DNA of 63,995 bases, the filler included, from Acidimicrobiia bacterium (GTDB lineage Bacteria; Actinomycetota; Acidimicrobiia; Spongiisociales; JAENVV01): the NCBI GenBank assembly GCA_041577335.1. It is 11 parts of 11 records of this genome, joined end to end, with 100 filler letters (N's around TTAATTAATTAA, not from the genome) between each part and the next. Parts side by side here need not be neighbours in the genome. Positions count along the whole stretch, not along the records: positions 45,374 to 50,859 come from JBFGJH010000107.1; positions 50,960 to 56,435 come from JBFGJH010000108.1; 9 more parts are not named here. One strand, given 5' to 3'. The notes under the pieces are model-generated. The model worked only from the letters and a program-made list of their open reading frames with translations. It had not been told where the DNA came from and made no database searches. Both the position numbers and the translations under genes were made by a program. Shown here piece by piece: positions 1 to 63,995 of the stretch (the stretch's first letter is position 1; each line of letters starts with the position of its first letter).

Positions 1-531
1 GACGGGGTCGGCGTCGACAGCCCGCAGCCCCTCGTCACCGAATCCAGGAAAGGCCCGAGTGAGTGCAAGGTGGAGAGCGGTTGCATTGGCCTCAGCTCCA
101 CCGCTGGTGAACGAGCCCGCCAGGTCACCATCGAGGCCGATCCTCTTACCGAGATATCGGATTAGCCACGCCTCGATCTCCGCTGCCCCAGGAGCATGGC
201 TCCAGGCCGCCAGCTGCGGATTGAACGCAGCCGTCAGCATGTCACCGATGATCCCCATGAAACTCGGGGTCGGATTGAACAAGCCGAAGTACATCGGGCT
301 GGTCGTATGGACCGTCGCCTCAGTCAACAGGTCAACGCACCAGGCGATCGCCTCATCCGGCGTCCACGGCTTGTCCGGATCAATCTGAGAAAGGCGCGAC
401 CGCACATCCTCCGCTGTCACGGACGGCGCCACCGGAACGGTGCCCACAGTCGCGGCGTGCGACACCACGAACTCGGACACCTTGCTGAGAATCCACCTCT
501 GCTCGCCAATGGACGGCTCTAGCCACGTCAA
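1..531 (-). CDS. PLP-dependent (group II) amino-acid decarboxylase, N-terminal part, truncated at window start
   Basis: Not in the ORF track. Manual translation from TTG at 531 gives HTTSPMYFGLFNPTPSF...LTAAFNPQLAAWSHAPGAAEIE...GSFTSGGAEANATALHLAL, typical of pyridoxal-dependent decarboxylases. Confidence 0.85.
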   Translation of the reverse strand, partial: MTWLEPSIGEQRWILSKVSEFVVSHAATVGTVPVAPSVTAEDVRSRLSQIDPDKPWTPDEAIAWCVDLLTEATVHTTSPMYFGLFNPTPSFMGIIGDMLTAAFNPQLAAWSHAPGAAEIEAWLIRYLGKRIGLDGDLAGSFTSGGAEANATALHLALTRAFPGFGDEGLRAVDADPV

Positions 532-1017
532 CGTCCAACCTCAATCGATAGACACCAAACCCGATCCTACGAGGGAGACCCGCCACACAGTTCACCCGAT
601 ATGGAAGCCATGACGCTCAAATGCCTCACGTCCGCGCTTGGTCGGGAGCAGACGTGGTCCGCTACCGAATACCAGTCATGAGGTGTGTCGATCAGTGCGG
701 GCCCAGGCATAGGCGCAGGATGACGTCCACCACCTGATCCGACGTCACCGCTACAAAGGCCTTCCCGGTCGAGTGGAGCTAGGAGGCGGGAGCGGCGAGA
801 TCAACGGGGTGGGACCAGCCATCGCCGGCACCGCCGCGGACTGGAGAGCGAACGGGTGGCGCTCCCGCCGTACTGGTAGGGTTGCCCATTCGTCGACTGC
901 TCGAGGTGAGCCGGTGGCCGGCCAAACCCACGTGCTGAGGGAACCAGACGCCAGGCCGGCCGGCGGGCGCCGGGACCGTCGCGTAGCGTCGGTAGCCGAT
1001 CGGGGGGCCTAGGCCCA

Positions 1018-2286
1018 ATGTCGATGGATCCGTACGGACCGTTCGGCGACGCCCGGTGGTGGTCTCGGCTGGCCATCGGGGCCGGGTTGGGTGCGATCGG
1101 GGCGGTGGCGGCCCTGGTGTTCGTCGGTGTCGTCTCCGCCGGTCAGAGCATCCTGTGGCCCGACGACGTCGGCCTCGACTGGTTTTCGGGCTCATGGCGT
1201 ATCGCCGCGATCATGACAGCCGGTGGTTTGGTCGTCGGCTTGATCCACGTTGTCGACAAGCAAGCGCGCGAGGTGAACGTCTTTGCGGCGCTGGCCGGCG
1301 GAACCATCGAGCGGCGGGCGGTGCCCGGCGCCGTCGCCATCGCCGCCGTGTCGCTGATCGGCGGGTTCAGCCTCGGTCCGGAGGTCCCTACGGGCATGGC
1401 CGGCGGAGGCATCGCCTCGTGGCTGCGCCGCAACGCCGACGAGGAGGACACCCGAGCCGGGGTAACGGCGGGCATCACCGGTGCCTGGGGCGGGCTGTTC
1501 ACGGCGCCGTTCACCGCGGTCCTGCTCAATGTGGAATTGAGTTTCGGGGCGAGGGCGCTGCTGTGGTCCCGCCTCGCCATCGACGCAGCGGCTGCGGTGG
1601 TGGGCTTCCTGATCTTCTTCGCGGTGACCGCCGGATGGTCCGACGTCTTGCGGCTGCTGGAGCTCCCCTCGTATTCGATGGAACTCGGCCACCTCTTGGT
1701 GGCGGTCGGGTTGGGCGTGCTGGGCGCGGTGGTCGGCATCGTCTTCAAGCTGAGCATGCTGGCCTTCTCCCGTCTCGCCGCTCGGATCAAGGACCGCCCG
1801 GTGCTGCGACCGACCGTTGCGGGCCTGGTGCTTGGCCTGCTCGGCATGGCGCTCCCGCTGACGCTGTTCCTGGGCACGGACGGGCTGGCTGACGTGACCG
1901 AGGACCCGGCTGCCATCGGCGTCGGGCTGCTGGTGGCCAGTGCTCTGGCGAAGATCATGGCGACCTCGGGTGCCTTGTCGTTCGGGTTCGTCGGCGGGCC
2001 GGTGTTCCCCCTGCTCTTCGTGGGCGGCAGCGTGGGGACGATCGTCAACCTGGTAGCGCCGGGCGTCCCACTCGCATTGGCGGTGACCGCGTCGATGGCC
2101 GCGGTGCCCTCGGCGGTGATCCCGGCGCCACTGAGCGTCGCCTCGCTCACTTTTCTGATCGCCGGCATCTCGGTCACCGAGATCGGCCCTGTCTTGGTCG
2201 CTGCGATGGTGGCGCTCATGGTCGGCCGGTCTGTGGAGATCATGGTTCGCGGGCGCATCGACCCGGCTACTCAGTCCGCGCAGTGA
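1018..2286 (+). CDS. ClC-family chloride channel/transporter-like membrane protein
   Basis: 422 aa, many TM helices, GGFSLGPEVP (GxExP), GGLFTAPFTA and GFVGGPVFP motifs. Confidence 0.8.
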   Translation: MSMDPYGPFGDARWWSRLAIGAGLGAIGAVAALVFVGVVSAGQSILWPDDVGLDWFSGSWRIAAIMTAGGLVVGLIHVVDKQAREVNVFAALAGGTIERRAVPGAVAIAAVSLIGGFSLGPEVPTGMAGGGIASWLRRNADEEDTRAGVTAGITGAWGGLFTAPFTAVLLNVELSFGARALLWSRLAIDAAAAVVGFLIFFAVTAGWSDVLRLLELPSYSMELGHLLVAVGLGVLGAVVGIVFKLSMLAFSRLAARIKDRPVLRPTVAGLVLGLLGMALPLTLFLGTDGLADVTEDPAAIGVGLLVASALAKIMATSGALSFGFVGGPVFPLLFVGGSVGTIVNLVAPGVPLALAVTASMAAVPSAVIPAPLSVASLTFLIAGISVTEIGPVLVAAMVALMVGRSVEIMVRGRIDPATQSAQ

Positions 2287-2390
2287 ACCCCACACCGAGC
2301 ACCTCAAGGAGCCTCGTGGAAGCCCCGGCGACCGCCCGATGGATGGTAGCGTGCTGCGCCCTCGGAACGGGCCCGTCGAGAGGAGAACGA

Positions 2391-2780
2391 GTGTGGCGTA
2401 CAGCGCTACTGATCGCAGGACTTGTCATCCTGGCAGGTCTTGCTGCCTGTGGAGCCGACAGTGAGGCGGCCCCTGCCGAGCTAGGAGAGGGTCCTGCCTT
2501 CGTCGAGGACGTCGCCGTCGAGGACCGCGATGGCGAGTACTGGGCCAAGGTGACGGGCTTCTATCCCGATGCGTGCTCGACCTACGGCGGAAGCGACCAG
2601 CAGGTGAATGGCAACACCATCGCCCTGACCGTTACCTCCACCCGGCCTGAGGACGCCGTCTGTGCCCAGGCGTTGACGGACATGACTGAGGAGATCCTGC
2701 TCGACACGGACGGGCTGGCTCCCGGGAGATATGAAGTGGTCGTCAATGAGGGCCGCTCCACGTTCTTCACGATCGGCTAG
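2391..2780 (+). CDS. Lipoprotein of unknown function
   Basis: AGGAG RBS before GTG 2391; lipobox LAAC; Cys pair PDAC...VCAQAL. Confidence 0.65.
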   Translation: MWRTALLIAGLVILAGLAACGADSEAAPAELGEGPAFVEDVAVEDRDGEYWAKVTGFYPDACSTYGGSDQQVNGNTIALTVTSTRPEDAVCAQALTDMTEEILLDTDGLAPGRYEVVVNEGRSTFFTIG

Positions 2781-3005
2781 CCGCTGGTTGCAGCCGCGCC
2801 GGCAAACCGCCCGCGGCGTAGGTGCGCCGGCCTGAGTAGCCTCGTGAGCCGACCCGCGCACAAGTACGTGATCGACTCGGCTGCGTTCGCTGAGGCGCCT
2901 CGAATCTCCCAGAGACGCACTCGACGTCGATTGTGACCCAAGGCTCTACCGCTTCACGGGGGTGGCGTGTACTCTCGGGTCGAGGCTGCAGTGGAAGGAG
3001 TGGCA

Positions 3006-3215
3006 ATGCGACTCGCATGCGAATCGGTCGTTCCCGGGCTCGAGTGCACCTACGTGGCAACAGGTGAGACAGCCGAGGAAGTTCACACGGCCATGATGTC
3101 CCACGGGGCACAGCGCCACTCAAACCTGATGGATGGGATGTCGGAGGAAGAGCGGCAGACGATGGGCGCCGACATGTCTGGCCTCATCTACGAGCTCATC
3201 GCCGAAAACAACTGA
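3006..3215 (+). CDS. DUF1059-like small protein
   Basis: AAGGAG RBS; MRLACESVVPGLECTYVATGETAEEV...H...H pattern. Confidence 0.75.
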   Translation: MRLACESVVPGLECTYVATGETAEEVHTAMMSHGAQRHSNLMDGMSEEERQTMGADMSGLIYELIAENN

Positions 3216-3229
3216 CGAGCCGCCCCGAC

Positions 3230-3886
3230 TCAGCGCCGAACCATCCAAAACGACAGGCCTTGGATTCCGTCGTCTTTGGCGCCCGAACCGATGAATGTCT
3301 CTTCCGTGCGCTCAATGGTGAAGGCTGAGCCAAATGCTGCCTCGACCTGTTGGCTCCTCGCCCTTGGAGATGCATCCCGCACCTGGCACATCAGCAGGAA
3401 CGGTGCGCCAGGCTCACACATGGCTGCGACGTTTTTGACGTAGGAAGCGTGCTGGCCTTTGTGAAGGCCGTGGAAACAACCCCGGTCGATGAGCGCATCG
3501 AACGTGCCGAGATGAGAAGTGTCGCCACAGATGTCGACAACCTCGAATCGAACGTCCGCCGCACCCTCTGCGCCCGAGTACTCCACTCGAGCCCGTTCGA
3601 TGGCTGAGCTGGCGAAGTCGACGCCCGTGGACGGATAGCCCAGATCAGCAAGCCGTGACGTCAATTCGCCCGTCCCGCACCCAATATCGAGCAGCGAAGA
3701 CCCAGGTGGCAGCCAACCCGACTCCACGGCCTCCTCGATCTCCCAGGGCAGCTGATCCATATGCCACGGGGGAAGGTATCCCTCTGTGGCCCATTTCTGT
3801 TCCCAGACCTCGCGCCGGCCCCGTCTCAGACGACGGCGCGCTCGCAACTTCCTGGCTAGTCGGCTCTTCAGCCCCACCTTGTTCAT
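3230..3886 (-). CDS. Class I SAM-dependent methyltransferase (TPMT-like), copy 1
   Basis: LLDIGCGTG motif I, GVDFASSAI, DRGCFHGL; Arg-rich N-terminus. Confidence 0.9.
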   Translation of the reverse strand: MNKVGLKSRLARKLRARRRLRRGRREVWEQKWATEGYLPPWHMDQLPWEIEEAVESGWLPPGSSLLDIGCGTGELTSRLADLGYPSTGVDFASSAIERARVEYSGAEGAADVRFEVVDICGDTSHLGTFDALIDRGCFHGLHKGQHASYVKNVAAMCEPGAPFLLMCQVRDASPRARSQQVEAAFGSAFTIERTEETFIGSGAKDDGIQGLSFWMVRR

Positions 3887-4017
3887 AGGCCGCCCCCGAC
3901 TCTGTTCTTCACCACACCACGAACCCCCTGAATTACTCCTCGCCACATTATGTAGCGGGAGCCTTCGCCGTCTATAGCCACGGTCGGAAGCTGCCTGCCC
4001 GTCAGCTCACAGCTGGG

Positions 4018-4104
4018 CTATCCAGAGGGCCACCGCCTGGGCCGGCCCCGTCTCAGACGACGCCGCGCTCGTAGCTTTCCGGCAATCGTGTTCTTGAGGC
4101 CCAT
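4018..4104 (-). pseudogene. Remnant of a methyltransferase 5' end
   Basis: Translates MGLKNTIAGKLRARRRLRRGRPRRWPSG*, matching GLKSRLARKLRARRRLRRGR of the 3230-3886 gene; DNA gccggccccgtctcagacgac is shared. Confidence 0.75.
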
Positions 4105-4217
4105 CTCGGTAAAAGACGGCCCCCCGCTCCGTCTGCGAGCATCCGGTACTCCCTGCACTGCGTCCTTTCAACCTCATCCGGCGTCGTCCGGTGCCGATGT
4201 CTCGGCGCCGCTCGGCT

Positions 4218-4895
4218 TCACACGCGGACCATCCAAACGGTCACCGCCCGGATCGACTGTCCGGATCCGCCGGAGCCGATCGAGGTCAGCTCGGTTCGTT
4301 CGATCGCGAAGTGGTCGCCGAGGGCCTCGCCAATCGTCTCGACCCGCTGTTCCGCGGGGGTGTCACGAATGGGACACATCATCAGAAAGGGCGTGCCTGG
4401 TTCGCACAACGAGGCGACGTTGTCGGCGTAGGCCGCATGCTGAGCCTCGTCGAGCCCGTAGAAACAGCCACGGTCTATGAGTGCATCGAAGGTGCCGAGA
4501 CCCTCAACGTCTTCGCAGATATCGGCAACCTCATAGGTGAGATTGATGTCCGGGCTGTCGACCGCATGCTGCGCGCGGGCCTGTGCGATGGCCGATGAGG
4601 CGAAGTCGAGGCCGACAGCATCGAAGCCTCGCTCGGCTAGCAGCGCGGCGAGCTCCCCTGAGCCGCACCCGATGTCGACGATGGTGGCCTCGGCCGGCAG
4701 CCAGCCCGTCTCGATCGCTTCCTCGACCTCGGCGGGCAGGCTTTCGGTTTGCCAGAGGGGCGATGAGCCCTCGGTCATCCATCGGTGCCACTTCTGCTCC
4801 CACACCGACTGTCGGTCATAACGGCGCCGGAAATTGCCTCGGAGTATCCGCTTGACCGTGCGCCTCCCACCTCGTGCGGGTCGGCTGTCCTTCAC
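4218..4895 (-). CDS. Class I SAM-dependent methyltransferase (TPMT-like), copy 2
   Basis: IVDIGCGSG, GLDFASSAI, DRGCFYGL; clear paralog of 3230-3886; start codon uncertain. Confidence 0.9.
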   Translation of the reverse strand: MKDSRPARGGRRTVKRILRGNFRRRYDRQSVWEQKWHRWMTEGSSPLWQTESLPAEVEEAIETGWLPAEATIVDIGCGSGELAALLAERGFDAVGLDFASSAIAQARAQHAVDSPDINLTYEVADICEDVEGLGTFDALIDRGCFYGLDEAQHAAYADNVASLCEPGTPFLMMCPIRDTPAEQRVETIGEALGDHFAIERTELTSIGSGGSGQSIRAVTVWMVRV

Positions 4896-4982
4896 GCTGT
4901 TCGCTCCCCGCCGTCGCCGGGAGTCTGGGAGGGGGCGACGGCTCCCGTTCACCCTACATGAACGCCACCGAGGGCGGGACCA

Positions 4983-6644
4983 TCAGCAGCCGGTGGCGAC
5001 GGCGATCCGTCGGTCGACCCCGATTCCCAGCAAAGAGGAGCCGGCCTGGCCGTGGACGGTGACCTCGACGTCGACACTCGAATGCTCTCCAAGCCCGAAA
5101 CGCGCAACGGGTTCGTTGCCGGCGGTGTATCCCTGCGACACGGTGATTTCGGCTGCGCCCAACAGATGGGCCAGGTCGGCGATTCGTCCCTGCTCGAAAA
5201 CCTTCACGCGGGCGCCCACCGGCGCAACGACTTCGAGCCAGTGACCCGAGGCCGACTCGTTCATCATGAGCAGTGACGGCAGGGTCGGTTCCCATTCCAC
5301 GAGCAGCACATCGATACGGCCATCACGGTCGACATCGGCGGTCGGAGCGGTGACCCAATATTGATCACTGCCGAGCCCAGCCGGAGACCGGAATGATGGG
5401 ACCGAACCGCCGCTGTTCATGAATATCGCCGGTTCTGTCCCGTTGCCTGCCGATGCCGAGGTGAGGATGTCCAACCACCCGTCATTGTCCACGTCGACAA
5501 ACTCTACGTGCGGCGCCTTGGTCGGGATCCCCACCAGCCCGGCAGCGCCCGTGATGTCTTCGAACTGACCGTCCCCGGCATTGAGGTACAACCGAACGGG
5601 AACTTCCCGATCACCACTCACGGTGCTGTTGAAGTGATGGCCCACGACCAGGTCGAGCCGCCCGTCACGATTCACGTCACCAAAGGCGGCTCCGGCAACG
5701 TCGTCCTCGGGACCATATGTCTCCCAATCGAACGGGCCGGTTCTCTCGACGAACCTGCCATCGCCGTCCGCGATGAACAAGCGGTTGGAACCACCGACGA
5801 AGAAGTCGGACCACCCGTCGTCGGTGACGTCACCGATGGCCAAACCGAGCCCGTGGATGTCGTCGGGAAGGCCGGCATCCCCAGTGGCGTCGGCGAAGCG
5901 CAGATCGCCTTGATTCCGAAACAACCGGGATGAGCCGCCCACGAAACGGTCTTCGACAACAAAGAGGTCGAGCAGGCCATCGTGATCGAAGTCGAGAACG
6001 CCAACCGACCGCCCGCCGAACTCAACTGGAAGCCCAGCCTGGTCGGCGACCTCCCACCAGCCACCGACGTTCTCATAGACGAGGGTCGGCAAGTCGCTGC
6101 GTTCCCCCTCCTTGTAGTTGCGAGAGGCCACCAAGTCGTCGTCACCGTCGTTGTCGAGATCAGCGAAAACCGCCCCGCTGGTTCTACCGAAATGCTCGGG
6201 GAAGGGGGTGACCGAAAAGCCGCTCTCCGAGCCGAGCAGGACTCGGTCGGGCGCCGGCCCATCAGCCCCACGCACTGCGTAGCGGTCCTCGGGCCGGTTG
6301 GCGAAGGTGCCGACAAACAGGTCAACCACTCCGTCGCCATCGACGTCTCCGAACGCGGCCGCGTGGGCATGCATGCCGGTCAAGGGATCAACCAGCCCCC
6401 AGTCTTCAGTGGCATCGACAAATGAAACCGCCTCACCGGCTGCGGCCCGTGATGCCGTCCAGCACTCCTGGTAGCCGTCACTGTTTGCCACAGTCGAGAT
6501 CGGCGCAGAAGCGTCCGCCGTGACAAGCGTGGTCGGATCAGGAAGCGCATCCCCTGCGGTTGTCGAAACCTCCGTCCCGCCGCCACAAGCTGGTGTCAGC
6601 GCAACAAGCAAGGCAACCGTCGCCTGAAGCCGGGCCGACCTCAT
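4983..6644 (-). CDS. FG-GAP repeat / CRTAC1-ASPIC-UnbV-like lipoprotein
   Basis: Lipobox LTPAC; repeated DxDxDGxxDL motifs; C-terminal SQGY...ARFGLG segment. Confidence 0.85.
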   Translation of the reverse strand: MRSARLQATVALLVALTPACGGGTEVSTTAGDALPDPTTLVTADASAPISTVANSDGYQECWTASRAAAGEAVSFVDATEDWGLVDPLTGMHAHAAAFGDVDGDGVVDLFVGTFANRPEDRYAVRGADGPAPDRVLLGSESGFSVTPFPEHFGRTSGAVFADLDNDGDDDLVASRNYKEGERSDLPTLVYENVGGWWEVADQAGLPVEFGGRSVGVLDFDHDGLLDLFVVEDRFVGGSSRLFRNQGDLRFADATGDAGLPDDIHGLGLAIGDVTDDGWSDFFVGGSNRLFIADGDGRFVERTGPFDWETYGPEDDVAGAAFGDVNRDGRLDLVVGHHFNSTVSGDREVPVRLYLNAGDGQFEDITGAAGLVGIPTKAPHVEFVDVDNDGWLDILTSASAGNGTEPAIFMNSGGSVPSFRSPAGLGSDQYWVTAPTADVDRDGRIDVLLVEWEPTLPSLLMMNESASGHWLEVVAPVGARVKVFEQGRIADLAHLLGAAEITVSQGYTAGNEPVARFGLGEHSSVDVEVTVHGQAGSSLLGIGVDRRIAVATGC

Positions 6645-6900
6645 TGAGAGAACGTGATCTCGAGGAGAACGACTTCACCGAACCCACCGCCATCGTCCGA
6701 GAGCCGGCCGGCGTTCATGCCGACATAGATGGTCCCACCGTCCGGCGTGATGGCCACGGTGTAGGAGCCACCCAGCCGCACTCCCAGCATCTCCTCGGCC
6801 GCGTCGTTCATCTCGACAACGACTCGATCTTCTCCTGTTTCGGTGTCTACGGCGATCAGCGGCGTTCCCTGCATGAAACTGCGGCCATGGGCATCGGGCA
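6641..6900 (-). CDS. Hypothetical protein C-terminus (beta-propeller-like), truncated by contig end
   Basis: Open frame from the contig edge; VAITPDGGTIYV; stop overlaps the next start (ATGA). Confidence 0.6.
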
Positions 6901-7000
6901 NNNNNNNNNNNNNNNNNNNNNNNNNNNNNNNNNNNNNNNNNNNNTTAATTAATTAANNNNNNNNNNNNNNNNNNNNNNNNNNNNNNNNNNNNNNNNNNNN
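6901..7000. other. Artificial contig linker; same linker at 13806, 20330, 26669, 32925, 39122, 45274, 50860, 56436 and 61859
   Basis: N44-TTAATTAATTAA-N44, stop codons in all six frames. Confidence 0.99.
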
Positions 7001-7663
7001 CTCGAGCTCCGGGCCATGAAGTTCGACCTCCAATATGAGCCGGAGTCGCTGCCGATGGTGGTTCGCGACCGGATCGTCGCTGCTCCGTGGTCCGGCGAGG
7101 AAGCACTCGCAGATGCGGTGGCGGTGATCGCAGGCTGGGACGGCGCGATGAATTCTTTCGACCGCGAACCGGCATTGGGCATCGCCACTCTGGCCGAGCT
7201 GCTCGATGCAGATGTGGACCTCGATCCGTCCCAACTCATTGAAGGCACGGTCGGCGATGATGAGCTCGAAGAAGCCTTCCGTGCGGCGGTTGCCGAATTG
7301 GTGGAGCATCACGGGCGCCCGGACCCGGTTTGGGGAGAAGTCAACCGACTTGTACGGGGCGACACCGATCTGCCGTTGGCCGGAGGACCCGACATCATGC
7401 ACGCCGTCTACGGAGAGTGGGGCCAGGGTCGATTCGAAGGAATAGCCGGCGACTCCTACGTGCTGATGGTGACGTGGGACGCCGCGGGGTCGGTGGAGTC
7501 CTTCTCGATTCACCAGTTCGGCTCAGCGACGCTCGACGAGGACTCCCGGCACTATGACGACCAATCTCCCACCTTTGCGGCCCGCCAGCTCAAACCGGTG
7601 TGGTTCGATGAGGTCGACATTCGCCAACATTTGGAGCGGGAATATCAACCCGGCGAGGGGTGA
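7001..7663 (+). CDS. Penicillin acylase / Ntn-hydrolase family, C-terminal part
   Basis: WGEVNRLVRG, GDSYVLMVTW, HQFGSA...SRHYDDQ motifs of the acylase beta subunit end. Confidence 0.85.
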   Translation, partial: LELRAMKFDLQYEPESLPMVVRDRIVAAPWSGEEALADAVAVIAGWDGAMNSFDREPALGIATLAELLDADVDLDPSQLIEGTVGDDELEEAFRAAVAELVEHHGRPDPVWGEVNRLVRGDTDLPLAGGPDIMHAVYGEWGQGRFEGIAGDSYVLMVTWDAAGSVESFSIHQFGSATLDEDSRHYDDQSPTFAARQLKPVWFDEVDIRQHLEREYQPGEG

Positions 7664-7678
7664 CGGAATCACCATCAC

Positions 7679-8542
7679 ATGGCTCCGGTGAGGCTCGGTC
7701 GGCGCATCGCCGCGCCGTCGGTGAAACAGGTGCCCCGCACCATTGCGGCCGCGTTGGATCTGGTGGTCCGCCCTTCGGTCGAGCTGCGACGGGCCTTCGC
7801 ATCGGGGGGTCCCCCAGGCCTGGATGCGGCTTTCGCACGGTGGGGTTCCCGTGTCGTTCGTGACTTGGGCATCGATCTGCGGGTCCAGGGCCTCGAGAAT
7901 ATCGACCCCGCCGGGGCATACGTCGTGGTCGCACTTCACGAGGGGTTCATCGATGTGCCCATCCTGGCTCGGCTTCCGATTCGACCGGTGTTCACCGCCC
8001 GGAGTGAGCTGCTCGAGTGGCCGACGCTTGGGAGGTTTCTTCGGGCCACCCAACAGATAGTGGTGTCTGACGAAAGCGGAATCGCTGCGGCGCGTGCTCT
8101 CCTCGAAGATGGATCGAGCCGGCTGCGGCTGGGTCGATCGGTCGTGATCTTCCCGCAAGGGTCGATCCTTGGCATCGAAACGGATTTCCAGAATGGGGCG
8201 CCTGTCCTGGCACGGCGTGCCGGCGTCCGGATTCTGCCGGTGGTGCTGGCCGGCACGCATCGTGTCTGGGAGCACCCCTTCTCACCCACCGTACGCTTCG
8301 GCCAGCCCGTCTTCGTTTCGGTGCTCCCCCCCATCTATCCCGATCAATGGCATGGCCTCCAGGCCCGCATGAAGGAGGCGGCTCTGACCAACACCCACGC
8401 ACCCGTCCGCCGTTTCAATCCTGATCGTGATGGCTGGTGGGATGGCTATCGGTTCAGCATCGACCCGACATTCTCCGAGCTGGCCGGCCGCCATCTGGAT
8501 CGCCTTGATCGAATTCGCCGCAGTGGGCCGGTTGTCACCTGA
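7679..8542 (+). CDS. Lysophospholipid acyltransferase (PlsC-like)
   Basis: HxxxxD (LHEGFID) and VIFPQGS motifs. Confidence 0.85.
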   Translation: MAPVRLGRRIAAPSVKQVPRTIAAALDLVVRPSVELRRAFASGGPPGLDAAFARWGSRVVRDLGIDLRVQGLENIDPAGAYVVVALHEGFIDVPILARLPIRPVFTARSELLEWPTLGRFLRATQQIVVSDESGIAAARALLEDGSSRLRLGRSVVIFPQGSILGIETDFQNGAPVLARRAGVRILPVVLAGTHRVWEHPFSPTVRFGQPVFVSVLPPIYPDQWHGLQARMKEAALTNTHAPVRRFNPDRDGWWDGYRFSIDPTFSELAGRHLDRLDRIRRSGPVVT

Positions 8543-8565
8543 CGCCTGCCTGGTGAACCTCTGCG

Positions 8566-9129
8566 TCACACCCGCTTTCGCGCGTCTGCCGCTTGTCGGT
8601 ACCAGCCGGAGAGCGAATCGACTGTCTCGTGGGCATTCAGGCCGCTCGGGTTGGGCACCACCCACAAGAGGGCATCTCCGATGCCTTGAGGCTGGGCTCC
8701 CATCGTGGCCTTGGGGCGGCGAAACCCGGTCCGATACGCTGTGATCCCCGCAATGGCCACCACCTGCGGCCGCCACCGCTCGACCCGCTCGACAAGCGCC
8801 TCGGCGCCCGCTCGGAGCTCGTCGGGCGTCAATTCCGACGCCTTGGCCGTGGCCCTGGGAACGATGTTGCTGATGCCGAGGCCGGCGCTGGTGAACCGGA
8901 TCCGATCAGCGTCGGTCATTCCGTCACTCGGTGAGATGTCCCAGTCGATGATGCCGGCTCTGCGAAGAGCTGGATAGAAACGGTTGCCCGGATAGGCGAA
9001 GTGAGTCTGGGTCGCAGCTGTCCACAAGCCGGGATTGATGCCGACAAAGAGCAGCTCCACCTCGTCTGTGACGAGGTCGGGAACGGTGGCGTTGCGGAAC
9101 TGTTCCAGGTCCGCCCGGGTGAATCCCAT
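8566..9129 (-). CDS. mug: G/U mismatch-specific DNA glycosylase
   Basis: LFVGINPG, HFAYPGNRFY and PNPSGLNAH motifs. Confidence 0.9.
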   Translation of the reverse strand: MGFTRADLEQFRNATVPDLVTDEVELLFVGINPGLWTAATQTHFAYPGNRFYPALRRAGIIDWDISPSDGMTDADRIRFTSAGLGISNIVPRATAKASELTPDELRAGAEALVERVERWRPQVVAIAGITAYRTGFRRPKATMGAQPQGIGDALLWVVPNPSGLNAHETVDSLSGWYRQAADARKRV

Positions 9130-9206
9130 CTCGGGCACAGTAGTGGGAGGGGATCGGACCGGGACGCGCCAGGGATCGTTATCCTCTGCCCGTCTCTGGA
9201 GGTCGC

Positions 9207-9680
9207 ATGTCTCTACCCATCTCAAGAGCTCTGCTGGTCACGGTCTTGCTCGGCGTCTTTCTGGCAGCCTGTTCCGGCACGGCTTCAGAGACGACTGTTC
9301 CCGAGACGACGACGTCGCCGACGACCGAAGCACCCGTGACCGTCCCCGAGACGACAGAGGCTCCGACGACGGTGGCGACGACCGTTCCGGCGACCGCCGC
9401 GCCATCGACGACCGAGCCTCCGCCCGCTGTCGTTGAGATCGTTGTAGCCGACGGAGTGATCGACGGCCCCGGCCAGATCGAGGCTGCCCTCGGTGATCAG
9501 ATCGAATTCGTCGTGATCAGCGACGTCGCCGATGAGGTGCACGTTCACGGGTATGACATCTTCTCTGACGTGGAACCGGGTGCGCCGGCCGCCTTCTCAT
9601 TCGTGGCAAACATTCCCGGCATCTTCGAGGTTGAACTGGAAGTCGCGCGGGAGCTGCTGGTGGAGCTCGTAGTCCAGTGA
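9207..9680 (+). CDS. Lipoprotein with Thr/Pro/Glu linker and cupredoxin-like domain
   Basis: LAAC lipobox; low-complexity linker; DEVHVHGYD...PGIFEVE. Confidence 0.7.
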   Translation: MSLPISRALLVTVLLGVFLAACSGTASETTVPETTTSPTTEAPVTVPETTEAPTTVATTVPATAAPSTTEPPPAVVEIVVADGVIDGPGQIEAALGDQIEFVVISDVADEVHVHGYDIFSDVEPGAPAAFSFVANIPGIFEVELEVARELLVELVVQ

Positions 9681-11068
9681 CCGTGCGTCGGGCTGCTTTC
9701 GTTGGGATCGTCTCCGCCACGGTTGTGGCGACATTCCCTGCCGTTGCGTCGGCGCATGGCATCGGCGGGCGCCAGGACCTCCCCGTTCCGCTCAGCTTCT
9801 TCATTGGCGGAGCCGTGCTCGCCATCGTCATCTCGTTTGTGGTTCTGGCCTACCTGTGGCCTAGCCCGCGACTTCAAGATGGCCCGCTGAACACTCCGAT
9901 CAGAGCCATGTGGCTGGGCCCGGTGCTCACCGTCCTCAAGTGGGTGGCGCTCATCGCGATGCTGCTGGTGATTCTCGACGGCCTTCTCGACGGGCGCGGC
10001 AGTCCCACCCATATCAGCCCGGTGCTCGTCTGGGTCTTCTTCTGGCTGGTGTTTCCCTACGTGGTCGCCGTCACTGGGAACCTCTGGAAGTTCGCGAGTC
10101 CATGGAGAACACTCGGCAACTGGATCAACGGGTCGGTCCCGGAGCGCTATGACATCGCCGCTCGCATCGGCATGTGGCCGGCCACGGTGACCTTCATCTC
10201 ATTCACTTGGCTCGAGCTGGTTTCGCCGACCTCTGGTGAGCCGAGCACCCTGGCGATTGCGACACTCGTATACACCACCTTCATTCTCATCGTGACGCGC
10301 TTCACCGGCGTCGAGACCGGGCTGGGCACGACTGAGGCGTTCGAGAATTACAACATGGTGATCTCGGCGATCGCTCCCTTCGAAATAGAGCGAGCCGCTC
10401 CGTCCGTTGGCGCCGCCACCACCATCGTGAAACCGGCCGTCTCCTGGCGGGGATGGTTGCGCGCGCTCCCGGTCTTGCCCGACCGACCGGGCATGACGTG
10501 GTTTGTTCTGGCCACGATTGGGACCGTTACCTACGACGGTCTGTCGCAGACGACGTGGTGGGCTGAACTGTTTGGCGCGGAAACGGTCCGACAGGTGTGG
10601 TTCGGCACCATTGCGTTGCCTGCCATGGTCCTCGTCGTGGGGGCCGGCTACTTCATCGCGTCATGGTCTGCCTCGCATCTGGCACCCGAAAGCGGGGTCT
10701 CGACTCGAAAGGTCGCCGCCCGCTTCGTCCACACCCTCGTTCCCATTGCGCTTGCCTATGCCTTCTCCCATTACTTCACGCTTGTCATCTTCGAAGGGCA
10801 GCGAATCATCCACGCAGCCAGCGATCCCTTTGGACTCGGCTGGAACCTCTTCGGCACCGCCAATTGGAGGGTGGTGTTTTTCCTGGCGCCGTTGGCCGTA
10901 TGGTGGATCCAGCTGATCATGATCGTGGCCGGTCACATCGCTGGAACGGTGCTGGCTCACGACCGAGCGCTCGCCGACTTCGGAAAAGACGCCATTCGAT
11001 CGCAGTACGCCATGCTCGTGCTCATGGTGAGCTTCACATCGCTGGGCCTCTTCATCCTGGCTGGATAG
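9677..11068 (+). CDS. Polytopic membrane protein (family often labelled fenitrothion hydrolase FedB-like)
   Basis: Signal ASA-HGIGGRQDLPVP; about 10 TM helices; HTLVPIALAYAFSHY and DPFGLGWNLFGT; GTGA-coupled to upstream gene. Confidence 0.65.
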   Translation: MTVRRAAFVGIVSATVVATFPAVASAHGIGGRQDLPVPLSFFIGGAVLAIVISFVVLAYLWPSPRLQDGPLNTPIRAMWLGPVLTVLKWVALIAMLLVILDGLLDGRGSPTHISPVLVWVFFWLVFPYVVAVTGNLWKFASPWRTLGNWINGSVPERYDIAARIGMWPATVTFISFTWLELVSPTSGEPSTLAIATLVYTTFILIVTRFTGVETGLGTTEAFENYNMVISAIAPFEIERAAPSVGAATTIVKPAVSWRGWLRALPVLPDRPGMTWFVLATIGTVTYDGLSQTTWWAELFGAETVRQVWFGTIALPAMVLVVGAGYFIASWSASHLAPESGVSTRKVAARFVHTLVPIALAYAFSHYFTLVIFEGQRIIHAASDPFGLGWNLFGTANWRVVFFLAPLAVWWIQLIMIVAGHIAGTVLAHDRALADFGKDAIRSQYAMLVLMVSFTSLGLFILAG

Positions 11069-11164
11069 GCTTCGGACTGGAACTTTCGAAAAGCGAGTAA
11101 GGGCCGATTGGCCCTAGACCCCGAGAGATCTTTCCACCTACGGTTACACACGAAAGGAGAAGCC

Positions 11165-11416
11165 GTGGAGAAGGACATCACCCTCAGCATCCACCTGGAC
11201 GAGGATATGGATAACACCCTCGCCTACGCTCAGCTGTTCCTCCGAGGCGATCACTTCGAGGCGGTCGGCAAGGCTCGCCGCAATCCGATTGATCCCCCCA
11301 TGCCGGTCATTGGAGAGGAGCTGGCAATCGCCAGAGCGCTCCAAGATCTGACCAGCCAAGTGATGGAGGCAGCACAGACCAAGGTGAGCCAGTTCCTGGT
11401 CAAGACTGATTCGTAG
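11165..11416 (+). CDS. DUF1876 / dsRBD-fold protein
   Basis: AAGGAG RBS; GKARRNPIDPPMPVIGEELAIARAL signature. Confidence 0.85.
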   Translation: MEKDITLSIHLDEDMDNTLAYAQLFLRGDHFEAVGKARRNPIDPPMPVIGEELAIARALQDLTSQVMEAAQTKVSQFLVKTDS

Positions 11417-11482
11417 CCGCTATTCGACTCGTGGCCAGGTGAGCCGCCGGCTGCGTCGGCCGCGCGCGTCCGGTGACCGTGA

Positions 11483-12955
11483 TCAACGGGTGAGGTCGAA
11501 AACCTCTATGTATTGCAGGGAGCCGGCATTTGGGTCTCCAAAACTGACCGCGCCAGGACGAGCCTCTTGTCGCCAGTTGTCGAAGGCTTCCGGCTGGCGC
11601 TTTCCTGCGAGCAGCCACATCGCGTAATTCGCTCGCTCGCCGAAGAGATTGTCATCATTCTCGTTGAAAGGCACCGCCCGGCATCCGCTATACCATCCGA
11701 CCTGCGGCCCGTAGGTGGTTGCAATGACGCACCCTGGCGTCCATTCGTAGGATGTGGACGCCTCCTTCAACACTCCGAAGTTCTCTTTGGCGGCCTCGAT
11801 GGAGTCGCTCGTGGCGACAACGGTCGTGAAGCCCATGAGAAGGATGGTCGATATCGCGACCGCGATTCGGCCGCCGCTGCTGAGCGCTCGGCCGAGTACC
11901 CACAGGCCAACCGCTCCGACAACCCATAGCCAGGGCAGCACAGGGGCGAGATACCGGGGCTCCGCATGGAGGGCGCTGGCCAGACCGGCGAACGTGAAGA
12001 AGGCAATCGACGCGCATAGGAGGGTCGCCGACCGGAAGCGGCGCGGGGCCCACCACGCCGCCACGAGACCGATGGCGAGAAGCACAAAAAGGGGCTGCGT
12101 CAGCAGATTCCCAAGGATGCGTACGTACCCGTTCCAGCCGTCGACCGGGGAAGGGGCGTTTCTCGCAACGAACGCGGCGTTCGCTTGATACGGCGAGCGG
12201 GCGCTGGTGACCAACGGAGTGAAGACGATCATCGCCAGAGGGATACCGGCTCCCAGGGCAAGGCCGACGATCTGGGGGCGGCTGGTATTGAGGAGATGGC
12301 GACGCCATGCGAGGATCGCCACGCCTGCGATGGCGAGGGCAAGCGGCTCACCGTACCGGATGAGAGTCGCGCCGACGGCGAGCGGGATGGCGAGCAGGAT
12401 CCACCATGAGATCTTTCGGCCCGAGGTGGCGAAGAGCAGTACCGAGATGGCAGCCAAGGCCAGTGCGGCGCCCGGTCCGTCCGGCCAGACGCTCGACCCG
12501 ATGGTGATCCACAGAGAGGTCAGTGTCAGGCCGGCGGCGGCGATGATGCCGATAGCCCGCGAGAACAGATACCGCCCTATCAGCCACGTGACCACAACCG
12601 CAACGGCCGTCAGGGCCGCCACCCCGAGCCGCAGATATGGGGCAGTGTCCCCGATGGGGATGACGAAGTGCAGAAGCCACGGAAGTCCGAGGGCGCGCTG
12701 GTCTCCCCAGTACCAGGAAACCGAGGACGTTCCTTCGGCGAATGCGACGGAGCGGAGGCTGTAAACCGCCTCGTCGTGACCGAGCGGGGCTCCACCGACA
12801 ATGGCGCCCACTGTCAGTAATGCGTAGGTCGCCAAGACCAGCGCAACCGCGATCAGTTCGCCTCGCTGGAAGGATGGCCCCCACGACCACCGCCCGCCGT
12901 TCTCGGTTGGGGTCTCGCCCGACGCCGGCTCGTTCTCTGAGACGATGGTCGCCAT
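11483..12955 (-). CDS. GT-C fold glycosyltransferase (ArnT/PMT, GT39-like)
   Basis: First-loop HDEAVY, many TM helices, EPRYLAP. Confidence 0.75.
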   Translation of the reverse strand: MATIVSENEPASGETPTENGGRWSWGPSFQRGELIAVALVLATYALLTVGAIVGGAPLGHDEAVYSLRSVAFAEGTSSVSWYWGDQRALGLPWLLHFVIPIGDTAPYLRLGVAALTAVAVVVTWLIGRYLFSRAIGIIAAAGLTLTSLWITIGSSVWPDGPGAALALAAISVLLFATSGRKISWWILLAIPLAVGATLIRYGEPLALAIAGVAILAWRRHLLNTSRPQIVGLALGAGIPLAMIVFTPLVTSARSPYQANAAFVARNAPSPVDGWNGYVRILGNLLTQPLFVLLAIGLVAAWWAPRRFRSATLLCASIAFFTFAGLASALHAEPRYLAPVLPWLWVVGAVGLWVLGRALSSGGRIAVAISTILLMGFTTVVATSDSIEAAKENFGVLKEASTSYEWTPGCVIATTYGPQVGWYSGCRAVPFNENDDNLFGERANYAMWLLAGKRQPEAFDNWRQEARPGAVSFGDPNAGSLQYIEVFDLTR

Positions 12956-13340
12956 GGCACCAGTATGCCAGTGCGCCCGCCGGGCGGACCTCGAGCTCGG
13001 TCGACGGCCGCCCGGACGAACGCATCGGTGGCTCGCGCCACCGGCTCGATCGTGAGATCGTGCCGCCCGACCGCATGCCAAGACGCGGTTCTGTGAAAGT
13101 TGCTGCCGAGTGCCTTTGTCGACTCGCCCAATGCCCGCGTTCCATCCGTGACGAAATGCAGCCGGACAACCCACTGCAGCCGGCGTGCCGGCGGCGTTCT
13201 CGGTCCACTCGCCGACAGTCAATACGGAGAGCATGTGCTGTTCGAGGGCTGCGTGGCGACGTCATCCCTTTACCGATGAGTCCGGCCCCGCTACCGTTCT
13301 GGCACGGGATGGCCGGGGGCTGTGACAACAAGGGGTGTTC

Positions 13341-13805
13341 ATGCATCATCAGCTATCCCGTGCCTGGCGCGGCCTATTGGCACTTTGCATCGTGGGTTCC
13401 CTGCTCACCGTGCCACTCACCTCATCGGCCGGCCAAGGCTTCTACGACGATGACACGTCGATTTTCGAAGCAGACATCGAAGCGCTCGCCAACGCCGGCA
13501 TCACCTCAGGATGCAGCCCGACGGAGTTCTGTCCCAATGACAATGTGAGTCGTGGGCAGATGGCGGCGTTTCTCGTACGGGCGCTTGGTCTCACCGATCA
13601 AGGGTCCAAGGATTTCATTGATGACAACAACTCGGTCTTCGAGGCTGACATCGAGAAGTTGGCGGCGGCCGGCATCACCTCGGGTTGCAGCTCGAACGAG
13701 TTCTGTCCCAATGACAATGTGAGTCGTGGGCAGATGGCGGCGTTTCTCGTACGGGCGCTTGGTCTCACCGATCAAGGGTCCAAGGATTTCATTGATGACA
13801 ACAAC
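13341..13805 (+). CDS. S-layer homology (SLH) domain protein, truncated
   Basis: Signal peptide; repeated GITSGC...FCPNDNVSRGQMAAFLVRAL. Confidence 0.9.
13524..13805 (+). repeat. Exact 108-bp direct repeat (13524-13631 and 13698-13805), 174-bp period
   Basis: Direct comparison of the two segments; the contig ends inside the repeat. Confidence 0.95.
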
Positions 13806-13905
13806 NNNNNNNNNNNNNNNNNNNNNNNNNNNNNNNNNNNNNNNNNNNNTTAATTAATTAANNNNNNNNNNNNNNNNNNNNNNNNNNNNNNNNNNNNNNN
13901 NNNNN

Positions 13906-14994
13906 CCCACGGTTCTCCTCTACGCGCATCATGACGTACAGCCCGTTGGAGAAGGATGGACCTCCCAGGCATTCGATCCCGTTGACAGGGGCGGCCGGCT
14001 TTTCGGACGAGGAACTTCGGACGACAAATGCGGGATCGTCATGCACGTGGCTGCCATCGAAGCCCACCAGGGCAAGCCGCCGGTCGGGGTGAAGATCTTT
14101 GTCGAAGGCGAAGAGGAGATCGGATCGCTCCACCTCACCGACTACCTCGACACCTACGGGGAGCTACTCGCTGCTGATGCGATTGTCATCGCCGATTCGG
14201 GCAACTGGCGCACCGGCCAGCCAACCCTCACCACGTCGCTCCGGGGGCTGGTCGACTGTGTCGTCGAGGTGCGCACCCTCGACCATGCCGTTCATTCGGG
14301 GATGTACGGAGGACTTTTTCCCGACGCCCTCACATCGCTGAGCCGGGTCCTCGCCGGCCTGCACAATGACGATGGCAGCGTTGCCATCCCCGGCCTGCAC
14401 TCGTTCTCCGGGCCCGGGCTGCCGCTGGATGCCGAAGAGGCGAGAGCTGAGGCCGAAGCGCGGCCAGGCGTCGAAACAATCGGCGTTGGAGCCCTGACCG
14501 ACCGGCTGTGGAATCAACCGGCAGTGTCGGTGCTCGCCATCGACGCACCCCCGGTTCGCGATGCCATCAACGCCCTCATCCCCGTGGCTCGTGCCAAAGT
14601 CAGCCTGCGCATCGCCCCGGGACAGAATCCCGAGCAAGCAATGCAGGCGCTCGTTTCGCACCTGGAAGCGCAGGCCCCGTGGGGCGCTGAGGTGACCGTG
14701 ACGCCAGGCAGCGCCGGAGAGGCGTTTGCATTGGAGAGCAATGGTCCCGCATACGATGCATTCCGGTCAGCCTTTGCGGAGGCGTGGGCCACCGAACCGG
14801 TGGAAATGGGTGTCGGTGGGTCGATCCCATTCGTTGCGGCGTTCTCAGATGCCTACCCCGACGCCGCCATCCTGCTCACAGGCGTTGGCGACAACATGAG
14901 CCGCCCCCACGGTCCCGATGAGAGCCTCGACCTCGAGGAGCTCCGCCGCGGTTGTTACGCCGAAGCCATCGCCCTCCGCCTCATGGCCGGCTGA
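13906..14994 (+). CDS. M20/M25/M40 family dipeptidase, 5'-truncated
   Basis: LLYAHHDVQP, GRGTSDDK, EGEEEIGS, HSG, GGSIP, HGPDES. Confidence 0.92.
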   Translation, partial: PTVLLYAHHDVQPVGEGWTSQAFDPVDRGGRLFGRGTSDDKCGIVMHVAAIEAHQGKPPVGVKIFVEGEEEIGSLHLTDYLDTYGELLAADAIVIADSGNWRTGQPTLTTSLRGLVDCVVEVRTLDHAVHSGMYGGLFPDALTSLSRVLAGLHNDDGSVAIPGLHSFSGPGLPLDAEEARAEAEARPGVETIGVGALTDRLWNQPAVSVLAIDAPPVRDAINALIPVARAKVSLRIAPGQNPEQAMQALVSHLEAQAPWGAEVTVTPGSAGEAFALESNGPAYDAFRSAFAEAWATEPVEMGVGGSIPFVAAFSDAYPDAAILLTGVGDNMSRPHGPDESLDLEELRRGCYAEAIALRLMAG

Positions 14995-15451
14995 ACGGGA
15001 ACCCCATCTGCCGAGCAGCCTCGAACACAACGATGGCTACGGAGTTGGACAGATTCAGGCTCCGGCTCCTCGGAACCATCGGGATACGAAGCGCAGCCAC
15101 GACGTCAGGACGCGACAGCACGCCGGCGGGAAGACCAACGCTCTCGGGGCCAAACACCAGCGCATCGCCATCCCGATAGTCCACGTCGGAGTAAGCCCGA
15201 TCACCATCCCGGGTGTAGGCGAACATCCGCCCGGGAGATGCGGCAGCCAGGAACGCATCAAGGTCGTCATGCTCCGTCACATCTGCCCATTCCCGATAGT
15301 CGAGACCTGCCCGCCTCAGTTTCGACTCCTCCAGGTCGAAGCCGAGCGGATGAATGAGGTGGAGACGGGACGCGGTGTTGGCACAGAGTCTCATGATGTT
15401 GCCCGTATTGGGCGGTATCTCGGGCTGATAGAGGACCACGTGGAGTGGCAT
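14981..15451 (-). CDS. trmL: tRNA (cytidine/uridine34-2'-O)-methyltransferase
   Basis: PEIPPNTGNI, RRAGLDY, FGPESVGLP, RSLNLSNS. Confidence 0.95.
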   Translation of the reverse strand: MPLHVVLYQPEIPPNTGNIMRLCANTASRLHLIHPLGFDLEESKLRRAGLDYREWADVTEHDDLDAFLAAASPGRMFAYTRDGDRAYSDVDYRDGDALVFGPESVGLPAGVLSRPDVVAALRIPMVPRSRSLNLSNSVAIVVFEAARQMGFPFSRP

Positions 15452-15452
15452 G

Positions 15453-16112
15453 TCAGAACAGTTTCAGCCGATTCGACTCGATTCCCCGCAGCTCGTCGTA
15501 GTCCACTTCCACAAACGTGAGCCCCCGCGCTTCGGCCAGGACCTTCGCTTGGGGAGCGATGAGCTGCGCCACGAACACGCCGCGCACGGGAGAAAGCCGC
15601 GGATCGAGGTTGAGCCTCTCGAGGTAGCGAGTCAGCTGTTCCACGCCGTCGATCTCCCCACGGCGCTTGACTTCGATCGCCACGGCCTGCCCGGACTCGT
15701 CTCGGCACAACAAGTCGACGGGACCGATGTCGGTGGGGAACTCACGACGGATCAGCTCCAGCCCACGCTCGATGACATCCGGCTTGCCGGCCAGGAGCAA
15801 CTGAAGGTGGGCTTCCACTCCATCTTTCTGCAATCCGGGGTCGATGCCCATGTCGTGGGAGGAATCAGATATCACTTCGTGGATGGTGATGGTCAGCCGC
15901 TCTCCTTTGGAATTGGTGACCACCCACGAATCGTCGTGTTCTTCGAGGTAGTTGGGAGCGTTCATCCAGTTGAGGGGCTTGTAGGCGCCGCCGTCGGCGT
16001 GAACCGCCACGCACCCGTCCGCTTTGACCATCAGAAGGCGCGTCGCCGGCGGTAGGTAGGCAGTGAGCCGTCCCTCGTAGTCAACCGAACAGTTTGCAAT
16101 CACCAGCCGCAC
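15453..16112 (-). CDS. nucS: Mismatch-specific endonuclease NucS/EndoMS
   Basis: [45 protein letters not shown]. Confidence 0.97.
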
Positions 16113-16127
16113 GGCGCAGCAGAGTAG

Positions 16128-16799
16128 TCATAGCGAGACGAGCGGGCCTGCCGCGAACGTGTCAACAGGCATCGCCAGCCCAAGCCGCTGATAAACCTGG
16201 GGAGGCACGGAGATGTCTGCCAACAGATGTTCGCCAACCGCAACCGCGCCAACCAGCCCTACCTTGGGAGCGGCCAGGGTCACGGTGACCGTCGCTCCAA
16301 CGGCTCGATCGATCGCATCCCCTGTGTCCACGTCGACCCCGGAGGGAACATCGAGAGACACAACTGGCGAAGACTGTTGATTGGCGTAGTCGATCAAATG
16401 TGCGGCGGCCCCCCGAGGCGCACCGATCAAGGAGTAACCGATGATCGCGTCGATCACCACATCGGCGGGCGCGGGCTCGCCAAAACTCACTCCCATCCGC
16501 CGCAAGATCTCGGCCTGATGGGCGGGCACCGGAGCCAAAGATGACCCGGTGGTCGCGACCGACACGCTCACAGCCCAGTTGCTGAGGTGGCGAGCAGCCA
16601 CGAGCCCACCACCGCCGTTGCCCCCCGACCCGGCCAGCACCAGCACCGACTTCGGCTGGTATCGGTCGAACACGAGCCGCGCCAGGTTGCGCCCGGCGTT
16701 CTCCATCATCTGAATCAACTCGATGCCGAGTTCCTCGATCATGATGCGATCAACTTCCCGCATCTGGTCTCGGGTGACCGCCGGAATCTCTTCCCTCAT
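16128..16799 (-). CDS. nnrE: NAD(P)H-hydrate epimerase (stand-alone YjeF_N)
   Basis: MMENAG, GGNGGGGLVAARHL, DAIIGY, SLDVPSG. Confidence 0.9.
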   Translation of the reverse strand: MREEIPAVTRDQMREVDRIMIEELGIELIQMMENAGRNLARLVFDRYQPKSVLVLAGSGGNGGGGLVAARHLSNWAVSVSVATTGSSLAPVPAHQAEILRRMGVSFGEPAPADVVIDAIIGYSLIGAPRGAAAHLIDYANQQSSPVVSLDVPSGVDVDTGDAIDRAVGATVTVTLAAPKVGLVGAVAVGEHLLADISVPPQVYQRLGLAMPVDTFAAGPLVSL

Positions 16800-17263
16800 C
16801 CGAGCTTGTCGAGAATCCGTGCCAGCTCGTCGATGTCCTCGTCGGACAAGCGGTCCGCGAAATGGTGCTCGATACCGCGTAGGTGGGTTGGCGAGGCCGA
16901 CTTCAAGCGTTGGAAGCCTGGATCAGTGAGCACGACGTTCATGCCCCGGCGATCATCGCTGCTCACCGAACGCATGACCAAGCCGGCGGCCTCCACCCGA
17001 TCGACGAATCGTGTGGTTGCACTTCGACTGATCAGCAGTCGCCGGGCCAGCTCTCCCATCCGCATCGCACCACCGTTCTCCTGAAGCTGTACGAGCAGGT
17101 CGTACCAGGAGAGGGCGAGATCCTGCTCGTCGGCCAATTCTTGCTCGAGGCGGCGGATCGTCTTGGCGTGCGCCTCCAGGAACAAGCGCCAAGCCCTCAT
17201 TTGTGCGGCCGACAGAACCATGCCGGAAACTCTAGGCAAGTCCTCCTCATGCTTTTCCGACAT
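16796..17263 (-). CDS. MarR-family transcriptional regulator
   Basis: WYDLLVQL...RMGELA...SRSATTRFVDR...DDRRG. Confidence 0.9.
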   Translation of the reverse strand: MSEKHEEDLPRVSGMVLSAAQMRAWRLFLEAHAKTIRRLEQELADEQDLALSWYDLLVQLQENGGAMRMGELARRLLISRSATTRFVDRVEAAGLVMRSVSSDDRRGMNVVLTDPGFQRLKSASPTHLRGIEHHFADRLSDEDIDELARILDKLG

Positions 17264-17298
17264 GCAGTTGATTTCCCAACGAATTAGCGTGACTGCGA

Positions 17299-17736
17299 AT
17301 GGAGTACGCAGCAGTGGCCTCACCGGATACCACCTCAGAACCAGCGGCGAGCCGTGTTTCGCGCAGCCCGCTGCTGCGGGCTGTGTACTTCGTGCTCGGG
17401 GTGTTCTTCTTTGCTGGTGGCCTGATCTCTTTCCTACCGGGGATCCCGACGGCCGACCTGTTCGTGCTGTCCGCCTTCTTTTTTGCGCGGTCCTCAGATC
17501 GATTCCACAACTGGATGGTCAACCACAGGGTCATCGGGAAGTTCATACGCCAATACTCCAGCGGCGAAGGTTTCTCGATACGATCCAAGACCATTGCGGT
17601 GGGCGGCATCGTCCTCTCGCTGGGGTTCTCGATCATCGTGCTCGTCGAGCCCGTCTGGCTGAAGGTCTTCCTCGGAGCCGTTGGTGTATACGCGGTCTGG
17701 TTTGTGCTGAGCCGGCCAACCAAGGCCACTGCGTAG
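17299..17736 (+). CDS. YbaN/DUF454 family membrane protein
   Basis: LPGIPT..F.LSAFFFARSSDRFHNW. Confidence 0.85.
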   Translation: MEYAAVASPDTTSEPAASRVSRSPLLRAVYFVLGVFFFAGGLISFLPGIPTADLFVLSAFFFARSSDRFHNWMVNHRVIGKFIRQYSSGEGFSIRSKTIAVGGIVLSLGFSIIVLVEPVWLKVFLGAVGVYAVWFVLSRPTKATA

Positions 17737-17772
17737 CCGGTCGCACGTAGCCCGTCGCACGTAGCCGGGTCG
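17732..17772. repeat. Three imperfect 14-bp tandem units (CGTAGCCGGTCGCA)
   Basis: cgtagccggtcgca / cgtagcccgtcgca / cgtagccgggtcg. Confidence 0.8.
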
Positions 17773-17834
17773 TTGGCGAGCGGTCGAGGTTCCTCGACTA
17801 CATTCGTGTCCATCATCCAACAGGGGACCACAGC

Positions 17835-18857
17835 ATGCCAATCGCAACACCCGAGATCTATCGAGCCATCCTCGACAATGCACAAGCAGAAGGATTCGCG
17901 CTCCCGGCCATCAACGTCACCTCATCGGAGACGCTCAATGCCGCTATGAAGGGATTCGCAGAAGCGGAGTCGGACGGGATCATCCAGGTCTCAACAGGCG
18001 GCGCTGAGTTCCTGTCGGGCTTGGCGGTGAAGAAAATGCCGGTTGGTGCCATTGCTCTCGCCGAATTCGCCCATGTGATCGCCGATCAATATCCCGTGCA
18101 TTTCGCGCTCCATACCGACCATTGCCAGCCCGACAAGGTCGACACATACATCCGTCCCCTGCTCGCCGAATCCGGGCGGCGCAAGGCCGAGGGGCTCGGG
18201 CCCGTCTTCCAGAGTCACATGTTGGACGCTTCCAATCTGCCATTGGAAGAGAACCTCGCCCTCGCCGACGCCTTGCTCGATGAGTGTGCCGACGTCGATG
18301 TGATCCTCGAGCTCGAGATCGGCATCGTGGGCGGAGTCGAGGACACAATGGACCACGAAGGCATCGACCGCGAGAAGCTCTACACATCTCCAGCCGACAT
18401 GGTGGCGGTCGCCAAGCGGCTCGGCACCGGCGAACGGGGCCGCTACATCCTGGCAGCCGTATTCGGCAATGTGCACGGGGTGTACAAGCCAGGCTCGGTT
18501 CAGCTCAAGCCTTCGATCCTGAAGGACGGGCAAGATGCCATGCGCGCGGAGTTTGGATGGGAGCATGACCTCGTCTTTCACGGCGGCTCGGGGTCGACGC
18601 TCGCCGAGATCCACGAAACGCTCGGCTACGGGGTCATCAAGATGAATATCGACACCGACACGCAGTATGCGTTCACTCGGCCGATAGCAGGGCACATGCT
18701 CGAGAACTATGCGGGCGTCCTCAAGGTCGATGGCGAGGTTGGCGATAAGAAGGTCTACGACCCGCGTAGCTACATGAAGAAGGCCGAGCAGTCGATGTCC
18801 GAGCGGGTCATTCGGGCATGCTCCGATCTCAAATCGACTGGGAAGACCGTGAGCTAG
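17835..18857 (+). CDS. fbaA: Class II fructose-bisphosphate aldolase
   Basis: MPIATPE, LHTDHC, FGNVHGVYKPG, VFHGGSGS, KMNIDTDTQ. Confidence 0.97.
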   Translation: MPIATPEIYRAILDNAQAEGFALPAINVTSSETLNAAMKGFAEAESDGIIQVSTGGAEFLSGLAVKKMPVGAIALAEFAHVIADQYPVHFALHTDHCQPDKVDTYIRPLLAESGRRKAEGLGPVFQSHMLDASNLPLEENLALADALLDECADVDVILELEIGIVGGVEDTMDHEGIDREKLYTSPADMVAVAKRLGTGERGRYILAAVFGNVHGVYKPGSVQLKPSILKDGQDAMRAEFGWEHDLVFHGGSGSTLAEIHETLGYGVIKMNIDTDTQYAFTRPIAGHMLENYAGVLKVDGEVGDKKVYDPRSYMKKAEQSMSERVIRACSDLKSTGKTVS

Positions 18858-18878
18858 CCCTCCGAAGAAAGGACCGCC

Positions 18879-19430
18879 ATGACTCGGACCGCCAAAATCG
18901 TCCTGATCGTGGTCGGATCCATCGTGGTCATCGCTCTCGGCCTCGGCGTTGCGGCATGGCGGTTCATCGCCAACAACTTCACGACCGAGCCCGCCGCAGT
19001 GTCAGCCATCGGCCAAGAGATCATTCCGCACGAGTTGCCGGAAGGTTATGAAGGCGAATTCGGCACCGACTTGTTCGGCTTCAAAGTGATGATGGCGGTG
19101 GACGGTTTCGGAACCGAATCGATGATCATGTTGCTCAGCATCCCCGACGGCGGCACCGACGCCGATCTGCGCTCCGCATCACGCGACCAGCTCAGCAGCC
19201 AGCGCGGCACCAACCTCGACTTCGAGTATGTCGGCACCAAGGAGGTTTCGATTCGAGGCACCGAGGTGAGCCTTGATCGCTACGAAGGCACCGACGGGGG
19301 CATCACGTTCGCCCAAGAGATCGCCATCTTCCCTGCCGCCGACGGCAAGGCCGGCCTGTTGATGTTGTTTGCGGATGTCGACCTCTACGACGAATCGGGA
19401 TTCGAGCAGTTCCTCGAATCCCTCGAATGA
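18879..19430 (+). CDS. Membrane-anchored hypothetical protein
   Basis: AAGGA RBS; single N-terminal TM helix; acidic extracellular domain. Confidence 0.7.
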   Translation: MTRTAKIVLIVVGSIVVIALGLGVAAWRFIANNFTTEPAAVSAIGQEIIPHELPEGYEGEFGTDLFGFKVMMAVDGFGTESMIMLLSIPDGGTDADLRSASRDQLSSQRGTNLDFEYVGTKEVSIRGTEVSLDRYEGTDGGITFAQEIAIFPAADGKAGLLMLFADVDLYDESGFEQFLESLE

Positions 19431-19535
19431 CACCCCCTTTCGGACCGACGGAGCCCCTGTGGTACCGATCATCCGGGCGTGGGCATCCGCCGCCAAGTCC
19501 GATATTTGGATGACGCCAAGTACAGTTCTCATTTC

Positions 19536-20329
19536 ATGGCTAACCCTGAGAGACCCTATCCCTCGTTCATAACCTCAGATCGTTTCATACCGTCGCGATT
19601 CGTTCGGCCGGCCCAACGGTTTGCAGAAATCGAGGCGTCGTCGGGCATCGTTCTGCTTGCGGCGGCGATCATCGCGCTCATCTGGGCAAACGCACCCTTT
19701 GGTGAGACATACGAGGCGTTCTGGAGTACTCACCTCGATTTCTCCGTTGGCCCTCTACACCTCGAAGAAACGCTGCGCGAAGTGGTCAACGACGGATTCA
19801 TGGCAATCTTCTTCTTTGTCGTCGGGCTCGAGATCAAACGAGAACTGGTGCTCGGCGAGCTGCGCGACCCACGGGCAGCTGCACTTCCGGCGATCGCCGC
19901 CGTCGGTGGCATGGTTTTGCCTGCCGTGATCTACGTTCTGTTCGTGGGAGGAGGGCCCGGTGCCAACGGCTGGGGTATCCCAATGGCGACCGACATAGCC
20001 TTTTCCATTGGCGTCGTGGCATTGCTGGGCAGCAGGGTCCCGGTGGGCGCCAAGCTGTTTCTGCTCACTGTGGCCGTTGCAGACGACATCGGCGCCATAT
20101 CGGTGATAGCGGTCTTCTATACCGAAGATCTGCAGATCGGTTTTCTCATGGGAGCCATCGTGGGGCTGTTCGCGATGTGGCTGGGACAGCGATCGCACAT
20201 CAGATCTCTGGTGTTCTACGTTCCTCTCGGCTTCCTCGTCTGGTTCCTGTTGCTCGAGTCGGGAGTGCATGCGACGCTGGCCGGTGTCGCAATCGGCCTC
20301 CTCACTCCCGCTCGCCCCTACCTTAACTC
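19536..20329 (+). CDS. nhaA: Na+/H+ antiporter NhaA, 3'-truncated
   Basis: VNDGFMAIFFFVVGLEIKRE, GWGIPMATDIAF, AVADD, SGVHAT. Confidence 0.95.
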
Positions 20330-20429
20330 NNNNNNNNNNNNNNNNNNNNNNNNNNNNNNNNNNNNNNNNNNNNTTAATTAATTAANNNNNNNNNNNNNNN
20401 NNNNNNNNNNNNNNNNNNNNNNNNNNNNN

Positions 20430-20596
20430 AAGACTTCGCCACCGGCGGGCCGACCACCGTCGACAACCTCGCCCCTGCGTGCCGCCACGATCACACCATC
20501 AAACACCGATACGGCTGGTCCTACCACCGCCAACCCGACGGAACCTACGAATGGACCAGCCGCCTCGGCCTGAAACACTCAACCGGCCCACCTTGA
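20430..20596 (+). CDS. C-terminus of DUF222/HNH endonuclease-type protein, 5'-truncated
   Basis: Manual translation DFATGGPTTVDNLAPACRHDHTIKHRYGWSYHRQPDGTYEWTS. Confidence 0.8.
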
Positions 20597-20665
20597 GCGG
20601 CGGCCCGGTTTCAGATCCCTCTCGTGCGGGTACAGCTTCGAAGTGCTCCTGCATCAGGAGGCATC

Positions 20666-21090
20666 GTGGACGCGCTCGCCGTACTCAGAAGGATCACGAC
20701 AAGGTCCGGGAATTGTTCATGGATTCCCGCGCCGCCAAAGCGGCGAGGACACCGAGAAGCTCGTTGAGGTCACCCGCCAGGTCCTCGCCGAGTTGGAGAT
20801 CCACACCGCCATCGAGGAGAGGGTCTTTTACCCGGAAGTCGAAAAGCCGGCGGCGAGCTCAGCGCCGAGAGCAACGAAGAGCACCACGTCGTCGACCTTC
20901 CATCGCAGAGGTCCGTCAGCTCAGTCCCTCCCACGACCAGTTCGTGCCCAAGATGACGGTCCTCATTGAGAACGTCAACCATCACGCCAACGAGGAAGAG
21001 AAGGAGATGCTCCCGAAGGTCCGTGACCTGATGTCGGACGAGAAGCTTCAGGAATTGGGCGCTGCGCTCGAGCGACGAACGCTCCAACAT
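20666..21090 (+). pseudogene. Hemerythrin-domain pseudogene
   Basis: AGGAGG RBS; pieces MDALAVL / KDHDKVRELF / ELEIHTAIEERVFYP / EEHHVVD / LIENVNHHANEEEKEMLP lie in different frames. Confidence 0.85.
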
Positions 21091-21151
21091 GAACCGCAGT
21101 CAGCTGGCCTCGGCCGTACACCGGTGGCTAGCCGCCACCGGTCCCTGAACG

Positions 21152-21193
21152 CGGTCACGCCCCCGGGCCCTATCGGGCAGGGAGGCGTGACGC
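21152..21193. terminator. Hairpin between convergent genes
   Basis: gtcacgcccc...ggaggcgtgac imperfect inverted repeat. Confidence 0.5.
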
Positions 21194-21213
21194 CACGGTC
21201 GATGGTCTAAGGG

Positions 21214-22887
21214 TCAGTCGCCTGCCCGCACGGGGATGATCCGGTAGATGACGTTGTCGACATCACCACTGACGTAGTACTCACCGCGTACGCCCACGGC
21301 GACACCGCTGAACATCCACGTGGGTGGGGCGCCGGCCGAAGCGGACGCACCGACCGCCAGGCCGTCCGCAACCATGGATGTGGCGCCGGTCGACGGATCG
21401 ATCCGCGTCAGCGTCCCGGTGCCGGTCTCGACCACGAGGAGCGTGCCGTCGTCGACGGCCATCCCCTCAGGGTTGGCCAGCCCGGCCGCCGTCAACTGCG
21501 GCGCCGCCAGCGTGACCCCATCGGCCACGAGCTGCCACACCAGGCCGGTCGCCCAGTCGGCGACCCATAGGTCGTCGTCCGTCGCGGCGAGGCCGGCGGG
21601 CACGAACACGTCGGGCGCTGTCACCATCGTGGTCCTCGCCCCTGCCGCATCCTGGCGGACGATGCTCGAGGTACCGAGCTCCGCCACGATGAGATCACCC
21701 TGGAAGCGGATCGCGTTGAGAGGTATCGCAAAGTCGTCGTACCGCTCGAGGGCTACACCGGCCACGGGATCCCACACCTGGACGGCGTTGCCGAACCATG
21801 AGGAGATCAGCAAGGCGTCACCATCGGCGGAAACCGTCTGGGGCGCCACGATTCCATCGGGATTGAAGAACGACTGGCGCTCGACGCTCCGGAACTTGCC
21901 GGTGCGGGCGGCAAATTCACGGAGGCTCCAGACGTCGGCGACGAACAGGGACGCTCCGCCGGGCGCTCCATTCATCACGGCAACGCCACCGGGAAGCATC
22001 ATCCCACCGGGAAGCAAGGTGCGAACCAAGCCGCTCGGGCTGATCGAGTAGATGCCGCCGGTCTGCCAGTCGGAGACGAACAGCCGGTCGCGGTCGTCAA
22101 AGACCATGTTGTCGATGCTGACGCCCGGGATATTGGCGACCACTTCTGTGTCACCGGTCGCAGTGTCGACCAGCAGTACGGTGCCGGCGGTGTTGGTGTT
22201 GGTGTAGAGGTTCCAGTTGGAGTCGAACTCCACCGAGCCGGGGCCCGGCAACCCGGAGGCGATGACCTCGGTTGCTCCGGAGTCGGGGTTGATCTTGAGG
22301 ATGGTGCCCATGAACAACTGTGGGGCATAGAGCATCCCGTCGGGCCCGAAGTCGAAGCCGTTGAGCTGGGAAAGGAACGGCGGGATCCCGCTATCGGCGA
22401 TCACAACTCGCGGCGGGTCCTCCAGGTCGGGGTCGACTTCGTACAGGCCGTCGCCGAAGAAGGCCTGGCCGACGAACAGGCGGCCGTCGGCGCTGAAGGC
22501 GATGGGGTTCATGCCGGGAGCCACGAACGGTTTGGTGACCGTGCCGTCGGGTGCCAGCCGGCCGACCTCGCCGATGAAGATGTCGGTCCAGTAGATGGAG
22601 CCGTCGGGACCGATAGCCACGTCGTCGGCGCCATCGACCCCGTCGGTGATGCGTTCCAGAACGGCACCGGATTGGCGATCGAGAGCGACGATTTCACGTC
22701 CCCCGACGGAGCCCACGAGCAGCCGGCCGTCGTTGTCAATAGCAACGCCGTTAGAGCCGTTGATGGTGGCGCCACGGATGTGGACCGTGGTTTCGTAGTC
22801 GCTTTGTGCCGCACCGGCGGCAACGGGCATCACGCCTGCAATGGCCAATGCGAGTACGGCTAGAGCGATGGAAAGTCGCTTGGACAT
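21214..22887 (-). CDS. Secreted double beta-propeller protein (SMP-30/gluconolactonase or NHL-like)
   Basis: Signal peptide; repeated blades such as DDVAIGPDGSIYW, NGFDFGPDGMLY, PEGMAVD. Confidence 0.8.
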   Translation of the reverse strand: MSKRLSIALAVLALAIAGVMPVAAGAAQSDYETTVHIRGATINGSNGVAIDNDGRLLVGSVGGREIVALDRQSGAVLERITDGVDGADDVAIGPDGSIYWTDIFIGEVGRLAPDGTVTKPFVAPGMNPIAFSADGRLFVGQAFFGDGLYEVDPDLEDPPRVVIADSGIPPFLSQLNGFDFGPDGMLYAPQLFMGTILKINPDSGATEVIASGLPGPGSVEFDSNWNLYTNTNTAGTVLLVDTATGDTEVVANIPGVSIDNMVFDDRDRLFVSDWQTGGIYSISPSGLVRTLLPGGMMLPGGVAVMNGAPGGASLFVADVWSLREFAARTGKFRSVERQSFFNPDGIVAPQTVSADGDALLISSWFGNAVQVWDPVAGVALERYDDFAIPLNAIRFQGDLIVAELGTSSIVRQDAAGARTTMVTAPDVFVPAGLAATDDDLWVADWATGLVWQLVADGVTLAAPQLTAAGLANPEGMAVDDGTLLVVETGTGTLTRIDPSTGATSMVADGLAVGASASAGAPPTWMFSGVAVGVRGEYYVSGDVDNVIYRIIPVRAGD

Positions 22888-23052
22888 GGTGGCCTCCTCA
22901 GCCTCAACGCAGGATGAGCAGCCGAGCCGCGGCGAGCTCCCCTTTCCCTTAGCCCAAGCTACTCGCGTCTGGCCGGTCTACGCGCGCAAAGTGGCAGTTA
23001 TCTGGGCGGGAGACCGCGGGCGGGTGCCGGACGAACAGGAATAGTCCCCCCG
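22864..23052 (-). repeat. Upstream region and gene start duplicated at about 25000-25211
   Basis: Shared blocks gcgatggaaagtcg, atgagcagccgagc, tacgcgcgcaa.gtggcagttatctgggcggg, gaacaggaatagtccccccgc. Confidence 0.85.
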
Positions 23053-23232
23053 CCCCTAAGGGGGCCGTCGCTACAGCTCTCTCGTTCGAGGAATACCACG
23101 CGCCGGACCTCGTGTCGCCAAGCCCTCCCATTCCGCCGAGAAAACGAGCCTTCCGGCCCTTCTCATCTGCGAGACACGAACGCATGATGTTCGCACTACG
23201 AACGAATGAGCTGCAGGGGAGCCGGTATCGGC

Positions 23233-23450
23233 ATGAGTCGTTTGGGCGTCGGTTTACGCGGGCCAATTCAACAGCCGATCGATGACGAGCCGCTGCCCAT
23301 CCAGCTGGGCCAAGCTCGAGCTGTGCTGACGATGCTCGCCCTCAGGGTCGGCGACGGCGCCCCACCTGACTTGCCCATAGCTGGCCTGTGGGAGAAGCCC
23401 TCCCGTCCGAGCCGCATCACGCCCTGCACGCATAAGTCAGCTGGCTCCGA
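23233..23450 (+). pseudogene. Remnant of an AfsR/SARP-type winged-helix regulator
   Basis: LRGPI...ARAVLTMLALRVG...LW, then after a frameshift GEALPSEPHHALHA*VSWLR with an in-frame stop. Confidence 0.7.
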
Positions 23451-23600
23451 TCTGGCGAACTTCGACGGCATGACCTGGGTGCCCGACCCGGTAGGCGATG
23501 TCGGCCACAGCACGTTCTACGGAACCATTTTCCGAGCAGTCAACCGGCGTGGATCCGGGGCACCGCGCTCCCGACCTCGCCACATAGAGAGGAGTGGAAG

Positions 23601-24806
23601 ATGCGACGACTCACATCGATTTGGCTTGCACTGGCACTCGTTGCCGGTCTGGTAGCGAGTACAGGACTGGCCGGCGCTGCGTTGGCGCCGATGTGCGACG
23701 CCGACTTCGTATTGGTCGGAGGCCGCACCGTCACGGTCTTGCCCACCGGTGTCGACGATACTGCCAACATAAAATGCGCATTCGAAACAGCAAGCACCTT
23801 GAGGTCTCGCGCCATCGTGCAACTCGCCGAAGGCACGTATCACACGGGGCAATTGGTCGTGGACGACTTCCACGGAACATTCCGGGGTAAAGGAACCGAA
23901 CAAACCGTGGTGCAAGCGCTCCCCGATCTCGTTGTAACGGCGGGCATGGAGGATGTCATCTTCTATCCGCCGACCAACGATCCGTCTTGGCCAAGCCTGC
24001 TGGTCTTCGTCGGCGGCAACTTCTCGATGGAAGAGATGTCGGTCAAGGTGGTAGGAGAGCAACCGACAACGGGCTGGTTCGTTTTCGAGGACCTTTGGAT
24101 TACTGACCTCGCCCATCTGATCCTGGTTGTTGGCGACGAGGCACATTCGAGATTCAACCGGATTGCCCTTGAGGGCGAGGCCGCGCCGAACTCGCTCGTC
24201 GGGTACAACGTGATCAACGGGCTCTGGTCGCAGGGACTGCTCGGCGGTTTCGGACCCCTGACAGGCAGCACCGCGGTAACGAACTCCACGTTTGAGGCGG
24301 TGGGTTTCTCGATACCGATCTCCAACGTCGATCACTTCTCAGCCTTGGTCTCTCACAACCGCGTCAGCGACGTGATCGTGGGGATCGAGGCCGCCGACGT
24401 TCGCCACGCCGACTTCGATATCGTCCACAACAATGTCGAGGCATTCATCGGGTTCGACGTTTACGACGCCGACTTCCCATTCCGAGACGAGTTCCCCATC
24501 GGAACCGAGGACTCGAGCTTCCTGGTGAAGGACAACGTCTTCTCGGGCGACCTCGGTGTCGTTTTCGAATCGACGTTCGGCGGCGATATGCGCTGCGAGA
24601 TCATCCGCAACGATGTCGCCGCGAACGCGATCGCCGGAATCCTCCTCGGCGAGGCCACCTACGGCTGCAAGGTGATCGCCCACCCGGATGACGTGGTGCT
24701 CGATTTCGGTACGGACAACATCATCATCGGACCACGAGGCGAGGCCCTCAACTCGATGGATGCCCTCCGGCTGGATCGTGTCCACGATCTGGCGTCGCGC
24801 CGCTAA
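23601..24806 (+). CDS. Secreted right-handed beta-helix-like protein
   Basis: GAGGAG RBS; signal peptide; DDTANIKCAF..A..VQLAEGTY cap followed by Asn-ladder repeats. Confidence 0.7.
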   Translation: MRRLTSIWLALALVAGLVASTGLAGAALAPMCDADFVLVGGRTVTVLPTGVDDTANIKCAFETASTLRSRAIVQLAEGTYHTGQLVVDDFHGTFRGKGTEQTVVQALPDLVVTAGMEDVIFYPPTNDPSWPSLLVFVGGNFSMEEMSVKVVGEQPTTGWFVFEDLWITDLAHLILVVGDEAHSRFNRIALEGEAAPNSLVGYNVINGLWSQGLLGGFGPLTGSTAVTNSTFEAVGFSIPISNVDHFSALVSHNRVSDVIVGIEAADVRHADFDIVHNNVEAFIGFDVYDADFPFRDEFPIGTEDSSFLVKDNVFSGDLGVVFESTFGGDMRCEIIRNDVAANAIAGILLGEATYGCKVIAHPDDVVLDFGTDNIIIGPRGEALNSMDALRLDRVHDLASRR

Positions 24807-24823
24807 GGACTACGTTCGAGTAA

Positions 24824-24851
24824 GAGTGGGCGGCCAGTTGGCCGCCCACTC
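24824..24851. terminator. Perfect hairpin, probable terminator
   Basis: gagtgggcggcca-gt-tggccgcccactc. Confidence 0.75.
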
Positions 24852-24869
24852 GGCTTCCTTCCGCCTGTG

Positions 24870-25023
24870 CTACTCGTCTGGTGGAATCAGGCTGGTGACT
24901 TCGGTGATGTCGAGCACCTTGTCGCCGTTGTTGGTGACGAGCACCAGTTCGATGGTGAGGGTCCAGTCGACGGTGTTGCCCTAGTCGCGCTGCGGCGAAA
25001 GCGATGGAAAGTCGTTTGGACAA
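24870..25023 (-). pseudogene. Internally deleted secreted-protein gene
   Basis: GAGGAG RBS; start LSKRLSIAF matches MSKRLSIAL of 21214-22887 and is joined out of frame to GNTVDWTLTIELVLVTNNGDKVLDITEVTSLIPPDE*. Confidence 0.65.
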
Positions 25024-25202
25024 TGAGGTCTCCTCAAGGTCAATGCAGAAAGGCAGAATGAGCAGCCGAGCGGCCGAGCCACCATCCCAGTGAGCCTCGC
25101 CGGGCGAACTTCGCTTTGTAGCCGAGGCTGGTCGCGTGTATCCGGAATACGCGCGCAACGTGGCAGTTATCTGGGCGGGGGGCAGCGCCGGAACAGGAAT
25201 AG

Positions 25203-25273
25203 TCCCCCCGCTTTGCGGGGGGAGGTACCGCCGCCCAAAGGGCGGAGGTAGGGGGGCCCCGCTCTGCGGGGGC
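25203..25273. repeat. REP-like cluster of three GC-rich hairpins
   Basis: tccccccgc-ttt-gcgggggga; ccgccc-aaa-gggcgg; ccccgc-tct-gcgggg. Confidence 0.55.
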
Positions 25274-25345
25274 GCGGTCCCTCGGAGTGCCCGGATAAGG
25301 TGGCGCGACGGTCCGTCCGAAGCAATGGACCACTAGAAAGGGACC

Positions 25346-26242
25346 ATGGTTCTGCGTGACGGACTGCGGATCGGCACTCTGGACGTTGCCGTCGACTCCG
25401 TCGATCAACCTCGTTTCGGGCTGATGGCCAACGGCGACAGAGGCATCGGCGTCGTGACGACGTATGTGATTACCGACGCTGCCGGCCTCGAATTCGATGT
25501 ACAGGACACCCGGTGGCGTAACGGCGGTCGAGAGGTCGCCGCATCGGTGGTGACCGGGGGAACCTCTATGACCAACCTCCTTGATGGTCGCCTTTCGCTC
25601 GCTGCGAGACCGGTCGAATCAGGAATCTGCACGAGCGACCTTCGACAGGCGAGGGTGAAGCTGGACTCGTACGACTTCACAGCGAGCCTCTACATGGCAC
25701 AAGAGACGGAGCTCGATACCGCTGCCGGTCTGGATGTCGGTTCCATCTTGAGAGAAGCCGGAGCGATATTGGTGGGATCGCGGCGCCAACTCCTCGGAGA
25801 CACGGGGCGAGCACGGCGCCACAGTTGTGTGGTCTTTCCCACCGAGAGCGACGTGCCTGTGCTTGCGTTCCTCCTGACCCGCGTCCTTCCACTCAAACAC
25901 ATGTGGTTCGCACCAGATTCGACGAAGGGCCCACGTGACTACAAGCCGCCGCCCATGGTTCAAGAGACGGGCCGGCGAGTCTATGTCATCCTCCTCGAAC
26001 TGCCTTCAGTCGGCGCCGGGTACTACGTGGGAGAAACCGGCATCGCGGTCACCGAACGCTTCCGGCAACACAAAATCGGATACAAGCACTCCCGCCACGC
26101 TCACAAATACGGATTGCGGCTGGTGCCCGACCTCTACGAGCGGGAGCCTGTTTTTGGGTCGAACGATGAATCCAAGGCGGGCGAAGCTGACCTCTACGGC
26201 CGACTAAAAGCTCAGGGTTACACGGTGCGTGGAGGCCACTGA
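25346..26242 (+). CDS. Unknown N-terminal domain fused to a GIY-YIG nuclease-like domain
   Basis: RVYVILL...YYVGETG...ERFRQHKIG...E in the last ~95 aa. Confidence 0.7.
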   Translation: MVLRDGLRIGTLDVAVDSVDQPRFGLMANGDRGIGVVTTYVITDAAGLEFDVQDTRWRNGGREVAASVVTGGTSMTNLLDGRLSLAARPVESGICTSDLRQARVKLDSYDFTASLYMAQETELDTAAGLDVGSILREAGAILVGSRRQLLGDTGRARRHSCVVFPTESDVPVLAFLLTRVLPLKHMWFAPDSTKGPRDYKPPPMVQETGRRVYVILLELPSVGAGYYVGETGIAVTERFRQHKIGYKHSRHAHKYGLRLVPDLYEREPVFGSNDESKAGEADLYGRLKAQGYTVRGGH

Positions 26243-26270
26243 CTCACTGCTGTGGCACGTGCTGGGCCGA

Positions 26271-26668
26271 TCACTTCCGCAAGGACTCGGCGAAAGCCCG
26301 AGCCAGAGCCAGCTTCTTGATCCGACGGTCGGCGACGCTGCCGCCGAGCAGTTTCCACATTGCCTTGGCGCCTTCCGGCGTTGCCGCCCACTCGCCTGTC
26401 GACTTGGCCTTGAATCCCATCGCCCGGGCATCGTCGAATCCGGCCTGGTCGGCTGCCAGGTGCAGGAATTCCCAACCTCTGTCTTGCCGATCCTCCGCGA
26501 GAGACAGGATCTGTGCGAGCGTGGTGTCGGCGCGGGCGTTCTCATATCCATCGGTGACGATCACCACCACCTGTTGCTCGCCGGACACCGCCGGGGTGTC
26601 GATGCGGTGGATGCGCCGGGCGACGGCGTCAAGGAGCGGCGTCAGGCCCCGCGGCTGATACGCATCTC
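26271..26668 (-). CDS. vWA-domain protein, 5'-truncated
   Basis: YQPRGLTPLLDAV, VIVTDGYEN, GWEFLHLAA. Confidence 0.8.
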
Positions 26669-26768
26669 NNNNNNNNNNNNNNNNNNNNNNNNNNNNNNNN
26701 NNNNNNNNNNNNTTAATTAATTAANNNNNNNNNNNNNNNNNNNNNNNNNNNNNNNNNNNNNNNNNNNN

Positions 26769-28059
26769 TGCCGAACCGGAGGGCCTCGAACACACGCAGC
26801 GCCCTGCTCAGGTCGCGCGTGTACACATAGGAGGCAAGGCCGTATTCGGTGTCGTTGGCCTTCTCCAACACCTCTTCTTCGGTATCGAATGGAATGACTG
26901 CCGCAACCGGGCCGAACGTCTCTTCACGGTAGATCAGCATCTCAGGCGTCACGCCGTTGAGCACGGTAGGAGCGTAGAACCAGCCGTTGCCGAGGCCGCC
27001 GTCAACGAGTCGCTTACCGCCGGTAGCCAGTTCCGCGCCCTTGGCGACCGCATCTTGCACCTGACGGTCCACCTTGTTCAACGAGGGCTCGTCGACCAAC
27101 GGGCCGATGCTCACCCCGTCGTCCAGCCCGCTTCCGGCGCGCATCCGTTCGATGCGCTCGGTGAGCGTCGCCACGAAGTCATCGACGATCGGTCGTTGAA
27201 CGTAGATCCGGTTGGGAGAGATGCACGCTTGGCCGGTGTTGAGTGTCTTGACCATCGCCGCTCCCTTGGCGGCGTGGGCTGGGTCGGCGTCGTCGAACAC
27301 GATGAAGGGGGCATGGCCGCCTAGCTCCATCGACACCCGCATCATCTGGTGCGCCGCTCCTTTGGCGAGCAGTTTCCCAACCTCGGTGGAACCGGTGAAC
27401 GTGAGCTTGCGCACCGAGGGGTTGTCGAGGAACTCCGCTCCGATGGGAGCCGGGTCAGAAGTGGTGACCAGGTTGGCAACGCCGGCCGGCAGACCGGCGT
27501 CAGCGAGGATCTTGAACACTTCGATCGCGCACAGCGGAGTTTGCTCCGCCGGTTTCAGCACGACCGTGCACCCGGCGGCCAACGCCGGGCCGACCTTGCG
27601 GGTGATCATCGACACTGGATAGTTCCACGGGGTGATGGCGCCCACCACACCCACCGGCTGGCGTATTGAGAGGAATCGCTGGTCGGCTCGCGGTGCCGGG
27701 ATCACCTCGCCATAGATACGCTTGGCCTCCTCGGCGAACCACAGCAGGAAATCTGCGGCATACCCGACCTCGAAACGGGCGGCGCGGAGCGGCTTGCCTT
27801 GCTCCTCGGTCATCAACTTGGCCAGGTCCTCGGTCCGCTCGGTCATCAGCTGATGGGCTTCGAACAGATGGGCAGACCGCTGATAGGCGGTGAGCCGCGA
27901 CCAACTGGCAAAGGCCTCGCTGGCCGCAGCAATCGCCGAGCCGGCGTCGGCAGCGGTTCCGTCGGCAACCGAGCCGAGGGTCTCGCCGGTGGCGGGGTTG
28001 GTTACCGCAAAGGTGGCGCCGCTTTCGGAGTCCTGCCATTCGCCATTGATGTAGAGCAT
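26769..28059 (-). CDS. gabD: NAD(P)-dependent succinate-semialdehyde dehydrogenase, 3'-truncated
   Basis: ITPWNYP, LKPAEQTP, FTGSTEVG, MELGGHAP, GQACIS, EETFGP. Confidence 0.9.
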
Positions 28060-28392
28060 GTTCGTGTACCTCTGCCGCGGTGGATCTGGCAAGGAATCCT
28101 AGATGGGGCGGCGCCGGGGCTGGAGCGGCACCGCCTTTGTCAGCAGAAGCGAGATGAACTGGCGTGCCGCCATCAGCGCTGGGTCTCCGTTGAGCAGCAT
28201 CGACTCCGACCGCCCCACGTTGGAATGCTCGAGCCGGCGAGCGCGACGTCGCCAGACTCGCGTACCGCACAACAAGCGCCGAGCTCCCAGCCATTGGCGC
28301 GATTCGACACTCGATCACGGAGATCGTTGCGGAGATGGATTTCACTGCTGCCGCCTCGAGCAGTCGGAGCGGTTCAGAACAGCTCGTCTGTC

Positions 28393-28421
28393 TTGCGAGC
28401 ATCGGATTCGGTAGGTAACTT
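28393..28421 (+). promoter_or_regulatory. Primary-sigma promoter candidate
   Basis: TTGCGA-17 bp-TAACTT, 6 nt before GTG 28428, compatible with leaderless initiation. Confidence 0.6.
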
Positions 28422-28427
28422 GAGCTC

Positions 28428-29390
28428 GTGAAAATGAGATCAATTCTCATTTTGGCCGAGAAGGTGAGAATCATCGACATGGCGCCGAGTGCCGCACTCC
28501 CCCGCGTTCTCCTGGTGGTAGTCCTCCTGGGCTTCATCGCCTGCGGCAATGGCGAACCGGCTACCGACGCTGGCCCGCGTGTGGTCGCCACCACCACGAT
28601 CCTCGGCGACGTCGTCGAGAACATCGTGGGCGCCGACGCCTCCGTCGAGGTGCTCCTTCCCGTGGGCGCCGACCCGCACGACTATCAGGCGTCCGCACGC
28701 CAAGTGGCCGCCCTCCAGGATGCCGACCTCGTCGTCGCCAATGGCTTGATGCTCGAAGAGGCCCTGACGGACGTGCTCGAAGGCGCCGCTGCCGACGGCG
28801 CCAACATCTATTGGGTGGGCGAGCACCTCGACCCGCTGCCTTTCGGTGGACAAGATGGCACGCTCGACCCACATGTGTGGCTGGATCCGGCGCGGATGGC
28901 CGAAGCAGCAATGTTGATAGCCGGCGAGATGATCAAGGTCGATGACACGGTGGACTGGGGAGCCCGGGCCGACGCCTATGCAAGGGAGCTCAGCACCCTC
29001 GACTCCGAGATCAGCGACCTGCTCGCCGGAATACCGGCCTCCGACAGAAAGCTGGTCAGCAACCACGACTCGCTCGGCTACTTCGCCGACCGCTACGGAT
29101 TCGACCTCATCGGGACAGTGATCCCCGGAGGAGCAACGCTCGCCGACCCGAGCTCAGCAGAAATGGCCAACCTGGTGCAGCAGATTCAACTTTCCGGGGT
29201 CAAAGCGATCTTCGCCGAAACCACGGAGCCGTCGACGCTTGCCGAGGCAATCGCAGCGGAAGTCGGAGCGGAGGTCCGTGTGGTCGCCCTCCACGTAGGC
29301 TCTCTCGGCGAGCCAGGAAGCGGGGCTGACACCCTCATCGGGATGTTGCGCACCAATGCCGAGCAGATCGCCGCAGCGTTGGCCTCGTGA
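28428..29390 (+). CDS. Metal ABC transporter substrate-binding lipoprotein (ZnuA/AztC/MntC family)
   Basis: FIAC lipobox, GADPHDY, DPHVWLD, NHDSLGYF; start is either 28428 or 28479. Confidence 0.92.
   Translation: MKMRSILILAEKVRIIDMAPSAALPRVLLVVVLLGFIACGNGEPATDAGPRVVATTTILGDVVENIVGADASVEVLLPVGADPHDYQASARQVAALQDADLVVANGLMLEEALTDVLEGAAADGANIYWVGEHLDPLPFGGQDGTLDPHVWLDPARMAEAAMLIAGEMIKVDDTVDWGARADAYARELSTLDSEISDLLAGIPASDRKLVSNHDSLGYFADRYGFDLIGTVIPGGATLADPSSAEMANLVQQIQLSGVKAIFAETTEPSTLAEAIAAEVGAEVRVVALHVGSLGEPGSGADTLIGMLRTNAEQIAAALAS
28431..28453. promoter_or_regulatory. Fur/Zur-family operator
   Basis: Perfect AT-rich palindrome AAAATGAGA-TCAAT-TCTCATTTT at the start of a metal ABC binding-protein gene. 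Confidence 0.75.
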
Positions 29391-29397
29391 GCGCCGG

Positions 29398-29874
29398 TCA
29401 CTGCGACACAGCGGTCCGCGGGGTGTCGGCACGGAAGCGGGCCACCAACTCGTCATCTTCCATCTCGCCGGTTTCGACGAAGCCGATGTCCAGATAGAGC
29501 CGGCGGGCAACGCTGTTCTCCGGTTGGTACGAGAGCGCCGCGTTGACCACACCATCCTTTGCAAAACGTTCGAGGAAGGCTCGCACGGCGGCCCGGCCGA
29601 TGCCGCGCCTTTGATGGGCTGCGTCAATGACGAGGCCGCCCAACCAGGTGGAGCCGTCCTCGGGGTCCACCGCCCACATGACGTGACCAACGATCGTTCC
29701 GTCGGCCTCGATCGCCAGCGGGTGCCACTCGCCGCCGTAGTGAGCGAGACACAGGTATCGGGTGATCGGTGCCACGAACCGCTCCTGATCCGGCTCCGGC
29801 TCAACTGCCGCGACCGATCGCCAATTGTCGGCATCGACTTCGACGAGTTTCACATTTGGGATGTCCACTGCCAC
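29398..29874 (-). CDS. GNAT acetyltransferase (polyamine acetyltransferase-like)
   Basis: DQERFVA, HQRRGIGR, YQPENSVARRLY. Confidence 0.88.
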   Translation of the reverse strand: MAVDIPNVKLVEVDADNWRSVAAVEPEPDQERFVAPITRYLCLAHYGGEWHPLAIEADGTIVGHVMWAVDPEDGSTWLGGLVIDAAHQRRGIGRAAVRAFLERFAKDGVVNAALSYQPENSVARRLYLDIGFVETGEMEDDELVARFRADTPRTAVSQ

Positions 29875-29952
29875 TTGCCCAAGGTAGCCCAACCCGATCG
29901 CTGACGCTTCGGACCGAGAGGTGTACGGTTGAAGGGTTCGCAGGGGGACTCC

Positions 29953-30285
29953 GTGGCAAAGGACACCGACAAGCGAGTCGAAGCAGCAATTGCTGCTCTC
30001 GACGAGGTCCGCAACGACTGGCTGAAACGCACCGGTGTGACCGGCGTCGATGTCGGGTTTCTCTGGAAGGACGGAGTGATGACCGACGTGGTCGGCATCC
30101 GGGTGAAAGTCCGAGAGGTCCTCGCGCCCGAAGACGTCCCCGACGGAGAGCTCTTCCCGCAGTATCACCGCGACTTCCGGGTCCAGGTCCTGGAGGAGGC
30201 CCCGCCCACCCCTCAGCGATCCACACGAGCCGTACTCGAGGGAGGGAACCACCATGCCGAGGAAGCCAGCACAGAAGAGGATTGA
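29953..30285 (+). CDS. Stand-alone homolog of the N-terminal (pro)domain of the downstream protease
   Basis: KRVEAA...DWLKRTGVTGVDVGF aligns with KRIEAA...DWLRRPGVTAVDVGF of 30254-31558. Confidence 0.75.
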   Translation: MAKDTDKRVEAAIAALDEVRNDWLKRTGVTGVDVGFLWKDGVMTDVVGIRVKVREVLAPEDVPDGELFPQYHRDFRVQVLEEAPPTPQRSTRAVLEGGNHHAEEASTEED

Positions 30286-31558
30286 GGCGGCCAGCGAGCT
30301 CCTCGACGACAAACGCCGAGACTGGCTCCGCCGCCCAGGCGTCACCGCCGTTGACGTTGGCTTCAAGATATCGGAACGTAAGATCACCGAGACGCTTGCC
30401 CTGCGGGTTCATGTAGAGCGCAAGAAGCCACTTGCCGAGCTCCAAGAACACGAGATCTTCAACGTGTCGGCATCCGAAGCCACGTCCAAGCGCAAGCCCC
30501 AGAAGGTCGCCGAGTTCCCGATCGACGTCATCGAAGCGTCGTATGCACCCGACCGTATGGTCATCGTGGATCCGGAACAAGCGGAGGCCGTGAATGAGGC
30601 CATCGACCGCAAGGGCGTCATCACCCCCCTCATCGGCGGCATCAGCTGTGGCAACGCCCGAGTCACAGCCGGCACCCTCGCATGCATCGTTTTCGACCGA
30701 GAAGACTGCTCTCCCCAGATATTGAGCAACTGGCACGTCCTAGCCGGCAGCACCGACGCAATCGCCGGAGAAGAAATCTGGCAGCCGGGCCGGATCGACG
30801 GGGGCAACCCCAGTCGCACCGTCGCCCGACTCAATCGCTTCCGGCTCGACCGGGACATGGATGCCGCCATCGCCAAGCTCACCGGAGCCCGTCCGCATGT
30901 CCGGGATATCATCGGCCTGAAGCCTGTGGCGGGCATGGAGACGCCTCAACTGGGCATGCAAGTGGTGAAGTCGGGGCGCACGACCGGCAACACGGAAGGC
31001 CTGATCGATGGAGTGAGCTTGTCGACGGCCATCAACTATCGAGCGCCCACCGGGATCGTCCAGTTTCGCGATCAGATCCATATCGTGCCCCGGCCACCGT
31101 GGCCGGCGGTCGACTACGAGGTGTCGATGGGCGGCGACTCAGGGTCGGTATGGATCAACGAGGCGACGGACAAAGCCGTGGGTTTGCACTTTGCCGGCGA
31201 AACCGACTCGTCACCGACCTCGGAGAACGCGATCGCCAACCCGATCGAGAAGGTGGCCGGCGAACTGAACTTCTCATTCCTGCCCATCGTCTGTCCAGCG
31301 CCGCCAACCGATCCGCCTCCCCCGCCGCCCAACCGGGATCTGATCAGGTTGATCCTGTGCCGGATCTTTCCGTTCTTGTGCGGGGCCGGCATGCAGAGTC
31401 TCCCAGCCATCGGAAGCCACGTCTGCACGTGTGGGCACCAGCACGGTGGAGCCCAGCCGTTCTCGGACACGGGCTATGGCCAGAATGGCGAGATCATGGA
31501 GCGAATGATCGACGCCATGGCGGCAGAACTGGCTCGGGAGGTCGACGGCAATCGCTAG
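30254..31558 (+). CDS. Trypsin-like (PA clan, NAL1-like) serine protease without signal peptide
   Basis: Triad ILSNWHVL / DMDAAIA / GGDSGS; AGTL, VVKSGRTTG, VGLHFAG. Confidence 0.88.
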   Translation: MPRKPAQKRIEAASELLDDKRRDWLRRPGVTAVDVGFKISERKITETLALRVHVERKKPLAELQEHEIFNVSASEATSKRKPQKVAEFPIDVIEASYAPDRMVIVDPEQAEAVNEAIDRKGVITPLIGGISCGNARVTAGTLACIVFDREDCSPQILSNWHVLAGSTDAIAGEEIWQPGRIDGGNPSRTVARLNRFRLDRDMDAAIAKLTGARPHVRDIIGLKPVAGMETPQLGMQVVKSGRTTGNTEGLIDGVSLSTAINYRAPTGIVQFRDQIHIVPRPPWPAVDYEVSMGGDSGSVWINEATDKAVGLHFAGETDSSPTSENAIANPIEKVAGELNFSFLPIVCPAPPTDPPPPPPNRDLIRLILCRIFPFLCGAGMQSLPAIGSHVCTCGHQHGGAQPFSDTGYGQNGEIMERMIDAMAAELAREVDGNR

Positions 31559-31769
31559 GCCAGGCAATACATTGGCTGGATGTATCTCGACGTAAGCCAA
31601 GAAGCCGGCAACATCGGCTGAGAAGTGATGTCACCGGGTTTGCCGCGCCGATCAAAGGTCTTTGGCCTCTAGACGAAAGACCCGGCGTCAAGGAGCTTGG
31701 TGTCAAGGAGCTTTATCAACAGCTCCCTTTCAGGGGCAGTTGGAATCGCCAGCTAGCAAGGAGGTTGGT

Positions 31770-32516
31770 ATGGGAAGGTTTGATGGTTGGGTAGCTCTGG
31801 TCAGCGGCGGAGCCCGCGGCATGGGCGCCAGCCACGTCCGGGGGTTGGTAGGCGAAGGCGCCAAGGTGGTCTTCGGTGACATCCTCGACGATGACGGCAA
31901 AGCGCTCGCCGAAGAGCTCGGCGACTCGGCGCACTACCTCCACCTCAACGTCACCAAGGATGACGACTGGAAGATGGCCGTCGCTGCCACCGAGGAGGCA
32001 TTCGGCCCGATCAGCCTGCTGGTCAACAACGCCGGCATCGTCGCCTTTGGCGCAGTCGAAGAGATGGACACTGACGAGTTCCGCCGAGTGATCGATATCA
32101 ATCTCACCGGCGTTTTTCTTGGCATGCACTACACGGTGCCATCCCTACGCAAGGCCGGTGGTGGGGCGATCATCAACATCTCCTCGACAGCCGGGCTGAT
32201 GGGGTATGCCACCATCAGCGCCTACGGCGCGTCGAAGTGGGGCGTGCGCGGTATGACCAAGGCCGCAGCGATGGAACTGGGCGGGGACAACATCCGCGTG
32301 ATGTCGATCCATCCAGGGCCCATCCGCACGCCGATGACAGCGGACATGGGCGACGAACTGACCGCAGCGCAGCCCATCAAGCGCTTCGGAGAGCCCGAAG
32401 AAGTCACCAAGCTGCTGATGTTCATGGCGGCCGACGCCACCTTCAGCACTGGATCCGAGTGGATAATCGATGGAGGGGCCGTGCTCGGCCCGGTCATCGA
32501 ACTGCCGCAGGAGTAG
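31770..32516 (+). CDS. Short-chain dehydrogenase (3-alpha/20-beta-hydroxysteroid dehydrogenase-like)
   Basis: SGGARGMG, NNAG, NISS, YGASK. Confidence 0.92.
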   Translation: MGRFDGWVALVSGGARGMGASHVRGLVGEGAKVVFGDILDDDGKALAEELGDSAHYLHLNVTKDDDWKMAVAATEEAFGPISLLVNNAGIVAFGAVEEMDTDEFRRVIDINLTGVFLGMHYTVPSLRKAGGGAIINISSTAGLMGYATISAYGASKWGVRGMTKAAAMELGGDNIRVMSIHPGPIRTPMTADMGDELTAAQPIKRFGEPEEVTKLLMFMAADATFSTGSEWIIDGGAVLGPVIELPQE

Positions 32517-32529
32517 GAACGACAAGCAA

Positions 32530-32571
32530 CGAACGAGGGCCACCGCCAGAGGGCGGGCAGCCCTCGTTCGC
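32530..32571 (+). terminator. Hairpin after the SDR gene
   Basis: cgaacgagggc...gccctcgttcg. Confidence 0.6.
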
Positions 32572-32689
32572 GTAGATATGGGCGCAAGCCGGCAAGCCGG
32601 CAGACACGGTCCAGCCCGACCTGCCGGAGACGGGTGCCCTCGTGGCCCGTCCCGATTGGTTTCTCGATGCTATGAAAGGAGAGGTTCGC

Positions 32690-32924
32690 ATGACCACCAC
32701 CGCGGCGGACGCCAGGCCGCTCGCCGAAAGAACCTTGGAAGCCACGAGCGCCAAGGATGTCGATGCACTCCGGAGGCTATCCCACGAAGACGTAGTGCTC
32801 GACATTGTCGTGGGGCGGGAAATCAGAGGCAACGAGGCATCGGCTGCCTTCATGGCCGAGCTGTTCACCGCTTTCCCGGACATGCAATTCGCCATTGATC
32901 GCATGTTGAGTGTCGACGAGAACA
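32690..32924 (+). CDS. SnoaL/NTF2-like protein, truncated
   Basis: AAGGAG RBS; EIRG...FMAELFTAFPDMQF. Confidence 0.8.
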
Positions 32925-33059
32925 NNNNNNNNNNNNNNNNNNNNNNNNNNNNNNNNNNNNNNNNNNNNTTAATTAATTAANNNNNNNNNNNNNNNNNNNN
33001 NNNNNNNNNNNNNNNNNNNNNNNNCCCCATCGTGACTGCTAGCTTGCTCGCCAGCTTTC

Positions 33060-34469
33060 ATGGCTTTCAACAGCGTCCAGTACGCCCTCCTGCTGATCAC
33101 GGTCTTTGGCCTCAATCAGGTCTTACCGCGTCGCGGCCAAAACGTCCTGCTCCTGCTGGCGTCGTATTTCTTCTACGGATCGTGGGACTGGCGATTCCTC
33201 TCGCTGCTGTGGATCTCGACACTCGTCGACTACATGGTGGGGCGGGCGCTGCCGGCTGCCGAAGGCCGGCGTCGCCGTCGGCTTCTCATCATCTCCATGA
33301 CTGTGAACCTGGGCTTTCTGTGGATCTTCAAGTATCTGGGCTTCTTCGTCGATTCGGCGGCCCGCCTGCTCGAAGCTGTGGGGCTGGAGCCCAACCTCCC
33401 GATGCTCAGCATCGTTCTCCCCATCGGGATTTCCTTCTACACCTTCCAGACCATGTCGTACACCATCGATATCTACCGCGGCCGCATGACACCAACCAAG
33501 GACCTGCTGTCCTTCGCCGTCTTCGTTGCATTCTTTCCGCAACTCGTCGCCGGGCCCATCGAGCGGGCCAAACACCTGCTGCCGCAATTCGAAGCCGACC
33601 GGCCGCCAACTGATTGGAACCACCTCGGGTCGGGCCTGTATCTCATCCTCATCGGGTTGTTCAAGAAGGTCGTGCTCGCCGATAGCGTCGCTCCGATCGT
33701 CGAAGAGGCGTTTGCGGGAGCAGGCACGGCCGGATGGCTTCAGCTGGTGGTCGGCGTCTATGCATTTGCGCTTCAGATCTACGGTGACTTCTCCGGGTAC
33801 TCATCGATCGCCCGCGGATCGGCCCGCCTGCTGGGGATCGACTTGATGGTGAACTTCAACCAGCCCTATCTCTCGCGCAACATCACCCAGTTCTGGCGGA
33901 CGTGGCACATCTCGTTGTCAACCTGGCTGCGGGACTATCTGTACATCCCACTTGGGGGCAATCGAGGGAGCTCGCTGGCGACGCAGCGCAACCTCATGAT
34001 CACGATGCTGCTCGGCGGGCTCTGGCATGGCGCAGCGTGGGTCTTCGTGATCTGGGGAGGCTTGCACGGTCTCTATCTGGTTGTTCATCGCCGGATGAGA
34101 CACGCCCACGAAGGGGGTGAGAACCAGGCGCCCAAACTCCGCGATGTTCCGGCCATCGTGGCGACATTCAACCTGGTGGCGCTGGCGTGGATCTTCTTTC
34201 GAGCCGCCGACCTCACCCAGGCGCTTGCCTACCTCGGCGGAGTGATCACCCTCCGGGCCGGGCCAATTCCCTGGGACAGCATCGTTCTGGTTGGCCCGCT
34301 GTTGCTGGCGTCGCTGGGCCTCGACTTGGCGCAGCGACGCGGCGGCTCCCATGAGGCGATCCTGGACTGGCCCGGAATCCGCCGCGGGCTCGTCTACGCC
34401 TCGTGCCTGATCGGCATTGTGCTCTTCAGCGGCCAGCCCACCGTCCCCTTCCTCTACTTCCAGTTCTGA
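33060..34469 (+). CDS. MBOAT O-acyltransferase (AlgI/DltB-like)
   Basis: LPIGISFYTFQ, FFPQLVAGPI, YGDFSGYS, FWRTWHISLS, GLWHGA, FLYFQF. Confidence 0.95.
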   Translation: MAFNSVQYALLLITVFGLNQVLPRRGQNVLLLLASYFFYGSWDWRFLSLLWISTLVDYMVGRALPAAEGRRRRRLLIISMTVNLGFLWIFKYLGFFVDSAARLLEAVGLEPNLPMLSIVLPIGISFYTFQTMSYTIDIYRGRMTPTKDLLSFAVFVAFFPQLVAGPIERAKHLLPQFEADRPPTDWNHLGSGLYLILIGLFKKVVLADSVAPIVEEAFAGAGTAGWLQLVVGVYAFALQIYGDFSGYSSIARGSARLLGIDLMVNFNQPYLSRNITQFWRTWHISLSTWLRDYLYIPLGGNRGSSLATQRNLMITMLLGGLWHGAAWVFVIWGGLHGLYLVVHRRMRHAHEGGENQAPKLRDVPAIVATFNLVALAWIFFRAADLTQALAYLGGVITLRAGPIPWDSIVLVGPLLLASLGLDLAQRRGGSHEAILDWPGIRRGLVYASCLIGIVLFSGQPTVPFLYFQF

Positions 34470-35527
34470 TGATCGTTTCCAAGAGCTTTCGCACGATGTT
34501 GATCACGGTTGCCGTCGTGATCGTCGTCGCCGAATTGGGGGCTCGTGCCCTCCAGCCACACCTGCCCGAATCGGTGACCTGGCCGTCTCCGTTTGCCCAG
34601 GCCAAGGCGGAGAACGCGGCAGACCTAGGGCACACCGACGTCGTCGTTCTCGGTTCGTCGGTTGCCAATGCCAATCTGGATCCGCCCGCGATTGTGGCCG
34701 GCGTTCCATGGGCCGACACGGGCTACAACGCAGCCCTGCCGGCAGAGAGCCCCATGCAATGGGAGCTGTGGGCACGCGACGTCGTTTTTCCCGACCTCTG
34801 CCCAAACGTCTTGGTGATCTCGGTGAGCCCGCGTGACACGAACGACAACCTCAGCGACGCCGCTCGCGACGTCGAACGCTACCTCGCCGCCGACGGACGC
34901 CTGGCGCTGTACGGCGCCGATCCCTTGATAGCTCAAATCGAGCGCATCTCCACTGACCTCTCGGCGCTCGTGGCGCTCCGCGAGCGTCTGCGAGAGCCGG
35001 CCAACGTCTACCGGTATCTGCGCGACGGCAAAGCGCCCGGCTGGCCGCAGCTCGACCTGACACCGGCAGGGCGCTATCTCGGCTTCGACGATGACCGGAC
35101 TTATCGGCCCAACGCCGAACGAGACGATGCGCTCGGCGAGGGCGCCTTGGCCGATTACGAGGTGGGGCCGGCGATGTTCGGAGCGCTGGAGCGCATCATC
35201 GAGGATGCCCGGTCACGGGGCATCGTCGTGGTTCTGGTCGACCTGCCGGCGATGACCGAAGAACTGGCCGCGATCTTCGACGACGGCGCCGACGACCTCG
35301 AGCGGTATCGCCAGGCCATCGACCTGCTCGCCAGCCGTCAGCAGGTCCCGCTCCTTAGATACGACGAGCTCAATGACGATCCTGACCTGTTTTCCGATCT
35401 GTACCACATGCGCGGAGTTGGAGCGGCGCTGGTTTCGGAGATGGTTGGCACCGACCTCGGTTTCATTCTTCCCACAGAGCCGAATCAGCCGTCATGTCCG
35501 ACACGTGATCCCGACAGAATCCCCTAG
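34469..35527 (+). CDS. SGNH-like membrane-anchored protein (AlgJ/DltD-like partner of the MBOAT)
   Basis: N-terminal TM helix, VVLGSS, FSDLYHM (DxxH); TGATG coupling. Confidence 0.7.
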   Translation: MIVSKSFRTMLITVAVVIVVAELGARALQPHLPESVTWPSPFAQAKAENAADLGHTDVVVLGSSVANANLDPPAIVAGVPWADTGYNAALPAESPMQWELWARDVVFPDLCPNVLVISVSPRDTNDNLSDAARDVERYLAADGRLALYGADPLIAQIERISTDLSALVALRERLREPANVYRYLRDGKAPGWPQLDLTPAGRYLGFDDDRTYRPNAERDDALGEGALADYEVGPAMFGALERIIEDARSRGIVVVLVDLPAMTEELAAIFDDGADDLERYRQAIDLLASRQQVPLLRYDELNDDPDLFSDLYHMRGVGAALVSEMVGTDLGFILPTEPNQPSCPTRDPDRIP

Positions 35528-35964
35528 AGGTCGGGCATTCTGGCGGCCAGGCTATCGACCTGCCGACCCAGTCCGCCACCAACGGCTTGGGTGATCGCGG
35601 GGAAGAACATGGTGGACAAGAGGCCTTTCGGAGCGAGCTCGAGCGAGACGCTCAGCTCGGTCGAGGCGTCGATCGGGGCGAGCGCCACCGTGATCGTGCC
35701 CTCGAGCTCGGAGCTGCGAATGTTCAACGCCATCTCTTCGAGCGGGGTGTGGCGAACCGTCGTGGCCGTCCCCGAGTACCGCTGACCGGCCACGGCCACG
35801 ACGAAGAGGAACTGTTCGAGCAGGCCGTCAGCCGAGTGAGACGGACGCGACACGTCCTGGACGCCGGCGAGTTGTCCCCAAGTGTCAGGGCGTTGCAGGG
35901 CCGCCCAGGCTTCGTCCACATCGGCCGACGTCGTGGCCTGGTGAGAGAATCGGGCGGACGGCAT
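35524..35964 (-). CDS. SRPBCC/CoxG-like protein
   Basis: AWAALQRPDTW...GV; START-like pattern, 146 aa. Confidence 0.7.
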   Translation of the reverse strand: MPSARFSHQATTSADVDEAWAALQRPDTWGQLAGVQDVSRPSHSADGLLEQFLFVVAVAGQRYSGTATTVRHTPLEEMALNIRSSELEGTITVALAPIDASTELSVSLELAPKGLLSTMFFPAITQAVGGGLGRQVDSLAARMPDL

Positions 35965-36113
35965 GGCGGCAGGGTAGCTGCCTTGGGCTGGGGTTGGCCC
36001 CGTCGCGCAGTGGATCTCGGTTGGCGTGCGTGGCCGCGGCCCTACCGGTGCCGCCGGCTCGAAACGGTGTCCCCGGCGAGTTATCGACCGGTGGCAACTA
36101 GGCTGCTCACCTC

Positions 36114-36959
36114 ATGCCCGGTCTGCTTGCTTTCCACGCCCATCCTGACGACGAAACAACGTCGACCGGTGGCGTCCTGGCCAAGTACTCAGCCGCCGGG
36201 GAGCACGTTGTGGTGGTCACCGCAACCGATGGCGCCGAAGGCGAGATTCACAACTACGACGATCCGGAGTCGCTCAGGGGCCAGTTGACGGAAATGCGCG
36301 AGCAGGAACTCGACGCGGCTCTGAGAATCCTGAACATCGAGCACCATGCGTTTCTCGGATACCGCGATTCGGGGATGATGGGAACCGACGCCAACGCCGA
36401 CAGTCGGAGCTTCTGGCAGGCGGATTTCATGGAGGCGACCGGCAAGCTCGTCTCGTTGATCCGGCACCATCAACCGGAGGTGTTGGTGGTCTACGATCCG
36501 TTCGGCGGATACGGCCACCCCGATCACATCCAGGTTCACCGCGTGGGGGTAGCCTCATACTGGGGAGCGAATGACGTGGTTCGATTTCCGCTTGCCGACG
36601 GAGAAGAGCCCTGGCAGCCCGCCAAGCTGTACTGGTCGGCATGGCCCCGCAGTCGTATGCGCGCCTTTGCCGATCTGCGGCTCGCCGCCGACCTGATTTC
36701 TGAGGAAGACGCCGAGCGTATGCGGGAATCGGGAACCCCGGACGAGGCCATCACCACGTGGATCGACGTGCGTGAGCACCTGGACCAGAAGAACGATGCC
36801 TGGAAGGCTCATCGAACCCAGATCCCCGAAGACTGGTTCTTCTTCCAGGTGCCCGACGATCTGCGCCCCGACGTATTCGGCGACGAAACGTTCGTCCGCG
36901 TGTTCGGACCCACCGACGGCCATTCAAGAGAAACCGACCTGTTCTCAGGCCTGCGCTGA
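36114..36959 (+). CDS. PIG-L family deacetylase (MshB/Mca-like)
   Basis: FHAHPDDE, LGYRDSGM, GGYGHPDHI, AHRTQ. Confidence 0.9.
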   Translation: MPGLLAFHAHPDDETTSTGGVLAKYSAAGEHVVVVTATDGAEGEIHNYDDPESLRGQLTEMREQELDAALRILNIEHHAFLGYRDSGMMGTDANADSRSFWQADFMEATGKLVSLIRHHQPEVLVVYDPFGGYGHPDHIQVHRVGVASYWGANDVVRFPLADGEEPWQPAKLYWSAWPRSRMRAFADLRLAADLISEEDAERMRESGTPDEAITTWIDVREHLDQKNDAWKAHRTQIPEDWFFFQVPDDLRPDVFGDETFVRVFGPTDGHSRETDLFSGLR

Positions 36960-37152
36960 AACCCTGGTCGGCCGACGTCGGGCTCGACAGTCTTCACCTC
37001 TCCTCCAACGAGCGGAGCGAGCGTTTGGAGAGTTGGTTTGGCCGGTAGGTGACAGCGGAGGGGGCGGAGGAGGCGGAGCCTCGGCGCCGACGTGCGTGCC
37101 CCCCAAAAAACCAACAGCACTCTCTTTCCCGGCCACTAGCCTGTGGTGATCC

Positions 37153-38751
37153 ATGCTCGTAGTACGTGACGTACGAATAGAGGCGGGCGTTCGCGTCCTC
37201 ATCGAGGAGGCTTCGTTCACCATCCAGCCCGGAGACAAGATCGGTCTCGTCGGGCGGAATGGCGCGGGCAAAACGACACTCATGCGCACGGTGGTGGGAC
37301 AAGCCACGCCTGCCGACGGGCGGGTGGTTCGCACCGGGGCGCTCGCCTATTTCAGCCAGGAGGCAGCTCTCCCCGAACTCGAGCGACCCAATGCCACGGC
37401 GCTCGAGAGGATCTTGGCTGCTCGTGAAGTGGGGGCGATGCTGCAAGAGATCGAACATGCCCGGCATCGCATCGAGCTCCTCGACCACGAAGAACGAGAC
37501 CGGGCCGTGCGACGGTTCAGTCGTCTCACCGATGAGTTCGAGGCCAAAGGCGGATATGCCCTCGAGGCCGAAGCCAAATCCATCGCTGCGTCCGTGGGGA
37601 TCGGCAACGAGGACCTCCATCAATCGGTCGTCACCATGTCGGGTGGGCAGCGGCGCAGAGTCGAACTGGCGCGCATCCTGTTCACCGTGTCTGATGTGAT
37701 GGTCCTGGATGAGCCAACCAACCACCTCGACCTGGACGCCAAGGCGTGGCTGATGGACTACCTGGCCAGATACAAAGGTGGGCTTCTGGTGGTGAGCCAC
37801 GACCTGCCCCTCCTCGATCAGTCGATCACCTCGGTGCTGTCCCTGGAGCATCGGCGCCTGGAGGCGTACCGTGGCAACTACTCCCATTTTCTCGAAGAGC
37901 GGGAGGCCCGCCAAGCGCAGCGGCTCCGCGAGAGAAAGACACAGGAGAAGAAACTCGACCAACTCGAAACCACGATCCGTCGCTTCAAGGGCTCAACCGA
38001 GAAGATGGCTCGGAAGGCCAAGACCATGGAAACGAGGGCGGCTCGCCTGCGCAACGACCTCGTCGAGATCCACAAGTCGGGCAAACACGTGGCGGTGCGG
38101 TTCCCCCAGCCAGAGTCGTCGGGCCGAACGCCACTGACGGGAGATGGCCTCGCCAAATCTTTCGGTGACAACCTGGTGTTCATGGACATCGATGTCGACA
38201 CCAACCGAGGCGAGAGGCTGATCATCATCGGCCTCAATGGCGCGGGAAAGACCACCCTGTTGCGAATCCTGGCCGGTGTCGAGACACCCGATCTCGGGTC
38301 GGTAGACGTCGGCCCAAAGACGTCGATTGGCTACTACGCACAGGAACACGAGCAGATCCACGCCGACCAAATCGTTTTCGACCACATGCGCGCGGTGAGC
38401 GCGCTGCCCGACCGCGACCTCCGAACCGTGCTGGGGCACTTCCTCCTTGCCGACAAGGTCGATCAACTGGCCGGCACCCTTTCGGGTGGTGAAAAGACGA
38501 AGCTGGCGCTCGCCCAACTCGTGGTGATGAGCCCGAACGTCCTGCTGCTCGACGAGCCGACCAACAACCTCGATCCGCAAGCGAAACGAGCGTTGCTCGA
38601 TGCTTTGCACGCTTACACCGGCACCATCATCTTCGTTTCTCACGATACGGAGTTCGTGGAGGAGCTCGGTCCCGATCGCGCCATCCTCATGCCGGACGGG
38701 GAACACGAGTATTTCGACGAATCGATGCTCGAACTCGTGGCGATGGCGTGA
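37153..38751 (+). CDS. ABC-F family ATPase
   Basis: Two ABC domains (GRNGAGKT, GLNGAGKT; SGGQ/SGGE; LDEPTN) and no TM helices. Confidence 0.93.
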   Translation: MLVVRDVRIEAGVRVLIEEASFTIQPGDKIGLVGRNGAGKTTLMRTVVGQATPADGRVVRTGALAYFSQEAALPELERPNATALERILAAREVGAMLQEIEHARHRIELLDHEERDRAVRRFSRLTDEFEAKGGYALEAEAKSIAASVGIGNEDLHQSVVTMSGGQRRRVELARILFTVSDVMVLDEPTNHLDLDAKAWLMDYLARYKGGLLVVSHDLPLLDQSITSVLSLEHRRLEAYRGNYSHFLEEREARQAQRLRERKTQEKKLDQLETTIRRFKGSTEKMARKAKTMETRAARLRNDLVEIHKSGKHVAVRFPQPESSGRTPLTGDGLAKSFGDNLVFMDIDVDTNRGERLIIIGLNGAGKTTLLRILAGVETPDLGSVDVGPKTSIGYYAQEHEQIHADQIVFDHMRAVSALPDRDLRTVLGHFLLADKVDQLAGTLSGGEKTKLALAQLVVMSPNVLLLDEPTNNLDPQAKRALLDALHAYTGTIIFVSHDTEFVEELGPDRAILMPDGEHEYFDESMLELVAMA

Positions 38752-38795
38752 GCCGATTCCGGGAACCGGCGCCGTCAGGCCGACGTCTCAAAGGC

Positions 38796-39121
38796 ATGAA
38801 GAGACTGATGATATTGATGGCGGTGCTTGCCATCGGTGCGGCAGCCTGTGGCTCAGGTGTCGGAGACATCGACGCGCCGACCGATGCGGGCCAAGGCGCC
38901 ACAACCTTGGTCGACACCGCCGATTCCACAGTTTCTAATGACAATGGAGCTGCCCCAGGTTCGACTGTTGCCGAGCCGCCCGGAGTGCCGAGAGCCGACC
39001 CGGTGAAACCGCCCGTCGAGAAGGGTGTCTTCACTCTGAGCTCGGCCGACGTCCTCGTCATGGAGAGCTATCCGATCCAGGTGACCGTGGTGGTTGACGG
39101 GACCATCCCCACTCCCTGCGA
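38796..39121 (+). CDS. Lipoprotein, truncated
   Basis: AAAC lipobox; MESYPIQVTVVVDGTIPTPC. Confidence 0.7.
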
Positions 39122-39445
39122 NNNNNNNNNNNNNNNNNNNNNNNNNNNNNNNNNNNNNNNNNNNNTTAATTAATTAANNNNNNNNNNNNNNNNNNNNNNN
39201 NNNNNNNNNNNNNNNNNNNNNACCCGAACGCGTCGCCGGTGAGTCCGCGAAACGCGATTTTTTTTCCAGCGCTTCGCCCATCAAGAAGGCACGCCAGCAG
39301 ACTGGTATTGGCGGTGACTAGCCCCCTCGGGCGACCGAAATGATCACACCGTGCCCGCAGAGACGACGGCAAAACGCCAGAGTTGCCGAGAGAGGGTCTT
39401 CTTCGCCGACGGCTCGGCCGAGTCCGGCCGCCATGCGGGCGCCGT

Positions 39446-39799
39446 CTATTCGCCGGCCGCAGAATCCTCGGCTTCGGCCTCGGCGGCCTCGACTTCCGCA
39501 AGTACTGCCGCCGCCTGGCGGGCACTGTCGGCGTCGCCTTCGACGATCTCGGCGCGGTCGGTCAGCAATGTGACCGTGTTGTCGAGGACCTGGATGAACC
39601 CACCATGCACCGCAATGGTGGTCCGGCCCCCCTCGCCATCCACCTCGACGGCGCCGGTGGTCAGAGCGCCCATCAGCGCCTCATGCCCGGCCTGAATGCC
39701 GATCTCGCCCTCGGTGGTCCGAGCGACAAGAAAAGTCGACTCGCCCGACCACACCACCGCCTCCGGCGACACAATGTCTACTTGGAAGGTGTTGGCCAC
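39446..39799 (-). CDS. atpC: ATP synthase F1 epsilon
   Basis: VDIVSPE, GEIGIQAGH, HGGF; operon position. Confidence 0.95.
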   Translation of the reverse strand: MANTFQVDIVSPEAVVWSGESTFLVARTTEGEIGIQAGHEALMGALTTGAVEVDGEGGRTTIAVHGGFIQVLDNTVTLLTDRAEIVEGDADSARQAAAVLAEVEAAEAEAEDSAAGE

Positions 39800-39822
39800 C
39801 GCTTACTCCCTTGCCACCCGGC

Positions 39823-42163
<2,341 letters not shown>

Positions 42164-42167
42164 TCGG

Positions 42168-43691
42168 CTACTCCACCCGTGCGCCTTCGAACGTGTCCGC
42201 GAATGCGCCGATTGCCGCGTCGAGGGCGTCGCTCTCTGGGAGTTTGCCGGTGTCGCGGATCTCGGCGAGGAGCCCGGCGTGACGGGTCCGCATGAAGTCG
42301 AGCAGCCCGGCTTCGGCCTTGGTGATCGCCTCGACTGCAACGGTATCGAACATCCCGTTGGTCACCGCATAGAGCGAGACGACCTGTTCCTCCACCGGCA
42401 GCGGCGAGAACTGGCCCTGCTTGAGAACCTCGACGACTCGACGGCCTCGCTCGAGCTGGGCCAGCGAGGTGGCATCCAACTCCGAGCCGAATTCGGCGAA
42501 AGCCTCCAGCTCACGGAACTGGGCAAGGTTGAGACGCAGCGTGCCGGCGACCTTCTTCATCGCTGAGATCTGGGCGGCGCCACCGACCCGTGACACGGAG
42601 ATACCGGCATTGATGGCGGGACGGATACCGGAGAAAAACAAGTCGGTCTCCAGGAAGATCTGGCCGTCGGTGATGGAAATCACATTGGTGGGGATATACG
42701 CCGAAACGTCGCCTGCTTTGGTCTCGATGATGGGCAGACCGGTCATCGAGCCGCCGCCCAACTCGTCAGAAAGTTTGGCGCAGCGCTCGAGCAACCGGCT
42801 GTGGAGGTAGAACACATCGCCGGGGAACGCTTCGCGTCCCGGTGGGCGCCGCAGCAACAGCGAGATTTCGCGGTAGGCCACCGCCTGCTTGGAAAGGTCG
42901 TCGAAGATGATGAGCGCGTGCTCGCCCTTGTACATCCAGTACTGACCGATGGCCGACCCCGAGTAGGGGGCGTACATCTGCAGGGCGGCAGGGTCGGAAG
43001 CCGGCGCTGACACGACCACCGTGAACTCCATCGCCCCGTGCCGCTCCAGCGAGTCGACCACCTCTGCGACCGTGGAAGCCTTCTGACCGATGGCGACGTA
43101 GATGCACTTCACGCCCTGGCCTCTTTGGTTGATGATCGTGTCGACTGCCACTGCGGTCTTTCCGGTCTGGCGGTCACCGATGATCAGCTCTCGCTGACCC
43201 CGGCCGATCGGGATCATGCCGTCTATGGCTTTGATCCCCGTCTGGAGTGGCTCGGACACAGGCTGGCGTTGCACCACCGAGGGCGCCTGGACTTCGAGCA
43301 GCCGGCGTTCGGTGGACGCGATCGGGCCCTTGCCATCGATCGGCTCGCCGAGCGGATTGACGACGCGGCCGAGCATGCCATCTCCGACGGGAACGGAGAG
43401 GACGGTTCCGGTTTGCTTCACCGGATCGCCTTCTTCGATGTGGTTGTACTCACCCATGAGCACCACGCCCAGGTCGGCCTCATCGATGTTCAGAGCCACT
43501 CCGAGCAGGCCGCCCGGAAACTCCAGAAGTTCCGACGCCATGGCGTTGGGAAGGCCGTCGACGCGGGCCACACCGTCGGCGATGGCGGTCACGTAACCAA
43601 CCGTCTCGCTGGTGACCTCGGGCTTCCAGCCTTCGAGGTTTGCCCGAAGAGCAGAGGTGATGTCTTCGGGATTGATGGTCAGATCTGACAT
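42168..43691 (-). CDS. atpA: ATP synthase F1 alpha
   Basis: [29 protein letters not shown]. Confidence 0.99.
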
Positions 43692-43708
43692 CTCTAACTC
43701 CTGAGCGT

Positions 43709-44245
43709 CTAGCGGATCTTCATTGCTTGCCGGAGGCCTTCGAGACGGTGCTGCACGCTCCCGTCGATGACCGTGTCGCCCACCCGCGCGACGATGCCGC
43801 CCATCACGTTGTGGTCAACGATCACCTTCGCTTCGAGGTCTTTGCCCGTAGCCTTTTCCAGTCCGGCAACGATTCGGGCGACGGTCTCGTCGTCGAGTTC
43901 GATGGCGGTGCGGATCTCCGCGACGTCTTTGTTGGAGGCAGCCGCAGCGACTTCGGCCATCTCATCGACCACCGCCGGCAGGGACGTTGCCAGGCCGGCC
44001 GAGGTGATGAATCCGACCATGCTGACGGTGAGACCCGAGGCGCGGGTGCCGAGGAGATCATCGATGATGGCCTGTTTGCGGTCGGCCGGGAGCCGTTGAT
44101 CGCTGAGCGCGTCGCGAAGCTCCTGCGATGATTCGAAGGTGCGAGCCACGGCGAGCAACTCCCTCTTCACCGAGTCGAGCTTGCCCTCGGAGCGGGCAAT
44201 CTCGAAGAGGCCGGTGGCGAAGCCCTTGATGCGATCGTCAGGCAT
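43709..44245 (-). CDS. atpH: ATP synthase F1 delta
   Basis: [16 protein letters not shown]; operon position. Confidence 0.95.
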
Positions 44246-44791
44246 CTACTCCGACATCCTCTCCAAATCGGCGAGGTAACGGTCGACGAGGCCCTGTTGG
44301 GCCTCCCGGTCGAGGCTGCCGCCAACTACTTTTTCGGCGAGGTCAATGGACAAGTTGGCCACCTCTTGGCGGGCTTCGCTCATCGCTCGGTCTTTCTGCG
44401 TGGCGGCCTCTTCACGCGCCTTGGCAACGATCTCCTCAGCCTCCGAATTCGCCCTTTCTACGATCCCGGTGCGGACGGACTCGGCTTGGACGCGGGCCTC
44501 TTCGACGATCTGGTTCGCTTCGGCCTTGGCGTTGGCGATCTGCGACTTGTAGTCGTCGAGCAGGCTCTGGGCCTCGACCTTGGTCGCCTCAGCCGCTTGG
44601 ATCTGCCCGGCGATGGCTTTCTGCCGGTCATCGAGCAGCTGCTTGAGCTGCGGCCACGCGAACCGCCACATGAACAGGAAAACCACCGAAAAGGCGAGAA
44701 TTCCCGAGATGAGCTCGGCGGTATTCGGGATGAGGAGGTCGATTCCCTCCCCTCCCTCTTCTGCGGCGAGTATCTGTACTTCGGCAAGCAT
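44246..44791 (-). CDS. atpF: ATP synthase Fo b
   Basis: One TM helix followed by a long coiled coil; operon position. Confidence 0.95.
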   Translation of the reverse strand: MLAEVQILAAEEGGEGIDLLIPNTAELISGILAFSVVFLFMWRFAWPQLKQLLDDRQKAIAGQIQAAEATKVEAQSLLDDYKSQIANAKAEANQIVEEARVQAESVRTGIVERANSEAEEIVAKAREEAATQKDRAMSEARQEVANLSIDLAEKVVGGSLDREAQQGLVDRYLADLERMSE

Positions 44792-44794
44792 GGG

Positions 44795-45109
<315 letters not shown>

Positions 45110-45120
45110 TTACGTGACTT

Positions 45121-45273
45121 TCAGTGCTCCGGGTGCAGCGATGTCTCGATGTACACCGCGGACAACAGCGTGAAGATGTAGGCCTGCAGGAACCCGACGA
45201 GGAGCTCGAACAGGAAGATCCCGATTCCCACGACAAACCAGGCGAGCCCGATGCTCATCCTGCCAATGCCGAT
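45121..45273 (-). CDS. atpB: ATP synthase Fo a, C-terminal fragment
   Basis: FELLVGFLQAYIFTLLSAVYIETSLHPEH*. Confidence 0.93.
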   Translation of the reverse strand: MGIGRMSIGLAWFVVGIGIFLFELLVGFLQAYIFTLLSAVYIETSLHPEH

Positions 45274-45408
45274 NNNNNNNNNNNNNNNNNNNNNNNNNNN
45301 NNNNNNNNNNNNNNNNNTTAATTAATTAANNNNNNNNNNNNNNNNNNNNNNNNNNNNNNNNNNNNNNNNNNNNGGCTTGCCCCGGCGGCCGACCGTTGTG
45401 GGTTCGGC

Positions 45409-48400
45409 ATGACCGTCACGACGAGACACGCCACCGACCCATTCCAGGCCTATGTGCCGCACCTTCTCGTCGAATGGCACCTCGACCATCCGGACGAGAC
45501 ACACCGCGAGATCGTGGGAACGATGGTGTTCGCCGATATCTCGGGCTTCACGGCACTGTCCGAGATGTTGTCACAGTACGGCAACCTGGGAGCCGAAGAG
45601 GTCACGGACGTCATCGGCGACTGCTTTCAGGCCCTGCTGGATGTCGTCTACCCCCTGGGGGGCCGGCTCCTCAAATTCGGTGGGGACGCACTGCTGCTGC
45701 TGTTCACCGGCCCGGGCCACGAGCGCCGGGCGGTGAATGCAGCCGTGGGCATGTTGCGAGAGATGAAGAAGGTGGGCAACGTGCGCACCACCGGCGGAAG
45801 AATCACGCTGCGAATGTCGATCGGCATCCACTCCGGGACTTTCGACTTCTATCTCGTTGGCAACTCCCACCGCGAGTTGATCATCACCGGTTCGGCCGCC
45901 ACCACCACCGCCGAGATGGAGACCGCCGCCGACGCCGGCGAGATCGCCGCATCACCGGCGATCATCGCTGCACTGCCGGACCAGGTGATCGGAGCCCGGA
46001 AGGGCCCGGGTGTCCTGATCTCCGGCCCGCTGGAGGACGTGGGCGAAATCGAGGTCGACGTGCGGGAGCCCGACGTCAGCCTGGAAGAGTTTGTTCCGCT
46101 GGCCATTCGCGAACCGATCCTGGCGGACGCCATCGAGGCCGAGCATCGGCTGGTGACCGTGGCCTTCATCCAGTTCTTCGAGGTCAATGCCATGCGGGAG
46201 CGGGAGGGGATGGCGGGCGTGGCCCGGGCGCTGCAGGAACTGGTAGCGGATGTACAGCACGCGGCGGACTCGCGCAACGTGACTTTCGTCTCCACCGACA
46301 TCTACGACGACGGCGGCAAGATCATCCTGGCCGCCGGCGCCCCCACTTCCACCGGCACCGACGAAGAGCGAATGCTCGACGCGTTGAGAGAGATCGTCAC
46401 GAAGGATCGAGCGCTCCCGATTCGCGTCGGTGTCAATCGCGGGCACGTGTTCGCCGGTGACGTGGGTCCCGAGTATCGACACACCTACACCGTGATGGGC
46501 GACGGGGTCAACCTGGCGGCCCGGCTGATGTCCGCCGCCCAGCCGGGCGAGATCCGCTCCACCCCCGCCGTACTGAACCACTCTCGCACCATGTATGAAA
46601 TGACCCCGCTCGAGCCCTTCATGGTCAAGGGCAAGAGCGAGCCCATCCAGGCGTGCTCAGTAGGCGAGGAAATCGGTTCCCGCATCGACGTGGACGATCA
46701 CGACCTGCCATTCATGGGTCGCGACCAGGAGATGGTCGAACTGCGCAAGGGCCTGGAGGACGTCAAAGCCGGTATCGGATCATTGATCACCGTGAGCGGC
46801 GACCGCGGCATCGGCAAAACCCGTCTGGTGGAGGAGGCGATCCGCGATTTCGAGCCGCGGCTCGAGGTCCGGGCTGAGCCGTATGGCCTCACCAATCCGT
46901 ATCGGGCGCTTCGTGACCCGGTGCGGGGTCTGCTGAGGATCGAACGCGGCGACAACGCTTCGATGGCCAAGCAGCTGAAGACGGCCATCGAAAAGCTCGA
47001 TGCGTCGCTGCTTCCGCTCATGCCGCTCATCGCCGACGTCGTCCAGGTCGAGATTCCTTCCACTCCGGAAGTCGACGACATCGAGCCTCGATTCCGGCCG
47101 GATCGGGCGGCCGACATACTCATTGCTCTCATCGCCGCCTGCGTCCCGGGGCCGCTCGCAATCCTGGTCGACGACGCCCACTGGGTGGATGAGGCCTCGA
47201 CCAAACTTCTCTATCGGCTGTGTCAGGAGACCGCCACCCGCCCGTGGGTCATCTTCACCACTCGACGCGAAGCCGACTCGGGGTTCGATCCGCCGGGCGA
47301 GACGATCCGGCTGGCGCCGCTCGACGAGCCGACCTCCCGCGCGATCGCCATCGAGGTGACCGACGATGCACCGCTGCGGCCCCACGAGCTCGACGCCATC
47401 GTCGACCGCACCGGCGGCAACCCCCTGTATCTGGCCGAGGTGTTGGCAGCCGTCCGCACCGCCGGCAGCTTCAGCGACCTCCCTGATTCGCTCGACTCGC
47501 TGGTCACCACCCAGATCGACGCACTGCCCCCCGGTTCTCGGCAACTGCTGCGGTACGCGAGCGTGCTGGGGCGCAGCTTCCGCCCCGAACTGCTGCGCCG
47601 CATCCTGAACGGCGAGGCCGACGATGTGAACCAGCTCATTCACAAGGATCTCTCTGCCTTTTTGGAGCTGACCGATGGTCGCGTTCGGTTCCGCCACAGC
47701 ATCCATCGCGACGCGGCCTACGAGGGTCTTTCGTTCCGAAAGCGGCGGGAGCTCCACCTCGCCGCCGGCCATGCCATCCAGGAGCTGGCCCCGGATCCCG
47801 ACGCGGTGGCCGACGCCCTCGGCATGCACTTCTACCTCGGACACGATTTCGAGATGGCATGGAAATACTCCCGCATCGCCGGAGACGACGCCCGGGACGC
47901 CTACGGAAACGTGGAAGCGGCCACCAACTACGAACGGGCCCTCGAGGCCGGCAAGAGGCTGAAGAACCTCGACAAGGCCGAGGTGGCCAAGGTGTGGATC
48001 GCGTTGGGCGATGTGCGCGAGCAAATCGCAAAGTTTCCAGAAGCGATTGACGCGTTCCGGCGGGCCGGCAAGCTCCTCTCAAATGATCCGGTGGCCCAGG
48101 CCGATGTGATCGCCAGGCGAGCTTTGGCGAAAATGCGTGACATGGCCTACACCAGCGCACTGGCCGACACGACTCGCGGGCTGAACCTCCTCGAGCCAGT
48201 CGGCACCATGGATGCGGGACGGGCGCGCGCCCGCCTCATGACGACGCGTGCCCGGATTCTGATAAACCAGCGGAGACTCCGCCAGGCCCTCGACGCAGCC
48301 CAGGAGGCCATCGACGTCGCCAAGGCGGCGAATGAGGAGGAGTCGCTTGTCCTAGCTTACGACGTCTACAACTCGGCCCATCTGGACATGGGTCAACCGG

Positions 48401-49200
48401 AGAAGGCCATCTACTCGGAAAAGGCGCTCGCAATCGCAGAAAAAATCGGCCTTCTGCATGCCGCCTCGATGATCACGAACAACCTGGGAGCGAAAGCGTA
48501 TTTCGCCGGTGAATGGGACCGCGCGCTGGAGATGTATCGCAAAAGCATGAACGCTTTGGAACGGGCCGGCAACACAATGATGGCAGCCTCGGTGGGATCC
48601 AACATCGGCGAGTTGCTGGTGAGTCAGCGTAAATTCGACGAGGCGGAACCGGTGCTTCTCGATTCAGTTCGAGTTCTGCGGGCGTCCGATGCCAAATACG
48701 AAGCGTTATTTGCAGAAGCCCAATTGGGACGCCTGTACGCCGAACGGGGAGATCACGAAACAGCATTCCCGATTCTCGAGGAAGCCAGGAGCCAGCTGCT
48801 AGAACAAGGACAAGCGGTCGACAGCCTCGAGGCGGCGATATATCTGGCAGCTGCGCACATCAAGGCGGGTGACCCGAACAGAGCACTCGACCTGCTCAAG
48901 GACGCCGAGGCTGCCGCAGGGAGCGAAGTGGTCGTCATGGCTGCAATGCTTGGCCGGGTTCGAGGAGCGGCCCTCGCTGTCCTGGGGCACAGGGAAGCCG
49001 CGCTCGCCGAACTCAACGAGGCGCTTGATCTGGCCTCCCAACACGGCCTCATCTACGAATGGGCGCTGGGTCTCCAGGCCTGCGTCGACCTCAGCCCGGA
49101 TGCTCGAAGTGAGGGAGTTCGCTCCATGCAAGCCGACGCCGAAGAACTGTTCGAGCGCCTCGGCGTGGAGCCGGCCACGTACTCTGTCACACCGGACTAG
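45409..49200 (+). CDS. Tandem class III nucleotidyl cyclase - STAND ATPase - TPR protein, version A
   Basis: FADISGFT and KFGGDA (C1); YTVMGDGVNLAARL (C2); Walker A GDRGIGKT; Walker B LVDDAHW; GGNPLY; C-terminal TPR-like helices. Confidence 0.93.
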   Translation: MTVTTRHATDPFQAYVPHLLVEWHLDHPDETHREIVGTMVFADISGFTALSEMLSQYGNLGAEEVTDVIGDCFQALLDVVYPLGGRLLKFGGDALLLLFTGPGHERRAVNAAVGMLREMKKVGNVRTTGGRITLRMSIGIHSGTFDFYLVGNSHRELIITGSAATTTAEMETAADAGEIAASPAIIAALPDQVIGARKGPGVLISGPLEDVGEIEVDVREPDVSLEEFVPLAIREPILADAIEAEHRLVTVAFIQFFEVNAMREREGMAGVARALQELVADVQHAADSRNVTFVSTDIYDDGGKIILAAGAPTSTGTDEERMLDALREIVTKDRALPIRVGVNRGHVFAGDVGPEYRHTYTVMGDGVNLAARLMSAAQPGEIRSTPAVLNHSRTMYEMTPLEPFMVKGKSEPIQACSVGEEIGSRIDVDDHDLPFMGRDQEMVELRKGLEDVKAGIGSLITVSGDRGIGKTRLVEEAIRDFEPRLEVRAEPYGLTNPYRALRDPVRGLLRIERGDNASMAKQLKTAIEKLDASLLPLMPLIADVVQVEIPSTPEVDDIEPRFRPDRAADILIALIAACVPGPLAILVDDAHWVDEASTKLLYRLCQETATRPWVIFTTRREADSGFDPPGETIRLAPLDEPTSRAIAIEVTDDAPLRPHELDAIVDRTGGNPLYLAEVLAAVRTAGSFSDLPDSLDSLVTTQIDALPPGSRQLLRYASVLGRSFRPELLRRILNGEADDVNQLIHKDLSAFLELTDGRVRFRHSIHRDAAYEGLSFRKRRELHLAAGHAIQELAPDPDAVADALGMHFYLGHDFEMAWKYSRIAGDDARDAYGNVEAATNYERALEAGKRLKNLDKAEVAKVWIALGDVREQIAKFPEAIDAFRRAGKLLSNDPVAQADVIARRALAKMRDMAYTSALADTTRGLNLLEPVGTMDAGRARARLMTTRARILINQRRLRQALDAAQEAIDVAKAANEEESLVLAYDVYNSAHLDMGQPEKAIYSEKALAIAEKIGLLHAASMITNNLGAKAYFAGEWDRALEMYRKSMNALERAGNTMMAASVGSNIGELLVSQRKFDEAEPVLLDSVRVLRASDAKYEALFAEAQLGRLYAERGDHETAFPILEEARSQLLEQGQAVDSLEAAIYLAAAHIKAGDPNRALDLLKDAEAAAGSEVVVMAAMLGRVRGAALAVLGHREAALAELNEALDLASQHGLIYEWALGLQACVDLSPDARSEGVRSMQADAEELFERLGVEPATYSVTPD

Positions 49201-50546
49201 TGAAGTTTGTGAGGATCTCCGAATCCGTAGGTGTCGTAAGTCCTGACGACCTCCCCCGCCCTGGCTACCGATTCCGTATGAACCAGGCACCAGGTCTCGT
49301 CCCCGGTTTCCGGGGGCTCGTTGCCATTAGGTAGCTGCGGATAGAACTCGATTTTCGTTGTATCCGGATTGTCTCCCACGAACGCGAGGATCTTCGCCCG
49401 CTGCATCTCTCCCGCGGGGTTGATGGCACCTGTCCATTGAGCTGGCACATCGTCGTTCTCGTTCTCACCTGGGGCCGCCATGTTCTCGACCACCACACAC
49501 CACTTCATTACCACGAAGTTGTCGGGTGCGCCCTCGTCGTCGTATTTCAGCGTGCGGTGCTGTAAAGCCGGCGGAGTCGTATCGGTGCCAACAAACTGCC
49601 CCAGGTAATACGCGTCGTCCTGCCCCGTCGTTGGAGCGGGAAAGAAGGTCACTACGACACCCTGCTGAGTTTCGTTGACATCGGCGTTGTACGCCTTGGG
49701 AGCGCAGTCGGAGCCATCCCCGTTTGCGAGACGCCAGTACTGGCCATTGACGGCGCTCGCCGCCTGACCGATCAGGTCAGTCGTGTCGCCGCAATCGAGA
49801 AGTCCGACAATCTCGAACCAGGTGTCGAAAGCAGTATCACCCAACACGTCAATGATCGAGACTGCCCCGGTCGATGTGATACGCACCCCGTTGAACAGAA
49901 CGTCATCGATGCTATCGACTTTGGTCCTGTCGTAATGGACGGCGGCGGCATCGGCCAAGCCCGAATCGGGACCGCAATCGGATCCGTTGCACTCCAGCAC
50001 GATTTGGGGATCCGGAGTGTCCTGGGCGACCACCACGCCGTCCAACAAGCGCTCGACCTTCATGTCGCCGTTGAACTTGAACTCGGCGGCAATCTGGAAT
50101 GAGCCGAAGAACTTCGTTTCCAGGGCGGGGGCAGCACTGGCGTTCGTGTTGTCGATCCGAATCGTCAACGTTTCTCCCACGTTGACGCGACGGCACGGCT
50201 CACCGTTTCCTTCTCCCTGGGATTTGACACCGAGTGCCTGGTTGCGCAATCCCACGATGGCGTTGCCGGGTCCGGTCGCACCCAGCGTCACTACATCGGG
50301 CGACCCGCTCTCCGTCGCCTTGCACTGTTGCGCGATCGTCAACAATTCTGTAAACGCCACGTTGTTCTGGTCCTTGTAGACGAACTTGTCGCCCTCCGTG
50401 CCATCGAGGACGAGGTCGAGGACGTTCTTCGTTGGTTTCTTGTGATTTGGCGTGTCGTTGGCGCCGGCGCTTCCGGCGACCACCAATGAACCCAGCAGAG
50501 CCATCATTGCAAAAAGAGTCGTCAATCGTTTGGCACGAACCTGCAT
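49197..50546 (-). CDS. Secreted Cys-rich protein of unknown function, version A (449 aa)
   Basis: AGGAGG RBS; signal peptide ending AGA; 8 Cys; ends GFGDPHKLH. Confidence 0.85.
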   Translation of the reverse strand: MQVRAKRLTTLFAMMALLGSLVVAGSAGANDTPNHKKPTKNVLDLVLDGTEGDKFVYKDQNNVAFTELLTIAQQCKATESGSPDVVTLGATGPGNAIVGLRNQALGVKSQGEGNGEPCRRVNVGETLTIRIDNTNASAAPALETKFFGSFQIAAEFKFNGDMKVERLLDGVVVAQDTPDPQIVLECNGSDCGPDSGLADAAAVHYDRTKVDSIDDVLFNGVRITSTGAVSIIDVLGDTAFDTWFEIVGLLDCGDTTDLIGQAASAVNGQYWRLANGDGSDCAPKAYNADVNETQQGVVVTFFPAPTTGQDDAYYLGQFVGTDTTPPALQHRTLKYDDEGAPDNFVVMKWCVVVENMAAPGENENDDVPAQWTGAINPAGEMQRAKILAFVGDNPDTTKIEFYPQLPNGNEPPETGDETWCLVHTESVARAGEVVRTYDTYGFGDPHKLH

Positions 50547-50994
50547 GTTGCCTCCTGATGAATGCCCAGCGATCGGACGCCGGCGGTATTGCGTTCGGTT
50601 TGCGCCCGGCTTGCCCCCGGGCGTATTTCCACCCTACAGATGCAGGAGTCGCTTGAGACATCGAAGGTGTCGGTCTCACCGATCCCCGTGCCTGAATGTG
50701 GTCTTGGAGCAGCCGCCTTCGGGTTTTGCGCCGGTAAAAATCCGCAATGGCCCCAGCGTGAGGGGAGATCTCGGTGACGAGACCGTCGACTGCCTAGAGC
50801 GCCGAGATGTCGGACGTGCCGGTCACGTCGATGGTTCGGTGCTCGCCGGCCGGTGGCCCNNNNNNNNNNNNNNNNNNNNNNNNNNNNNNNNNNNNNNNNN
50901 NNNTTAATTAATTAANNNNNNNNNNNNNNNNNNNNNNNNNNNNNNNNNNNNNNNNNNNNGGCTTGCCCCGGCGGCCGACCGTTGTGGGTTCGGC

Positions 50995-53900
50995 ATGACC
51001 GTCACGACGAGACACGCCACCGACCCATTCCAGGCCTATGTGCCGCACCTTCTCGTCGAATGGCACCTCGACCATCCGGACGAGACACACCGCGAGATCG
51101 ACGGGACCATGGTGTTTGCCGACATCTCGGGCTTCACCGCATTGTCGGAGATGTTGTCCCAATACGGCAACCTGGGAGCCGAAGAAGTCACAGACGTCAT
51201 CGGCGATTGCTTCCAAGCGCTGTTGGACGTCGTCTACCCGCTGGGAGGACGGCTCCTCAAGTTCGGGGGGGACGCGCTGCTGCTGTTGTTCACCGGCCCC
51301 GGCCACGAGCGTCGCGCGGTGAATGCAGCAGTGGGCATGCTGCGGGAGATGAAGAGGGTGGGCAACGTCCGAACCACCGGCGGAAGAATCACCTTACGAA
51401 TGTCGATCGGCATCCACTCCGGCTCGTTCGACTTCTATCTGGTCGGCGAGTCCCATCGCGAGCTGATCATCACCGGGTCGGCTGCCACCACCACCGCCGA
51501 AATGGAGACCGCCGCCGACGCCGGCGAGATCGCAGCATCTCCGGCGACCATCGAAGCCCTGCCGAAGGACGTAGTCGGTTCCCGCAAGGGTCCCGGCTTC
51601 TTGATCACCGGCCCGGTCGAGGACGTGGGCGAGATCGAGATCGACGTGCGGGAACCCGACGTCAGCCTCGAATCCTTCGTGCCCGTCGCCATCCGCGAAC
51701 CGATCCTGGCGGACGCCATCGAGGCCGAGCACCGGCTGGTGACCGTGGCCTTCATCCAGTTCTTCGAGGTCAATGCCATGCGGGAGCGGGAGGGAATGGC
51801 GGGCGTGGCCCGGGCCCTGCAGGAACTGGTAGAGGATGTACAGGACGCGGTGGATTCGCGCAACCTGACTTTCGTCTCCACCGACATCTACGACGACGGC
51901 GGCAAGATCATCCTGGCCGCCGGCGCCCCCACCTCCACCGGCACCGACGAAGAGCGAATGCTCGACGCGTTGAGAGAGATCGTCACGAAAGATCGAGCGC
52001 TCCCGATTCGCGTCGGTGTCAATCGCGGGCACGTATTCGCCGGTGACGTGGGTCCCGATTACCGCCACACCTACACCGTCATGGGCGACGGGGTCAACCT
52101 GGCGGCCCGGCTGATGTCTGCCGCCCAGCCGGGAGAGATCCGCTCCACTCCCGCCGTGCTGAATCATTCTCGCACGATGTATGACATGACCCCGCTCGAG
52201 CCCTTCATGGTCAAAGGCAAGAGCGAACCAATCCAGGCGTGCTCGGTGGGCGAGGAAATCGGTACCCGTATCGACGTGGACGATCACGACCTGCCGTTCA
52301 AGGGCAGGGATGCGGAACTGACCCAGCTGAAGGAAATCTTGGAAGAGATCAGAGCAGGGGTCGGAGCGGTGGTGACGGTTAGCGGCGACCGTGGAATCGG
52401 CAAAACCCGTCTTGTGGAGGAGGCGATCCGAGATTTTGAACCAAGGCTTGAAGTCCGGGCTGAGCCCTATGGGGTCACCAATCCGTACCGGGCGCTACGC
52501 GACCCGATGCGGGCCTTATTGAGGATCGAACGCGGCGACCATGCGTCAATGGCCGAAATGCTGAGAACGGCCATCAAAGAACTCGATGCATCGCTGCTTC
52601 CGTTGCTGCCCCTCGTCGCCGACATCGTTCAAGTCGAAGTTCCGTCCACCGCCGAGGTCGACGACATCGAGCCACGATTTCGACCGGATCGAGCGGCGGA
52701 CATCCTCATCGCCCTCATCGCAGCCTGCGTCCCCGGGCCGCTCGCAATCCTCGTCGACGATGCCCACTGGGTGGATGAGGCCTCGACCAAACTTCTCTAT
52801 CGGCTGTGCCAGGAGACCGCCACTCGCCCGTGGGTCATCTTCACCACTCGGCGCGGAGCCGACTCCGGATTCGCACCGCCGGGCGCGACGATCCGGCTGG
52901 CGCCGCTGGACGAGCCGACCTCCCGGGCGATCGCCATCGACGTGACCGACGACGCACCGCTGCGGCCCCACGAACTCGACGCCATCGTCGACCGCACCGG
53001 CGGCAATCCCCTGTACCTGGCCGAGGTGTTGGCCGCCGTACGCACCGCCGGCAGCTTCAGCGACCTCCCCGATTCGCTCGACGCGCTGGTCACCACCCAG
53101 ATCGACGCGCTGCCCCCCGGTTCTCGCCAACTACTGCGGTACGCCAGCGTGCTCGGGCGCAGCTTCCGCCCCGAACTGCTGCGGCGCATCCTGAACGGAG
53201 ACGCAGATGATGTGAACCGGCTCATCCACAAGGATCTCTCTGCTTTCCTGGAGCTGACCGATGGTCGTGTTCGGTTCCGCCACAGCATCCATCGTGACGC
53301 CGCATACGAAGGTCTTTCGTTCCGTAAGCGGCGCGAATTGCACCTTGCCGCCGGCCGGGCCATCCACGAGTTGGCCCCCGATCCCGACGCTGTGGCCGAC
53401 GCCCTAGGCATGCACTTCTTCCTGGGACACGATTTCGAATTGGCGTGGAAGTACTCCCGAATTGCCGGCGACGACGCACGTGACGCCTACGGAAACGTGG
53501 AGGCGGCCACCAACTACGAACGTGCCCTGGAGGCCGGCAAGAGGCTGAAGAACCTCGACAAGGCCGACGTGGCCAAGGTGTGGATCGCGCTGGGCGATGT
53601 TCGCGAGCAAATCGCGAAGTTTCCAGACGCTATTGACGCATTCCGGCGGGCGGGCAAGCTCCTCTCTAGCGATCCGGTGGCCCAGGCCGATGTGATCGCC
53701 AAGCGAGCTTTGGCGAAAATGCGTGACATGGCCTACACCAGCGCACTGGCCGACACGACTCGCGGGCTGAACCTCCTCGAGCCAGTCGGCACCATGGATG
53801 CGGGACGGGCGCGCGCCCGCCTCATGACGACTCGTGCGCGGATTCTCATGAACCAGCGGAGACTCCGCCAGGCCCTCGACGCCGCCCAGGAGGCCATCGG

Positions 53901-54786
53901 TATGGCCAAGGCGGCGAATGAGGAAGAGTCCCTTCTTGGCGCCTACGATGTTCACGACGGCGCTCAATTAGACATGGGTCAACCGGAGAAGGCCATCTAC
54001 TCCGAGAAAGCGCTCGCAATCGCAGAAAGAATCGGACTTCTGCCTGCCGCCTCGATGATCACGAACAACCTCGGAGCGAAAGCGTATTTCGCCGGCGAGT
54101 GGGACCGAGCCCTCGACATGTATGGCAAGAGCATGGATTCTTTCGAGCGGGCCGGCAACACAACGATGGCAGCCATGGCGGGATCCAACATCGGCGAGTT
54201 GCTGGTGAGCCAGCGCAAATTCGATGAAGCCGAGCCGATCCTTCTCGACTCAATCCGAGTTCTGCGGGCATCCGATGCCAAAGACCCAGCGTTGTTCGCA
54301 GAAACCCAATTGGGACGCCTGTACGCCGAACGGGGAGATCACGAAAAAGCAGTCCCGATTCTCGAGGTAGCCAGGAGCCAACTGCTCGAGGAGGGACAAG
54401 CGGTTAACAGCCTCGAGGCGGCGATATATCTGGCAGCTGCGCACATCAAGGCGGGTGATCCGAACAGAGCACTCGACCTGCTCGAGGACGCCGAGGCTGC
54501 GGCAGGAAGCGAAGTGGTTGTCATGGCAGCAATGCTTGGCCGGGTTCGAGGAGCTGCCCTCGCTGTCCTGGGACACAAGGAAGCCGCGCTCGCCGAACTC
54601 AACGAGGCGCTGGAGCTGGCCTCCCAACAGGGCCTCATCTACGAACGGGCGCTGAGTCTCCAGGCCTGCGTCGACCTCAGCCCGGATGTGCGCAGTGAGG
54701 AAGCTCGCTCCATGCAGGCCAACGCCGAAGCACTCTTCGAGCGCCTCGGCGTGGAGCCGGCCACCTACTCGGGCCCACCGAACTAG
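50995..54786 (+). CDS. Tandem class III nucleotidyl cyclase - STAND ATPase - TPR protein, version B
   Basis: Same length and motifs as version A; about 110 substitutions by manual count (~91% identity). Confidence 0.93.
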   Translation: MTVTTRHATDPFQAYVPHLLVEWHLDHPDETHREIDGTMVFADISGFTALSEMLSQYGNLGAEEVTDVIGDCFQALLDVVYPLGGRLLKFGGDALLLLFTGPGHERRAVNAAVGMLREMKRVGNVRTTGGRITLRMSIGIHSGSFDFYLVGESHRELIITGSAATTTAEMETAADAGEIAASPATIEALPKDVVGSRKGPGFLITGPVEDVGEIEIDVREPDVSLESFVPVAIREPILADAIEAEHRLVTVAFIQFFEVNAMREREGMAGVARALQELVEDVQDAVDSRNLTFVSTDIYDDGGKIILAAGAPTSTGTDEERMLDALREIVTKDRALPIRVGVNRGHVFAGDVGPDYRHTYTVMGDGVNLAARLMSAAQPGEIRSTPAVLNHSRTMYDMTPLEPFMVKGKSEPIQACSVGEEIGTRIDVDDHDLPFKGRDAELTQLKEILEEIRAGVGAVVTVSGDRGIGKTRLVEEAIRDFEPRLEVRAEPYGVTNPYRALRDPMRALLRIERGDHASMAEMLRTAIKELDASLLPLLPLVADIVQVEVPSTAEVDDIEPRFRPDRAADILIALIAACVPGPLAILVDDAHWVDEASTKLLYRLCQETATRPWVIFTTRRGADSGFAPPGATIRLAPLDEPTSRAIAIDVTDDAPLRPHELDAIVDRTGGNPLYLAEVLAAVRTAGSFSDLPDSLDALVTTQIDALPPGSRQLLRYASVLGRSFRPELLRRILNGDADDVNRLIHKDLSAFLELTDGRVRFRHSIHRDAAYEGLSFRKRRELHLAAGRAIHELAPDPDAVADALGMHFFLGHDFELAWKYSRIAGDDARDAYGNVEAATNYERALEAGKRLKNLDKADVAKVWIALGDVREQIAKFPDAIDAFRRAGKLLSSDPVAQADVIAKRALAKMRDMAYTSALADTTRGLNLLEPVGTMDAGRARARLMTTRARILMNQRRLRQALDAAQEAIGMAKAANEEESLLGAYDVHDGAQLDMGQPEKAIYSEKALAIAERIGLLPAASMITNNLGAKAYFAGEWDRALDMYGKSMDSFERAGNTTMAAMAGSNIGELLVSQRKFDEAEPILLDSIRVLRASDAKDPALFAETQLGRLYAERGDHEKAVPILEVARSQLLEEGQAVNSLEAAIYLAAAHIKAGDPNRALDLLEDAEAAAGSEVVVMAAMLGRVRGAALAVLGHKEAALAELNEALELASQQGLIYERALSLQACVDLSPDVRSEEARSMQANAEALFERLGVEPATYSGPPN

Positions 54787-56120
54787 TAGATCTTGTACGG
54801 ATCTCCGAATCCGTAGGTGTCGAACGTCCTGACGACCTCTCCCGCCCTGGCAACCGATTCCGAGCGAACCAGGCACCAGGTCTCCTCCCCGGCTAGCGGG
54901 GGCTCGTTGCCATCAGGTAGCTGCGGATAGAACTCAATCTTGTCAGTAGTAGACGGATCGTCTCCCACGGACTCGAGGATCTTCTTCCGCTGATTCTCTC
55001 CCGCGAGGTTGATGGCACCTGTCCATTGAGCTGGCACCGTTTCGTTGTCCACACCGGTGTTCTCGACCACCACACACCACTCCATCTCGTTGAAGGGGCC
55101 AGGCGGGGGGACGTCGTCGTACTGCAACGTCCGTTGCTGCGTAGCCGGCTGCGTCGCTTCTGTGCCAACAAACTGGCCTAGGAAGTACGCTTTCTCCTGT
55201 CCCGGAGCCGGAGCGGGGAAGAACGTTACGACACCCTCCTGAGTTTCATTGACATCCGCGTTGTACGGCTTGGGAGCGCAGTCGGAGCCATCCCCATTTG
55301 CGAGACGCCAGTACTGGCCATTGACGGCGCTCGCCGTCTGACTGATCAGGTCAGTCGTGTCGCCGCAATCGAGAAGTCCGACAATCTCAAACCAGGTGTC
55401 GAGAGTGGGATCACCCAACACGTCGATGACCGAGACCGCCCCCGTCGATGTTAGCCGCACCCCGTTGAACAACACGTCGTCGATGCTGTCGGCTTTGGTC
55501 CTGTCGTAATGGACGGCGGCCGCATCGGCCAGACCTGAATCGGGGCCGCAGTCAGATCCTGTGCACTGCAGCACGATTTGGGGATTCGGATTGTCTTGGG
55601 CGACCACCACGCCGTCTAGCAAACGCTCGACCTTCATGTCGCCGTTGAACTTGAATTCGGCGGCGATCTGGAATGAGCCGAAGAACTTCGTTTCCAGGGT
55701 GGGGGCGGCATTGGCGTTCGTGTTGTCGATCCGGATCGTCAACGTTTCTCCCACATTGACGCGACGGCACGGCTCACCGTTGCCTTCTCCCTGGGATTTG
55801 ACACCGAGTGCATGGTTGCGCAATCCCACGATGGCGTTGCCGGGTCCGGTCGCACCCAGCGTGACCACATCGGGCGACCCGCTCTCCGTGGCCTTGCACT
55901 GTTGCGCGATCGTCAACAACTCGGTAAAGGCCACGTTGTTCTGGTCCTTGTACACGAACTTGTCGCCTTCCGTGCCATCGAGGACCAGGTCGAGGACGTT
56001 TTTCGCGGGTTTCTGATAGCTGACGGTGTCATTGGCGCCGGCGCTTCCGGCGACCACCAATGAACCCAGCAGAGCCATCATTGCAAAAAGAGTCGTCATT
56101 CGTTTGGCACGAACCTGCAT
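54783..56120 (-). CDS. Secreted Cys-rich protein of unknown function, version B (445 aa)
   Basis: AGGAGG RBS; same signal peptide and Cys pattern as version A; ends GFGDPYKIY. Confidence 0.85.
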   Translation of the reverse strand: MQVRAKRMTTLFAMMALLGSLVVAGSAGANDTVSYQKPAKNVLDLVLDGTEGDKFVYKDQNNVAFTELLTIAQQCKATESGSPDVVTLGATGPGNAIVGLRNHALGVKSQGEGNGEPCRRVNVGETLTIRIDNTNANAAPTLETKFFGSFQIAAEFKFNGDMKVERLLDGVVVAQDNPNPQIVLQCTGSDCGPDSGLADAAAVHYDRTKADSIDDVLFNGVRLTSTGAVSVIDVLGDPTLDTWFEIVGLLDCGDTTDLISQTASAVNGQYWRLANGDGSDCAPKPYNADVNETQEGVVTFFPAPAPGQEKAYFLGQFVGTEATQPATQQRTLQYDDVPPPGPFNEMEWCVVVENTGVDNETVPAQWTGAINLAGENQRKKILESVGDDPSTTDKIEFYPQLPDGNEPPLAGEETWCLVRSESVARAGEVVRTFDTYGFGDPYKIY

Positions 56121-56535
56121 GTTGCCTCCTGATGAATGCCAAGCGATCGGACGCCGGCGGTATTGCGTTCGGTTGTTGCGCCCGGCTTGCCCCCGGACGT
56201 ATTTCCACCCTACAGATGCAGGAGTCGCTTGAGACATCGAAGGTGTCGGTCTCACCGATCCCCGTGCCTGAATGTGGTCTTGGAGCAGCCGCCGTCGGGT
56301 TTTGCGCCGGTAAAAATCCGCAATGGCCCCAGCGTGAGGGGAGATCTCGGTGACGAGACCGTCGACTGCCTAGAGCGCCGAGATGTCGGACGTGCCGGTC
56401 ACGTCGATGGTTCGGTGCTCGCCGGCCGGTGGCCCNNNNNNNNNNNNNNNNNNNNNNNNNNNNNNNNNNNNNNNNNNNNTTAATTAATTAANNNNNNNNN
56501 NNNNNNNNNNNNNNNNNNNNNNNNNNNNNNNNNNN

Positions 56536-57367
56536 CCAGAACCTGGCCTTCTTCGAGACGGTTATCGAACCGGCGCAACGGCAGATGCAAGAGCGACTCA
56601 CGGACGAGGGCCTACCCGGCTTGCGTGCAGTGGCCAATCGGGCCGTGGCCGCCGAGACGGGTGTGCTCCTTGGCTTCCTCTCCCGCAAGGTGCTCGGCCA
56701 ATATGAGCTGGTGCTCCCATCGAAGGAAGGAGGCGACACGGTCTATCTCGTGGGGCCGAACATCCTTGAACTGGAGCGCAAACACCAGTTCCGACCTTCC
56801 GAGTTTCGTCTCTGGATTGCTCTGCATGAATGCGCGCATCGACTCCAGTTCGTGGCGGTCCCGTGGATGCGCGACTACTTCCTCGGTCTGGTCACGGAGC
56901 TGGTTGCCGCATCGCATCCCGACGGCGGACGCTGGGGCCGCCTGATCGACGAGTTGCGTCGCTCCGCCTCGTCATCAGAGCCACTCATTGGCGAGCGGGG
57001 CATCTTCGGCCTGTTGGCCAACGAAGAACAGGTGGCCGTTCTCGATCGGGTCCAGGCGCTGATGTCGGTCCTGGAGGGCCACGGACATGTGATCATGGAC
57101 CGTCTCGGTGAGCGCGAACTGGTTTCCTCTGCCCGCATGTCCGATCTGCTCAAGCAGCGCCGTCAGGATCCGCGGACAGCTGCCTTCTATCGCCTGACCG
57201 GCCTCGAAATGAAGATGCGTCAGTACGCCGAAGGAGAACGGTTCGTCGTCGGGGTCGAAGATCTCGCCGGATGGGAAGCGCTCGACATGCTGTGGCAAGG
57301 TCCGGAGAGCCTGCCAACGCTCGAAGAGATTCGCGAGCCACGCCAATGGCTGAGTCGCGTCGGCTGA
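56536..57367 (+). CDS. Zinc-dependent metalloprotease (DUF2342-like), 5'-truncated
   Basis: VLGQYE, WIALHECAH, MSVLEGHG; usual position upstream of tilS. Confidence 0.88.
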
Positions 57368-58653
57368 GCGCCGAGGCCGCTCTGGCGGGCGACTCGCTGC
57401 AGGGCCGCAAGTGTGTCGTGGCACTCAGCGGTGGGCCTGATTCGGCTGCGCTCGGATGGCTGGCCCAACGGTTCGCCGACGAGGTGCGCTTCGTCCATGT
57501 GAACCATGGGCTCCCCGGCTCGGGCCAGATGGAATCTGCCGCGCGATCGGTAGCCGCCACATTCGGCGGCCGCCTTGGGGTGATCAGCGTGCATGTCCCT
57601 GAAGGGCCGTCGCCCGAAGCCCAGGCGCGCACCGCTCGCTACCGAGTATTGCTGGAGGCTCTCAGGCCCGGCGAGGTGCTGGTGACGGGCCACACCGCCG
57701 ATGATGTTGCCGAGACGATTCTCATCAATCTCGGGCGGGGCACCGGGTTGGCGGGGTTGGCGGGTATCCCAGAGCAGCGTGGCCCGATCATGCGCCCGCT
57801 GCTGAGGCTCCGCCGCTCCGAGGTGTTGGCGCTCGCACGGGCCCAGTCGTTGCCCTATTCGGTCGACCCTGCCAACACGGACACCGGGTTTCTTCGCAAC
57901 CGAATCCGCCATGATGTCCTGCCGGGCTACGAAAAGGCATTGGAGCGAGATCCAGTCCCGGGCCTCACTCGAACGGCTGCCCTCGCCGGCGAAGCCTTCG
58001 CGACGATCGAAGCTGCGGCGCGGTCGGTCCCAATCGTCGTGCAAGGCGGGGTGGCCCGGACACCACTGATACGCCTGGCTATCGAAGCGGCGGCCATTCA
58101 AACTGAGGTAGTTCGCCGTCTCATCCGTGCGGTGCGGCCTCCCTATCCGCCGAGCGCGGCGGAAGTGGGTCGGGTGCTGGCAGTGGCACGCGGTGAGACC
58201 GGGACGGAGCTCGAAGGCAGGATCGTTGTGTCGAGGTCTCGGACCAATCTCCTGATCGGCCCCCAGCCCGGCCGCCCCCCGGATCCGGCTCTGTGGGGGG
58301 ACGAGATCGTCGAATTCGAGGGTTGGCGATTACGAAAGCGACTCGTCGAGTCCGCCGGCCGGCGACTCGCCACGGGCATGGCTTGTTTCGTGCCGGATAC
58401 CGGAGGCGAACTCGTGGTCCGCGCCGTGCAGGTGGGCGATGCCTTTCCGATTCCTGGCGGAACGAAGGCCGTTTCGGCGGCCATCGCCGAAGCGGGCACG
58501 CCGCGACCGGCCCGATCGAGGTATCCGGTTGTGGCGTGCGATGGCGTCGTTGTGTGGATCCCTGGCGTTCGAGCGACGAGCGTCGGTTGGGAAGAGCGGG
58601 CATCGGGCCGCTACCTTTTGCTCGACATCATCGAGGAGGGTCCGTGGAAGTAG
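57346..58653 (+). CDS. tilS: tRNA(Ile)-lysidine synthetase
   Basis: ALSGGPDS, HVNHGL, ARTARY, GHTADD, RNRIR. Confidence 0.95.
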   Translation: MAESRRLSAEAALAGDSLQGRKCVVALSGGPDSAALGWLAQRFADEVRFVHVNHGLPGSGQMESAARSVAATFGGRLGVISVHVPEGPSPEAQARTARYRVLLEALRPGEVLVTGHTADDVAETILINLGRGTGLAGLAGIPEQRGPIMRPLLRLRRSEVLALARAQSLPYSVDPANTDTGFLRNRIRHDVLPGYEKALERDPVPGLTRTAALAGEAFATIEAAARSVPIVVQGGVARTPLIRLAIEAAAIQTEVVRRLIRAVRPPYPPSAAEVGRVLAVARGETGTELEGRIVVSRSRTNLLIGPQPGRPPDPALWGDEIVEFEGWRLRKRLVESAGRRLATGMACFVPDTGGELVVRAVQVGDAFPIPGGTKAVSAAIAEAGTPRPARSRYPVVACDGVVVWIPGVRATSVGWEERASGRYLLLDIIEEGPWK

Positions 58654-59159
58654 CCAAGGTGCTGATCTCCGAAGAAGAGATCGCCGCCAAATTGGCCGAG
58701 ATGGGCAAGCAGATATCAGCCGACTATGCCAATGAGGACCTCTTGATGGTTGGCGTGCTCAAGGGAGCCTTCATCGTCATGGCCGACCTTGCTCGCTACG
58801 TAGACCTTCCGGTCGAGTTCGACTTCATGGCGGTCTCCTCTTATGGGGCAGCGACGCAGACGTCGGGTGTGGTGCGCATCCTCAAGGACCTCGACCAGGA
58901 GATCGCCGGGAGAAACGTGCTCATCGTCGAGGACATCATCGATTCAGGTCTGACCTTGAGTTACCTGATGAAGAGCCTGCGAGTACGGCGCCCGAAGACA
59001 CTCGAAGTGGCCACTCTTCTGTTGAAGAAAGACATCCAGAGAGTGCCAATCGATACCAAGTACGTTGGATTTGAGATCGGCCCGGAGTTCGTCGTCGGCT
59101 ACGGTTTGGACTACGCGGGCAAATATCGCAACCTGCCGTATGTCGGCTTGATGGAGTAG
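58644..59159 (+). CDS. hpt: Hypoxanthine phosphoribosyltransferase
   Basis: GVLKGA, VSSYG, VEDIIDSGLT, FVVGYGLDY. Confidence 0.97.
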   Translation: MEVAKVLISEEEIAAKLAEMGKQISADYANEDLLMVGVLKGAFIVMADLARYVDLPVEFDFMAVSSYGAATQTSGVVRILKDLDQEIAGRNVLIVEDIIDSGLTLSYLMKSLRVRRPKTLEVATLLLKKDIQRVPIDTKYVGFEIGPEFVVGYGLDYAGKYRNLPYVGLME

Positions 59160-59258
59160 GCACCGCCGTTGCCCGTGCTCCTCGCTGCGCCGGCGCTAGG
59201 CATAGTGGGGCCGGGTGGATAGCATGACACCACCGACAACCCAACGCCGAGGACCTCC

Positions 59259-61172
59259 TTGAATCGCACCGTTCGCACCATCATCATCTACGTCGCAGTC
59301 GTGACGTTGTTGTGGCTCGCATTTTCGACGTGGTTCGAGGCTGCCACCCAGCCTGAAGACATGACGCTCTCTGCGTTCAATGAACAGGTAGCGGAAGGCG
59401 AAATCGCGTCTGTCCTGATCTTCCCGGAGGAGGACAAGATCGAGGGCAAGTACACGGATACCGGCGCCGAAGATCCTGCTGATTTTCAGCTGATCTACCC
59501 CGGCGAATTCGAGGACGAGCTGGTCCAAACCCTCAACGATGCCGGTGTCCAGCTCGAAGTGGACCCCGAACCGGTTGGCTTCGGGACGGTGCTCATCCAG
59601 CTCCTTCCATGGCTCTTCATCCTCGGTTTCATGATCTTCATCTTCACGCAGATGCAAGGTGGCGGGAACCGGGTCATGCAGTTCGGCAAGGCCAAAGCCA
59701 AGCAGGTCACCAAAGACCAGCCCAAGGTGACATTCTCGGACGTGGCCGGGGCCGACGAGGCCGTCGAAGAACTACGCGAAATCAAGGACTTTCTCCAGAA
59801 TCCGGCCAAATTCAGGGCGATGGGCGCCAAGATCCCACGTGGCGTGCTGTTGTTCGGACCTCCGGGGACCGGCAAGACGCTTCTGGCCCGCGCCGTTGCC
59901 GGCGAGGCAGGCGTCCCGTTCTTCTCAATCTCGGGGTCGGACTTCGTTGAGATGTTCGTTGGCGTGGGCGCCTCCCGCGTCCGCGACCTCTTCGAGCAAG
60001 CGAAAGCTCACGGTTCGGCCATTGTCTTCATCGACGAGATCGATGCAGTCGGCCGCCATCGCGGCGCCGGCCTCGGCGGCGGCCACGACGAGCGCGAGCA
60101 GACGCTCAACCAGTTGCTGGTGGAGCTGGACGGTTTTGATCCGCAGGTGGGCGTCATCGTCATCGCCGCAACCAACCGACCCGACATCCTCGACCCGGCC
60201 TTGCTCCGCCCAGGTCGATTCGATCGCCAGGTCGTTGTCGACCGACCCGACCTGAAGGGCCGCGAAGCGATCCTCAAAGTCCATGCCCAGGGCAAGCCAC
60301 TGGCCGACGGAATCGATCTGGCGGTGCTCGCCCGCCAAACGCCCGGTTTCACGGGAGCCGACCTCGCCAACCTCATCAACGAAGCGGCCCTCCTCTCCGC
60401 ACGGACCGGAATCGAGCAGATAGGGATGACCGAGCTGGAAGAAGCCATCGAGCGGGTGATCGCCGGTCCCGAGCGCAAGAGTCGGGTGATGTCCGAAGAC
60501 GAGAAGAAGCTGACCGCCTACCACGAAGGCGGGCATGCTTTGGTTGGGTTTGCGTTGCCCAACGCCGATCCGATCCACAAGGTCACGATCATCCCGCGCG
60601 GTCGCGCCGGCGGCTACACCATGGCGCTACCGCTCGAAGACCGCTACTACAACCGGCGCAGCGAGCTCGTCGACCAACTCGCCATGCTGCTGGGCGGCAG
60701 GACCGCCGAGGAGATCATTTTCGTCGATCCTTCGACCGGAGCTTCCAATGACATCGAAAAGGCCACGACCCTGGCTCGGCGGATGGTCATGGAGTTCGGG
60801 ATGAGCGACAAGCTCGGGCCCCTTCAATACGGCAAGCCCGAGGGTGAGGTCTTTTTGGGCCGCGACTACTCGCGTCACTCCGATATCTCCGATGAGGTCT
60901 CCGCAGCGATCGATGAGGAGGTGCGCCATCTCATCACGCAGGCGCACAATGAGGCACGCGAGATCCTCACGACTCACGAGGACGCTTTGCATCGGATCGC
61001 CGAGGTGTTGATGGACAAGGAGACCGTGGACGCTGCCGAGGTGGCCGAGATCTTCGATGATGTTCCCAAATGGGAGCACGCCGGCAACGGACCTCTCCGC
61101 ATTCAGAACCCCGCAGCCAAGGAACTCACCGGAGGCGGCGTCGCCGCCCTCCATTCCGAGACGAACCAGTAG
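59259..61172 (+). CDS. ftsH: ATP-dependent zinc metalloprotease FtsH
   Basis: Two TM helices, [20 protein letters not shown]. Confidence 0.98.
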
Positions 61173-61180
61173 GGTCGCCT

Positions 61181-61750
61181 ATGAGGCCCACCGTGGACGA
61201 AGAGGCGATCGCTGCAGCGATCCGCCAGATTCTCGAAGCCGTGGGCGAAGACCCCGAACGCGAGGGCCTCGCGGGGACTCCCGTCCGAGTGGCGCGCCTC
61301 TATGCCGAGCTCTTCGAGGGTCTTCGCCAAGACCCTGCCGAGATTCTCGAATCGGTGTTCACCGAAGACGAGCATCGCGAACTGGTCATGGTGAAAGACA
61401 TACCCTTCTATTCGGTTTGTGAGCACCATCTGGTTCCCTTTCACGGCCAGGCCCATGTCGCCTACATCCCCAACGGCCGCCTGACCGGTCTGTCCAAGCT
61501 CGCCCGGCTCGTAGAGGCGTATGCCAAGCGGCCGCAGATGCAGGAGCGGCTCACATCCCAAATTGCCGACACGCTGTGGGACACCGTGGAACCGCTCGGC
61601 GTGATGGTCGTCATCGAAGCCGAGCACCTGTGCATGAGCATGAGAGGCGTCAAGAAACCCGGCGCCAAGACGACGACGTCGGCCGTGCGGGGAACGCTGC
61701 AGACCGATCCGGCCACTCGCGCCGAGGTGCTCTCACTACTGATGGGTTGA
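61181..61750 (+). CDS. folE: GTP cyclohydrolase I
   Basis: [28 protein letters not shown]. Confidence 0.97.
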
Positions 61751-61755
61751 GCGAC

Positions 61756-61858
61756 ATGACCAGGACCTGGCAGGTACGAGGGCGCTCGATGCCGCTCGAT
61801 CACACCCTCATCATGGGGATCCTGAACGTCACTCCGGACTCCTTCTCGGATGGGGGCC
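61756..61858 (+). CDS. folP: Dihydropteroate synthase, N-terminal fragment
   Basis: IMGILNVTPDSFSDGG directly after folE. Confidence 0.93.
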
Positions 61859-61958
61859 NNNNNNNNNNNNNNNNNNNNNNNNNNNNNNNNNNNNNNNNNN
61901 NNTTAATTAATTAANNNNNNNNNNNNNNNNNNNNNNNNNNNNNNNNNNNNNNNNNNNN

Positions 61959-62705
61959 CATCACGCCTGCCACCGCGAGCGCCAAAACACCTATCAATAC
62001 CTGGGCGATCCGGGCCTGGGTCTCGAGCCGGTCGGACAGATCGGAGATCAGACGAGCCGCCTCTTCGGCCACCGCCACATACTCCTCCAAGAGCCGACCC
62101 GACCCGGCCAGGCTGCTGCGTATGGCCGCCAGATCCGCGGCGATGTCCAGGGAGTCACCGCCGAACTCGGCAAGTCCATCTGCAACACCCTCGAACAGGA
62201 TTCCCTGCGCCTCCAGCGTGGGCGGGATCGACGCCAGTTGCTCGTCGATGGCGGCGAGCGCATCGTCGAGAGGCTGATCGGGGTCGTAGTCCACGCCGAC
62301 GAATCGAAGCGCGCGCATCGTTGCGTCTATCACGCCCGCGGTGGCGATCAGGGGCGGCATCGCTTCGTTCACGGCGGAGAGTGATTCGGGTATGTCCATG
62401 GCGACCACGTCTCCGACGTCGCCGGTGAGCTTGGCGAGTTGGGTCATCGTCACCGAGCTGTCCGCAAGGGTCTGCTGCACACCCCTCAACGCTTCGTTCA
62501 CCTCGGCGAGAGTGCCCCGCAGGACGCCGGCCGTCTCCTCCAGGGCTTCGAGTGATCGGTCGGTGGTCGAGAGCCCATCAATCGCCGCGGCAGTTGCCGA
62601 GCCGATGAACCCGATCCCCATCGCCCCGCCCACCAGCGCCGCCGCCAGGCCCACCGCGCCGGCCCAGACCCAGGCCCGGGCCAGCCATCGGGGAACGTCG
62701 AGCAT
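61959..62705 (-). CDS. Membrane protein with coiled-coil between two TM helices, truncated
   Basis: Hydrophobic ends, heptad-like middle; TGATG coupling to upstream GNAT. Confidence 0.65.
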
Positions 62706-63277
62706 CAGGCGTCCCTGAACGGATCTGCCAGACCGTCCTCGAGCGCCGGGTGCCGTAGATACCACTCTTCGCGCAGAAGGTCCATCATCAGGTTGTCGCG
62801 GTACACGCCGTCTTTGAAGATCGCCCGCTCGAATCGGGCGGCCATCCGGAACCCCAGCTTCTCGGCACTCTTCACCGCCCGGGTGTTGCCGCTCTGGGTC
62901 CAGAGACGCACGACACGCAGACCCAACTCGTGGAACAGGAATCGGAGCAGCAGCTCGGTGGCCTCGAAGGACGCACCCGTGCCCCACCGCTCGCGCTCGA
63001 CGACGATGCCGATGGTCGCCTCGAAGCGGTCCTGATGATCGGTGTAGGAGCAAAACCCGATCGGCGTGCCCCGGTCGAGCGTCTCGATCACGAAGATCGC
63101 CCAGTCCCGCGAGAACTCGTATGGGCGGTCATCGAAGCGCTTGTGATACATGCCGAGCGTGAAGTCGGGCGGCAGCGTGCGGCTCCAACCCTGGGTCTCG
63201 AGATCGTTTCGCAGCCGAACCAGCATCGGGTAGTCCGACTCCCGGAGTTCTCGGAGGAGCACGCTCTCACCCCTCAC
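62705..63277 (-). CDS. RimJ/RimL-type GNAT acetyltransferase
   Basis: WGTGA..EA, SGNTRAVKSAEKLGF. Confidence 0.85.
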   Translation of the reverse strand: MRGESVLLRELRESDYPMLVRLRNDLETQGWSRTLPPDFTLGMYHKRFDDRPYEFSRDWAIFVIETLDRGTPIGFCSYTDHQDRFEATIGIVVERERWGTGASFEATELLLRFLFHELGLRVVRLWTQSGNTRAVKSAEKLGFRMAARFERAIFKDGVYRDNLMMDLLREEWYLRHPALEDGLADPFRDA

Positions 63278-63806
63278 GGTGGGACTCCCAGGTCTCTCGG
63301 AGCAGCTGCATCGGAATCGTGTCGAAATAGCGCCCAGCCCTGACCCCCACCCTGCGCACCCTTCCGGCTGGCGAGAACCCGAGCGCTTCTGCGAAGAGGA
63401 TTCCGACGGCGGATGGTTCGTCGATCCAGGCATGGACCGTCGCCGCCGGTGTCTCGAGGAACAGCCGGTCGATGACCAGCTCGGCAGCAACCCGGCCGTG
63501 ACCCTGTCTGCGGGCGTCAGGGACGATGAACACCCAGACCGAGGGGCTGATCGCGTCCCATTGCCAATCGGCCTGAGCATGACCCACCAGGGCCCCGAGC
63601 GCCTCGATGGCGAATACCTGGCCCTTTTCGGGCTTGGGCCAGGACTCCACCTGGGACCGGATCTCTGCGCGCGACATCGGACCGAACCGGTCGTTGCGAA
63701 TCCCTCGAGCACCCCAACTCTCGTCGGCGGCCAGGTATACGGCGATGGTGTCCAGGTCTTCTTCCTCGACGGCGCGCAGCACCACCGAACCGGAGCGGTA
63801 TGGCAT
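63267..63806 (-). CDS. RimJ/RimL-type GNAT acetyltransferase
   Basis: VVLRAVEEEDL, ARRQGHGR, AEALGF. Confidence 0.8.
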   Translation of the reverse strand: MPYRSGSVVLRAVEEEDLDTIAVYLAADESWGARGIRNDRFGPMSRAEIRSQVESWPKPEKGQVFAIEALGALVGHAQADWQWDAISPSVWVFIVPDARRQGHGRVAAELVIDRLFLETPAATVHAWIDEPSAVGILFAEALGFSPAGRVRRVGVRAGRYFDTIPMQLLRETWESHREG

Positions 63807-63869
63807 GGACGTATTTCTAGCCGAACACCCCGATGGATACACGCCGAGGATCCCGGTAGGTTGCCCTGC

Positions 63870-63995
63870 ATGGCTCATTTCACACCCGCTCTCTTCGCCT
63901 TCCTACGGGATCTGGAGGGCAACAACGATCGCGACTGGTTCAACGCCAACAAGGACCGCTACCTCGAGAAGGTCCAGGAGCCCGCACTCGAGTTC
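63870..63995 (+). CDS. DUF2461 family protein, N-terminal fragment
   Basis: MAHFTPALFAFLRDLEGNNDRDWFNANKDRY. Confidence 0.85.
   Translation, partial: MAHFTPALFAFLRDLEGNNDRDWFNANKDRYLEKVQEPALEF

Follow-up and report, generated by a model that had tools for sequence, protein, structure and literature searches.

Two convergent genes, here called A and S, occur in two versions in the analysed window, a stretch of 63,995 nucleotides composed of joined contigs (Table 1). A domain search found two Guanylate_cyc stretches, AAA_16 and TPRs in both A open reading frames, and the two A proteins are 91.3% identical, in line with the dual cyclase, STAND and TPR architecture and the ~91% identity given in a preliminary description of this DNA. 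A has no membrane segment. In S, hydrophobicity is confined to an N-terminal stretch with no further membrane segment, and the two alleles have 8 Cys in common; the secreted partner with 8 conserved Cys described earlier is thus confirmed for its cysteines, and its secretion is predicted from the sequence.

Table 1 Features of the A-S locus in the window (positions along the whole stretch)
Feature	Position	Strand	Remarks
Contig C107 (JBFGJH010000107.1), allele 1	45374..50859	.	one assembly-bubble arm
Contig C108 (JBFGJH010000108.1), allele 2	50960..56435	.	the other bubble arm
Gene A allele 1, sAC-like dual cyclase-STAND-TPR, 1263 aa	45409..49200	+	stop overlaps S stop by 4 bases
Two class III cyclase domains of A	45514..46641	+	C1: metal Asp43/Asp93; C2: Thr361/Asn368/Arg372
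STAND NTPase module of A	46708..47808	+	intact Walker A (aa 464-471) and Walker B (aa 583-589)
TPR sensor region of A	47809..49158	+	allele differences concentrated at aa 961-1110
Gene S allele 1, putative secreted, 449 aa	49197..50546	-	
Signal-peptide-like S N-terminus	50460..50546	-	basic, hydrophobic, A-x-A end; judged by sequence
S N-domain, aa 38-248, jelly-roll of carbohydrate-binding-module type, interchangeable cargo	49803..50435	-	model, fold matches
S C-domain, aa 249-449, unannotated, beta-rich, 4 invariant Cys	49200..49802	-	invariant Asp444 five residues before end
Gene A allele 2, 1263 aa	50995..54786	+	
Gene S allele 2, 445 aa	54783..56120	-	ATG at 56120
Exchanged junction block of allele 2, A ~aa 944 to S ~aa 255	53824..55358	.	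95-97% common with distant genome G420

The preliminary description had placed the cassette twice on one DNA molecule. Instead, the two versions are two whole contigs parted by an N spacer, and a tandem duplication in the window is ruled out, the junction being that spacer. End comparison showed that the contigs are identical over 141 bases at either end and no further, a length of overlap also found at other contig junctions of the assembly; overall identity is 89.5%. The contigs form an assembly bubble, in all likelihood from two alleles of one locus that belong to co-occurring strains rather than from two systems within one cell. Pieces matching allele 2 were found in all 4 sequencing runs examined, from 3 studies, and both versions are thus real DNA. 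The small-share runs X7 and X8 were left out as evidence on habitat. We consider it improbable that the two versions are true paralogs, carried by the same genome and made alike at their ends by gene conversion. A graph of this shape would also arise from a repeat whose ends are identical, and paralogs would fit the ~1:1 depths in runs X1 and X4, the absence of the flanking contigs from the bin and the two S genes of genome G237; however, in X1 and X4 a single path runs ~970-1010 bases beyond the shared right end, run X5 has allele 2 only at 45573-45654 (12.3/12.3), and mosaic pieces are present in the runs. These three observations fall short of proof, since contigs can lose rare variants.

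Among PDB sequences, A is most similar to mammalian soluble adenylyl cyclase (sAC, ADCY10), with a match over both cyclase domains (E 9e-23). Residues D43, D93, N368 and R372 of A are conserved and align to sAC D47, D99, N412 and R416, giving the complementary Asp metal pair and Asn/Arg pair of C1 and C2. T361 aligns to sAC T405, and a Thr replacing the substrate-binding Asp at this position marks class IIIb (PMC2613629). Unlike sAC, A has S295 at the site of the ATP-determining substrate lysine (Lys334), which is Ser, Ala or Gly and in 0 of 74 alignment rows Lys, and its TPR sensor is tied to a secreted partner gene. Arg176 of sAC, whose role is presumably linked to the bicarbonate/CO2 response, is also absent, being replaced by Ala168. 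Close to Ser295, Asp297 and Lys304 (sAC 336 and 343) are conserved, and to judge from the alignment this Lys, nine residues beyond S295, may substitute for the substrate Lys. The remainder of A completes an effector-NTPase-repeat layout (AAA_16, TPR_MalT) with Walker motifs conserved in 26 rows. By this layout A can be likened to the SWACOS/MalT-like STAND NTPases and to SWACOS-clade STAND cyclases, a clade name that reportedly goes back to Leipe et al. 2004. An NTPase domain behind the cyclases is likewise described for sAC (PMC6023465).

The S model (pLDDT 83.5) matches CBM29, CBM8 and 9q5u over aa 38-248, with 9q5u, an Aeromonas putative CBM plus split domain, as the top fold match of the N-domain (Z 11.1, rmsd 3.5, 144 aligned). 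The N-domain therefore has the jelly-roll of a carbohydrate-binding module, a fold that alone shows no function; it occupied all lists in the fold searches, which returned no fold for the C-domain. No relevant known family was found for S in Pfam (0 of 73 members), no match was obtained in NCBIfam, PADLOC or PDB sequences, and an Atlas search gave nothing usable (best 0.83). The C-domain, also without a Pfam match, carries an invariant Asp 4-7 residues before the C-terminus in 38 of 38 aligned pairs; allele 1 has the four-residue GDPH motif known from Asp-Pro self-cleaving domains (VWD, RTX SPM), but in 19 of 38 relatives the Asp is followed by Gly. S-type partners range from 320 to 900 aa in relatives. 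Their N-terminal cargo varies (vWA, Ig, cadherin, SdrD; domain matches in other partners include vWA, Big_9, DUF11 and SdrD_B), and the C-domain is kept in last place. Between the two S alleles, identity falls from 93.8% (aa 41-250) through 90% (251-300) to 68.7% with indels (301-449), which bears out the divergent C-terminal third reported earlier.

The A-S gene pair is real and widespread in uncultured Actinomycetota. All 40 S loci whose downstream flank reaches 500 bp or more have a convergent A next to them. In a sample of 401 genomes of the class, A lies beside S in 39 of 48 S places, and in other Actinomycetota classes beside 5 of 6 C-domain matches; the S genes L157 and L158 are clearly orphaned. 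The possibility, raised at the outset, that S homologs are mostly unlinked to cyclase-STAND genes was checked, and they almost always adjoin A. Conversely, a secreted partner of S type, or with a similar ending, is present at 53 of 72 assessable top A loci. It is missing from 16 of 35 other A loci and also from L178. C-domain homology is borderline or motif-only in 13 of 16 extra partners; an iterative profile did not firmly recruit most of them, the profile-profile probability was 47.5%, and one profile built from the extra partners themselves is circular. The genes overlap in 31 of 46 pairs, and their convergent layout is kept across classes while the flanks change. Cross-phylum spread, suggested by genomes labelled 'Acidobacteriota', was rejected: their AtpA is 78% identical, the same as in Acidimicrobiia controls, so these genomes, probably mislabelled, were excluded from the cross-phylum count. 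No description of the A-S pair was found in the open-access article texts searched.

Distal TPR and S C-domain make up the junction block, which has been exchanged between genomes as a single unit. Identity to genome G420 is 71% across the ATP synthase operon, 69-73% in cyclase and STAND and 49% in the N-domain; the distal TPR and S C-domain of G420 are 95-97% identical to allele 2 (informative sites 40/49, 37/45 and 82/95). Other relatives with a C-domain 93-94% identical to allele 2 carry a different, 35% identical N-domain, and the nearly invariant N-terminal two-thirds noted earlier thus holds between the alleles but not among relatives. L151 and L159 group with the L005 clade in the distal-TPR (support 96) and C-domain trees, a grouping rejected by cyclase, STAND and N-domain (AU p 2e-36, 9e-53 and 3e-6). 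L110 and L117 have partners with a different terminal domain, paired with an outgroup TPR. L102 is mismatched, with a C-domain resembling L113/L116 and a TPR sister to L023. Swaps begin near the STAND/TPR boundary, and the amino-acid differences between alleles are concentrated in the distal TPR and S C-domain.

The two versions had been taken for different specificity types, and both the block exchange and the differences piled in the two ends agree with this. However, two checks proposed together with that idea gave it no support. Tree congruence gave a null result: across 18 thinned pairs, Mantel tests showed no correlation of any TPR region with C-domain or tail distance (p 0.10-0.61), and neither the global mirror-tree nor the tail-TPR correlation was significant after thinning, the raw TPR/C-domain correlation of 0.64 being due to one dense clade. 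Region by region, dN/dS between the alleles is 0.09-0.47, below 1 everywhere, with no positive selection shown. Adjacency alone, with conserved flanking anchors, could move both ends together without selection.

We give about an even chance to the favoured reading, that A and S form a convergent two-gene module in which the C-domain or tail of S is what the TPR recognises, with the two ends serving as an exchangeable specificity cassette; there are hints of an undescribed lock-and-key signalling pair. STAND proteins are generally known to work as switches. With its observed domain content, A would act as such a switch in the cytoplasm: release of the NTPase by the TPR sensor would let the pseudo-heterodimeric sAC-type cyclase make a cyclic nucleotide. 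S, with the observed layout of a variable binding cargo in front and a conserved terminal domain at the rear, would be a secreted surface or adhesin-like protein. Its terminal domain or short tail may be recognised by the TPR either in the S precursor before it leaves the cytoplasm or after cleavage at the invariant Asp and return of the fragment into the cell. The two genes meet at their 3' ends, so that distal TPR and C-domain can be exchanged as a unit; the exchange is observed, and its purpose may be to change specificity while leaving cyclase, NTPase and cargo in place. Through cNMP, the cell could thereby monitor its own type of adhesin, either its state or its quantity. Five genes for peptide-binding proteins in the genome would fit this reading; against it, no membrane transducer or protease linked to A-S loci was found.

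In a more specific version, which we regard as unlikely, the terminal domain would free a 4-7-residue C-terminal peptide at the invariant Asp, to be imported and read by the TPR of the NLR-like sAC-type cyclase. This would provide a strain-specific self-recognition code, with lock and key swapped between species as one convergent cassette and possibly a non-cAMP product.

Alternatively, S could be the output: A would sense another intracellular ligand, cNMP would control S expression or export, the C-domain would be a surface anchor or sorting domain, and the block would move by adjacency only. The null Mantel result, the L102 mismatch, the secretion of S opposite an A without membrane segment, and the lack of any other anchor in S are consistent with this, as are a CRP-like protein encoded in the genome and the cNMP-binding and metallo-beta-lactamase (phosphodiesterase-like) genes that recur nearby. 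However, the 65 S promoters scanned contain neither a CRP-type box nor a conserved palindrome, and S as output leaves unexplained the convergent, often overlapping layout kept across classes, the start of the swaps near the STAND/TPR boundary and the allele differences in both ends; we hold it to be a somewhat doubtful possibility. Searches for riboswitches or known RNAs near S returned tRNAs only (11 loci), and a promoter and terminator scan was at chance level.

A guard-type defence, in which A monitors its own surface protein and phage or stress alters S or blocks its export, so that cNMP triggers a defence effector, is quite improbable: allelic polymorphism would fit conflict, most defence STAND sensors are TPR-like (PMC13581612), and A is followed by a PycTM gene at 2 of the 35 other loci and by a cNMP-patatin gene at one locus, but the PycTM loci are without S, no consistently linked effector was found at A loci, and PADLOC matches to A are generic cyclase and TPR stretches only. 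The window contigs contain no effector, and their flanks are missing.

Several known systems resemble the pair in part. As in RRNPP systems (Rap-Phr, PlcR-PapR), a cytoplasmic TPR receptor adjoins a gene for a Sec-type secreted protein, as far as its sequence indicates, and the last 4-10 residues of the partner may be the signal. RRNPP propeptides measure 10-100 aa, receptors 250-500 aa, and the signal is the last residues (PMC10075063). In contrast, S is a folded protein of 449 aa, and A is a STAND cyclase of 1263 aa from an Actinomycetota host. The CBM-type N-domain and the vWA and Ig extender-type cargo of the partners recall the ligand-binding regions of RTX adhesins, whereas S is a small Sec-type protein in which no RTX repeats or type I signal were seen. 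Avs, other NLR-like antiphage STANDs and Pycsar share the effector-STAND-TPR layout, the cyclase effector and, in the 2 loci above, the PycTM neighbour, but here the conserved partner is secreted rather than an effector, and most loci are without defence context. In Sinorhizobium, the NsrA-CyaK-Clr system reportedly links cyclase signalling with a protein of the envelope and with a target gene close by. Its cyclases are membrane-bound CHASE2 proteins with a linked CRP-family gene, whereas A is a soluble STAND cyclase with neither linked CRP nor CRP box.

We know of no input for full-length sAC-like STAND cyclases, including the control of the mammalian sAC C-terminal region. The A-S pair provides a genetically linked candidate ligand together with natural cognate and non-cognate pairs, and the convergent layout may be conserved because it allows the ends of sensor and partner to be exchanged jointly. 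The analysis also delimits a cyclase subfamily whose base pocket is remodelled, and a terminal domain, as yet unannotated, that many surface proteins of Actinomycetota carry.

The preliminary description had reported one two-gene cassette occurring twice in this genome (G000). Gene A encodes a dual class III cyclase-STAND-TPR protein of 1263 aa, and convergent gene S encodes a secreted partner of 449 aa (allele 1) or 445 aa (allele 2). The window consists of contigs from a single metagenome-assembled genome, linked by N spacers. The two versions stand, but each is a whole contig, with an N spacer between them and bubble-like ends. The contigs are 89.5% identical overall and match exactly over the first 141 and last 141 bases, an overlap length that recurs at other contig junctions of the assembly. 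Their flanking contigs are absent from the bin, and the arrangement has the shape of an assembly bubble. Four of eight listed sequencing runs, from three studies, were placed on allele 1. Their sequences come as contigs, from which rare variants can be lost, and one of the runs may itself be the source. Both versions are real, since many of these pieces depart from allele 1 at as many sites as separate it from allele 2, and since 39 of the 40 printed variants carry the allele-2 letter. Runs X1 and X4 contain both, one path extending ~970–1010 bases beyond the common right end; X5 contains allele 2 alone at 45573-45654, and some pieces are mosaics of the two. Very probably, the versions are alleles of one locus. 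G000 has a second partial strain bubble (C118/C127, 903 bp, 88.9%), and its contig C73 ends in a long low-complexity run.

Gene A belongs to a known protein class. Pfam detects two cyclase stretches, AAA_16 and TPRs, and the closest solved structure is human soluble adenylyl cyclase (sAC). D43, D93, T361, N368, R372 and both Walker motifs are conserved among relatives; the sAC Lys334 site is Ser295 in A and is Lys in 0/74 aligned rows, while Asp297 and Lys304 occur in 74/74. The roles of the numbered sAC residues aligned to A are presumed. A may produce cAMP via a relocated Lys, or another cyclic nucleotide (cNMP). Passages of PMC2613629 describe the substrate Lys and class IIIb Thr of cyclases, and parts of PMC6023465 a putative NTPase domain in sAC. 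G000 has two further cyclase-STAND-TPR genes, one a dual cyclase whose substrate site apparently keeps a basic residue, the other a BTAD-cyclase fusion; the searches run found no S-type partner beside either.

The protein features first described were borne out: the versions are 91.3% identical in A and, in S, 93.8% (aa 41-250) and 68.7% (aa 301-449), with eight Cys common to both. Between alleles, dN/dS is 0.09–0.10 for the cyclases, 0.13 for STAND, 0.08–0.31 for TPR parts and 0.47 for the C-terminal third of S. Amino-acid changes are concentrated in S 301-449 (Fisher p 3e-10) and TPR 961-1110 (Fisher p 3e-4), regions picked after the alignment had been inspected.

A word search returned 22 relatives of S, and 78 representatives were obtained at 50% identity; no family was found for the S core among its relatives. 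In the predicted model (pLDDT 83.5 with 73 sequences), aa 38-248 form a jelly roll resembling carbohydrate-binding modules (best match 9q5u, Z 11.1, rmsd 3.5, 144 aligned; then CBM29 and CBM8, Z ~8), which serve as adhesin tips according to part of PMC12077191, and aa 249-449 form a second, beta-rich domain. This C-domain contains four Cys that never vary, and an Asp 4–7 residues before the end is invariant in 38/38 aligned pairs. Among 96 profile-supported proteins, the tail has 4–7 residues in 82 and 3 or 9 in three; the other 11 lack it by pattern and are mostly cut or frameshifted. The N-terminal part had seemed the conserved portion, an impression from two alleles that fails across the family: because the front parts of partners vary (lectin-like domain, vWA, DUF11, Big_9/cadherin, SdrD_B, choice-of-anchor L), the constant part is, on the contrary, the C-domain. 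At one locus, S is preceded in tandem by another S-like gene that shares its C-domain but differs at the N-terminus.

Neighbours of S homologs were counted, as the preliminary description had proposed. Among 68 loci fetched with S, near-duplicates included, A is convergent in 40/40 where S is complete and followed by 500 bp or more, and in 41/47 at 300 bp, the remaining six showing a TPR-like end by eye. In a class sample of 401 genomes, S occurs in 49 and the dual cyclase in 98, with G000 and unpublished G398 part of both tallies. From these, 48 S places were taken, including G398 but neither G000 nor most of the N-domain-only hits: A is the convergent neighbour at 39, two are clear orphans (L157, L158) and seven lie at contig ends. 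From the A side, 37 of 83 top places adjoin S (G398 counted); of the other 46, 37 were fetched and 35 assessable. At sixteen of these 35, a secreted protein with a similar end lies convergent to A (three profile-supported, four borderline, nine by motif only), at two the partner ends in another domain, one looks frameshifted and 16 have no such partner. The other terminal domain, presumably PxKF-like, had no library match, and the TPRs paired with it group with outgroup cyclases. In a phylum sample of 401 genomes, full-length convergent A accompanies five of six C-domain hits outside the class. The A and S stops overlap in 31/46 pairs.

Distal TPR and C-domain also travel as a block. In the ATP synthase operon, genome G420 shares 71% identity with the window; its A is 73% identical in the cyclase and 69% in the STAND core, then 87–94% from aa 691, and from aa 944 onward it is specific to allele 2 (40/49 and 37/45 informative sites). 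Its S C-domain continues the allele-2 match (95%, 82/95 informative sites) and its N-domain drops to 49%; each breakpoint lies within a single contig, with a gap of ~90 bases between the two contigs. The S-side chimera is also present in the independent protein P0003. In trees of 26 pairs, a group with Gly after the Asp (the L005 clade, L151 and L159), set before tree building, forms a clade in the distal-TPR tree (support 96) and, joined by L155, in the tree of the tailless C-domain (96); cyclase, STAND and N-domain data each reject it. L154 is a second swap case (p ~0.02, group named post hoc from the tree), and identity between L023 and L142 drops from 0.76 to 0.43 near aa 860. L102, with a C-domain like L113/L116 and a TPR like L023, counts against joint exchange, and no distance correlation was significant in pairs thinned to 18. 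Domain content, linkage, cargo swapping and the shared exchange of the distal TPR with the C-domain are all shown. The co-movement could be neutral, adjacent ends between conserved anchors travelling together.

We then propose, with confidence evenly balanced, that the TPR reads the S C-domain or tail through putative binding and gates the cyclase. The compartment problem would be met if the TPR sensed unexported S precursor, or if a clipped tail were re-imported, as in RRNPP systems (TPR-receptor peptide quorum sensing), whose signals are usually the last 4–10 residues according to a portion of PMC10075063. The genome has five peptide-binding-protein genes, which is common. The A-S pair departs from RRNPP systems on two criteria and is not a member. 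Asp-Pro self-cleavage is described for VWD domains and RTX modules in parts of PMC10880436 and PMC7078468, respectively, whereas half of the S family has Asp-Gly instead, and no homology of the C-domain to these modules was found. S might instead be the regulated output with its C-domain as an anchor, which we consider unlikely; guard-type defense is more doubtful still.

Adjacent TPR receptor and secreted ligand, and the STAND switch, are known elements; the cassette structure of the pair is unusual and testable. We found no account of it in the literature searched, and it is absent from the portions consulted of two treatments of STAND diversity (PMC13581612, PMC8195603), whose supplements listing STAND clades and neighborhoods may bear on it.

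Coordinates of the A-S module and related features
Feature	Location	Remarks
Allele 1	45374-50859	whole contig C107
Allele 2	50960-56435	whole contig C108
Further cyclase-STAND-TPR genes of G000	C2:118830-122771; C58:7855-11640	
Tandem S-like gene	L156:1393-2355	
Partners with different terminal domain	L110:3884-8050; L117:3855-5054	convergent, Ig-rich, secreted
PycTM (PF18967) genes	L108:3522-4163; L138:3567-4223	directly 3' of A, same strand
Recurrent neighbor genes	L137:3847-4716; L044:450-1669; L023:5394-7721; L037:10210-12861	
Trypsin-like clusters	L007, L019, L027, L034-L036, L049-L051, L061-L063	
10-mer	45374-45383; ~50588-50597	upstream of A and of S, opposite sense

Genes flanking the module vary by lineage. 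Several gene types turn up repeatedly next to it, at varying positions: metallo-beta-lactamase (phosphodiesterase-like), PAS, cNMP-binding and cNMP-patatin. One lineage keeps, upstream of S and on the other strand, a cluster of small uncharacterized genes and two trypsin-like genes. Both genomes with a PycTM gene belong to a single genus and have no secreted partner there, a possible Pycsar-like offshoot. The identical 10-mer upstream of A and S was not seen to be conserved in relatives and is likely due to chance. Three loci titled Acidobacteriota (L045, L049, L066) are probably mislabeled, their AtpA being 78% identical to that of the window, as in Acidimicrobiia controls.
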